Origin: an uncultured Planctomycetales bacterium
GTDB lineage: Bacteria; Omnitrophota; Gorgyraeia; Zapsychrales; Zapsychraceae
Direction: 5' to 3'
Assembly: GCA_964541845.1 (NCBI GenBank)
Contig: CAZIRV010000004.1
Coordinates: 1 to 36,488, forward strand
Length of the DNA stretch: 36,488 nucleotides
Shown here: positions 1 through 36,488 of the stretch, in pieces
Layout: the number at the start of each line of letters is the position of its first letter
Position numbering within the stretch: the stretch's first letter is position 1
Notes under the pieces: model-generated
The model's database searches: none
Seen by the model: only the letters and a program-made list of their open reading frames with translations
Told to the model about the DNA's origin: nothing
Translations under genes and position numbers: made by a program

Positions 1-55
1 AATCGTCGAGATAAGTAAAACTAATATCAGGAATTAATTAGTGGAATTGGTATTA
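1..55. mobile_element. MITE family A, end fragment truncated by the window edge
   Basis: Its reverse complement (TAATACCAATTCCACTAATTAATTCCTGATATTAGTTTTACTTATCTCGAC) nearly matches 6430-6572 and resembles the ends of 8771-8879 and 21348-21456. Confidence 0.75.
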
Positions 56-67
56 GGTGAAATATAA

Positions 68-112
68 GGAACCAAGTAAAAATAACTTCCCTTTTTATTT
101 TTATCTGGTTCC
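68..112. mobile_element. Mini MITE family B (45 bp) flanked by TAA/TAA
   Basis: Imperfect inverted repeat GGAACCAAGTAAAAATAA...TTATTTTTATCTGGTTCC, with TAA at 65-67 and 113-115. Ends resemble those of 6474-6562. It could also act as a terminator. Confidence 0.55.
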
Positions 113-115
113 TAA

Positions 116-146
116 GTAGGAGCGGTTTTTGCGCCTGCCCCCTTAC
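116..146. repeat. Degenerate GTAG-type REP palindrome
   Basis: GTAGGAGCGGTTTTTGCGCCTGCCCCCTTAC, similar to other GTAGGG...CCCTAC copies in the window. Confidence 0.5.
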
Positions 147-162
147 GAACTGCGGAGATTTT

Positions 163-582
163 ATGCGTAAACGAACTATTGCTCGGGAATGTGCTTTGAA
201 GATTTTATATCAGGCGGAAATGACCCGTCGGGATATTCATCTCGCTTCCCAGAATTTTTGGGATGATTCGAAATCTAAAGATCAGACAATAATTGATTTT
301 AGTGATAAGTTGACGCTGGGTATAGAGAAAAACTTAGAAGACATTGATAAACAAATTTCTCAATACGCGACTAATTGGCAGTTAAAACGTATGGCCGCCA
401 TTGACCGAAATGTTCTTCGCGTCGGGGTTTTTGAATTATTATATTCCCAAAAAATTCCCCCTAAAGTTGCCATTAATGAAGCGGTTGAATTGGCTAAAAA
501 ATATGGGGACATAGATTCCAGCAAATTTGTAAATGGTATTTTGGATAAAATTCATAAAACTGAGAATACTCCGCCTTCATGA
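163..582 (+). CDS. nusB: Transcription antitermination factor NusB
   Basis: N-terminal [29 protein letters not shown] and [12 protein letters not shown]...FVNGILD motifs. Confidence 0.96.
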
Positions 583-1457
583 AGAAGTTTGCAGATCTCC
601 ATATTCATACACGCTATTCTGATAGCACCTCTTCTCCGGAAGAAGTTGTTGAACAGGCCTATCAGCAAGGTCTTCATTGTATTGCTATTACCGATCACGA
701 TACGGTTGATGGCATTCGGCCAGCTATAGAATCAGCAAAAAAATATGATATTGAAGTGATTCCAGCCATTGAATTGTCCTCTGAATTGCAGGGGAAAGAT
801 ATTCATATTTTAGGTTATTTTTTTGATTATAAAAATCAGAATTTTGTGGAAAGACTGGGTTATATGCAGAACTCTCGTATGGAACGGATGGAGGAGATGA
901 TTTTGAAATTAAAGAATTTGGGAATTGATGATATTGCACTTGAGGAAGTGTGTGCCCTGGCTGAATCTAAGTCTGTTGGCCGGCCGCATTTAGCGACAAT
1001 AATGAAGGAAAAAGGATGGGTAAAAGATTTTAAAGAGGCGTTTGATAAATATTTAGCGGATGACGCGCCGGCGTATGTTCCTAAATTTAAACAGACACCG
1101 GAGGAAGCCATTCAGTTTATTCATGAAGCCGGTGGGGTGGCGGTGTTGGCGCACCCGATGTTGACTAATGTTGATCAATTGATTGCAGGGTTTGTTCGGG
1201 TGGGACTGGATGGACTGGAGGTTTATTGTCATTGTGTTTCAAACATGACTATTAGTTTTTATGAAGGGTTGGCAAAGAAATATAATTTGTTGGTGACGGG
1301 AGGTTCTGACGCGCACGGGAACGTAAAGAAACATACTTACGTCGGTAAGGTAAAAATTCCTTATAATATTGTGGAGAAGCTCAAAGAAAAGGTTGTATTC
1401 CGTGCGAACCTTAGGGACTTGAAAAAGGAGAAAGGTAATGTTTACGGGGATTATTGA
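579..1457 (+). CDS. PHP-domain metal-dependent phosphoesterase (YciV/TrpH-like)
   Basis: DLHIHT, AITDHD, GRPH, LAHP and GGSDAHG metal-binding motifs. Confidence 0.9.
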
Positions 1458-2031
1458 AGAAATGGGAATAGTGGCAGGGCTTACAGATAAAAAAAATTTA
1501 TCTGTAATTAAAGTGAAGGCTAAAAATGTTTTAAAAGGAATTAAGAAGGGAGATAGCGTTGCCGTTAATGGGGTGTGTTTAACGGTTACAGCGGTTCAAA
1601 AAGGAATTTTGTATTTTGATGTGATGAAAGAAAGCCTTAGGTGTACAACCTTGGGGGGGTTGAAGGTTAAAGATAAAGTAAATCTTGAGAGGGCTTTAAA
1701 GGCAAATGGGCGTATGGACGGACATTTTGTGACGGGACATGTGGACGATGTGGTGGTTTTGAAGAAAATTATTGAGGGAGAAAATTATACGGAATTTCGG
1801 ATGGGGTTGAAAAAAGGATTAGCCCAATATCTTGTGCCGAAAGGGTCTGTATGCTTAGATGGAATTAGTTTGACGGTTGGGGAAATAAAAAAGAGTTATT
1901 TTTCAATTTATCTTATTCCATTTACGAAACAGGTTACAACATTTGGAAGTAAGAAGGTTGGGTCAGGAATTAATATTGAAACAGATATTTTAGCTAAGTA
2001 TATTATAAATGGGAGGGGTTATGGAACTTGA
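1438..2031 (+). CDS. ribE: Riboflavin synthase alpha chain (RibE; RibC in E. coli naming)
   Basis: MFTGIIEE N-terminus, GDSVAVNGVCLTV, VNLERAL and GHFVTGHVD. Confidence 0.96.
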   Translation: MFTGIIEEMGIVAGLTDKKNLSVIKVKAKNVLKGIKKGDSVAVNGVCLTVTAVQKGILYFDVMKESLRCTTLGGLKVKDKVNLERALKANGRMDGHFVTGHVDDVVVLKKIIEGENYTEFRMGLKKGLAQYLVPKGSVCLDGISLTVGEIKKSYFSIYLIPFTKQVTTFGSKKVGSGINIETDILAKYIINGRGYGT

Positions 2032-2464
2032 TACCCAGGAGATTTGTAAAATTATTCCACATAGATTTCCATTTTTGTTGATTGACCGTGTGGTGGATTT
2101 AGAGCCAAATGAAAAATTGGTAGCGATAAAAAATGTCTCTATTAATGAACAGTTTTTTGCCGGGCATTTCCCGGAAGAAAAGGTTATGCCGGGGGTTCTT
2201 ATTGTTGAAGCAATGGCACAGGCAGGATGTATTTATTACTATTACAGTAAAAATCTGCAAGGAAAAGATTTGATTTATTATTTGGCTAAAATATCGGCAA
2301 AATTCATCGCGTCGGTGGTCCCGGGAGATCAGTTAAGAATTGAGGTTTCAACGGTGAGACTCATGAAGGCGGTTGGATTTTTGAAGGCGGTTGCTTTTGT
2401 AAAGAATAAGAAAGTGGCCGAGGCTGATCTTGGATTTAGTGTGAAAGAAGTTTTAAAAAATTAA
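2021..2464 (+). CDS. fabZ: 3-hydroxyacyl-ACP dehydratase FabZ
   Basis: [12 protein letters not shown] and FFAGHFP...[12 protein letters not shown]. Start moved to ATG 2021, which follows the GGAGGGG RBS. Confidence 0.93.
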
Positions 2465-2465
2465 T

Positions 2466-2542
2466 CGGGGCGTAGCGCAGCTGGCTAGCGTGCAACGTTC
2501 GGGACGTTGAGGTCGACGGTTCAAATCCGTCCGCCCCGACCA
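2466..2542 (+). tRNA. tRNA-Pro(CGG)
   Basis: Acceptor stem CGGGGCG/CGCCCCG, anticodon arm CAACG-TTCGGGA-CGTTG, T-loop GGTTCAAATCC and an encoded CCA. Length 77 nt. Confidence 0.96.
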
Positions 2543-2601
2543 TTCTGCTCTACGAGGTCAAACATCAAGAATATTTTACGAATAGAGTATGAGCATCAAT
2601 T

Positions 2602-2868
2602 ATGCGTGCCTATATTTTGTATTCAGGAAGAGTTCAGGGGGTTGGTTTTCGATATACTTTTCAGCGTCATGCCTTAGCGTCAGGTTTAACCGGATGGGTT
2701 AAAAATTTGCCGGATGGATGCGTAGAGGTTATTGTTGAGGGTTCGAAAGAAAAAATAGAAGAACTTTGTCATAATATCGAAGAGCGGTTTTCAGGGTATA
2801 TACAGGATAAAAAAATAGATTTTAATGAAGTAGAGGAAAACTTTGACGATTTTATGATTGTTTCTTAG
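2602..2868 (+). CDS. acyP: Acylphosphatase
   Basis: SGRVQGVGFR and GWVKNLPDGCVE motifs. Confidence 0.94.
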   Translation: MRAYILYSGRVQGVGFRYTFQRHALASGLTGWVKNLPDGCVEVIVEGSKEKIEELCHNIEERFSGYIQDKKIDFNEVEENFDDFMIVS

Positions 2869-2888
2869 CACTAAGTATAAAATAATTC

Positions 2889-3172
2889 GTAACCGTTCAG
2901 GGCATGTATCCCTTTTAGGTATAAATTTTTTGTATATAGTGTCCCCTGAAAAATTGCTTTTAGAACGGCTTCATGGCTTATCAGTTTCAGGGCAAAGACG
3001 CTTTAAACATCCACTGTCTGACGAGCGAAGTGAGGAGTTTGGATGTTGAGTCTTTTCACTGAAACGGATGCTTATGCCATGTTGAAGTGGCAAAAGCAAT
3101 TTTTCAGGGGACACTATATAACCATTATGTTTAAATTTATGCCCGAAAGGGATACATGCCCTGAACGGTTAC
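2889..3172. mobile_element. MITE family C (GTAACCGTTCA termini) carrying a nested family D element
   Basis: Long terminal inverted repeats GTAACCGTTCAGGGCATGTATCCCTTT...AAAGGGATACATGCCCTGAACGGTTAC. A sister copy lies at 19800-20023. Confidence 0.85.
2937..3116. mobile_element. MITE family D (TAGTG termini, 180 bp), TATA-flanked
   Basis: Perfect TIRs TAGTGTCCCCTGAAAAATTGCTTTT/AAAAGCAATTTTTCAGGGGACACTA, with TATA at 2933-2936 and 3117-3120. The interior is also an imperfect palindrome. Confidence 0.85.
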
Positions 3173-3185
3173 AATATTCTTTGTT

Positions 3186-6429
<3,244 letters not shown>

Positions 6430-6458
<29 letters not shown>

Positions 6459-6572
6459 TATTAGTTTTACTTAGGATCGGCTCAAAAATAACCTCGACAA
6501 CTATATGTCTCAACCCGACAACACTTATGTCATGATTGTCGAGGTTATTTTTGAACGATTCCTTATCTCAAC
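6430..6572. mobile_element. MITE family A fragment interrupted by a family B insertion
   Basis: 6430-6473 plus 6566-6572 correspond to the reverse complement of about 4-55. Confidence 0.75.
6474..6562. mobile_element. MITE family B (89 bp) with TTA target duplication
   Basis: TIRs GGATCGGCTCAAAAATAACCTCGACAA/TTGTCGAGGTTATTTTTGAACGATTCC, with TTA at 6471-6473 and 6563-6565. The empty site is visible in the 1-55 copy. Confidence 0.85.
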
Positions 6573-6592
6573 TGTTTTTTAATAAATAGAAT

Positions 6593-7480
6593 ATGACTGA
6601 TTATATTGATGAGTTTATTAATTATTTAGCTGTGGAGCGGCGATTGGCTGATAATACGTTGTTGGCTTACCGGGGAGATTTAACAAAATATTTATGCTAT
6701 TTAGAACAAAAAGAAGTTCAGGCGATTAAGTCTATTGGGCGAAAGCATATTACGGATTTCATGTATGATCAAAAACAGCAAGAGCTATCCGTACCGTCAA
6801 TTTGTCGGGAATTGGCTGCTATCAAAATGTTCCATCGTTTTCTTGTTGTTGAACGGATTACGCGAGAAGACCCGACTCATTTGGTCGAAACGCCTAAAAT
6901 ATGGAAAAAAATACCGGACGTCCTGACATGTAAGGAAGTGGATGCCCTGATCGAAGTGTCCAAAGGGAGAAAGCCTAAAGCGATTCGTGACCACGCGATA
7001 CTGGAATTGTTATATGCCAGCGGAATGCGTGTTTCCGAGTTGATTAATTTAAATTTGGATAGCGTTAATCTGAATATTGGCTATGTTCGTTGTTTGGGAA
7101 AAGGGCGCAAGGAAAGAATTGTTCCTATTGGCAAGAAGGCGAGAGATACGGTTAAAAAATATTGTGCAGGGACAAGAAAAAAAATCCTTAAAGGAGAGGT
7201 TCATTCCGTATTATTTCTAAATCGATTTGGAAAAAAAATGAGTCGGCAAGCCATATGGAAATTGATCAAGCAATACGCGTTAAAATCAGGAATTACAAAG
7301 GAAGTAAAACCGCATACGTTACGGCATTCCTTTGCGACACATCTTTTAGAACATGGGGCTGATTTACGTTCTGTGCAAGAAATGTTGGGGCATGCAGATA
7401 TTGCCACGACGCAGATTTATACTCATGTGGACAAAGAGCGATTACGTTGTGTACACAAACAGTTTCATCCAAGGGGTTAA
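6593..7480 (+). CDS. xerD: Site-specific tyrosine recombinase XerD
   Basis: N-terminal SAM-like domain (NTLLAYRGDL), LYASGMRVSEL, GKGRKERIVP, PHTLRHSFATHLL, VQEMLGH, TTQIYTHV and C-terminal HPRG. Confidence 0.9.
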   Translation: MTDYIDEFINYLAVERRLADNTLLAYRGDLTKYLCYLEQKEVQAIKSIGRKHITDFMYDQKQQELSVPSICRELAAIKMFHRFLVVERITREDPTHLVETPKIWKKIPDVLTCKEVDALIEVSKGRKPKAIRDHAILELLYASGMRVSELINLNLDSVNLNIGYVRCLGKGRKERIVPIGKKARDTVKKYCAGTRKKILKGEVHSVLFLNRFGKKMSRQAIWKLIKQYALKSGITKEVKPHTLRHSFATHLLEHGADLRSVQEMLGHADIATTQIYTHVDKERLRCVHKQFHPRG

Positions 7481-7519
7481 CTTGATCTTAGATAGAAATT
7501 CACCTAACAATGTTTAGTA

Positions 7520-8767
7520 ATGAAAAATTGTTTATTAAATTACGATAAGAAAGCTTTAAAAATTATCCAAAAAATTGGGAGGGAAGCAGATAAGAAGGGT
7601 TTGTCGGCTTATGTTGTTGGCGGTGTTGTCCGGGATATTTTGCTCAAGCGTAAAAATTTTGACATTGATATTGTTGTCGAAGGAGATGCTATTGTCTTTG
7701 CGAGAGGATTAGAGAAAGAATTTGGTGTAGAATTTGTATTCTATAAGAAATTTGGAACAGCTACGGCTGTGTTCCCTGGAAATTTTTATATTGATCTGGT
7801 TTCTGCCAGAAAAGAATCCTATCCCTTCCCGGGAGCGTTGCCGACGGTGCGGCGGGGGCCGCTTAAAGCTGATTTGTTCCGTCGGGATTTTACTATTAAT
7901 GCCATGGCGGTATCTATTAATTATGAGGATTATGGAACCCTGGTAGATGAGTGGGGAGGGTTTGAAGATTTAAAGGCTCAGAAAGTTCGTATTCTTCATG
8001 ACAAAAGTTTTATTGATGATCCAACACGTATATTGAGAGCCGTGCGTTTTGAACAGAGGTTTGATTTTAAGATAGAACGGCACACTCTGTGTTTATTGAA
8101 AAATGCCGTTAAGAATAACTATCTTTCCAGAGTCAAGTCTCCTCGTTATTTTGAAGAATTTAAAAAAATATTATGTGAGGATAATCCGGTTAAAGGATTA
8201 AGGCGTTTAAAAAAAATAGGAACAGGCTGTTTCTGGTTGAGCCCTGATCAAAAAAGTAGCCTGGCCCCATTTTTTGCTGTTTATAATAGTATTGATTTTA
8301 TTAAAAAAAATACGCCCTCTGTCTGGTTGATTTATTTTATGGCTTTGATGTCAAAAGCCTCTTTTGCTGACCAGCAAAAAATTTCGGAGAAATTTCAGTT
8401 TAAAAAAGATGAAAAAGCAAGTATGCTACAAAGCAGTAATGTGGAAGGGATTCTTAAGGCCCTTTCCGTAAAAAGATTATCAGCAAGTGAAGTGTACAGG
8501 ATTTTAAAGTTTTTAAGAGCAGAGGTGGTTTTATATTTGAGGGTTCAGACGAAAAAGAAAATTGTTTGCCAACGAATTGATCAGTTTTGGAATCAGGACA
8601 GGAATATTGAGTTAAGAATAACAGGTGAAGATTTAAAGCAAATGGGCATCTGTTCGGGAAAGAAATTGGGGGAAATTTTAGAAAAAATTCTTTATCAAAA
8701 AATAGATAAAGGACTGCAAACCAAAAAAGAAGAACTAAAATTTATCGCCGCTCAGGGTATAAGTTAA
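7520..8767 (+). CDS. Class II tRNA nucleotidyltransferase / poly(A) polymerase family protein
   Basis: VGGVVRD, DIDIV, RRDFTINAMA and DDPTRILRAVRF. CCA-adding versus A-adding specificity cannot be determined by eye. Confidence 0.88.
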   Translation: MKNCLLNYDKKALKIIQKIGREADKKGLSAYVVGGVVRDILLKRKNFDIDIVVEGDAIVFARGLEKEFGVEFVFYKKFGTATAVFPGNFYIDLVSARKESYPFPGALPTVRRGPLKADLFRRDFTINAMAVSINYEDYGTLVDEWGGFEDLKAQKVRILHDKSFIDDPTRILRAVRFEQRFDFKIERHTLCLLKNAVKNNYLSRVKSPRYFEEFKKILCEDNPVKGLRRLKKIGTGCFWLSPDQKSSLAPFFAVYNSIDFIKKNTPSVWLIYFMALMSKASFADQQKISEKFQFKKDEKASMLQSSNVEGILKALSVKRLSASEVYRILKFLRAEVVLYLRVQTKKKIVCQRIDQFWNQDRNIELRITGEDLKQMGICSGKKLGEILEKILYQKIDKGLQTKKEELKFIAAQGIS

Positions 8768-8770
8768 TTA

Positions 8771-8879
8771 TAATATCAATTCCATTAAATAATGACCAAA
8801 ATTCATTTTGCTTGTCTCGACGCTTCAACGAGACACAGCAATTTTAAAATAGAGCAATTATTTAATGGATTTGGTATTA
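8771..8879. mobile_element. MITE family A, full length (109 bp)
   Basis: TIRs TAATATCAATTCCATTAAATAAT/ATTATTTAATGGATTTGGTATTA. The reverse complement aligns end to end with 21348-21456. Confidence 0.85.
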
Positions 8880-8904
8880 TAGGAGCAGGTTCAAAACCTG
8901 TCCG
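8880..8904. repeat. GTAG-type REP palindrome
   Basis: TAGGAGCAGGTTCAAAACCTGTCCG, matching the copies at 18645 and 21277. Confidence 0.7.
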
Positions 8905-8921
8905 AATAAGGATGTAAAAAT

Positions 8922-9275
8922 ATGGACCGGATGGATCGAATTAATCAGCAGTTAAAAGAAGAAATTTCAAAAATTATTTTCAGAGATTTAAGTGACCCTA
9001 GATTTGAAATGGTTACCATTATAGCCGTTAAAACAAGTCGGGACATTCGCAATGCCCGCGTTTATTTTAGTGTTTTAGGTTCTGCCTCTCAGGTAGAAAA
9101 TGTTCATCAAGGCCTTCGAAACGCTTCCGGAATGATTCGACGTCTTATAGGGCAGCGTGTGAAATTACGGAATACTCCGGAAATTATTTTTTTTTATGAC
9201 GACTCAATAGAGTCTTCAGTGCGTATGGAAGAAACATTAAAGGAGATTCAGCAAGAAAATGAAGAAAGTCATTGA
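8922..9275 (+). CDS. rbfA: Ribosome-binding factor A
   Basis: LSDPR, SRDIRNARVY and LRNTPEIIFFYDDS motifs, in context with truB. Confidence 0.94.
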   Translation: MDRMDRINQQLKEEISKIIFRDLSDPRFEMVTIIAVKTSRDIRNARVYFSVLGSASQVENVHQGLRNASGMIRRLIGQRVKLRNTPEIIFFYDDSIESSVRMEETLKEIQQENEESH

Positions 9276-10212
9276 GACAATTAAAAAAAATAATAAATTT
9301 TTTATTAGTACGCATATAAATCCTGATCCGGACGCATTGTGTTCAGAATTAGCCATGGCTGGATATTTGCGGAGCATGGGAAAGAAAGTTGTGATTATTA
9401 ATGAAGAGGATGTTTTGGATCGATTCCATTTTTTTCCGGGAATTAAACAGGTTAAAGGGCTTAGGGGGAAAAAACGCATCCAGTATGACGTTGCTGTTGT
9501 CGTGGACTGTGGAGATTTAAGTCGCATTGGCCGGGTCAAAAGGCTTCTTCACCCCGGTAAACCTTTAATAAATATTGATCATCATATCACCAATGATTTC
9601 TTTGGAACGCTAAACCTTGTTCTTCCAAAATTTTCTTCGGCGTGTGAAGTATTGCATGGATTGTTTGTTAAGGATAAAGTAACTTTAACAAAGGACATGG
9701 CTTTTTGTTTATATACGGGAATTATGACAGATACAGGCTCTTTTCGTTATTCCAACACGTCTTCTCATACGCATCAAATTGTTGGAGAATTGAGAAAATT
9801 TGAATTTTCCGCGGTCTCGATTTATAAACAGATTTATGAAACCATTTCTCTTAATGATTCAAAAAAATTCACGAAAGTTTTGAGTCGTTTTGATACTTTA
9901 TGTGATGGAAAGATTATTTGTATGGAACTTAGTAAAAAAGTAATAGGCAGATTTTCTGAAGCCTTTGATTTGCGAGATGCCTTATTTCGGTTTTTACGTT
10001 CCATCGATGGCGTTGAAGTTGTGGTTATTTGTACAGAATTTAAATTTAATAAAACACGCGTAAATTTAAGATCTTCGGGGCGTGTTAATGTCGCGAAATT
10101 AGCCCATCATTTTAACGGAGGAGGACATCACGATGCCAGTGGATGTCAAATTGAAGGAAATAGGACTCAGGCGCGCGTTAAGATATTAAAAGAGATAAAA
10201 AAGGTTTTGTAA
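9259..10212 (+). CDS. nrnA: DHH/DHHA1 oligoribonuclease/pAp phosphatase NrnA
   Basis: THINPDPDA, IDHH, GIMTDTGSF and GGGHHDASG, located between rbfA and truB. Confidence 0.88.
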   Translation: MKKVIETIKKNNKFFISTHINPDPDALCSELAMAGYLRSMGKKVVIINEEDVLDRFHFFPGIKQVKGLRGKKRIQYDVAVVVDCGDLSRIGRVKRLLHPGKPLINIDHHITNDFFGTLNLVLPKFSSACEVLHGLFVKDKVTLTKDMAFCLYTGIMTDTGSFRYSNTSSHTHQIVGELRKFEFSAVSIYKQIYETISLNDSKKFTKVLSRFDTLCDGKIICMELSKKVIGRFSEAFDLRDALFRFLRSIDGVEVVVICTEFKFNKTRVNLRSSGRVNVAKLAHHFNGGGHHDASGCQIEGNRTQARVKILKEIKKVL

Positions 10213-10235
10213 TTGTAAACAGTCCGTAGGCATGC

Positions 10236-10340
10236 TGTTATCCTGAACGCAACTCGTCATTCTGGACGTAGTGAAGTCTGCCTGTCGGAGGATCGTATAA
10301 AAAATTTTTCGTCGACACAGATATGTCTCTTCAGAATGAT
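10236..10340. repeat. Degenerate GTCATTCTG...CAGAATGA palindromic element
   Basis: TCATTCTG (10257-10264) and CAGAATGA (10332-10339) are inverted ends, preceded by a related half copy (GTTATCCTGAACG). Confidence 0.45.
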
Positions 10341-10351
10341 TATTTTTTTTT

Positions 10352-10385
10352 GTAACCGTTCACGGCATATCCCGTGAACGCTTAC
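10352..10385. mobile_element. Minimal family C element (34 bp, ends only)
   Basis: GTAACCGTTCACGGCATATCCCGTGAACGCTTAC, with the same termini as the copies at 2889 and 19800. Confidence 0.7.
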
Positions 10386-10405
10386 CTTTTTACAAGAGAA
10401 TTGTT

Positions 10406-11074
10406 ATGTCTTTAAATGGAATTTTGATTGTTAATAAACCCTCTGGAATGACATCGCATGATGTGGTTGACCAAGTTAGAAAGAAGTTTCATATGAGGCG
10501 TGTCGGACATGCAGGGACATTGGACCCATTAGCCACAGGAGTTTTGGTTATTCTTGTCGGAAAGTCCACAAAGCTGTTTGGTAAGTTTGTAGGGTTTGAT
10601 AAGGTTTATCAATCAACATTTATTCTTGGGACAACAACAGATTCCGCGGATACTCAGGGGAAAATTCTTGAGCAGTTGCCTTACGAATCTATTACGCGAG
10701 AGCAGGTTGAGAAAATTTTTACACAATTTGTCGGAAAAGTTGAACAAATTCCTCCAATGGTTTCAGCAATAAAGCATAAAGGGAAAAAACTTTATGAACT
10801 GGCGCGTAAAGGAATTCGAGTGGAGCGTCAGCCACGGAGTATTCGGATTGACCGTTTGGAGTTGCTAAAATTTAGGGCCCCGGATGTGGAATTTTATTTA
10901 GAGTGTTCTAAAGGAACGTATGTCCGTCAATTAGCGGATGATATTGGGAAAGTATTAGGGTGTGGTGCTTGTATTTCACAGATTGAACGAATCAAAGTCG
11001 GACCATTTTGCTTAGAGGATGCCAGCACTATCGAGGAATGTAATGAAACTCATTTACGGGATTGGCAAGGTTAA
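10406..11074 (+). CDS. truB: tRNA pseudouridine(55) synthase TruB (no C-terminal PUA domain)
   Basis: GHAGTLDPLATGVL, QIPPMVSAIK and CSKGTYVR motifs. Confidence 0.96.
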   Translation: MSLNGILIVNKPSGMTSHDVVDQVRKKFHMRRVGHAGTLDPLATGVLVILVGKSTKLFGKFVGFDKVYQSTFILGTTTDSADTQGKILEQLPYESITREQVEKIFTQFVGKVEQIPPMVSAIKHKGKKLYELARKGIRVERQPRSIRIDRLELLKFRAPDVEFYLECSKGTYVRQLADDIGKVLGCGACISQIERIKVGPFCLEDASTIEECNETHLRDWQG

Positions 11075-12041
11075 GAAAAATTTTAAGAATGCTGTATTAA
11101 CGATCGGTGTTTTTGATGGGGTGCATCGTGGGCATCAGGCATTAATTAAAAAGGCTGTTGAAAAGGCCAGGGAGATTAATGCTCAAGCGGTTGTTATGAC
11201 TTTTGACCCACACCCTGTTCATATTTTACGCCCGGAGACGGAAAAACCTCTCATTTCTTCATTGAGTTATCGTCTACGATTAATTGAAAAATTAGGGGCT
11301 GTTGTGTGTATTGTTGTTCATTTTACAAAGAGATTTTCTCAGCTATCCCCACAAAAATTTATTAAACGTTATCTTGTTGATAAAATTCAACTTAAGGAGA
11401 TTTTTGTCGGCGATGATTTTCGTTTTGGACAGAATCGAAGTGGCACGTTGGAGTACTTTCAAGAGGCTGGGACTAAGTATGGATTCGTTATTAACGCGTT
11501 GCATCCTGTTGGAGTAACCGGATCTTGTCAAAAAAAAATAGGGAGTACATTGATTCGCCAATTGATTTTTGAGGGGAAGCTGTCACAAGCCAAAAAATTT
11601 TTAGGTCGAAATGTGGCTGTTATGGGAAAAGTGGTGAAGGGGGATGGGCGGGGAAAAATATTAGGATTTCCAACAGCGAATATATACCCTCAGCAAGAAA
11701 TCACCCCTCCGATAGGTGTTTACGCGGCGTATGTTACAATTATAGGTAAGAGTGGTGAGCATTCATGGACCCGAATTGAAACAAAAGGCATTAATTCGGG
11801 GTCAGGTGAGGGTTCATTTTTTGCTATGGTAAATATTGGGCGCCGACCGTCGTTTAAGAAATTAAACAAAAGTATTAATATTGAGGCCCATATTTTTAAT
11901 TTCGATAAAGATATTTATGGAAAAGAAATTATTGTAGAATTTGTTAAAAAAATTAGAAATGAAAAAAATTTTATTTCACAAGAAAAATTGATTAATCAGC
12001 TTAGAAAAGACAAAATATCTGTTCTGCACCATTTAAAATGA
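11043..12041 (+). CDS. ribF: Bifunctional riboflavin kinase/FAD synthetase
   Basis: GVFDGVHRGH, GDDFRFG, GFPTAN and IEAHIF motifs. Start moved to ATG 11043. Contains a palindromic insertion. Confidence 0.96.
   Translation: MKLIYGIGKVKKNFKNAVLTIGVFDGVHRGHQALIKKAVEKAREINAQAVVMTFDPHPVHILRPETEKPLISSLSYRLRLIEKLGAVVCIVVHFTKRFSQLSPQKFIKRYLVDKIQLKEIFVGDDFRFGQNRSGTLEYFQEAGTKYGFVINALHPVGVTGSCQKKIGSTLIRQLIFEGKLSQAKKFLGRNVAVMGKVVKGDGRGKILGFPTANIYPQQEITPPIGVYAAYVTIIGKSGEHSWTRIETKGINSGSGEGSFFAMVNIGRRPSFKKLNKSINIEAHIFNFDKDIYGKEIIVEFVKKIRNEKNFISQEKLINQLRKDKISVLHHLK
11756..11816. repeat. In-frame imperfect palindrome within ribF
   Basis: TGAGCATTCATGGACCCGAATT...AATTCGGGGTCAGGTGAGGGTTCA, coinciding with extra residues between GVYA and NIGRRP. 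Confidence 0.65.
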
Positions 12042-12165
12042 TGTAAGCTTGTTCCCTTCCACGTGTTTCTGTCTAAAGGCAGCGTTATTCAAATTTCACC
12101 CGGTATAATTCATATAACTTGTTTAATATCAACTAGATAGACAAAAATAAAAATAAAATAAGATA

Positions 12166-12194
12166 TTGACAATCCCTAATTGTGTCCGTATACT
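12166..12194 (+). promoter_or_regulatory. Sigma70-type promoter of the dcw cluster
   Basis: TTGACA (12166-12171), a 17-bp spacer and TATACT (12189-12194). Confidence 0.8.
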
Positions 12195-12203
12195 AGAAAT
12201 ATG

Positions 12204-12228
12204 GTGGAATAAAGTGGAATGAAGTGGT
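12204..12228 (+). promoter_or_regulatory. MraZ-binding direct repeats
   Basis: GTGG at 12204, 12214 and 12224 (10-bp period) directly upstream of mraZ, matching the known MraZ operator architecture. Confidence 0.85.
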
Positions 12229-12242
12229 TTACGGGGGGGTGA

Positions 12243-12680
12243 ATGTTCTACGGTGAATATCAACACGGGTTAGATAAAAAAGGCAGAATCGTCTTGCCAT
12301 CAAAGTTCCGGGAGGTTTGTAAAGAATACAAAATCGACCGTTTTTTTTTAACTCGTGGGTTAGATAAATGTATTTTTATGTTTAGTGAAGAGGAATGGCG
12401 TGTTCAGGAACAGAAGTTTAAAAGCAAGCCTTTTACCAAGAAGGAAACGCGCAGTTTTAACCGGATATTTTTCTCAGGAGCCGTTGATGTTGTTCCCGAT
12501 AAGCAAGGGCGCTTTATCGTCCCACAATATTTGAAAGATTACACGGGAATTAAAGATGAGACGACTTTAATAGGGGTTTCGAATCGTATTGAAATTTGGG
12601 ATCGTACAAGCTGGAATAATTTTTACACAAACTCTACAGAGTCATTTGAGCAAATAGCAGAAAATATGTTGGAATTATAA
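12243..12680 (+). CDS. mraZ: Division/cell wall cluster transcriptional repressor MraZ
   Basis: Two DxxGR motifs (DKKGR, DKQGR) and RIEIWD. Confidence 0.96.
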   Translation: MFYGEYQHGLDKKGRIVLPSKFREVCKEYKIDRFFLTRGLDKCIFMFSEEEWRVQEQKFKSKPFTKKETRSFNRIFFSGAVDVVPDKQGRFIVPQYLKDYTGIKDETTLIGVSNRIEIWDRTSWNNFYTNSTESFEQIAENMLEL

Positions 12681-12692
12681 TGTTGCATAGTC

Positions 12693-13631
12693 ATGATTTG
12701 CCGATTAAATAAAGAAAAAATAATTGAGGAAAATGTTAAAAGTTCGATGATTCATGTGCCTGTTATGCTTGAGGAAGTTATGGCATATCTTCAACCTAAA
12801 GATAATGGTGTTTTTATCGATGGGACATTGGGGATGGGAGGGCACGCCAAGGCGATTCTTGAGAAATTAGGTTCCGGAGGAAGGTTAATTGGATTTGATA
12901 AGGACATGCAAGCATTATCTATAGCACGAAAAAACCTTAAAGATTTTACAGAGCGGTGTGAGTTTATTCATAGTGATTATCGTTATATGGATCAGGTGTG
13001 TCAGGATTTAAATATTTTTAATGTTGATGGGATTCTTTTGGATATTGGGATCTCCAGTTTTCAAATGGATGATGGTCAGAGGGGTTTTAGTATAAAAGAA
13101 GACGGGCCTTTGGATATGCGTATGGATCAGGATAATCCAATTTCAGCTTATGATTTGGTTAATTCTTTGTCAGAAAAAGAAATTTCATCCATTTTAAAAG
13201 ATTATGGAGAAGAGCGCTGGCATCATTCAATCGCGCGTCATATTGTGGGAGAACGCTTAAAAAAACCTATTGAGACAACGAAAGAACTGGAGCGTGTTAT
13301 ATTTAAGTCAATTCCCCGTCGAAGAAATTGGCAAAAAATTCATCCGGCAACAAGAACGTTTCAGGCCTTTCGGATTGCCGTGAATCGGGAATTAGAATCT
13401 TTGGAATTGGTTTTAGACAGGTGTGTGCAGTTATTAAAGCCGACGGGGCGTTTGGGTGTGATTGCTTTTCATTCATTGGAAGACCGGATTGTGAAACATA
13501 GATTTCGTGCTTTTGCGCGTGAAAATCAAGTGAGGTTGGTTTTCAAAAAACCTTTACGTTCAACAGAAGAAGAAAATAAAAAAAATTATCGGGCACGGAG
13601 TGCCCGTTTTAGAGTTATTGAAAGGATATAG
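12693..13631 (+). CDS. rsmH: 16S rRNA m4C1402 methyltransferase RsmH
   Basis: HVPVM, DGTLGMGGHA, PLDMRMD, HPATRTFQA and FHSLEDR. The true start may be a downstream ATG (about 12747). Confidence 0.96.
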   Translation: MICRLNKEKIIEENVKSSMIHVPVMLEEVMAYLQPKDNGVFIDGTLGMGGHAKAILEKLGSGGRLIGFDKDMQALSIARKNLKDFTERCEFIHSDYRYMDQVCQDLNIFNVDGILLDIGISSFQMDDGQRGFSIKEDGPLDMRMDQDNPISAYDLVNSLSEKEISSILKDYGEERWHHSIARHIVGERLKKPIETTKELERVIFKSIPRRRNWQKIHPATRTFQAFRIAVNRELESLELVLDRCVQLLKPTGRLGVIAFHSLEDRIVKHRFRAFARENQVRLVFKKPLRSTEEENKKNYRARSARFRVIERI

Positions 13632-14009
13632 ATGAAACTTAAACAGTTTTTTCAATGTACTGCTATCGCAACAGTATCAGCATTAGCCTATACTTCTATG
13701 CAGATGCAGATCATCAGTCTGGCCTATCAAAATACCCGGGAAGAAAAGCAAATTCGAAGTCTTATCGAGGAGAATGGACGTACTGCGTATTCTATTTTTT
13801 CTTTAAAGTCAGCGAATCATATCGGAGTGAAAATGTTAACAGACAGTTCGGGCATGCAGTTTGCCGACAATGTTGTCCAGGTGTCTTTTTTGGAAAACGA
13901 TTTTGACACGCGGGGGTCGGTTGAGCCAAATAAGATTGCAAAAGCAATAGCCCCTTTATTAAGTCTATTAACATCAAGTTCTCAGGCAGAGGCGCGAACG
14001 CGGGAGTAA
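13632..14009 (+). CDS. FtsL-like bitopic cell division protein
   Basis: Occupies the ftsL position between rsmH and ftsI. One N-terminal hydrophobic segment is followed by a short coiled coil. Confidence 0.55.
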   Translation: MKLKQFFQCTAIATVSALAYTSMQMQIISLAYQNTREEKQIRSLIEENGRTAYSIFSLKSANHIGVKMLTDSSGMQFADNVVQVSFLENDFDTRGSVEPNKIAKAIAPLLSLLTSSSQAEARTRE

Positions 14010-14015
14010 ATAGGT

Positions 14016-15689
14016 GTGCATGTTCGTAAATATTCTCTTCGGTTTATTTTTGTCTTCTCTTCGCTTATTGTTTTTCTCATTGTTTTTGCGGTTAAGCTAG
14101 TCCTTATTCAGGTTTTTCAATTTTCTTATTTATCATCCCTCGCCGATAAACAACATAAACAGCTTATTACAATTGAGCCGATACGCGGGAGTATTTATGA
14201 TCGTAATTTGCGTCCTATGGCGTTTAATGTTGCTGTTTATTCTCTTTTTGCTAATCCAAAGGCCATGACCGATTCCGATAAACAACAGGCTACAGACATT
14301 CTTTCCTCTGTGTTGGGAATAGATTCTTCCCTAATTCAGGAGCGTTTAAATAAGAAGAAATATTTTGTGTGGATCAAGCGGAAACTTTCTAAAGACATCG
14401 TCGATAAAATAAAAGGAGCAAAAATAAAAGGATTGGGATTCCGTAAAGAAAGTAAACGGTATTATCCTAACGGAAATTTAGCCGCGCATATTATTGGGTT
14501 TGCGGGGACTGATAATAAGGGGTTGGAGGGGCTTGAATTATTTTATAACCGTGAGTTAGAGGGCAAGCAAGGGCATATGCAAATTTTACGTGATGCTCGT
14601 CAGAGAGAGCTCATGTTGGGGGGGGCTTTTTCTCCGCCCAAAAATGGATTTCATCTTGTTTTAACTATTGATGAGACCATTCAGTATATTGCTGAAAAAG
14701 CATTAGATAAAGCGTATAAAAAATATAATGCCAAATCGGGAAGTATTATTGTGGTGGATATTGAAACAGGAGAAATACTTGCCTTAGCGAATCGTCCAAC
14801 CTATGATTTATCATTAGCCGCCTCAAGCCGCCTGGGAGAGAGAACTAATCGTGCTGTGAGTTATGTTTATGAACCAGGTTCTGTCTTTAAAATTGTTACA
14901 GCAGCGGCCGCTTTGGAGGAAGAAAAGTTTATTGAAAGTGACATAATTTTTTGTGAGAATGGTCAATACAGAGTTGGTAATCATATTTTGCATGATCATC
15001 GTCCGCATGGCAGATTAACTTTTCAGGAGGTTTTTGAAGTTTCCAGTAATATCGGCGTTACAAAAATAGCACAGGCTTTAGGTCCGCGTATGATTTATAA
15101 ATATGCGCGAAGGTTTCGTTTTGGGATTTTAACGGGAATTAATTTAAAAGGGGAAGTAAAAGGATTATTAAAACCTCCTTCTCAATGGTCAAAGACGTCT
15201 ATAGGCGCGATTCCCATTGGGCATGAAGTGACCGTAACGCCTTTGCAATTAGTATACGCGATGGCATCTATTGCGAATAATGGCATTTATATGAAGCCAT
15301 ATGTGGTGAAATATATCAAGGATGATAAAGGTCAGATTATTAAATCTTTTGAGCCTCAGGTTGTTGATCGCGTTATTAGTCGAGATACGGCGCAGCGGGT
15401 AACCAAAATTTTAATAGGGGTGGTTGATCGTGGAACAGCCCCTCGGGCACAGATTAAAGGGGTCAAAGTCGCGGGAAAAACAGGGACAGCACAGAAGGTT
15501 GTAGACGGCAAGTATTCTCATAAAGCGTTTTACGCGAGTTTCATGGGGTTTGCGCCGGCCGATGCCCCACGCCTTGCCATCATAGTTGTTTTTGATGACC
15601 CTTCTCCAAGTTATTTCGGAGGAACCGTTGCCGCTCCTGTTTTTAAAGAAGTTATGGAAAACGCGTTAAAATATCTAGGATCTCAATAA
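14016..15689 (+). CDS. ftsI: Class B penicillin-binding protein (FtsI/PBP3)
   Basis: RGSIYDRN, RYYP, GLEGLE, EPGSVFK (SxxK), SSN and KTGTAQ motifs, in dcw position. Confidence 0.92.
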   Translation: MHVRKYSLRFIFVFSSLIVFLIVFAVKLVLIQVFQFSYLSSLADKQHKQLITIEPIRGSIYDRNLRPMAFNVAVYSLFANPKAMTDSDKQQATDILSSVLGIDSSLIQERLNKKKYFVWIKRKLSKDIVDKIKGAKIKGLGFRKESKRYYPNGNLAAHIIGFAGTDNKGLEGLELFYNRELEGKQGHMQILRDARQRELMLGGAFSPPKNGFHLVLTIDETIQYIAEKALDKAYKKYNAKSGSIIVVDIETGEILALANRPTYDLSLAASSRLGERTNRAVSYVYEPGSVFKIVTAAAALEEEKFIESDIIFCENGQYRVGNHILHDHRPHGRLTFQEVFEVSSNIGVTKIAQALGPRMIYKYARRFRFGILTGINLKGEVKGLLKPPSQWSKTSIGAIPIGHEVTVTPLQLVYAMASIANNGIYMKPYVVKYIKDDKGQIIKSFEPQVVDRVISRDTAQRVTKILIGVVDRGTAPRAQIKGVKVAGKTGTAQKVVDGKYSHKAFYASFMGFAPADAPRLAIIVVFDDPSPSYFGGTVAAPVFKEVMENALKYLGSQ

Positions 15690-15696
15690 TTTTTTT

Positions 15697-15830
15697 CTTA
15701 CCTCTTTGCCTTCGGCAAAGGTCCTCTCCCGAAGGAGAGGGGAAATCGTTGGTTCGCAGAGGGAAGGGTTTTGAGTGGGTAATTTTTATCTCCCTTCGGG
15801 AGAGGGTCTCTGCCGTAGGCAAGAAGTGAG
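15697..15830. repeat. Composite CCTCTCCC-type inverted repeat element
   Basis: Arms 15697-15738 and 15789-15830 are imperfect reverse complements, and each contains sub-hairpins (CTTTGCC-TTC-GGCAAAG; CCTCTCC-CGAA-GGAGAGG). Related to 24527-24554. Confidence 0.75.
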
Positions 15831-15837
15831 GGTATGT

Positions 15838-17280
15838 GTGAATTTACAAAAATTATTAAAAAATATTTATTCAAAATCAATTCCAGACGTTTTTAAAGAT
15901 TTGGAAATTAAGGCAATCCATTGTGATTCCAGAAAAGTTGAACAGGGCAGTTTATTTGTGGCTTGTCAGGGGCGGGAGTGTGATGGAGAGGATTTTATAG
16001 AGGAGGCTATTAAAAAAGGCGCGGGGGTAATCTTCAGTAGAAAAAAATATGAAAATCTTTTAGTGTGCTGTTTGTCTGTTGAGGATACGCATCAATTTTT
16101 ACGTAATGTGACAAAACATTTTTATGGAGACTTCTCCAAAAAAATAGGCTCCATTGGGATTACCGGCACCAATGGGAAAACAACGGTGTGTTATTTGCTG
16201 GATTCTATTTTAGCGGAAAATAAAAAACAGTGTGGTATTATTGGAACCATTCATCATCGTATTGGAAAAAATATTTTTGTTGCACAAAATACAACTCCTG
16301 GGTTTTTAGAGAATCAAAAATTTTTAGCGTCCATGATTGAAGAAAATATGGACTATAGTTTGATGGAGGTGTCCTCCCACGCCTTAGATCAAGGACGGGT
16401 TGACGGAATTGATTTTCGGCAAGGAATTTTTACCAACTTGACAGATGAGCATCTGGATTACCATCAGACAAAAGAAGATTATTTTTTTGCTAAATCACAT
16501 TTGTTTACAGGGCTTTCTCACACAGCGACAGCCATTATGAATATTGATGATGAACATGGAAAACGTATGATTAATAAAATTGTGGGGAACGTAATGACCT
16601 ATGGCATAAAAAATCGAGCGGATGTTATGGCTAAAAATATTCAGAGTAGCATTGAAGAAACGCTATTTATTTTAACTTCTTCTTCGGGCGAAATAGAGAT
16701 TCAAACTTCGTTAATCGGATTGTATAACGTTTATAATATTCTTGCCGCGGCAGCTTCATCTTTAGCCGAGGGAGTCGACTTAGAGATTATTCAAAAAGGA
16801 ATAAAGAATCTTGCCTGTGTTCCCGGAAGACTGGAAAGGGTAGATTTTTCGCAGCCCTATACAATATTTATTGACTACGCGCATACGGAAGATGCCTTAG
16901 CTAATGTTTTGCAGTCCATTAAACGCGTAAGCGCATCCAGGATTATTCTTGTCTTTGGTTGTGGCGGAGATCGTGATAAAACCAAAAGAGCCCCTATGGG
17001 GCACGTGGCCGAGCAATTAGCAGATGTCGCTATTATCACAAGTGATAATCCTCGAGGAGAAAAACCACAAGTGATTATTGAAGAAATTATCCAGGGGTTT
17101 GAGAAAGACAATTATTGTATTATAGAAAATCGTGAAAAGGCGATCAAAAAGGCATTAGATATGGCAGAAAAGGACGATATTGTTCTTATTACCGGAAAAG
17201 GGCATGAATCTTATCAAGTGATAGGAAATCAAAAAATTCCTTTTAATGAAAGGGCAATCATAAAGCAATGTTTACGTTAG
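15838..17280 (+). CDS. murE: UDP-MurNAc-Ala-Glu--meso-DAP ligase MurE
   Basis: GITGTNGKTT, MEVSSHAL, DYAHT, FGCGGDRD, DNPR (DAP-type) and GKGHE motifs. Start moved to GTG 15838 because the upstream codons are repeat-derived. Confidence 0.95.
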   Translation: MNLQKLLKNIYSKSIPDVFKDLEIKAIHCDSRKVEQGSLFVACQGRECDGEDFIEEAIKKGAGVIFSRKKYENLLVCCLSVEDTHQFLRNVTKHFYGDFSKKIGSIGITGTNGKTTVCYLLDSILAENKKQCGIIGTIHHRIGKNIFVAQNTTPGFLENQKFLASMIEENMDYSLMEVSSHALDQGRVDGIDFRQGIFTNLTDEHLDYHQTKEDYFFAKSHLFTGLSHTATAIMNIDDEHGKRMINKIVGNVMTYGIKNRADVMAKNIQSSIEETLFILTSSSGEIEIQTSLIGLYNVYNILAAAASSLAEGVDLEIIQKGIKNLACVPGRLERVDFSQPYTIFIDYAHTEDALANVLQSIKRVSASRIILVFGCGGDRDKTKRAPMGHVAEQLADVAIITSDNPRGEKPQVIIEEIIQGFEKDNYCIIENREKAIKKALDMAEKDDIVLITGKGHESYQVIGNQKIPFNERAIIKQCLR

Positions 17281-18674
17281 AAGAAATTAAGAAGGCCGTT
17301 GGCAAGAGACCTTGCCGGGAAGACGCATCCGTAAAGATAACCGGCGTATCAATTAATTCCCGAACACTTAAAAAGGGAAATGTTTTTATTGCCATTAAAG
17401 GCGAAAAGTTTGATGGGCATGATTTCATAAAAGAAGCCCTAAAAAAAGGAGCAGCCGTTATCGTTTCAAACCCAAACAAACACCGGGTGTTTGTTTGGGT
17501 CAAGGATGAAAACCCAAACAAACACCCGGTGTTTGTTTGGGTTAAGGACACGACGAAGGCATTGGGGCAGATTGCGGCTTGGCATCGGAGGAGATTTAAT
17601 GTCCCGGTGATTGCGGTTACGGGAAGCACGGGCAAGACAACCACAAAGGACATGATAGCGGCTATATTGAAGACAAAATATAAAGTGCTTAAGAATTTTA
17701 AAACAGAGAATAATCATTATGGGGTTCCTTTAACGCTTTTGCAATTAAACGCGTCATACCAAATGGTTGTGCTTGAATTTGGAACAAATCAAAAGGGGGA
17801 TATAGAGTGGATCGGTAAGATTGCCTGCCCCACAATAGTTGTATTTACTAATGTTGGTCATTCTCATTTGCAAGGGTTAAAAACACCGTCTGGAGTTTTT
17901 TGTGAAAAATTTCAACTGGTTAAACACATGGCGCTAAATGGCCACATTATTTTTAATAAAGATGATTATTATTTAAAAGCAATTGAGATGAAGAAAATTT
18001 CACAAAGAAAAATAAGTTACGCGGTTGTATCTAAAGCGGATTATCAGATTAATGAAATTGTAGATAGGAATAACAAATCCATTAGTTTTAAGTTTAAAAG
18101 AAAAATATTTTCTTTAAAAACTCCGGTAGAACACAATATTTACAATGCATTGGCGGCCGTTTGTTGTGGAGTAATAAATAAAATTAACTATAATAATATT
18201 GTTAAAAGTCTTTCCATGTTCAAATTTTCCGGAGGACGGCAGGAGATTAAGCGGGTTGGAAAATTTTGGGTTATTGATGATACATATAATGCTAACCCTG
18301 TTTCTTTTATGAGCGCCATTCAAACATTAGAGAATTTTCAAACAAAAGGGCAAAGAATAGCGGTGTGTGCCGATATGGCTGAACTGGGGGAACAATCCAG
18401 GGATCTGCATCAAGAAGTGGGGGAAAAAATAGCAGAGGCCAATATTGATGTGGTTATGACTTTAGGAGAGGATGCCCGGTTTATCGCGCAAGCGGTTAAA
18501 AAATTTAATAAACACATTAAAACATTTCATTGCACACAAATTCATACCATTTATCGAAATTTACAAAAAATCCTTAAACCGAAAGATATTGTTTTGGTAA
18601 AAGGCTCACGTTGTATGCGCATGGAGCGTGTGGTGGAATATATCGTAGGGACAGGTTCCAAACCTGACCAATAA
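17268..18674 (+). CDS. murF: UDP-MurNAc-tripeptide--D-Ala-D-Ala ligase MurF
   Basis: AVTGSTGKTTTK, DDTYNANPVS, MAELG and VKGSR motifs. Confidence 0.95.
   Translation: MFTLEEIKKAVGKRPCREDASVKITGVSINSRTLKKGNVFIAIKGEKFDGHDFIKEALKKGAAVIVSNPNKHRVFVWVKDENPNKHPVFVWVKDTTKALGQIAAWHRRRFNVPVIAVTGSTGKTTTKDMIAAILKTKYKVLKNFKTENNHYGVPLTLLQLNASYQMVVLEFGTNQKGDIEWIGKIACPTIVVFTNVGHSHLQGLKTPSGVFCEKFQLVKHMALNGHIIFNKDDYYLKAIEMKKISQRKISYAVVSKADYQINEIVDRNNKSISFKFKRKIFSLKTPVEHNIYNALAAVCCGVINKINYNNIVKSLSMFKFSGGRQEIKRVGKFWVIDDTYNANPVSFMSAIQTLENFQTKGQRIAVCADMAELGEQSRDLHQEVGEKIAEANIDVVMTLGEDARFIAQAVKKFNKHIKTFHCTQIHTIYRNLQKILKPKDIVLVKGSRCMRMERVVEYIVGTGSKPDQ
17470..17543. repeat. Tandem pair of near-perfect palindromes in frame within murF
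   Basis: ACCCAAACAAACACC-N-GGTGTTTGTTTGGGT occurs twice with a 42-bp period and encodes NPNKH(R/P)VFVWVKD twice. Confidence 0.9.
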
Positions 18675-18700
18675 ATTGACGCATTAGGGCGGGTTTGGAA
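18645..18700. repeat. GTAG-type REP doublet (second unit truncated) overlapping the murF 3' end
   Basis: GTAGGGACAGGTTCCAAACCTGACC...GGGCGGGTTTGGAA, colinear with 21277-21343. Confidence 0.8.
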
Positions 18701-18717
18701 AGAAAAGTAAATTAATC

Positions 18718-19803
18718 ATGTTTTATTATTTATCACAATTTCGCGAAGTTTTTTCAGGATTTAACCTTTTTCGGTATATTACTTTTCGTGCGGGCATGGC
18801 CGCTGTAACCACATTTTTGTTATGTGTTGTTTTTGCACCTTTTTTTATTCAACAATTAAAAAATCTTAAAATAAAAGAAATCGCTAAGAGGGCCGATTGC
18901 CCCGATCTTGATCAATTTCAGCATTCTAAAGAAGGAACCCCCACGATGGGAGGGGTTTTTATTGTTGGAAGCATTTTAGTGTCTGTTTTATTGTGGGCAG
19001 ACTTGTCTAATCGGTATATTTTATTGGCGATTCTAACATGCCTTTGGTTGGCTGTATTAGGCTTTATTGATGATTATGTAAAGTTGACTGTTAAAGGAAA
19101 ACGTGGATTAAACAAACGCACGAAGTTGATTTGGGAAATCATGTTGGGATTTTTTGTTGGTTCCTATGTGTATTTTAATCCGGATACATCCACCCAATTA
19201 GCTGTTCCTTTTTTAAAAAATACCCTTATTGATTTTGGTTTTTTTTATATCATATTGGTGGCTCTTATTGTTATCGGAACGTCTAACGCGGTTAATCTTA
19301 CCGATGGGTTGGATGGTTTGGCCATAGGATGTGTTTTGATTGTGAGTTTAACGTTGGCCGTCTTGAGTTATATTACAGGGCATTTTGTTATTAGTAATTA
19401 CCTTTTTATTCCTTATGTTTCCGGAGCTGGAGAGCTTGCCATATTTTGTTCAGCCATTATGGGGGCCAGTCTGGGATTTTTATGGTTTAATTGTTACCCG
19501 GCAACGGTGTTTATGGGAGATGTGGGGTCTCTTTCTTTGGGAGGAACTTTAGGTGTCATTGCCGTTATGATTAAGAAGGAATTACTTTTGGTTATTATTG
19601 GAGGCGTTTTCGTTATCGAGGCGTTATCTGTCATTTTACAGGTAGGATCATTTAAAATACGTGGGAAACGCATATTTAAAATGGCTCCTCTTCATCACCA
19701 TCTTCAATTATCCGGCTGGAACGAGTCCAAGATTATTATTCGATTTTGGATTTTAGCCATTATCCTGGCAATGGTCGCGTTGACAACGTTGAAGATAAGG
19801 TAA
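18718..19803 (+). CDS. mraY: Phospho-N-acetylmuramoyl-pentapeptide transferase MraY
   Basis: GTPTMGG, GFIDDY, NAVNLTDGLDGL, FMGDVGS and MAPLHHH motifs. Confidence 0.97.
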   Translation: MFYYLSQFREVFSGFNLFRYITFRAGMAAVTTFLLCVVFAPFFIQQLKNLKIKEIAKRADCPDLDQFQHSKEGTPTMGGVFIVGSILVSVLLWADLSNRYILLAILTCLWLAVLGFIDDYVKLTVKGKRGLNKRTKLIWEIMLGFFVGSYVYFNPDTSTQLAVPFLKNTLIDFGFFYIILVALIVIGTSNAVNLTDGLDGLAIGCVLIVSLTLAVLSYITGHFVISNYLFIPYVSGAGELAIFCSAIMGASLGFLWFNCYPATVFMGDVGSLSLGGTLGVIAVMIKKELLLVIIGGVFVIEALSVILQVGSFKIRGKRIFKMAPLHHHLQLSGWNESKIIIRFWILAIILAMVALTTLKIR

Positions 19804-20023
19804 CTGTTCACGGCATATCCCCCTTTCGGGCATAAATTTGACTGTATAACCAAAATTTATGTTTTAATTAAGAGATTGGCTAAAAAAATTGTTCTGCCAA
19901 TCTTTAAACCGGGTTTAAGTCCCCGAGGCTTGCCTCGTTTGTAAATGTTTAGGTCAATACCTCGAGGGCTTGCTCCGAGGTAGTTTATTTTATGTTCGAA
20001 AGGGACATGCCATGAACGGTTAC
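19800..20023. mobile_element. MITE family C with 8-bp target duplication and nested family E element
   Basis: GTAACTGTTCACGGCAT...ATGCCATGAACGGTTAC, with AAGATAAG at 19792-19799 and 20024-20031. Supplies the mraY TAA. Confidence 0.87.
19868..19988 (+). mobile_element. Family E: TIR-less hairpin element, probable non-autonomous IS200/IS605 derivative
   Basis: Closely similar to 29004-29123. It has three hairpins, ends in GAGGTAGTTTAT, follows TTTAA and shows no target duplication. Confidence 0.7.
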
Positions 20024-20041
20024 AAGATAAGATAAGGCTTT

Positions 20042-21280
20042 ATGAACCTCTCTCAAAAAATTATCACAATTTTTGGCGCTCAGCGCAGTGGGCAAGCATT
20101 GGCACGGCTTGTCGTTCAGCTTAAAGGGCAAGTTAAAATTTCTGAATATGGGCCTCCGGACAGCATTTCTGAAGGATTTCGTCAATGGGTTGACGATCAT
20201 AAAATTGCGATAGAGTTTAATGGGCATACAAAAGAATTTATAGAAGGAAGTGATGCGGTTGTATTAAGTCCGGGCGTACACTTTGACGCGCCACCGATTC
20301 AATGGGCCGAAGAACAGGGAATTCCTGTTAGTGGAGAAATAGAGTTTAGCGCACAATTTTGTTCTAAGCCTATTATTGCGATAACGGGAACAAACGGGAA
20401 AACAACAGTATCAACACTTACTCATCAGGTTTTAGAATCCGCAGGATATAAGACGGTGTTATGTGGCAATATTGGAAAACCTTTCGCAGAGTATGTCCTG
20501 GATTTAGAAGATAAAGATTTTGTTGTTCTGGAAGTAAGTTCTTTTCAGTTGGAATCCACCTATGCATTTTGTCCGCATATCGCAGTCTGGTTAAATTTTA
20601 CACAGAATCACCTTGATCGGCATAGAGATATGCAGGAATATTTTGAAGCGAAAGAAAAAATTTTTGCTAATCAAACTTTCGATGATTTTGCAGTTCTAAA
20701 CTCCAACAACGAGCGAATGTGCAAACTTAGGATGCGTTCTAAAGTTTGTTATTTTAATGAATCAAATGGGCATACAGAAAATCAGGCTGCTGTTTTGATG
20801 GTGGCACGAATTTTGGAAATCAAGGAAGAGATTTGCAAAAAAGTGTTTCAAAGTTTTAAAGGAATTGAACATCGTTTAGAATGGGTGAAGGCGTTGAATG
20901 GCGTGGATTTTATTAATGATTCTAAAGCGACAACCGTAGAATCCGGCCGATGGGCATTAACCCATACGCCAGGTCCTGTGCTTATGATTTGTGGGGGAAA
21001 AGATAAAAACAGTGATTTTTTTCCCTTAGTAGAAACTGTTCATAAACAGGTTAAGAAAATGTTTGTGATAGGCGAAGCCAAAGAAAAATTGTGTAAGGCA
21101 TTTGAGCAAGTTGTGCCAATAGAATGTTGTTCCGATCTTCAGGAGTCTGTGCTTAAGGCTAAAGAACGGTCTGTTTCAGGAGATACCATTCTTTTCAGTC
21201 CCCTATGTGCCAGTTTTGATATGTTCGCCAATTTTGAAGAACGGGGAAAGAAATTTAAAGAGATCGTTAATGGTTTGTAG
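20042..21280 (+). CDS. murD: UDP-MurNAc-Ala--D-Glu ligase MurD
   Basis: VLSPGV, AITGTNGKTT, LEVSSFQL, HLDRH, NDSKAT and SPLCASFD motifs. Confidence 0.95.
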   Translation: MNLSQKIITIFGAQRSGQALARLVVQLKGQVKISEYGPPDSISEGFRQWVDDHKIAIEFNGHTKEFIEGSDAVVLSPGVHFDAPPIQWAEEQGIPVSGEIEFSAQFCSKPIIAITGTNGKTTVSTLTHQVLESAGYKTVLCGNIGKPFAEYVLDLEDKDFVVLEVSSFQLESTYAFCPHIAVWLNFTQNHLDRHRDMQEYFEAKEKIFANQTFDDFAVLNSNNERMCKLRMRSKVCYFNESNGHTENQAAVLMVARILEIKEEICKKVFQSFKGIEHRLEWVKALNGVDFINDSKATTVESGRWALTHTPGPVLMICGGKDKNSDFFPLVETVHKQVKKMFVIGEAKEKLCKAFEQVVPIECCSDLQESVLKAKERSVSGDTILFSPLCASFDMFANFEERGKKFKEIVNGL

Positions 21281-21343
21281 GGACAGGTTCTAAACCTGTC
21301 CGATAAATTAACGCACGCGGGAGTGTTTGGAACCCGCCCGTAT
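21277..21343. repeat. GTAG-type REP inverted doublet (REPIN-like)
   Basis: GTAGGGACAGGTTCTAAACCTGTCCG, a spacer, then GGGAGTGTTTGGAACCCGCCCGTAT. Its TAG is the murD stop. Confidence 0.8.
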
Positions 21344-21347
21344 GAAA

Positions 21348-21456
21348 TAATACCGATTTCATTAAATAATTGCTCTATTTTTAACTCTGCTATTCTCGTT
21401 AAAGCGTCGAGAAAAGCAAAATTGATTTTGGTTATTATTTAATGGAATTGGTATAA
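21348..21456. mobile_element. MITE family A, full length (109 bp)
   Basis: TAATACCGATTTCATTAAATAAT...ATTATTTAATGGAATTGGTATAA, an inverted homolog of 8771-8879. Confidence 0.85.
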
Positions 21457-21470
21457 TATAAAATATTGCC

Positions 21471-22559
21471 ATGCGAAATATTCGAATATCTATTGTTGCG
21501 GTTGTCACGCTTTTAATAAGTATCGGCATCATTATGATTTATAGTTCCAGTGGCGTTTACGCCCTTCAGGAATTAGGGGATGCTTCTTATTTTCTTAAAC
21601 GGCATATTCTATTTCTTGGCATTGGATTCATTTTGATGTTTTCCGCGATGAGCATTGACTATCGAAACCTAAGGAAGATTTCAAAGCCGTTGATGGTTAT
21701 GGTTATTTTTCTTCTAATTTTAGTACTTATTCCAGGAATAGGAAAGGCCAGCTTTGGAGCGCGAAGATGGTTTAAGGTTGGGCCCTTTAATTTTCAACCC
21801 TCTGAACTCGCGAAGTTGGCCATTCTGATTTATACAGCAGATTTTTTGGCAAGAAAACGGAGTAAAATTATAGATTTTAAAGAAGGTTTTTTGCCGCTGA
21901 TTTTTGTGTTGGGAACCGTATGTTTGTTAGTGGTTAAACAGCCTGATTTAGGAAATTCAGTTCTGACAGCTTCAATTATTTTAATTATGATGTTTATCGC
22001 CGGAGCGAGAATTTTTCATCTGGGTTTATTAGGCCTATTAGCATTACCAGGGCTTTATTTTCTTGTTGTGAAAGTCCCTTACCGAATGCGGCGGATTATC
22101 GCGTTTTTAGATCCCTGGAAAGATAGTCAAGGCGTAGGCTTTCAATTATCTCAGTCTCAAATTGCCTTGGGATCAGGAGGCATCTTTGGTGTAGGGTTAG
22201 GGAAAAGTGTGCAGAAAATGTTTTATCTTCCCGCGGCGCATACGGATTTTATTTTATCCATTATTGGAGAAGAGGGCGGACTTCTGGGAACGTTAACGGT
22301 GATCATTTTATTTATGATTTTTCTTTTCCAGGGGGCACGCATTGTGAAACGAACTAATGATCCTTTTGGGTATTATCTGGGCACGGGGATTGTAGCGATG
22401 TTAGGACTTCAAACAGTTGTTAATATTGGTGTTAGTATTGGAGCGTTTCCAACTAAAGGATTACCTCTCCCCTTTATAAGTTACGGGGGTTCCGCGTTGA
22501 TTTTTAATATGATGTCCGTTGGGTTATTATTAAATATATCAAGAATAGAGGATTTGTGA
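21471..22559 (+). CDS. ftsW: SEDS peptidoglycan glycosyltransferase FtsW
   Basis: GARRW, FQPSELAK, QPDLG, LPAAHTDFI and PTKGLPLPFISYGGS motifs. Confidence 0.96.
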   Translation: MRNIRISIVAVVTLLISIGIIMIYSSSGVYALQELGDASYFLKRHILFLGIGFILMFSAMSIDYRNLRKISKPLMVMVIFLLILVLIPGIGKASFGARRWFKVGPFNFQPSELAKLAILIYTADFLARKRSKIIDFKEGFLPLIFVLGTVCLLVVKQPDLGNSVLTASIILIMMFIAGARIFHLGLLGLLALPGLYFLVVKVPYRMRRIIAFLDPWKDSQGVGFQLSQSQIALGSGGIFGVGLGKSVQKMFYLPAAHTDFILSIIGEEGGLLGTLTVIILFMIFLFQGARIVKRTNDPFGYYLGTGIVAMLGLQTVVNIGVSIGAFPTKGLPLPFISYGGSALIFNMMSVGLLLNISRIEDL

Positions 22560-23626
22560 AAATAGTATTAGCGACAGGAGGGACGGGGGGGCATTTGTTT
22601 CCGGCATTGCAAACGGCAAGAGAGTTTGTAAAAGAGGGGCATGAAGTTTTTTTTTACGGAAGTTTTGGAAAATTGGCAATAGAGAAAATTCAGTCCAGTG
22701 GTTTTGATTTTAAAAATATTTTAGCTAAAGGGTTGAGTTTTCGGAGTTTTGGAGCATTTTTTGTTTCTGTAATTACCATGGCTAAAGCTGTGAGAAAAGC
22801 TTTTTGCATGCTCAGAAAATTGAGACCGGACGTGGTCGCCGGATTTGGAGGATATGGGGCGTTCCCGGTGGTTTTATCCGCGTGGAGTTTGCGTTATCCA
22901 ACGTTAATTCATGAGCAAAATGTTGTCCCCGGGAAAGCCAATGCCATTTTAGCGAAATTGGTTAAGAAAATTGCTATTAGTTTCCCGCAAGGGGCTAAGT
23001 ATTTTAATCCCGGGAAAATAATTTTGACGGGGTGCCCGTGTAATGTGTTAGAAAATTCTCGTTTTAAAAAGTCTGTTTATAGTGAGTTTCATTTGGAAAA
23101 AAATAAAAAAACATTTTTTGTTCTGGGGGGAAGCCAAGGGAGTGAACGTATTAACACTGTTTTTATGCAGGTGATTCCTTTATTAAAAAAACAGATCAAT
23201 TTTCAGGTGATTCATATTTCAGGATCAGGAGAGTATGAAAAAATGAAAAAAAGGTATAAAGAATCGGGAATACGAGTTGCTTTATTCCCATTTTTAGATA
23301 AGATTAAAGAAGCGTATCAATGTGCCGATTTAGTGATTTCCAGAGCGGGGGCTGTCACAATTACAGAAATTATTATGGCAAGAGTGCCTGCAGTTCTTAT
23401 TCCCTATCCCCATGCCGGAGGACATCAGAAATATAATGCCCGGGTATTATGTGAATCCGGGACCGCGCATATGATTGAAGAAAAAGAACTGTCCGTTGAC
23501 GTTTTGAAAACGGCTATTTTTAGAATGATTAATAAAGATAAAAAAACTTTTTTAAATTCAAATATGCGTTTTCCCGACGCAACAACACGTTTAGCAGGAG
23601 CCATTAAGGAGATTTTTTATGATTAA
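22556..23626 (+). CDS. murG: Lipid II GlcNAc transferase MurG
   Basis: GGTGGHLFP, GFGGY, HEQN, GGSQG and SRAGA motifs. Confidence 0.96.
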   Translation: MKIVLATGGTGGHLFPALQTAREFVKEGHEVFFYGSFGKLAIEKIQSSGFDFKNILAKGLSFRSFGAFFVSVITMAKAVRKAFCMLRKLRPDVVAGFGGYGAFPVVLSAWSLRYPTLIHEQNVVPGKANAILAKLVKKIAISFPQGAKYFNPGKIILTGCPCNVLENSRFKKSVYSEFHLEKNKKTFFVLGGSQGSERINTVFMQVIPLLKKQINFQVIHISGSGEYEKMKKRYKESGIRVALFPFLDKIKEAYQCADLVISRAGAVTITEIIMARVPAVLIPYPHAGGHQKYNARVLCESGTAHMIEEKELSVDVLKTAIFRMINKDKKTFLNSNMRFPDATTRLAGAIKEIFYD

Positions 23627-24428
23627 AGCGCGAAGCTTTCGACTTATTGCTGCTTTTTTGATCATTTCTGTATTTTATATTTTTTGCGCGGCATCCTTTG
23701 TTGATGCCGCTAAATCAAAATGGAAAGAGCTTAAATCCCAGCATTTCATTATTTATTACAAAAAGGCCCCGAAAGATTACGCAAAAAATGTTTCGGATAT
23801 GGCCGAAGATTATTATCAGGAAATTTCTAAAAATTTAGGGGTCGTACGATATAAAAGTTGGACATGGGAGGACCGGGCACGCATTTATATTTATGACAAT
23901 TCGGATGATTACGTCACCTCTCTTAGGGTTGCGGGGTGGTCTCATGGAGTCGCCTCTCCCAAAGATAAAGTGATTCGTACCTTTCCGGCGGCGCATGGTT
24001 TTTTTGACTCAACGTTACCCCATGAATTAGCTCATATTATTTTTCGGGAATTTGTTGGGTTTAAAGCCAGGGTTCCTCATTGGTTTGAAGAAGGCGTGGC
24101 CATGTATCAGGAAAAAGGGCGCCGATGGGGGGCGCATCAAAGAGTAAAGAAGCTTATTGAATCAGGAAAATTTATTCCCCTCGGGGAGTTGTCTCAGGTA
24201 CGTTTAAATGGAAGTACGAATCCGGAAAAAGTCGATCTTTTTTATACAGAAGCAGCCAGCATTATTCAATATCTTATTGGAGAGTTAGGAGAAATGCGGT
24301 TTACTCGTTTTTGTCGAAAACTTAAAAAGGGGAATCAATTTGACTGGACCATGCAATCAGTTTATGTGCGTTTTAAAGGAATAGACAAGTTAAATAAGGC
24401 ATGGGTGGATTATTTAAAAAATAAATAA
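23619..24428 (+). CDS. Exported zinc metallopeptidase (clan MA/gluzincin-like)
   Basis: Signal peptide, HELAH and a downstream WFEEG third-ligand motif. Confidence 0.72.
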   Translation: MIKARSFRLIAAFLIISVFYIFCAASFVDAAKSKWKELKSQHFIIYYKKAPKDYAKNVSDMAEDYYQEISKNLGVVRYKSWTWEDRARIYIYDNSDDYVTSLRVAGWSHGVASPKDKVIRTFPAAHGFFDSTLPHELAHIIFREFVGFKARVPHWFEEGVAMYQEKGRRWGAHQRVKKLIESGKFIPLGELSQVRLNGSTNPEKVDLFYTEAASIIQYLIGELGEMRFTRFCRKLKKGNQFDWTMQSVYVRFKGIDKLNKAWVDYLKNK

Positions 24429-24440
24429 ATATAATGGGAA

Positions 24441-24514
24441 GTAGGGGACGTTGATTGATTAATTGATTTGGGGTATAGTAATTTCAAATCAATTAATCAA
24501 TCAACGTCCCCTAC
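24441..24514. repeat. GTAG-terminated perfect 30-bp inverted repeat
   Basis: GTAGGGGACGTTGATTGATTAATTGATTTG, a 14-nt loop and the exact reverse complement. Confidence 0.9.
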
Positions 24515-24526
24515 ACCTCCTCTACA

Positions 24527-24554
24527 CCTCTCACCCTCTCCCGGAGGGAGAGGG
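24527..24554. repeat. CCTCTCCC-type palindrome
   Basis: CCTCTCACCCTCTCCCGGAGGGAGAGGG, related to 15697-15830. Confidence 0.7.
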
Positions 24555-24573
24555 AACGAATTTTAAAAGAATT

Positions 24574-26952
24574 ATGAAAAAATATTATCATTTTATCGGA
24601 ATCGGTGGGATTGGCATGGGGACATTGGCTTCTCTATTATTGAGTAAGGGGTGTAAGGTTAGTGGTTCGGATATTCGTCAGAATGCTATGATGGAACGAT
24701 TACAAAAAGAAGGCGCGCGTATATTTTATGGCCATGATGCCTCGTATATTAATGACGCGGATTGTGTTGTTTTTTCTTCGGCTATTTCAAAAAATAATCC
24801 TGAAATTTCCGCGGCGAAGAAAAAGCAGATTGCTGTCATTCCGCGCGCGCGACTTTTAGTTGATTTGATGAAAGGGTATGACGGGATAACCGTTGCCGGA
24901 GCGCATGGAAAAACAACAACATCATCCATGATAGCGAGGTTGTTAATTAAAGCTGACTTTAAACCGACCGTTGCGGTAGGGGGCAGTACAGAAGGAAGTA
25001 CTAATAACGCCTTGTTGGGAAGCGGCAATTATTTTGTTGCTGAGCTTGATGAAAGTGATGGATCATTTTTGTATTTTAAACCGAAATATTCTGTCATTAC
25101 AAATATTGATTTTGAACATGTGGATTATTATCAGAATTGGGATAATATTCTTAACGCATATCGGAAATTTATGAATCAAACAGAAGAAGAGGGTAAGTTG
25201 TTTGTGTGTGGCGATGATTTCCGTTTATCCTGTTTGATGAAAGAGAGTACAAAAAATTTTGTAACCTATGGGTTTTCAGAAGAGAATGATTGTGTGGCGC
25301 GGAATATTGTTATTAAAGGGTTTGAAACGCGGTTTGAATGTATTTTTCAGGGAAAACATTTGGGAAGTATTCACCTGAATGTCCCCGGAAGACATAATAT
25401 TCTTAACGCGCTTGCCTGCATCAGCGTGGGGATTGATTTATCTATTGATTTTAATATTATTCAGAAAAGTTTGGAAGAATATCGATCTGTTCGTCGAAGA
25501 TTTCAGGTAAAAGGAAAGGTTAATGGCGCTCAAATTATTGATGATTATGCGCATCATCCGACGGAAATAAAAGCCGTGCTTGAAACAGCCCAACAATTAT
25601 TAAAAGGGGACAGCGCCCTATTTTCAGATAGAAAGAATAAAAAAATAGGGCGCTGTCCCCTTTTAATTACGGTTTTTCAGCCGCATCGTTATTCCCGTCT
25701 TCAGGCACTTTTTAAAGAATTTGTTGTTGGTTTTAGTCAGAGTGATTACGTTATTGTAACGGATATTTACGCGGCCAGTGAAGAGCCTATTGAAGGGGTA
25801 ACTTCGCAAAAGCTTGTTAAAGCTATTGAAGAAGTGACGGATAGCCCCGTTGTTTATGTTGAAAGAGAACATGTTGAGGCGTATTTGGTCGATATTGTGG
25901 AGCCTGAAGATCTTGTTTTAACATTGGGGGCAGGGGATATTACAGATGTATTAAAAGGGGACAGCGCCCTTTTTTATGAAGAAAATGGGTTTAAAAAAGG
26001 ACGCTGTATAGGTGTTTTAATGGGGGGGTATTCCTCGGAGAGGGCAATTTCGCTTAAATCAGGGCGAGCTGTTTATGAAGTCTTGAAGGCATCCGGATGT
26101 GATGTTGTGGCTATCGATATTACTGAACGCGATGAAAATAAAATTTTAGCACAAATTTTAAAAGCAGATATAGAACTTGCTTTTATAGCGCTCCATGGTC
26201 AATTAGGTGAGGACGGAACTATTCAAACTATTTTGGAAAAATCCGGCATCCCTTATACGGGATCAGGGGTTGAGGCAAGCCGGCTGGCTATTAATAAAAT
26301 TGACACAAAGATATTATTAAAAAATAATGGGATTGCTGTTCCAAGGTTTGTAAAAGGGGACAGCAACCTTTTTTATAAAAAAAATGGGTTTAAAAAAGTT
26401 TGCTGTCCCCTTTTACCCTTACCTTGTGTGGTGAAACCCATTTATGAAGGGTCGAGTATCGGCATTAGTTTGGTGAGAAAAACAGAAGAATGGGAAGCGG
26501 CGATTAAAACGGCGCGCCAATATGGAACAGAAGTTTTATGTGAAGAATATATTAAAGGGCGGGAATTAACCGTGGGTATTCTTGGGAAAATTCCATTACC
26601 GGTGATTGAAATTTGTCCGGAAAAGGAGTTTTTTGATTTTACGGCGAAATATAATAAAGGCATGACAGATTATATTGTTCCGGCAAAAATTTTGGATAAA
26701 ACAGCTTCTGTTCTCCAGGAGATTGCTTTGAGCGTTCATAACATTGTAGGGTGCAAAGATTTTTCGCGGGTTGATTTTATCCTCAGTGAAGAGGGAATTC
26801 CCTATGTTTTGGAAATTAATACTATTCCGGGATTTACAGAAACCAGCCTGTTACCCATGGCGGCTCAACACACAGGAATGGATTTTCAGCAGCTATGCCG
26901 ACAATTGGTGATGATGAATATAGGGACAGGACTGACCCCTGTCCCTACGTAA
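24574..26952 (+). CDS. murC-ddl: Bifunctional MurC / D-Ala-D-Ala ligase fusion
   Basis: MurC motifs (HFIGIGGIGM, GAHGKTTT, DESDGSF, DDYAHHPTE, FQPHRYSR, GAGDI) run into Ddl motifs (MGGYSSER, LHGQLGEDG, GSSIG, EINTIPG) with no stop. Start moved to ATG 24574. Confidence 0.93.
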   Translation: MKKYYHFIGIGGIGMGTLASLLLSKGCKVSGSDIRQNAMMERLQKEGARIFYGHDASYINDADCVVFSSAISKNNPEISAAKKKQIAVIPRARLLVDLMKGYDGITVAGAHGKTTTSSMIARLLIKADFKPTVAVGGSTEGSTNNALLGSGNYFVAELDESDGSFLYFKPKYSVITNIDFEHVDYYQNWDNILNAYRKFMNQTEEEGKLFVCGDDFRLSCLMKESTKNFVTYGFSEENDCVARNIVIKGFETRFECIFQGKHLGSIHLNVPGRHNILNALACISVGIDLSIDFNIIQKSLEEYRSVRRRFQVKGKVNGAQIIDDYAHHPTEIKAVLETAQQLLKGDSALFSDRKNKKIGRCPLLITVFQPHRYSRLQALFKEFVVGFSQSDYVIVTDIYAASEEPIEGVTSQKLVKAIEEVTDSPVVYVEREHVEAYLVDIVEPEDLVLTLGAGDITDVLKGDSALFYEENGFKKGRCIGVLMGGYSSERAISLKSGRAVYEVLKASGCDVVAIDITERDENKILAQILKADIELAFIALHGQLGEDGTIQTILEKSGIPYTGSGVEASRLAINKIDTKILLKNNGIAVPRFVKGDSNLFYKKNGFKKVCCPLLPLPCVVKPIYEGSSIGISLVRKTEEWEAAIKTARQYGTEVLCEEYIKGRELTVGILGKIPLPVIEICPEKEFFDFTAKYNKGMTDYIVPAKILDKTASVLQEIALSVHNIVGCKDFSRVDFILSEEGIPYVLEINTIPGFTETSLLPMAAQHTGMDFQQLCRQLVMMNIGTGLTPVPT
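25599..25667. repeat. In-frame palindrome family H, copy 1 (MurC domain)
   Basis: 26-bp perfect inverted arms ATTAAAAGGGGACAGCGCCCTATTTT, encoding LKGDSALFSDRKNKKIGRCPLL. Confidence 0.92.
25951..26007. repeat. In-frame palindrome family H, copy 2 (MurC-Ddl junction, right arm truncated)
   Basis: TTAAAAGGGGACAGCGCCCTTTTTTA...TAAAAAAGGACGCTGT, encoding LKGDSALFYEENGFKKGRC. Confidence 0.88.
26350..26416. repeat. In-frame palindrome family H, copy 3 (Ddl domain)
   Basis: GTAAAAGGGGACAGCAA...TTGCTGTCCCCTTTTAC, encoding VKGDSNLFYKKNGFKKVCCPLL. Confidence 0.9.
26920..26948. repeat. GTAG-type REP encoding the Ddl C-terminus
   Basis: TAGGGACAGG-ACTGACC-CCTGTCCCTAC, encoding IGTGLTPVPT. Confidence 0.8.
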
Positions 26953-26962
26953 ATTTAATCTT

Positions 26963-27724
26963 ATGGCGCGAAGAAAGAAAATAAAAATACAAATTCCTCC
27001 GATTATGATACGCGTTTTTTTGATTATTTTTTTTGCGTCCATGATAGGGTTTGCAGTTTATAAGGGACTTAGCGGATTTCTAACACGATCCCCCTGTTTT
27101 AGAATTAAAGTTATCGAATACGATGATGCCTTGCAGTTTATTAATAAGCGTGAATTAACCAAACTAAAAGGAGAAAATATTTTTTCAGTTGATCTCAAAG
27201 AAATTCAAAAAAAAATTCAGCGGAGGTATCCGCAAATTACGCGGTTAAGAATTATGAGGCGTTTCCCTGACCAGATTATCGTTTCTGCCCGAGAACGCCG
27301 CCCTTTTGTCCAAATGGATTATGATGGAAAAATTCTTACACTGGATTCCAAAGGGATTGTTCTTTCCACAAGTAGTAAGCGGAACAAGAAATTACCTTTT
27401 CTTTCCGGTATAAGGCGGAATAACAGAAGAGTCATTCTTGGGGTTCCTTTAAGAAAAAAAGGTGTTTTTATCGCGTTAGGAGTTATTGAGGCCTTTCAGA
27501 AGGAGCGGATGTTAGCAGGTTATCGTATCAATCGTGTGAATCTGGAAAGTTTATCAAAGATACGCGTTATATTATCCAATAAGTTGGTTGTGATTGTTGA
27601 TCGCGACAAGATAGCCTCTAAATTAAGAAAATTGGGTGTTGTTTTAACGCAATCAAAAATGAGTTCAAAAGAAGTGAAATATATTGATATACGATTTAAA
27701 GAACCGATTGTAAAGAGGAATTAA
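26963..27724 (+). CDS. ftsQ: Cell division protein FtsQ/DivIB
   Basis: One TM segment, a POTRA-like region (RRFPDQIIV...ERRP), C-terminal YIDIRF and position between ddl and ftsA. Confidence 0.88.
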   Translation: MARRKKIKIQIPPIMIRVFLIIFFASMIGFAVYKGLSGFLTRSPCFRIKVIEYDDALQFINKRELTKLKGENIFSVDLKEIQKKIQRRYPQITRLRIMRRFPDQIIVSARERRPFVQMDYDGKILTLDSKGIVLSTSSKRNKKLPFLSGIRRNNRRVILGVPLRKKGVFIALGVIEAFQKERMLAGYRINRVNLESLSKIRVILSNKLVVIVDRDKIASKLRKLGVVLTQSKMSSKEVKYIDIRFKEPIVKRN

Positions 27725-27758
27725 AGGTTCAGGCATGCCTGTTCCACCAATTTGAATT

Positions 27759-29003
27759 ATGTTTAAACAAAAATATTATTGTGGATTGGACATAGGAGCA
27801 CGGCAAATTAAAGCGGGAATTATTAAAATCCGTGATGCCATGACTTTTGAATTGGTGGAAACCTGTGTCCATAAAGCGCAAGGGTTTAACGCGCGAGGTG
27901 TGAGTGAGTTAGAAGAATTAGTCGATTGTATTCATAACACAGTTGGAAATTTATCTAAAAAAACAGGGATACGCCTAAAGGAATTACAGATTGGAATTGG
28001 GGGTGGATTGGTGAATTTCCGTAATACCAATACAGTCATTCCGTTAACCGAAAGAGGGAATAAAGTTATTGCTCAGCGAGACATTAAGAAAATAAATACA
28101 CATGCCCAATTGTTGGGCATCCAGATGGAAGAAGAGATTTTACATAGTATTCCACAATGTTATAGTATTGATGATGCAGGAACAAGTTTAAATCCCGGAG
28201 GGCTTTACGCGCGAAAGCTCGGATTAAATTCGTTAATAATTTTAGCCAACGCGAGTTGTTTAAATAATATTGTTCGGGCGGTTGGCCAGGCAGGCTACGA
28301 TGCGGCTAACATTTTTTTTAGTGTTTACGCGGCTGCGACTGTGGTTTTAAGTGAAGAGCAGATGGAAAAAGGGAGCGTCTTAATTGATATAGGAGCTTCA
28401 GGAACCGACCTTTTGATTTTTAAAGAGGGGCGTTTGAAGTATTTTGATAAAATTCCATTTGGGGGTAATGATTTTACAAGGAGTATAGCACAAGAATTAA
28501 GTCTTTCATTTGAATTAGCTGAAGATATTAAAAAGTCTTACGCGGAGATTAAAGGAGATAGTACCTTTAGGAAAAGGGGTCATCCTGAAGAAGAAATCCT
28601 GGTAAAAAAAAATCAAGCTTATGTTCCGGTTAGACGCGAAGTCATTGATCAATCCGTTGAACGGAAAGCAGTGTATTTTATAAAAAAGGTTCAGGAAAGT
28701 ATTGAAAACGCCGGTTTAGGCCATGAGATGGATGGAGGGGTTGCGATAATAGGCGGCGGGGCTTTTTTGCCCGGTCTTATTGAAAGGTTCTCGCATGAAA
28801 TGAATCAATCGGTACGCTTAGGAGGCGTAAATCTTGAGGGATTAAATGATTTCAGTGAAGCCGCACTATTTGCTTCAGCTATTGGACTAGCCCAACACAG
28901 GTTTAAAAACACTTTGGGTTATGCGGTTTCTTGTGAGGAACACACACGATGGGTTAAGCGTATTTTTCAGAGAGCGGGAGAATTGTATGAGGAATATTTT
29001 TAA
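27759..29003 (+). CDS. ftsA: Cell division protein FtsA
   Basis: GLDIG, LIDIGASGT, PFGGNDFT, AEDIKK, GGGA and an amphipathic C-terminal helix. Confidence 0.9.
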   Translation: MFKQKYYCGLDIGARQIKAGIIKIRDAMTFELVETCVHKAQGFNARGVSELEELVDCIHNTVGNLSKKTGIRLKELQIGIGGGLVNFRNTNTVIPLTERGNKVIAQRDIKKINTHAQLLGIQMEEEILHSIPQCYSIDDAGTSLNPGGLYARKLGLNSLIILANASCLNNIVRAVGQAGYDAANIFFSVYAAATVVLSEEQMEKGSVLIDIGASGTDLLIFKEGRLKYFDKIPFGGNDFTRSIAQELSLSFELAEDIKKSYAEIKGDSTFRKRGHPEEEILVKKNQAYVPVRREVIDQSVERKAVYFIKKVQESIENAGLGHEMDGGVAIIGGGAFLPGLIERFSHEMNQSVRLGGVNLEGLNDFSEAALFASAIGLAQHRFKNTLGYAVSCEEHTRWVKRIFQRAGELYEEYF

Positions 29004-29123
29004 TTAAGAGATTGGCCAAAAAAAATATTCTGCCAATCTTTAAACTGGGTTTAATTCCCCGAGGCTTGCCTCGTTTGTAAACGCTTAGATCAATACCTCG
29101 TGGGCTTACCCGAGGCAGTTTAT
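29004..29123 (+). mobile_element. Family E element, copy 2
   Basis: Closely similar to 19868-19988. It follows TTTAA (which includes the ftsA stop) and ends in GAGGCAGTTTAT. Confidence 0.7.
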
Positions 29124-29479
29124 TTTGTATTTTTATTATGTCGACTACGGAATCGGATGAAATTATAATTCATTTCTTTGAGAAGGGTGTTTGCGCACTG
29201 AAGGCCGTTAAAAATATAGAGCATCCAGAAGGAATTGAGAAGAAGAAGAAAAACAATAATGGTTGTGTTGGTTGATTGGGTCATGAGAATTCGTTCGATA
29301 AGGGCTGTTTGAGGAACCTCTACGTGAGTATCAATAACCTTAAATAGGTTAACGAACCAGAAAAGAAAAATAATAAACAGAACAATCTGAAAAAACATAA
29401 AATAAAAATGGCGCATAAGCCATTTCGCGGTAAGATTGTCCCAGTAACGAATTTTATTCATTGTATCTTTAAACGGCAT
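29120..29479 (-). CDS. Hypothetical membrane protein with two hydrophobic segments
   Basis: Open frame fills the gap and has two TM-like stretches. ATG 29479 is preferred to TTG 29515. Confidence 0.65.
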   Translation of the reverse strand: MPFKDTMNKIRYWDNLTAKWLMRHFYFMFFQIVLFIIFLFWFVNLFKVIDTHVEVPQTALIERILMTQSTNTTIIVFLLLLNSFWMLYIFNGLQCANTLLKEMNYNFIRFRSRHNKNTK

Positions 29480-29550
29480 AATTGATATGATACAAAGAAA
29501 ATTTAGAAAATACAAGGGCTTCTTGATAAATAATTTTAAAGGGAGGATTT

Positions 29551-29919
29551 ATGGCGTATAAGATATTGATTGTTGATGATGAGAGAGTAAATTTGACACT
29601 GGTGAAGTTTGGTCTTGTGGAGCAGAGCTATGAGGTTATTGTGGCCCATGATGGGGATGAGGGGCTTAAACAGATGGAAATGGAGAATCCGGATCTAATT
29701 ATTTTGGATGTCCAGATGCCAAAAATGAATGGATACGAATTTATGGCGGAGTTAAAATCCATCCAGGGATTTGAAACAACACCAGTGGTTATGTTGACAG
29801 CGAACGAAACCATGGAAGACGTTTTCAAATTAGAAGGGGTGAAAGGCTATTTTGTTAAGCCGGTTAATATTCCCGCGTTAATTGCAAAGATAAAAGAATG
29901 TTTGGGGGAAAATGAGTAG
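29551..29919 (+). CDS. Single-domain response regulator (receiver)
   Basis: ILIVDDE, LDVQMPKMNG, MLTA and KP motifs, with a GGAGG RBS. Confidence 0.92.
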   Translation: MAYKILIVDDERVNLTLVKFGLVEQSYEVIVAHDGDEGLKQMEMENPDLIILDVQMPKMNGYEFMAELKSIQGFETTPVVMLTANETMEDVFKLEGVKGYFVKPVNIPALIAKIKECLGENE

Positions 29920-30187
29920 AGTCTATTTACTAATAGTGTTAGGTGTCGGTATCTATATTTTTCTTCATTCACGATGGGCTAAATTTTTGCGCGTTTTTTT
30001 AGGTAGGGTTAGCCCCCCGTCCTGCAAAAAATTAACCATGTTTGATGTTCGGCACTGTATTTTAGCTGGAGAAAAAGAAACGGCCATTCAGATTTATGCC
30101 GAGCTGTTTCAAGTTAGTTATGAAGAGTCACGCGTGGCAGTCGATCAACTTGAAAAAAGTATTCAGGAAAAAAATGAATTAGAATAA
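29912..30187 (+). CDS. Small membrane-anchored hypothetical protein
   Basis: N-terminal TM segment. The C-terminal GEKETAIQIYAELFQVSYEESRVAVDQL resembles an L7/L12 C-terminal-like helix motif. Confidence 0.6.
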   Translation: MSRVYLLIVLGVGIYIFLHSRWAKFLRVFLGRVSPPSCKKLTMFDVRHCILAGEKETAIQIYAELFQVSYEESRVAVDQLEKSIQEKNELE

Positions 30188-30209
30188 ATAAAGAAATATT
30201 AGAACTTTA

Positions 30210-30238
30210 TTTACAATAATTATATATATATATATTAT
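30210..30238 (+). promoter_or_regulatory. Candidate sigma70 promoter with a (TA)7 tract
   Basis: TTTACA (30210-30215), a 17-bp spacer and TATTAT (30233-30238). The TA run covers 30221-30234. Confidence 0.35.
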
Positions 30239-30364
30239 AAGTATATAAATAGTTGTTGTAGAGGGGTTTTTATTTAATCGCCCGAATAAAAATGGTGAAT
30301 CTGTCTGCCGATAGGCCGGAACGCAGCTTCACCCTTGCGTTTAAAGTTTTTTTATATATAAACT

Positions 30365-31012
30365 ATGATTAGTACACATAAAGAGACTATCAGCAAGCGC
30401 CTTTTTTTAAATAAGATAAAACAGTTCTTTGCTGGGTCGAAATCAAATCAAGAAAATTTTCTTGATAGGGGTTCTCCAACATTATCCCGTTCTTCTCTCA
30501 GGTTACAGCATTTTTCTCCTAGATTAATAAATAAAATTTTAATGGTTGGTTTAGGAGGGTTGATTATAGCGGTTATTTATTCAGGGGTTAACAAACGATT
30601 GGACGTGGAGGATATGATTTTTGCTGTTTCTAAAATTCAATTTCAGAAAGATTCAGAAAAAAGCATTGAAAAATTTTCGCCGATTAAATTTTATCAAGAG
30701 ATGGTTGATAAACGGGATATTTTCAGCCCATTTATGTCGGCAAAAAAAGAAAAAGTCATTATTAAATCTAAGAAATTGGTGAAACCTAAAAGTGAGCCGC
30801 TGAAAATAAAAATATCTGATTTAGCGCGGGATTTAAAATTGGTAGGAATCTCCTGGGGGAAAATTCCAAAGGCATTGATTCGCAGTGATAAAGATAATGA
30901 TACTTATTTTGTGCGGCAGGGGCAAAGGATAGGGGCAAGTGATGTGCGGATAAAAAAAATTGAAAAAGATTTAGTGATTATTAAGTATAAAGATCAGGAG
31001 ATGGAGTTATGA
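30365..31012 (+). CDS. GspC/PilP-like secretin-associated protein
   Basis: One TM segment, RDIFSP and a C-terminal beta-rich domain (LKLVGISWG...ALI...TYFVRQGQRI). Coupled to the secretin gene (ATGA overlap). Confidence 0.6.
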   Translation: MISTHKETISKRLFLNKIKQFFAGSKSNQENFLDRGSPTLSRSSLRLQHFSPRLINKILMVGLGGLIIAVIYSGVNKRLDVEDMIFAVSKIQFQKDSEKSIEKFSPIKFYQEMVDKRDIFSPFMSAKKEKVIIKSKKLVKPKSEPLKIKISDLARDLKLVGISWGKIPKALIRSDKDNDTYFVRQGQRIGASDVRIKKIEKDLVIIKYKDQEMEL

Positions 31013-32541
31013 GGAGGGGAATTCTCTTTATATTTATCATTTTATTATTTGTAGTCCCTGTAAATGCGGCATCAATTTTTGACTATAAATTCCCGGGGTT
31101 AAAGAATAAAATTTCAGTTGATCTTCGCGGAATGGATATTGTGGATGTTTTGAAATTTTTGGCGATTGAAGGAAAGCTAAATGTTATGATGGCCAAAGGC
31201 ATTAGTGGTCCGGTAGATCTGCTTATTGATGGTGTCACTATAGGCAATGCCTTTGAAATTCTTTTATCTTTAAATGATTTGGCTTATGAGGTTCAGGGAA
31301 ACGTGATTAAAGTGTTATATAATGATACTTACAGGAAGACGCAAGGTGTTGACTTTTGGGATCAACGCCAGACAGCGATTTATCAGTTGAAATACGCCTC
31401 AGCACAAAAAGTCGGGACTATCTTAGGAAATATTAAAAGTGATGTTGGAAAAATTGTTTTTGATGATGATACAGGGATGATTGTTTTAGTCGACACTCCT
31501 GATAAGATTAAAGAAATGCGGGAAGTGATGAAGAAATCGGATATGGAAACGGTCAACCGCGTGTTGCCGACAGAAACGCGTGTTTTCGAATTGCAGTACG
31601 CAGTTCTCGAGGATATTCAGGATGAAGTAGCTGAAGCATTAACGGTTGGTATTGGATCAATGCGAACGGATAAACGGACCAATAGTTTAGTAATAACTGA
31701 TCTTCCTCATCAAATGAAAAAAATAGAGACTATTATTAATGCCTTTGACCGCAAAACCAGAGAGGTTTTTATTGAGGCAAAAATAGTTCAAGTGACGCTT
31801 TCTGACGCATTTAAATGGGGGGTTAACTGGAGCAAGCTGATTAAAGTTAGGGGGACAAATGATCGAAATTTTGATATTACCCCCGCAGTGGCTATGCCGT
31901 TAAGCTTAACTACGACGGGAAAACTTACGTTTTCAAGTGTTACCAGTGGCAACTTGAGCGCGGTTTTGGAATTGCTTTCGACGGTTGGAGAAACAAAGAT
32001 TCTTTCCAATCCGCATATCGCGGTTGATGAAGGAAAGGAGGCCACCATCAATGTTGTGACCACGCAGCCTTATTCAGAAACCATTACCACGACGACGAAT
32101 GCGGCCACAACACAATCAACTCAGTTTACCTTTGTGGATGTCGGGGTAAAATTAACGGTTACGCCAAAAATTAATAAAGATAACTATATTAGCATGGTTG
32201 TGGCTCCGGAAGTAAGCTCCATCACATCTTTTTTCCCATCGGAAGCCTCGGATCAACGGGTGCCGGTTGTGGAAACATCTAATGCCGAGACAACAGTGAC
32301 AGTGAAGGATGGAACCACTATTATTATCGCCGGAATGATTAAAGATTCTAAAACAAAATCAGTTAATAAAATTCCAAAATTATCTGAAGTGCCGGTTTTG
32401 GGAAGACTTTTTAGCAATGAATCTAACGTTATTCAACGTACCGAAACGATTGTTTTTTTAACCCCGAGGATTATCCGCGGAGACAAAAAATTTTTGTTAG
32501 AACGGGATAAGGAAAAGAAAATTAAAGGGATACGGAAATGA
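31009..32541 (+). CDS. Outer-membrane secretin (GspD/PilQ family)
   Basis: Signal peptide, N-domain repeats, EVFIEAKIV, ILSNPHI, DVGVKLTVTPKI, IPKLSEVPVLGRLF and VFLTPRII. Confidence 0.92.
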   Translation: MRRGILFIFIILLFVVPVNAASIFDYKFPGLKNKISVDLRGMDIVDVLKFLAIEGKLNVMMAKGISGPVDLLIDGVTIGNAFEILLSLNDLAYEVQGNVIKVLYNDTYRKTQGVDFWDQRQTAIYQLKYASAQKVGTILGNIKSDVGKIVFDDDTGMIVLVDTPDKIKEMREVMKKSDMETVNRVLPTETRVFELQYAVLEDIQDEVAEALTVGIGSMRTDKRTNSLVITDLPHQMKKIETIINAFDRKTREVFIEAKIVQVTLSDAFKWGVNWSKLIKVRGTNDRNFDITPAVAMPLSLTTTGKLTFSSVTSGNLSAVLELLSTVGETKILSNPHIAVDEGKEATINVVTTQPYSETITTTTNAATTQSTQFTFVDVGVKLTVTPKINKDNYISMVVAPEVSSITSFFPSEASDQRVPVVETSNAETTVTVKDGTTIIIAGMIKDSKTKSVNKIPKLSEVPVLGRLFSNESNVIQRTETIVFLTPRIIRGDKKFLLERDKEKKIKGIRK

Positions 32542-33611
32542 AAAGAAAAAAGAAAGGAAAGAAAAGGGGCCAAGGTTTGACTTCTTTTCTGATTTTTTTG
32601 TTTCTGTTTGTTTTAGCGAACGATGGTTATGCTGAACAAAGGATATTTACTTACGAGGATGTTGTTCAGAAAAATATTGAGTTGCGGAAAAAAATTCAGC
32701 AGGAGCAACAAAAATATATGGTATTGAAAAATGAGCGAAATGTTCTAATCCTCCATGTTCGACGGCTCCAGAGTGCGGGACAAGAAAACCTTTATGAAGA
32801 AAAATTTGTGAGAGAAGAAAAGGAGTTTAAAGAACAGCTTCAGAAAAATAAAGACCTAACTGTGGAGAAACAGGATTTAGAGGCGCGTTTGGCAAAACTG
32901 AAAGAAGTTTTTGAGCAAAGGGCAATTGAAAATCAGGATTTAAAGATTCAATTGCGAAAAGTTAACAATGAATTCAACAGCATTCAGACAGATTTTCAGG
33001 ATCGTGAAGAAAAATTAAAGATTGAAAAGGTAAATTTCAGAGATAATTTAGAGCGTGTTATGCTTGAGGCTAAAGCGAGCCGGGGAAAAATTGAAGAGTT
33101 GGAACAGCAACTCTTAATAACGCGAACGCACGAACAGGAGTTGGACAAAGAATTACAAACGCGGTTTTCCGCGCAAATCCAACAAGAAGAGCAGATTGAA
33201 GAATTAAAAATTGATAAATTTTCCACAGAAGCTAAGCTTGCCAAGCAAGCTGAAAATATATTGGAAAAAGCGCGAGAAATCGCGGACAAGAAAATTAACA
33301 CGATTGAACAAAAAACAGACAAAGAACGCCTTGACATGCACTATAATCTGGCCGTTGTGTTCGATAAAAATGGAATGTACGAAGATAGTGAACGGGAGTA
33401 TCTTAAATGTCTTCGCATCAACCCCGATGACCCTGACGTGCATTACAATTTAGCGATTCTTTATGATGATAAACTTAATAAAAATCTTGCAGCTATTAAG
33501 CACTATAAAAAATATCTTGAACTTCATCCTAAAGGTGAAGAAGCCTCTCAGGTTAGGCAGTGGATACTTTTAGCCGAACAAGAAAATAGAATCGGTCCTG
33601 AAATGCGATAA
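32538..33611 (+). CDS. Exported coiled-coil protein with C-terminal TPR repeats
   Basis: Hydrophobic N-terminal segment, long E/K/Q-rich coil and two HYNLA TPR motifs. Confidence 0.8.
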   Translation: MKRKKKGKKRGQGLTSFLIFLFLFVLANDGYAEQRIFTYEDVVQKNIELRKKIQQEQQKYMVLKNERNVLILHVRRLQSAGQENLYEEKFVREEKEFKEQLQKNKDLTVEKQDLEARLAKLKEVFEQRAIENQDLKIQLRKVNNEFNSIQTDFQDREEKLKIEKVNFRDNLERVMLEAKASRGKIEELEQQLLITRTHEQELDKELQTRFSAQIQQEEQIEELKIDKFSTEAKLAKQAENILEKAREIADKKINTIEQKTDKERLDMHYNLAVVFDKNGMYEDSEREYLKCLRINPDDPDVHYNLAILYDDKLNKNLAAIKHYKKYLELHPKGEEASQVRQWILLAEQENRIGPEMR

Positions 33612-33668
33612 AAGGGAATGAGGAAAAAGGGATTGTTCCTGTTTCCACATTTTCTGTACGTTTCCTGT

Positions 33669-34928
33669 ATGAAAATCAAAATAATTTTTATATTCCTTTT
33701 AACCATTCTTATCCCCACTTCTTTTTTGGCCTATTTTGGCTTGTTGTCTGTTCGTAATGAAAAATCTATCATTGAAAAACACATGCTTCAGAAATATAAG
33801 GCCATGGCCGATATTGTGGCCAGTGAGATTAAATCAGCGATTGCAGAGGCAAATTTTAATGAGCTTTTTTTAAATCAGGAACAGGGGCTTAAATCTCTTC
33901 TTCTTAAACAAGCCGCTTTATTTCAGGATGAAGTAGGAATATTGGACAAAAGTGGAAATTTTGTAGGGAAAGGACGAAAAGAGAACAGTACCCTTTTTTC
34001 CTCTCCTGTTTTTTTAAGACCTCTTGAAGATTTTCCATACACAATTGCGGTTTATGAGCGTTATCCTGTTATTTTTGCTCAATTAGAGGAAAAGAGACAG
34101 AAAATTTTTGCGTACATTGCTATTATCATTTTTGCGGCAGTGTCTATTTTAAGCGGCAGTTCCTATACCCTTTGGGCATTGGCTCAGGAATGGCGTCAGG
34201 CTAAGCTCAAAAGTGCTTTTGTGTCCCAGTTGTCCCACGATATCCGGAAACCTCTAACATCTATTCGTATGTTTTCTGAAATGCTTGAAGAGGGGCATTT
34301 GCCTAGTGAGGAAAAAAAACGAAAATATTATAAAATTATTAGTGATGAAAGTCATAAGCTTACAGATTTAGCCAATAGTATTTTGGATTTTACACGCATT
34401 GAAAAAGGGAGAATGAAATACAATTTTGAAATTGTTGACATCGGTAATATTGTCAAGGAAAGTGTTGAGCGGTTTCAAATACAAACGCAAAATAGACGGA
34501 TTAGCGCAGAAATTCCGGAAAAAATTTTTTTTGTGAAAGCGGATGTTCATGCCATTAGTCAGGCGGTGATGAATTTACTTACCAATGCCGATAAATATTC
34601 TCCTGTGGATAAAGAAATTCAAGTTAAAGTTAAATCTGCGGGGTCAGGTTCTAAATTTGTCTATGTCAATAATATTATTATTGAAGTGGCTGATCAGGGA
34701 ATTGGCATTCCAGGATCCGAACAGAAAAAAATATTTCAGAAATTTTATCGGGCATTAAAAAAAACAGGAGGACTTCAGGGCGTCGAAGGCACTGGTTTAG
34801 GATTGACCCTGGTAAAAGCAACAATGACAGCACATAAGGGAAAGGTTGAAGTGGAAAGCCAAGAGGGGAAGGGGAGTAAATTTAGTTTAATATTTAAAAA
34901 AATGAACGCCCCCTTTAAACTATGTTAA
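33669..34928 (+). CDS. Membrane-bound sensor histidine kinase
   Basis: Two TM segments, H-box SHDIRKPLT, N-box NLLTNADKY, DQGIGIP and GTGLGL. ATG 33669 is preferred to 33618. Confidence 0.93.
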   Translation: MKIKIIFIFLLTILIPTSFLAYFGLLSVRNEKSIIEKHMLQKYKAMADIVASEIKSAIAEANFNELFLNQEQGLKSLLLKQAALFQDEVGILDKSGNFVGKGRKENSTLFSSPVFLRPLEDFPYTIAVYERYPVIFAQLEEKRQKIFAYIAIIIFAAVSILSGSSYTLWALAQEWRQAKLKSAFVSQLSHDIRKPLTSIRMFSEMLEEGHLPSEEKKRKYYKIISDESHKLTDLANSILDFTRIEKGRMKYNFEIVDIGNIVKESVERFQIQTQNRRISAEIPEKIFFVKADVHAISQAVMNLLTNADKYSPVDKEIQVKVKSAGSGSKFVYVNNIIIEVADQGIGIPGSEQKKIFQKFYRALKKTGGLQGVEGTGLGLTLVKATMTAHKGKVEVESQEGKGSKFSLIFKKMNAPFKLC

Positions 34929-35602
34929 AACTACTTATAGTTGAAGACGATAAAAATATCCGCCAGGGATTGGTTGATAACCTTCAAATGGAAGGCTATG
35001 AAGCCGTAGAAGCTTCTGATGGGGAAGAAGGGCTGAGCAAGGCAAGGAACGAAAGCCCTGATTTGATCATTTTGGATATCACGCTTCCTAAGCTTAATGG
35101 GTTTGAGGTTTGTAAACAATTGAAGTCAGATAAGGTAGATATTCCTATTATTATCCTGAGTTCCCGCGGTGAAGAAGCCGATAAAATTCTTGGTCTGGAA
35201 TTAGGCGCCGATGATTACGTCACTAAACCCTTTAGTCCCAGAGAGTTAATGGTGCGCGTCAAAGCTGTCCTACGCAGATCATTGGTGGGGGCGCAAGGAC
35301 ATATGCCCGATACCTATGCCTTCGGTAATGTAACCGTTGATTTCAAAAAATATCAGGTATTTAAATGCAGGGAAGAAATCAAATTAACCCCTGCCGAATT
35401 CACCATCCTCAAACTTCTCATTACCAGTGAAGGTCAGCCTGTCAGTCGGCATACTATATTAGGTGAAATTTGGAGTGACGAAGTCACCACCCGCACTGTA
35501 GACACCCACATCTGGAAACTTCGCGAAAAACTCGAAAAAGACCCCGGGCATCCGCAGCATATTATTACCATTCATCGTATCGGTTATAAATTTAAAAAAT
35601 AA
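34922..35602 (+). CDS. OmpR/PhoB-family DNA-binding response regulator
   Basis: Receiver (IVEDD, LDITLP, GADDYVTKPF) plus winged helix (RTVDTHIWKLREKLE...IGYKF). Confidence 0.95.
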   Translation: MLKLLIVEDDKNIRQGLVDNLQMEGYEAVEASDGEEGLSKARNESPDLIILDITLPKLNGFEVCKQLKSDKVDIPIIILSSRGEEADKILGLELGADDYVTKPFSPRELMVRVKAVLRRSLVGAQGHMPDTYAFGNVTVDFKKYQVFKCREEIKLTPAEFTILKLLITSEGQPVSRHTILGEIWSDEVTTRTVDTHIWKLREKLEKDPGHPQHIITIHRIGYKFKK

Positions 35603-35620
35603 AAGTAGGGACACATCCTA

Positions 35621-35713
35621 TAGTGCAGTGCAAAAGTTTTGCGACATGCAGGTGTTTTTTCTCGATAAGCCCACATCATGTGTTCGGTGTTGCAGAACCC
35701 CTGTCCTGCACTA
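35621..35713. mobile_element. TAGTG-terminated MITE (93 bp), TA-flanked
   Basis: TAGTGCAGTGCAAAAGTTTTGCGACA...TGTTGCAGAACCCCTGTCCTGCACTA, with TA on both sides. Preceded by a GTAGGGACAC REP remnant at 35605. Confidence 0.7.
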
Positions 35714-35715
35714 TA

Positions 35716-35759
35716 TCTTGACAATTTCTTGACAATTTCTTGAGATGGGTGTGACAACT
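35716..35759 (+). promoter_or_regulatory. Four 11-bp-period direct repeats (OmpR/PhoB-type operator candidate)
   Basis: TCTTGACAATT TCTTGACAATT TCTTGAGATGG GTGTGACAACT, with TGA(C/G)A at 35719, 35730, 35741 and 35752. Confidence 0.65.
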
Positions 35760-35828
35760 TTATATATAAGGCATGGTATGATTTATGTAGGATAAAAACA
35801 TGTACAGCCTAATTGAGGAGGGGATATC

Positions 35829-36488
35829 ATGAGAAATATATTTAATTTAATATGTATAGGTGCCAGGCACCCAAAAGGGACACTTAATAAATTTAATAAT
35901 TTGTTTTTTTGGGTGCCATTTTGGGTGCCAGGTACCTTATTTTTCGCCCTTACGATATTGGTATTTTTACTATTCACCACTCAAGCCTTTGCGGTTACAG
36001 AGGTTAAGACGTCAATCGGAACGAAGGCGGCCGTGAATGTGGATATTGTGGGTGTTAGCGGATCGGGACCTTACACGATATTGACTTCTGGAACAAGTAA
36101 TCTTCAGGTGGGAGATGTTTTGACAGATGAACAGGCTACACCTGAAACTTATTTAGTTACTTCTATCAATACGGCGACTCTCTTTAATGTTATTAAACAT
36201 ACCTTTGGAGCAGCAAATGATCCTTCCTTTGCTGGAGTCAGTCAAGCCACCATCAAACGCGCCTATGCAACTCTTCAGGCATGGGAAGATGGAGAAGGTG
36301 GCGATTTAGTTGCGGCTGATGAACAACGTATAGGGGAGGCATATAATGATTCAACATTTACAGCTGGGGTTACTATTGATGGTTCGACCACGGATGCCAC
36401 GCGCTATATGAAGTTAACCGTAGCTGAAAGTGATCATCATAATGAGGTGGCGTCTTCAGGGGTTAAGATTGATACAAGTGCGGCAGGT
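35829..36488 (+). CDS. Secreted/surface protein, 5' portion (runs off the window; absent from the ORF track)
   Basis: GAGGAGG RBS, ATG 35829 and 220 open codons to the window end. The signal peptide ends TQAFA and is followed by T/G/S/A-rich sequence (RAYATLQAWEDGEGGDLV...GSTTDATRY). Confidence 0.85.
   Translation, partial: MRNIFNLICIGARHPKGTLNKFNNLFFWVPFWVPGTLFFALTILVFLLFTTQAFAVTEVKTSIGTKAAVNVDIVGVSGSGPYTILTSGTSNLQVGDVLTDEQATPETYLVTSINTATLFNVIKHTFGAANDPSFAGVSQATIKRAYATLQAWEDGEGGDLVAADEQRIGEAYNDSTFTAGVTIDGSTTDATRYMKLTVAESDHHNEVASSGVKIDTSAAG
35858..35937. repeat. In-frame palindrome in the signal-peptide region
   Basis: AGGTGCCAGGCACCCAAAAGGGACAC...GTGCCATTTTGGGTGCCAGGTACCT. Confidence 0.8.

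What the first reader, a model, noticed from the sequence alone, without database searches (positions are those of the whole stretch)
25599..26416. A palindromic DNA family (AAAAGGGGACAG...CTGTCCCCTTTT) inserted three times in frame into murC-ddl, always read as 'KGDS...CPLL'
Seen: three homologous inverted-repeat elements of about 57-69 bp (25599-25667, 25951-26007, 26350-26416) lie inside one intact essential ORF. All three are in the same reading frame and give the peptides LKGDSALF...GRCPLL, LKGDSALF...GRC and VKGDSNLF...VCCPLL. Copy 1 keeps 26-bp perfect arms, so the symmetry is at DNA level and is either recent or maintained. Known: Rickettsia palindromic elements (RPEs) insert in frame into surface loops of proteins. 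Inference: this is an RPE-like mobile coding palindrome family in an unrelated lineage that adds peptide loops to peptidoglycan enzymes. I do not recognise this family.
Basis: partly seen in the sequence, partly recalled or inferred. Interest (0 to 1): 0.9.

Follow-up and report, generated by a model that had tools for sequence, protein, structure and literature searches.

The report
Transposase-linked palindromes inside murC-ddl
Three copies of a small palindromic repeat sit in frame inside the only murC-ddl cell-wall gene of an uncultured Omnitrophota bacterium; near-identical sequences flank tyrosine-transposase genes in related genomes, so this looks like a new example of a known kind of selfish DNA that proteins tolerate in loops and linkers.

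Summary
Three related palindromes lie in frame at 25599-25667, 25951-26007 and 26350-26416, inside an intact MurC-Ddl gene. Independent contigs from two studies reproduce them, so they are not a misassembly.

The family can be recognised. Its unit (A/T head, GGGGACAGCGCCC, TATTTT) fits the GGGGWSAS motif described for inverted repeats that flank RAYT-like Y1 tyrosine transposase genes (PMC3733652). Near-identical units flank such genes in 8 of 45 Y1 loci examined in related genomes. The exact 12-nt stem pair occurs in 21 of 401 sampled Omnitrophota genomes, against 0 for a reversed control.

In relatives the same palindrome lies in frame in at least five other genes and is absent from congeners.

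The shared KGDS frame is mostly explained by stop codons in the other frames. All three copies fall in low-confidence loop or linker segments of the predicted structure.

Two points remain unexplained. The elements replace native codons rather than simply adding to them. The linker and Ddl sites also carry different palindromes in the closest relatives.

Verdict: a new member of a known kind (intragenic REP/RPE-like elements). Interest is moderate.

The parts
24571..26952 (+). murC-ddl fusion gene (792 codons from the ATG at 24571, stop included). It is the only murC and the only ddl found in the assembled genome.
   Evidence: Translation. Pfam finds Mur_ligase, Mur_ligase_M and Mur_ligase_C, then Dala_Dala_lig_N and Dala_Dala_lig_C. 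The database form P0002 starts at this ATG. tblastn of each half finds no second copy in G000, which is 93.8% complete. The TTG at 24463 lies inside an upstream palindrome and is probably not the start.
25599..25667 (+). Copy 1. A complete palindrome with perfect 26-nt arms and a 17-nt loop, read as LKGDSALFSDRKNKKIGRCPLL (P0002 residues 343-364). It lies between a helix and the first strand of the MurC C-terminal domain.
   Evidence: Absent in 19 of 19 family relatives and in the 8 homologs aligned, P0003-P0009 and P0017; net gain 17 residues. Present in the roughly 93% identical strain of run X3. RNA fold -43.9 kcal/mol, z -10.5. Mean pLDDT of 71 and 57 for residues 341-360, against 94 on either side.
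25951..26007 (+). Copy 2. Its right arm is truncated. It is read as LKGDSALFYEENGFKKGRC (P0002 residues 460-478) and forms the whole linker between the MurC and Ddl halves.
   Evidence: Residues 462-472 have pLDDT below 50. RNA fold -17.8 kcal/mol, z -2.9. A contig from an independent study covers it whole with 0 differences.
26350..26416 (+). Copy 3. A complete palindrome with 26-nt arms at 96% complementarity, read as VKGDSNLFYKKNGFKKVCCPLL (P0002 residues 593-614). It stands in place of the variable segment before the conserved VVKP strand of Ddl.
   Evidence: Net gain is only 4-5 residues against family orthologs. Both arms carry the same GC-to-AA change relative to copies 1 and 2. RNA fold -37.7 kcal/mol, z -6.5. 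Mean pLDDT of 72 and 62 for residues 591-610.

Best explanation
**What it is.** The three elements are non-autonomous dimers of a terminal inverted repeat. Each is two inverted units of about 23-26 nt around a short A/T-rich loop. In related Omnitrophota genomes, this kind of repeat forms the two ends of small cassettes that carry a RAYT-like HUH/Y1 tyrosine transposase gene. The architecture therefore matches a 'TIRtron' without its gene, comparable to a REP doublet (REPIN).

**How it probably works (inferred, not shown).** Enzymes of this superfamily act on single-stranded hairpin DNA, so I infer that such a Y1 enzyme copied the units into new sites.

**Why these copies survive.** Copies inside genes persist only where two conditions hold. 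The element must be free of stop codons in the gene's frame, and the site must tolerate about 20 extra or replaced residues. In murC-ddl those sites are:
- a loop at the start of the MurC C-terminal domain (copy 1);
- the inter-enzyme linker (copy 2);
- the variable segment of Ddl before the VVKP strand (copy 3).

**Order of events (inferred).** The closest relatives also carry palindrome-like peptides at the linker and Ddl sites, so those two sites look old. Copy 1 is the youngest, and probably arose by a local jump or copying from copy 2.

**Effect on the host.** The encoded peptides are most likely passengers. The strong mRNA hairpins may have side effects on transcription or translation, but none is shown.
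For: **Repeat family**
- Unit-level identity among the copies, and 5 arms of the 15-mer core in this gene, plus C112 and C169.
- The pair GGGACAGC...GCTGTCCC occurs in 10 of 45 genomes of the taxonomic family (7 of 26 genera). The exact 12-nt stem pair occurs in 21 of 401 sampled genomes of the phylum (19 of 282 genera). The reversed control gave 0 everywhere.

**Link to the transposase**
- Y1_Tnp genes are found in 40 of 45 family genomes.
- In 8 of the 45 non-G000 Y1 loci examined, the Y1 match is enclosed by inverted repeats of this type. Four came from 29 unselected loci. Four came from 16 loci chosen in genomes that hold the pattern.
- Examples: ATAGGGGTCAGCGCCCTA on both sides in G005, and TATAGGGGACAGAGCCCTA in G009. 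Each differs by one base from the G000 core.
- The two enclosed proteins that were printed in full (G005, G012) show the HVH motif and a conserved Tyr in RYVE.NPV.
- The two such enclosed proteins scanned (G005, G012), like the two G000 Y1 proteins scanned with them, best match NCBIfam 'REP-associated tyrosine transposase' at 61-74 bits, below its cut-off of 80.
- GGGGACAG fits the GGGGWSAS consensus reported for such repeats (PMC3733652, section 16, read).

**Mobility**
- The element is absent from congeners at 62-78% protein identity in four other host genes.
- Copy 1 is absent from all 19 family relatives and from the 8 homologs aligned, P0003-P0009 and P0017.

**Tolerance**
- All three copies lie in low-pLDDT segments flanked by high-confidence structure.
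- The gene is intact and is the only copy found.

**Frame**
- The GDS frame is stop-free in 17 of 27 element readings. The other two frames are open in 5 of 28 and 7 of 28.
Against: - No Y1 gene flanked by this family was found in G000. Its three Y1 genes are either flanked by another palindrome family (contig C28) or have no detected repeats (contig C29). The cognate enzyme is therefore missing, unassembled or lost.
- Copy number is very low for a mobile family: 1-14 per genome.
- The G000 copies begin TAAAAG, not the GTAG tag of classical REPs.
- Elements add fewer codons than they encode. In one clean case about 45 nt stand in place of about 42 nt. Simple insertion does not predict this.
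- Transposition itself was not observed, and no target-site rule was found.
- The Y1 proteins score below NCBIfam's equivalog cut-off.
Confidence: 0.75

Rival explanations
1. The hairpins are selected RNA or DNA structures of the cell-division operon. They could be attenuators, RNase sites or translational pause sites between protein domains. On this reading their coding content is secondary and the resemblance to transposase ends is ancestral only.
For: - The folds are very stable: -43.9 and -37.7 kcal/mol, with z scores of -10.5 and -6.5.
- The linker and Ddl sites also hold palindrome-compatible peptides with different sequences in the closest relatives P0003 and P0005. Their chain length is 7, and only 5 of 360 shuffles reach 7.
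- Other Omnitrophota carry unrelated palindromes at the same two sites.
- The arms co-vary.
Against: - The same element sits in unrelated genes and in spacers, and is absent from congeners.
- Copy 2 has lost half its stem.
- Copy 1 is missing in relatives at 75% identity.
- Arm co-variation can arise from template switching within a quasi-palindrome without any selection. This mechanism is recalled, not tested.
- A simple terminator scan did not flag the elements.
Confidence: 0.12
2. A classical miniature inverted-repeat element moved by a DDE transposase of the IS630/Tc1 type, with a TA target duplication.
For: Complete copies are bounded by TA on both sides. Examples are TA-AAAGGGG...CCCCTTT-TA at copies 1 and 3, and TA-AAGGGG...CCCCTT-TA on C112.
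Against: - TA is itself palindromic, so it cannot be told apart from the end of the inverted repeat.
- No DDE_3 match was found in G000 (the genome is 93.8% complete).
- In relatives the ends enclose Y1 genes, not DDE genes.
Confidence: 0.05
3. An assembly or binning artefact in which palindromes were introduced by the assembler.
For: The genome is a fragmented metagenome bin of 184 contigs. Contigs of other runs break at copies 1 and 3.
Against: - A separately built contig of the probable source run spans the whole gene with 0 differences.
- A second study reproduces copy 2 and both halves of copy 3.
- A strain about 93% identical carries copies 1 and 3 (all).
- The frame stays open through all three elements.
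Confidence: 0.02

Closest known systems
TIRtrons: inverted repeats with the GGGGWSAS motif around RAYT-like tyrosine transposase (TIRYT) genes, and the repeat families derived from them (Di Nocera et al. 2013, PMC3733652; section 16 read, other passages by search)
   Same: - The core GGGGACAG fits GGGGWSAS.
- Near-identical units enclose Y1 genes in 8 related genomes.
- Units occur as single copies and as head-to-head dimers, at moderate or low copy number.
   Different: - The lineage is Omnitrophota. Two literature searches gave nothing relevant for this phylum: one search listed 3 of the 4 papers it found, none relevant by title or abstract, and one search found 0.
- No cognate gene was found in this genome.
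- Three dimers lie in frame in one essential gene.
- The 12-nt stem is identical across many families of the phylum.
REP / REPIN elements with RAYT transposases, including intragenic REP dimers
   Same: - Short hairpin units in inverted pairs, associated with HUH/Y1 enzymes.
- In-frame dimers encoding 20-30 residues, sometimes twice in one gene, are reported (PMC3733652, passages seen). The highest count of intragenic GTAG repeats reported there is in Opitutus terrae.
   Different: - No GTAG tag in the G000 copies.
- The stems, at 23-26 nt, are longer than the 5-13 bp listed for GTAG REPs (Table 1 of that paper, seen).
- Copy number is a handful rather than tens to thousands.
Rickettsia palindromic elements (RPE)
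   Same: A palindromic repeat family inserted in frame in unrelated housekeeping genes. The added peptides are judged compatible with protein fold (as summarised in PMC10969869 and PMC3733652; passages seen).
   Different: - RPEs are about 150 bp as first reported, and number 44 in R. conorii (PMC10969869). Here the elements are 57-69 bp.
- There is no evidence of sequence relationship; this was not tested.
- Here a transposase link can be shown in relatives.

Membership tests
TIRYT-associated inverted repeats (TIRtron family) | The repeat carries the GGGGWSAS motif. | tested here: met
   GGGGACAG is present in all five full arms of the three copies. The consensus is taken from PMC3733652, section 16.
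TIRYT-associated inverted repeats (TIRtron family) | The same repeat flanks a Y1 (HUH) transposase gene in inverted orientation. | tested here: inconclusive
   Met in relatives: 8 of 45 Y1 loci have GGG(G)WCAG-type repeats enclosing the Y1 match, and two have cores one base away from G000's. Not met in G000 itself, where 0 of 3 Y1 genes are flanked by it. G000 is 93.8% complete.
TIRYT-associated inverted repeats (TIRtron family) | The enclosed protein has the HUH and catalytic Tyr motifs, and RAYT-like rather than IS200-like signatures. | tested here: inconclusive
   Pfam Y1_Tnp scores above its cut-off. HVH and RYVE.NPV are visible in 2 proteins. The best NCBIfam hit is REP_Tyr_transpos at 61-74 bits, below its cut-off of 80. 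IS200 is much weaker, at 19 bits in one protein.
REP / REPIN | GTAG (or CGTC) tetranucleotide tag at one end of the unit. | tested here: not met
   The G000 units begin TAAAAG or TAAAG. Several relatives' units begin ATAG. A different palindrome family in this genome, at 24441-24514, does begin GTAG.
REP / REPIN | Inverted pair of units able to fold as one long hairpin. | tested here: met
REP / REPIN | Tens to thousands of copies per genome. | tested here: not met
   G000 has 3 copies in the gene, 1 full copy and 1 solo arm. Other genomes have 1-14.
Rickettsia palindromic elements | In-frame insertion of a repeated palindrome in functional genes. | tested here: met
Rickettsia palindromic elements | Sequence membership in one of the described RPE families, with a size of about 100-150 bp. 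| tested here: not met
   The size criterion is not met: 57-69 bp, against about 150 bp (PMC10969869). Sequence comparison with RPEs was not done, because no RPE sequence was at hand.
DDE-type MITE (IS630/Tc1-like) | Target-site duplication, and a DDE transposase with the same ends. | tested here: inconclusive
   The TA at both ends cannot be separated from the palindrome. There is no DDE_3 match in G000. No empty site is available in a near-identical strain.
Intrinsic terminator | GC-rich stem, short loop and U-tract. | tested here: inconclusive
   The stem is GC-rich and is followed by UUUU. The loops, at 15-17 nt, fall outside the scan's 3-8 nt rule, and the scan lists none of the three. 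Function cannot be tested here.

The most novel reading that the evidence does not exclude
These transposase-end dimers enter genes by patch substitution, not plain insertion. A stretch of native DNA of similar length is exchanged for the palindrome. The patch then persists for a long time at the same site, and its two arms, and neighbouring copies, are kept alike by template switching or local conversion. If so, this would be a distinct way in which a Y1/RAYT-type system rewrites coding sequence. It could also weld adjacent genes, here murC and ddl, into fusions.
Probability: 0.2. Interest if true: 0.7.

Novelty: new member of a known kind. Interest (0 to 1): 0.45.

Why it matters
The finding extends in-frame palindromic selfish DNA to Omnitrophota, an uncultured phylum. 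Unlike the Rickettsia case, it ties the element to a candidate enzyme family.

It shows that even the single copy of an essential two-enzyme cell-wall gene can carry three such elements, one of them serving as the linker of the fusion.

For genome annotation, it warns that such hairpins can break contigs, extend apparent reading frames and inflate protein lengths in metagenome bins.

The replacement-like footprints and the site persistence are testable hints about how RAYT-like enzymes remodel DNA. That mechanism is still poorly understood.

Tried and rejected
- **DNA of the closest relatives (P0003-P0005).** It could not be obtained. The search for related loci in metagenome contigs and genome contigs returned only more distant loci, at 58% identity or less. 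Palindromy in those relatives therefore rests on peptides only.
- **First peptide-palindrome script.** It was redone with chained 4-residue windows and shuffled controls. Chains of 5-6 are common by chance, so only those of 7 or more were used.
- **Y1 genes of G000.** No repeat of this family lies near them.
- **DDE_3 family in G000.** No match.
- **Simple terminator scan.** It lists none of the three elements.
- **Joints.** The 'skips about 110' joints around 25560-25675 come from other organisms' murC aligned by conserved flanks (short sides of 20-26 letters). I did not use them as evidence for an empty site.
- **Script.** It stopped with an error after printing 2 of 8 proteins. For the other six loci, enclosure of the Y1 match by the repeats was worked out from the coordinates given.
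- **Supplementary files of PMC3733652.** These list intragenic REPs and TIRtrons and could not be seen. They may already contain related families.
Full report

Yes. The region 25400-26600 shows three related palindromes at the stated coordinates.
- Copy 1 (25599-25667) has perfect 26-nt arms around a 17-nt loop.
- Copy 3 (26350-26416) has 26-nt arms at 96% complementarity.
- Copy 2 (25951-26007) keeps its left arm but has lost the outer half of its right arm.

The 12-mer AAAAGGGGACAG, allowing 1 mismatch, occurs 5 times in the window against 0.33 expected. None of 100 shuffles reached 5.

All three copies lie in one open frame, 24463-26952, and give exactly the quoted peptides. Pfam reads the protein as MurC followed by Ddl. 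The database form starts at the ATG at 24571. The upstream TTG lies inside another palindrome and is probably not the start.

**2. Is it an assembly artefact?**

No.
- A contig built separately from the probable source run spans 24300-26954 with 0 differences.
- A run from a different study holds copy 2 whole, and both halves of copy 3, with 0 differences. Its contigs break at copies 1 and 3, as de Bruijn assemblies tend to do at hairpins.
- A third run holds a strain about 93% identical. Its contig runs through copy 1 with no indel, and a 75-nt contig equals copy 3 with 6 differences.

**3. The organism and the gene**

The genome has 184 contigs, 2.16 Mb and 37.8% G+C. Named homologs of the protein are from Candidatus Omnitrophota/Omnitrophica.

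tblastn of each half of the protein finds no second murC or ddl in the bin, which is 93.8% complete. The gene with the three elements is therefore the only copy seen.

Among 19 relatives of the same family or order, murC and ddl are separate adjacent genes in 18 and fused in 1. Further fusions exist in the family and are common among the full-length database hits. That search admitted only proteins of 455-1451 residues.

**4. Position relative to orthologs and structure**

- **Copy 1** is a clean lineage-specific addition. It is absent in 19 of 19 relatives and in the 8 homologs aligned, P0003-P0009 and P0017. The net gain is 17 residues.
- **Copy 2** makes up the whole linker between the last conserved MurC motif (GAGDIT) and the first Ddl strand.
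- **Copy 3** occupies the variable segment before the conserved VVKP strand. The net gain is only 4-5 residues.

An AlphaFold2 model built from 68 sequences has a mean pLDDT of 89. The three peptides fall in dips:
- residues 341-360: 71 and 57;
- residues 462-472: below 50;
- residues 591-610: 72 and 62.

Structure beside copies 1 and 2 scores above 90; the 10-residue blocks flanking copy 3 score 97 (581-590) and 83 (611-620). However, two of the three elements are not simple additions.

**5. Genome census**

G000 holds only:
- the three copies in this gene;
- one full copy on contig C112, in the 5' part of a 172-codon frame with no Pfam match;
- one solo arm on C169.

The genome is nevertheless full of other palindrome families. 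There are 208 hairpins with arms of 13 nt or more, including a 73-bp family with about 45 copies.

**6. The family elsewhere**

- The pair GGGACAGC...GCTGTCCC, with a gap of 15-60 nt, occurs in 10 of 45 genomes of the taxonomic family (7 of 26 genera), at 1-5 copies each.
- The exact 12-nt stems GGGACAGCGCCC...GGGCGCTGTCCC occur in 21 of 401 sampled genomes of the phylum (19 of 282 genera), at 1-14 copies each.
- The reversed control pattern gave 0 in every genome.
- The loops differ in length and sequence.

**7. The link to a transposase (the main new result)**

Y1 (IS200-like, HUH) transposase domains occur in 40 of 45 family genomes.

I inspected 45 such loci outside G000. Twenty-nine were returned by the search. 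Sixteen more were fetched from genomes that hold the pattern, which makes them a biased choice. In 8 of the 45, the Y1 match is enclosed by inverted repeats of this type:

| Genome | Repeat |
|---|---|
| G005 | ATAGGGGTCAGCGCCCTA |
| G009 | TATAGGGGACAGAGCCCTA |
| G012 | AAAATAGGGACAGACACTATTT |
| G014 | GGGACAGACGCTATTTT |
| G007 | GAAGGGGACAGGACACTC |
| G043 | GGGGACAGTCCCC-type |
| G002 | GGGGACAGTCCCC-type |
| G048 | GGGACACAAT... |

The G005 and G009 cores differ from the G000 core by one base.

The repeats point outward, exactly as the two arms of the murC-ddl palindromes do. Each palindrome therefore looks like such a cassette without its gene.

- The two proteins that were printed show the HVH motif and a Tyr in RYVE.NPV.
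- The best NCBIfam hit for the four proteins scanned is 'REP-associated tyrosine transposase', at 61-74 bits against a cut-off of 80.

Di Nocera et al. (PMC3733652; section 16 read) describe RAYT-like genes flanked by inverted repeats, which they call TIRtrons and TIRYTs. Some of those repeats share the consensus GGGGWSAS, and GGGGACAG fits it.

G000's own three Y1 genes are not flanked by this family. One, on C28, is flanked by another palindrome family of this genome.

**8. In-gene copies in other genomes**

Of the 18 copies outside G000, 13 were returned with surrounding DNA.
- Five lie inside long frames. Four of these carry Pfam domains: an antiporter-like subunit, an AMP-binding enzyme, a class IV aminotransferase and a GNAT-containing protein. 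The fifth is a TPR membrane protein.
- Two lie at uncertain 5' ends.
- Six lie in spacers.

Congeners at 62-78% protein identity lack the element in all four genes that could be compared. That is the presence/absence pattern expected of mobile DNA.

**9. The shared reading frame**

Seven of the 8 in-gene elements are read with the left arm as (K/R)GDSALF, or GDSNLF in copy 3; one is read as GTAPF.

In 6 of the 8, the frame in use is the only one of three without a stop. Over 14 elements read on both strands, the GDS frame is open in 17 of 27 readings. The other two are open in 5 of 28 and 7 of 28.

The common frame is therefore largely a survival filter. The A/T-rich heads and loops put TAA or TAG in the other frames. 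It is not evidence that the peptide has a function.

**10. Two things that simple insertion does not explain**

**(a) Elements add fewer codons than they encode.**

| Element | Net change in residues | Residues encoded |
|---|---|---|
| Copy 1 | +17 | 22 |
| Copy 3 | +4 to +5 | 22 |
| G032 gene | +9 | 15 |
| G014 gene | +9 | about 20 |
| G054 gene | shorter than 3 congeners (by 1-5 residues), longer than 2 (by 2-3) | 20 |
| G051 aminotransferase | +1 | 15 |

In the G051 aminotransferase, a DNA alignment with three congeners shows about 45 nt of palindrome standing where about 42 nt of native sequence lie, between well-conserved flanks.

**(b) The closest relatives carry different palindrome-like peptides at the same linker and Ddl sites.**
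- P0003 is 75% identical; P0004 and P0005 are 68% identical.
- Their peptides are KVGTHPTF...KKVGCVPTF (P0003) and KSRDRSHFL/KSGTCPYFL (P0005).
- Each is compatible with a perfect DNA palindrome over a chain of 7 windows. G000 copy 1 scores 9, and only 5 of 360 shuffled proteins reach 7.
- Within P0003 the two sites resemble each other. Within G000, copies 2 and 3 are 88% identical, loops included.
- Both arms of copy 3 share a GC-to-AA change.

My reading is that the linker and Ddl elements are old. Arms and neighbouring copies are kept alike by template switching or local conversion, a recalled mechanism that was not tested. Copy 1 is a later local copy.

Re-insertion at hot spots is the alternative. 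Other Omnitrophota carry unrelated palindromes at the same two sites, which fits either view.

**11. Possible effects on the host**

As RNA the elements fold very stably:
- copy 1: -43.9 kcal/mol, z -10.5;
- copy 2: -17.8 kcal/mol, z -2.9;
- copy 3: -37.7 kcal/mol, z -6.5.

The stems of copies 1 and 3 are each followed by UUUU. A simple terminator scan does not list them, because their loops exceed its limit. Any regulatory effect is conjecture.

**12. Comparison with what is known**

- In-frame palindromic repeats are known from Rickettsia. RPEs are about 150 bp, and nearly half are inserted into reading frames (PMC10969869, passages seen).
- They are also known for REPs in several phyla. More than half of the intragenic inserts are dimers or groups encoding 20-30 residues, sometimes twice in one gene (PMC3733652, passages seen).
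- Two searches gave nothing relevant on such elements in Omnitrophota. One search found 4 papers holding the terms and listed 3, none relevant by title or abstract. One search found 0 papers.
- The supplements of PMC3733652 could not be seen.

I therefore file this as a new member of a known kind. It works like an intragenic REP/RPE element, and it most likely belongs to the GGGGWSAS-tagged, TIRYT-associated repeats. Membership is not complete because no cognate gene was found in this genome.

**13. Verdict**

Interest is moderate (0.45), for these reasons:
- three copies in the sole copy of an essential fusion gene;
- one copy serving as the fusion linker;
- a demonstrable transposase link;
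- the replacement-like footprints, which deserve a test.

Noticed in passing
window 17469-17543: A tandem doublet of another palindrome family (unit AACCCAAACAAACACCGGGTGTTTGTTTGGGTT) lies in frame in murF (17268-18674), read as NPNKHRVFVWVKDENPNKHPVFVWV. The net gain is about 10 residues against 5 relatives. The same family flanks the Y1 transposase gene on G000 contig C28.
   Followed up: partly
window 24441-24514: A palindrome with perfect 30-nt arms, beginning GTAGGGGACGTTGATTG, lies in the spacer before murC. It folds at -54.7 kcal/mol (z -11.9). It belongs to a family with about 6 copies in the genome, and it makes the murC-ddl frame appear to start 36 codons too early.
   Followed up: partly
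window 6482-6554 (and about 45 other places in G000): A 73-bp element with 19-nt terminal inverted repeats (TCAAAAATAACCTCGACAA) is the most abundant small repeat of this genome. None of its copies was found inside a long open frame.
   Followed up: partly
L029 4792-4845; also L028, L117, L186: Other Omnitrophota carry a different in-frame palindrome (TTGTCCCTGCAGTCCC...GGGACTGCAGGGACAA) at the same variable segment of Ddl where copy 3 sits.
   Followed up: partly
L103 4419-4469; also L023, L131: A 15-nt-arm palindrome (AACTTCAAATCTCCC...GGGAGATTTGAAGTT) lies at about residue 473 of fused MurC-Ddl genes in other Omnitrophota. That is the inter-enzyme linker, the same place as copy 2.
   Followed up: no
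L026 2846-2908 and 8052-8113 (same in L027): A near-identical family member (AATAGGGGTCAGCGCCCTATT dimer) lies just upstream of murC, and again about 5 kb downstream, in a metagenome contig. There it is in spacers rather than in genes.
   Followed up: no
G000 contig C29 1307-2629: Two tandem, near-identical RAYT-like Y1 genes (214 and 226 codons) lie here with no detectable flanking inverted repeats.
   Followed up: partly
L097 2172-2258: An inverted duplication with 36-nt arms lies inside the coding sequence of murC in one metagenome contig. It may be an assembly chimera.
   Followed up: no

Follow-up and report, generated by a model that had tools for sequence, protein, structure and literature searches.

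The linker that joins MurC to Ddl in a fused gene of an uncultured Omnitrophota bacterium probably derives from a short palindromic repeat of REP type and is a decayed copy of it. Such a repeat is a hairpin element that is non-autonomous and belongs to the kind that RAYT-type Y1 transposases mobilise. The element is likely to have entered the linker of a pre-existing fusion and to have eroded it afterwards. The window (the whole stretch of DNA analysed, 36,488 nt) carries murC-ddl as one open frame on the forward strand (24574–26952, 792 aa from the ATG plus the stop), and the translation has no internal stop codon. All five Pfam matches to this ORF are above cut-off (Mur_ligase, Mur_ligase_M and Mur_ligase_C, then Dala_Dala_lig_N and Dala_Dala_lig_C), every MurC and Ddl domain lies in the single uninterrupted frame and the AF2 model has a mean pLDDT of 83.4. 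Judging from the sequence, we would expect the protein to be produced and active as a bifunctional MurC-Ddl enzyme. A TTG start at 24463, within the upstream palindrome, is probably spurious. We considered that ddl might start internally, at the conserved Met in VLMGG, but set this aside, as on our reading it would cost the first Ddl strand. The features are collected in Table 1.

Table 1. Parts of the fused gene and palindromic elements in and near it (positions in the window)
Feature	Position	Strand	Description
MurC part	24574..25950	+	ends GAGDITDV; lacks the C-terminal helix that relatives carry after GAGDIT
Ddl part	26008..26952	+	begins IGVLMGG; lacks its own start codon and the usual N-terminal residues
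Element copy 1	25592..25674	+	full palindrome in MurC domain 3; encodes residues 343-364
Element copy 2 (junction copy)	25950..26007	+	58 nt; left arm complete, right arm truncated; encodes linker residues 460-478
Element copy 3	26350..26416	+	full palindrome in Ddl at the N-terminal/central domain boundary; residues 593-614
Small related hairpin	26921..26947	+	10-nt arms, 7-nt loop, GGGACAG core; encodes the last Ddl residues before the stop
GTAG-headed perfect palindrome	24441..24514	.	30-nt arms; spacer upstream of murC, outside the ORF read from the ATG

The junction itself is as the earlier note had described it, with the end of MurC, a copy of the palindrome (family H in that note) and the start of Ddl in direct succession: GAGDITDV forms residues 452–459 (nt 25927–25950), LKGDSALFYEENGFKKGRC residues 460–478 (nt 25951–26007) and IGVLMGG residues 479–485. 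The truncation of the right arm, also noted earlier, was confirmed, its outer part being missing and the copy ending at the Ddl boundary. Only 16 nt of each arm can still pair (25961–25976 with 25992–26007, 94% complementary), and the RNA fold has −19.1 kcal/mol (z −2.6). The 19-residue tether runs from the last strand of MurC to the first of Ddl. Disorder is predicted for it (AF2 pLDDT below 50 at residues 461–476), and it may have no role other than linking.

Palindromes in and around the fused gene

The junction copy is one of three direct copies of a 56-nt unit (starting at 25601, 25952 and 26351); over this unit copy 1 is 73% and copy 3 is 88% identical to it, and the likeness of copies 2 and 3 includes the loop. 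A 21-nt half-site has five matches in the window compared with none in 100 shuffles. Copy 1 (33-nt arms, 91% complementary; RNA fold −43.9 kcal/mol, z −10.5) is a clean net insertion of 17 residues relative to all 14 aligned homologues and is modelled with pLDDT below 50 at residues 347–358. Copy 3 (26-nt arms, 96% complementary; −35.2 kcal/mol, z −7.5) replaces, in the alignment with homologues, a native segment of about 22 residues, and AF2 gives its peptide short helices with pLDDT 57–77. The separate palindrome upstream of murC folds more strongly still (−54.7 kcal/mol, z −11.5). As judged from the translation all three copies share the strand and reading frame of the ORF. The remaining frames of the junction copy on both strands contain stops (our own reading of the sequence, by eye), and with one stop-free strand and frame per element only coding-region insertions that use it would survive, which accounts for the common orientation and frame of the copies.

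A contig from the likely source run (X1) spans 25400–26600 with no differences. An artefact, with the junction produced by mis-assembly or by chance matching of low-complexity sequence and with murC and ddl truly separate, is extremely improbable. The assembly is a MAG fragmented into 184 contigs and Logan contigs from other runs break at palindromes, but an independent study (X2) yields a contig that covers 25936–26389 with no differences, although this has 14 nt to the left of the junction element and leaves that side unbridged under a 31-nt rule. The same three elements also occur in a relative of about 92% identity (X3), where copies 1 and 3 are accompanied by the left arm of the junction copy, into which 12 nt have been inserted in frame. 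Further points against an artefact are that the three copies are not identical to each other, that shuffled sequence never gave the half-site and that the homologues P0002–P0004 are independent fused records.

Affinity with REP elements

REP/RAYT systems are reportedly associated with the names of Nunvar et al. 2010 and Bertels & Rainey 2011. The present repeat behaves like a REP, consisting of short imperfect stem-loop palindromes (arms 16–33 nt, z −2.6 to −10.5), and its mobilisation by a RAYT is suggested by its company in other genomes. In two other Omnitrophota genomes (G041 and G044) the same GGGGACAGC...GCTGTCCCC palindromes flank a RAYT-like transposase gene, lying on both sides of it in G041 (locus L186) and, in G044 (L187), as a full copy upstream and a half-site at the stop. 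These are two of 12 Y1_Tnp loci (L182–L193) taken from five other genomes, and the RAYT-like proteins score 71–76 bits against NF047646, below its cut-off of 80, with 71–73 bits for those of G041 and G044. Exact-pattern copies number 38 in G041, 11 in G044, 3 in G042, 4 in G043 and 3 in G045, with none for reversed-pattern controls. The genome in hand has six GGGACAG...CTGTCCC palindromes and the truncated junction copy, four of the seven being in one gene, and none of its four Y1_Tnp loci is flanked by palindromes of this family. This small complement of about seven members, with RAYT-like genes here unflanked by the family, counts against insertion of a mobile element into an older linker, as does the fact that our reading of the sequence found no clear target-site duplication flanking the copies. 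Compared with a MITE, which has terminal inverted repeats and a target-site duplication, the element is palindromic over its whole length.

Comparison with known systems places the repeat close to intragenic REPs, described by Di Nocera et al. 2013 (PMC3733652) as short stem-loop repeats, some of them translated in frame at flexible positions within housekeeping genes. Shared with these are the short stem-loop, the mostly intergenic position elsewhere and the in-frame position of some copies; shared with a REPtron is the flanking of a RAYT-like Y1 transposase gene by the same palindromes in the two genomes named above. The differences are that the copies start TAAAAGGGGAC and their cousins ATAGGGAC, the head being AAAG or ATAG rather than the REP tag GTAG or CGTC (Di Nocera 2013), and the only palindrome that starts with GTAG is the separate one at 24441; that the stem-loop is 60–80 nt with a loop of 15–17 nt; that there are about seven copies and no flanked RAYT in this genome; and that a copy here would serve as the tether of a bifunctional enzyme. 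The RPEs of Rickettsia, of about 150 bp with a conserved family peptide (Ogata et al. 2000, as summarised in PMC10969869 and PMC3733652), are likewise palindromes in frame in essential metabolic genes, read through as an extra peptide at fold-compatible sites. Alignment to homologues and low pLDDT over the element peptides show that the insertions described here also lie in frame at sites that the structure tolerates. The likeness to RPEs is drawn from their description, and the present family is shorter (58–83 nt against about 100–150 bp for RPE-1 to RPE-10) and linked to RAYT-like genes. With SPRITE (a name that appears in PMC10969869) and other terminator-like hairpin repeats the repeat shares an A-run, a GC-rich stem, a T-run and the mostly intergenic position of its copies, but its loop is too long for a consensus terminator scan and copies lie inside an ORF.

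In-frame insertions of REP or RPE type are thus already known as a kind; what is unusual here is that a copy serves as inter-domain tether, that the copies are concentrated in a single gene and that hairpins persist at fixed sites with sequences that differ by lineage. This one hairpin family of Omnitrophota, tied as it is to RAYT-like genes, offers a testable mechanism of mobilisation for in-frame hairpins that recur in the phylum. Our literature search found nothing that joins Omnitrophota or Omnitrophica with palindromic repeats, REP or RAYT, CRISPR-type mentions aside.

History of the fusion

Ordinary linkers, with the MurC C-terminal helix retained, occur in dozens of the MurC-Ddl fusions of Omnitrophota, these homologues coming from a search whose length window favours fusions. 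Where the junction could be parsed (68 of the best 80 matches) linkers are 17–81 residues long, and a helix-like MurC tail follows GAGDIT in all except P0001–P0005. P0001, P0002 and the pair P0003 and P0004 form a clade with SH-aLRT support of 100 on MurC and Ddl cores and 93 on Ddl alone, and their nearest outgroup, P0005, which is fused and has no element-like peptide, joins them with support of 100 in both trees. None of the 20 best stand-alone Ddl proteins included in the Ddl-only tree falls inside the P0001–P0005 clade. The position of P0006 and P0007 depends on the tree: one places them weakly with the clade (89), the other with unfused rows. Well-supported branches force at least five changes of fusion state; fusion and fission are frequent in this MurC-Ddl family, and fusion has been gained or lost repeatedly within Omnitrophota. 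In this respect the phylum differs from the MurC-Ddl chimeras of Chlamydiae and Firmicutes, the likeness to which is one of domain order (MurC then Ddl in one polypeptide, same Pfam domains); the survey of these left out unidentified species and, in its available portion, gives 0 occurrences for Omnitrophica (PMC10214165). A fusion usually discussed for Chlamydiae and Firmicutes is widespread in Omnitrophota. The Selenomonadaceae fusions are only 38–40% identical.

These relationships bear on the two alternatives left by the earlier note, a repeat-associated deletion that created the fusion or an element that replaced the linker of an older one; the second is the better supported, since P0005 is fused and element-free, and the first is the less likely. 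On the favoured reading, a REP-like copy would have entered the inter-domain linker of an already fused murC-ddl in the common ancestor of P0001–P0004. Erosion that kept the frame would later have taken the tail helix of MurC, what was left of the old linker and the outer portion of the right arm. The 58 nt that remain in this genome encode nearly the whole of the tether. This order of events is inferred. Relatives with the same fusion and an ordinary linker were to speak against an element-caused fusion, and P0005 does so, although the test is weakened by the frequency of fusion and fission: with at least five changes of state P0005 could be an independent fusion.

The alternative, which we consider rather unlikely, is that P0001–P0004 descend from an unfused ancestor in whose murC-ddl spacer the REP landed, and that the stop of murC and the start of ddl were then lost, through a deletion or through the insertion itself, which joined the frames by way of the single open frame of the element. 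Elsewhere the family palindromes lie mostly between genes (no open frame crosses 86 of 122 copies, in an ORF test that is uninformative for GC-rich genomes), so that landing in a spacer would be expected. Nothing remains of the MurC tail, the stop, the spacer and the ddl start, the right arm stops exactly at the Ddl boundary and the motif distance is the shortest of 18 loci (96 nt, the others 111–363 nt), features that would also fit a fusion-making deletion, and the fusion state is evolutionarily labile in the family. Against this, besides the sister lineage P0005, P0002 has a complete two-armed element-like peptide together with a retained tail, which means that truncation was unnecessary for fusion, and none of 20 unfused relative loci has a spacer palindrome of 14 nt or more.

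The absence of murB, also recorded earlier, holds for the cluster but not for the genome, as a murB of 301 aa lies on contig C83 (MurB_C 78.6 bits, FAD_binding_4 68.6 bits). Adjacency of murC and ddl without murB is found in 37 of 40 relatives in the order and is ancestral to it, and murB was in this respect a misleading clue. Since murB is elsewhere and the murB-less adjacency is ancestral, no murB-removing deletion is tied to the element.

Element peptides in the closest homologues

P0002 keeps a 9-residue MurC tail together with a two-armed element-like peptide in its linker, and it has KVGTHP and KKVGCVPTF twice each, once at the junction and once at the Ddl hinge, both of them sites of elements in this genome too. 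In P0003 and P0004 an LRGDR... peptide starts exactly where LKGDS... starts here. From these peptides it appears that P0002–P0004 have palindromes at both sites, whereas copy 1 is absent from them. No inverted repeat of 14 nt or more was present in the junction DNA of 24 relatives, which confines the element to a small clade. When the proteins were back-translated and scanned for perfect stems of at least 18 nt, the P0002 junction and the P0003 hinge alone were flagged, but with 47 hits in 40 shuffled proteins the background was too high for the scan to count by itself. In the search for DNA of the closest homologues, nothing among all 45 genomes of the family came closer than 54%, and a metagenome scan with P0002 gave a best match of 55%, P0002's own contig being absent from the results.

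The peptides differ by lineage (KGDS-type here, VGTHP-type in P0002, RDRS-type in P0003 and P0004). It is possible, and we put it forward tentatively, that the tether and the Ddl hinge are heritable landing pads at which palindromes have been kept through 25–32% protein divergence while their sequences were overwritten and homogenised within the gene. If so, the process may be RAYT-mediated replacement at pre-existing hairpins, conversion between arms or copies, or selection for structure at the domain boundary, and the hinge peptide would have taken over a native strand-helix segment of similar length, selfish DNA having been exapted to serve as protein structure. Hairpins that stay in place while their sequences turn over would, if confirmed on DNA, have a bearing on REP maintenance.

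Quite unlikely, in our view, is that the hairpins are kept for a role of the RNA or DNA structure itself (ribosome pausing at the domain boundary, mRNA protection or processing, or a protein-binding site), with linker coding secondary. It would explain why palindrome-like peptides of differing sequence stand at the same two sites in four lineages with 68–75% protein identity, why copies 2 and 3 are so alike, loop included, and why copies 1 and 3 fold so strongly; in X3, 2 differences are listed over the 83 nt of copy 1 and the contig piece as a whole has 44 over 577 nt, a comparison in which 20 differences are unlisted. However, the junction copy is the weakest hairpin, with its right arm lost, copy 1 has no counterpart in P0002–P0004, Rfam gives the elements no family at threshold (sub-threshold generic hairpin matches only) and the consensus terminator scan does not flag them, and conversion from arm to arm or copy to copy could preserve palindromes without selection.

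Taken as the remnant of an insertion into an older linker, the junction would be a concrete case, on sequence grounds, in which selfish hairpin DNA has provided an essential bifunctional enzyme with a working part, namely the tether of its two catalytic modules, and the same repeat also supplies an apparent substitute for a native Ddl segment. The peptide of the small hairpin at the C-terminus is common to P0002 only among the homologues.

Palindromic copies within the murC–ddl reading frame

The genome (a 2.16 Mb assembly of 184 contigs with 37.8% G+C, the window being contig C4) carries murC and ddl as a single open reading frame, the product of which (P0001) has the domain order Mur_ligase, Mur_ligase_M, Mur_ligase_C, Dala_Dala_lig_N and Dala_Dala_lig_C, each scoring above its Pfam cut-off. 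The earlier note had described the linker between MurC and Ddl as a palindromic element truncated in its right arm at the Ddl boundary, and this was borne out on both counts, as the 19 linker residues are encoded by the element and the outer right arm is missing. A 56-nt unit is present as three direct copies in the frame (starting at 25601, 25952 and 26351), identity with the junction copy being 73% for the first and 88% for the third, and a 21-nt half-site has five matches in the window versus none in 100 shuffles. All three copies use one shared reading frame, and the remaining frames of the junction copy contain stop codons on both strands (read by eye from the sequence). A common orientation and frame are thus no more than survival within a gene demands, and do not point to design.

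Features of the murC–ddl region and other palindromic elements of the window
Feature	Position	Strand	Remarks
GTAG-headed perfect palindrome, 30-nt arms	24441–24514		spacer from upstream gene end (24428) to murC ATG; predicted fold −54.7 kcal/mol, z −11.5
murC–ddl fused ORF	ATG 24574 to stop 26950–26952	+	one open frame, 792 aa
Copy 1	25592–25674		full palindrome, 33-nt arms, 91% complementary; predicted RNA fold −43.9 kcal/mol, z −10.5
MurC end, GAGDITDV	residues 452–459		
Inter-domain linker, 19 residues	25951–26007	+	between GAGDITDV and IGVLMGG
Copy 2 (junction copy)	25950–26007		16-nt arms only, 94% complementary; predicted RNA fold −19.1 kcal/mol, z −2.6
Ddl start, IGVLMGG	residues 479–485		
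Copy 3	26350–26416		full palindrome, 26-nt arms, 96% complementary; predicted RNA fold −35.2 kcal/mol, z −7.5
Small hairpin, GGGACAG core	arms 26921–26930 / 26938–26947	+	encodes last Ddl residues, just 5′ of stop
Further palindromic elements	17469–17543; 15706–15822; 6473–6563; 35858–35937		different sequence families
Palindromic elements	8769–8881; 21347–21457		two copies of one family

In an AlphaFold2 model of P0001 (15-sequence alignment as input, mean pLDDT 83.4) the pLDDT falls below 50 solely at residues 347–358 (copy 1), at 461–476 (linker) and at the C-terminus, while the copy 3 region (57–77) forms two short helices. The model agrees with the element peptides being translated yet structurally tolerated, in accord with what excerpts of the literature describe for Rickettsia RPEs and intragenic REPs (PMC3733652, PMC10969869).

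Contigs from three public sequencing runs were compared over 25400–26600. The likely source run gave a single contig across the region with no differences, and an independent study gave identical contigs broken at the palindromes, one of which (25936–26389) spans the whole junction copy and the Ddl start, extending beyond the element on its left side by just 14 nt. The third run, containing a relative about 92% identical, has copy 1 (two differences among those listed), copy 3 and, of the junction copy, the left arm with a 12-nt in-frame insertion. These contigs show that the element-bearing fusion is no one-off of assembly; the runs listed for the region include none of RNA. Elsewhere in the region, a TTG start called by the ORF finder at 24463 falls within the spacer palindrome, and the C-terminal peptide encoded by the small hairpin is common to P0001 and its closest fused homologue (P0002), other homologues having a lysine-rich tail there.

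Gene order and the relative age of fusion and element

The absence of murB claimed in the earlier note is true at the cluster but false for the genome, where a 301-aa ORF with MurB_C and FAD_binding_4 domains lies away from the dcw cluster (C83:7140–8045), with a cobalamin adenosyltransferase-like gene on one side and an NAD-dependent epimerase/dehydratase gene on the other. In 37 of 40 relatives from the same family or order murC adjoins ddl with no room for murB (the exceptions having the genes on different contigs, fragments only, or no proper match, one case each), and the murC–murB–ddl arrangement that the note gives as common in dcw clusters is kept in more distant Omnitrophota (Pfam-checked in genome G041, judged from gap length only in the others). 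The departure of murB is therefore old and unconnected with the element. In 17 relatives' loci MurC runs 11–30 residues past GAGDIT as a helix-like tail, followed by a stop and a short spacer, and Ddl begins with Met and 5–12 residues ahead of (F/L)G(R/H)I-GVLMGG; the distance between the conserved motifs is 111–363 nt in these loci versus 96 nt, the shortest, in our genome. No inverted repeat of at least 14 nt was found in the junction DNA of 24 relatives.

A protein-collection search returned dozens of MurC–Ddl fusions of 764–824 aa, all named ones from Candidatus Omnitrophica or Omnitrophota, together with Selenomonadaceae fusions (38–40% identity) and triple MurC–MurB–Ddl fusions of roughly 1070 aa (P0081, P0107 and P0113). 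A PNAS 2023 survey of Mur chimeras, as excerpted, assigns the MurC–Ddl type to Chlamydiae and to Firmicutes, leaves out unidentified species and makes no mention of Omnitrophica (PMC10214165). Two open frames of 755–781 aa from other Omnitrophota, beginning with MurC (L149 in G042 and L150 in G043) are probably MurC–MurB fusions. Parsing of the junction succeeded for 68 of the 80 top-ranking matches, giving linkers of 17–81 residues in which the MurC tail is retained except in P0001–P0004 and is shortened in P0005 (P0002–P0004 being the closest homologues of P0001).

A maximum likelihood tree of the MurC and Ddl cores (linker excluded, 50 rows, IQ-TREE quick search, LG+G4, SH-aLRT) places P0001, P0002 and P0003/P0004 together with support of 100 (full-length identity to P0001 of 75% for P0002 and 68% for P0003/P0004), with the fused P0005 as their sister, also at 100; fused P0006 and P0007 join at just 89. 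A Ddl-only tree, to which the 20 best stand-alone Ddl proteins were added (none above 60% identity), retains the P0001–P0005 clade at 100, free of stand-alone Ddl, and the inner P0001–P0004 clade at 93, and P0006 and P0007 fall with unfused rows. The linker of P0005, which is known as a protein only, is an ordinary one of 17 residues without any repeated or palindrome-like peptide. The same fusion with an ordinary linker, named in the earlier note as the test of an element-caused fusion, is thus found in P0005, as it is in most of the 68 parsed junctions. Because of this fused sister, parsimony sets the fusion earlier than the element, although the fusion state requires at least five changes on well-supported branches of the core tree, the fused proteins were retrieved through a length window favouring fusions, and P0005 was seen only at the protein level. 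These caveats leave some room for the other origin that had been proposed, a repeat-associated deletion through which the element created the fusion, but with P0005 lacking an element-like peptide in a clade supported in both trees, and with the murB relocation unrelated, we regard it as unlikely. Entry of the element into the linker of an older fusion is the better supported origin, and we favour it with moderate confidence.

Element sites in the closest homologues

An alignment of P0001 with 14 homologues was used to compare the three sites. Copy 1 is a clean insertion only in P0001, with 20 residues versus three in all 14 other proteins. P0002–P0004 have odd peptides of their own at both the junction and the Ddl hinge (between the N-terminal and central Ddl domains, the site of copy 3). 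In P0002, KVGTHP (residues 449 and 595) and KKVGCVPTF (470 and 608) each occur twice, at the same two sites as copies 2 and 3; the two peptides are encodable by reverse-complementary DNA, and back-translation allows a 20-nt perfect stem at the junction. In P0003 and P0004, LRGDR... begins exactly where P0001 has LKGDS..., and ...SRD.S... and ...CPYF at the hinge are stem-compatible (20 nt in P0003, by back-translation). The background of this stem test is high, with 47 hits among 40 shuffled proteins, and the case therefore rests on position and internal repeats, not on stems alone.

At the hinge, 17–26 element-coded residues stand where P0005–P0008 have a native 22-residue segment, so that the element there appears to be a replacement and not a net insertion. 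At the linker, P0002 keeps a nine-residue MurC tail ahead of a two-armed element, P0003/P0004 have lost the tail, and P0001 has lost both the tail and the outer right arm. The simplest reading of this series, which together with P0005 favours the older fusion, would be that the element entered an existing linker that was then eroded. Copies 2 and 3 of P0001 are alike even in the loop and the two P0002 copies share arms, whereas the element-site sequences differ between lineages, a pattern that points either to the copies being homogenised within the gene or to their being overwritten repeatedly. At the peptide level, the hairpins apparently persist and turn over at fixed sites.

Relation to REP sequences

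Searching this genome with a profile built from four full copies gave one copy on contig C112, half of one on C169 and two cousins (C1 and C9), with no further convincing members of the family. The C112 copy (5018–5091), the sole full copy outside murC–ddl, lies in frame within the leader at the N-terminus of a prepilin-like ORF, with no in-frame start codon found between it and the hydrophobic segment. GGGACAG...CTGTCCC palindromes number six in the assembly, three of them in the P0001 ORF in addition to the truncated junction copy, from which we infer crowding far above random placement. When one genome per species was scanned with the two 11-nt element ends, at least 128 loci in MAGs from several phyla were recovered (L020–L147). 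Among the matches listed the phyla include Omnitrophota, Acidobacteriota, Planctomycetota, Firestonebacteria and Eisenbacteria, the 11-nt ends are identical and the inner stems are genome-specific and always complementary; nested or tandem half-sites are frequent. As no open frame crosses 86 of the 122 listed copies away from locus edges, the family is mostly intergenic outside our genome.

In two of 12 Y1_Tnp loci fetched from five other genomes, a Y1 transposase-like gene (213 or 220 aa) is flanked by the same palindromes, in the Omnitrophota genome G041 on both sides, in the Omnitrophota genome G044 upstream (full copy) and at the stop codon (half-site). The two proteins are 58% identical and have REP-associated tyrosine transposase (RAYT) as best NCBIfam match (71–73 bits, cut-off 80). 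Exact-pattern copies number 38 in G041, 11 in G044 and 3–4 in the three other genomes, with none for reversed-pattern controls. Such flanking and copy numbers suggest REP-like behaviour of the element, whose REPtron-like source would lie in other genomes; it differs from the REPs of Di Nocera et al. (PMC3733652, as excerpted) in being without their GTAG/CGTC tag. The P0001 linker is a decayed REP-like element. In-frame REP/RPE insertion is an already known kind of event, of which P0001 is another member; what stands out is that it serves as an inter-domain tether, that copies are crowded into one gene and that hairpins apparently persist at fixed sites while turning over there. No family palindromes were found around the RAYT-like genes of our own genome (36% identical; a tandem near-identical pair of 212 and 226 aa at C29:1313–2632, L178), and the element set here looks small and possibly relict. 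The C29 pair sits between large repeat-rich surface-protein-like ORFs.
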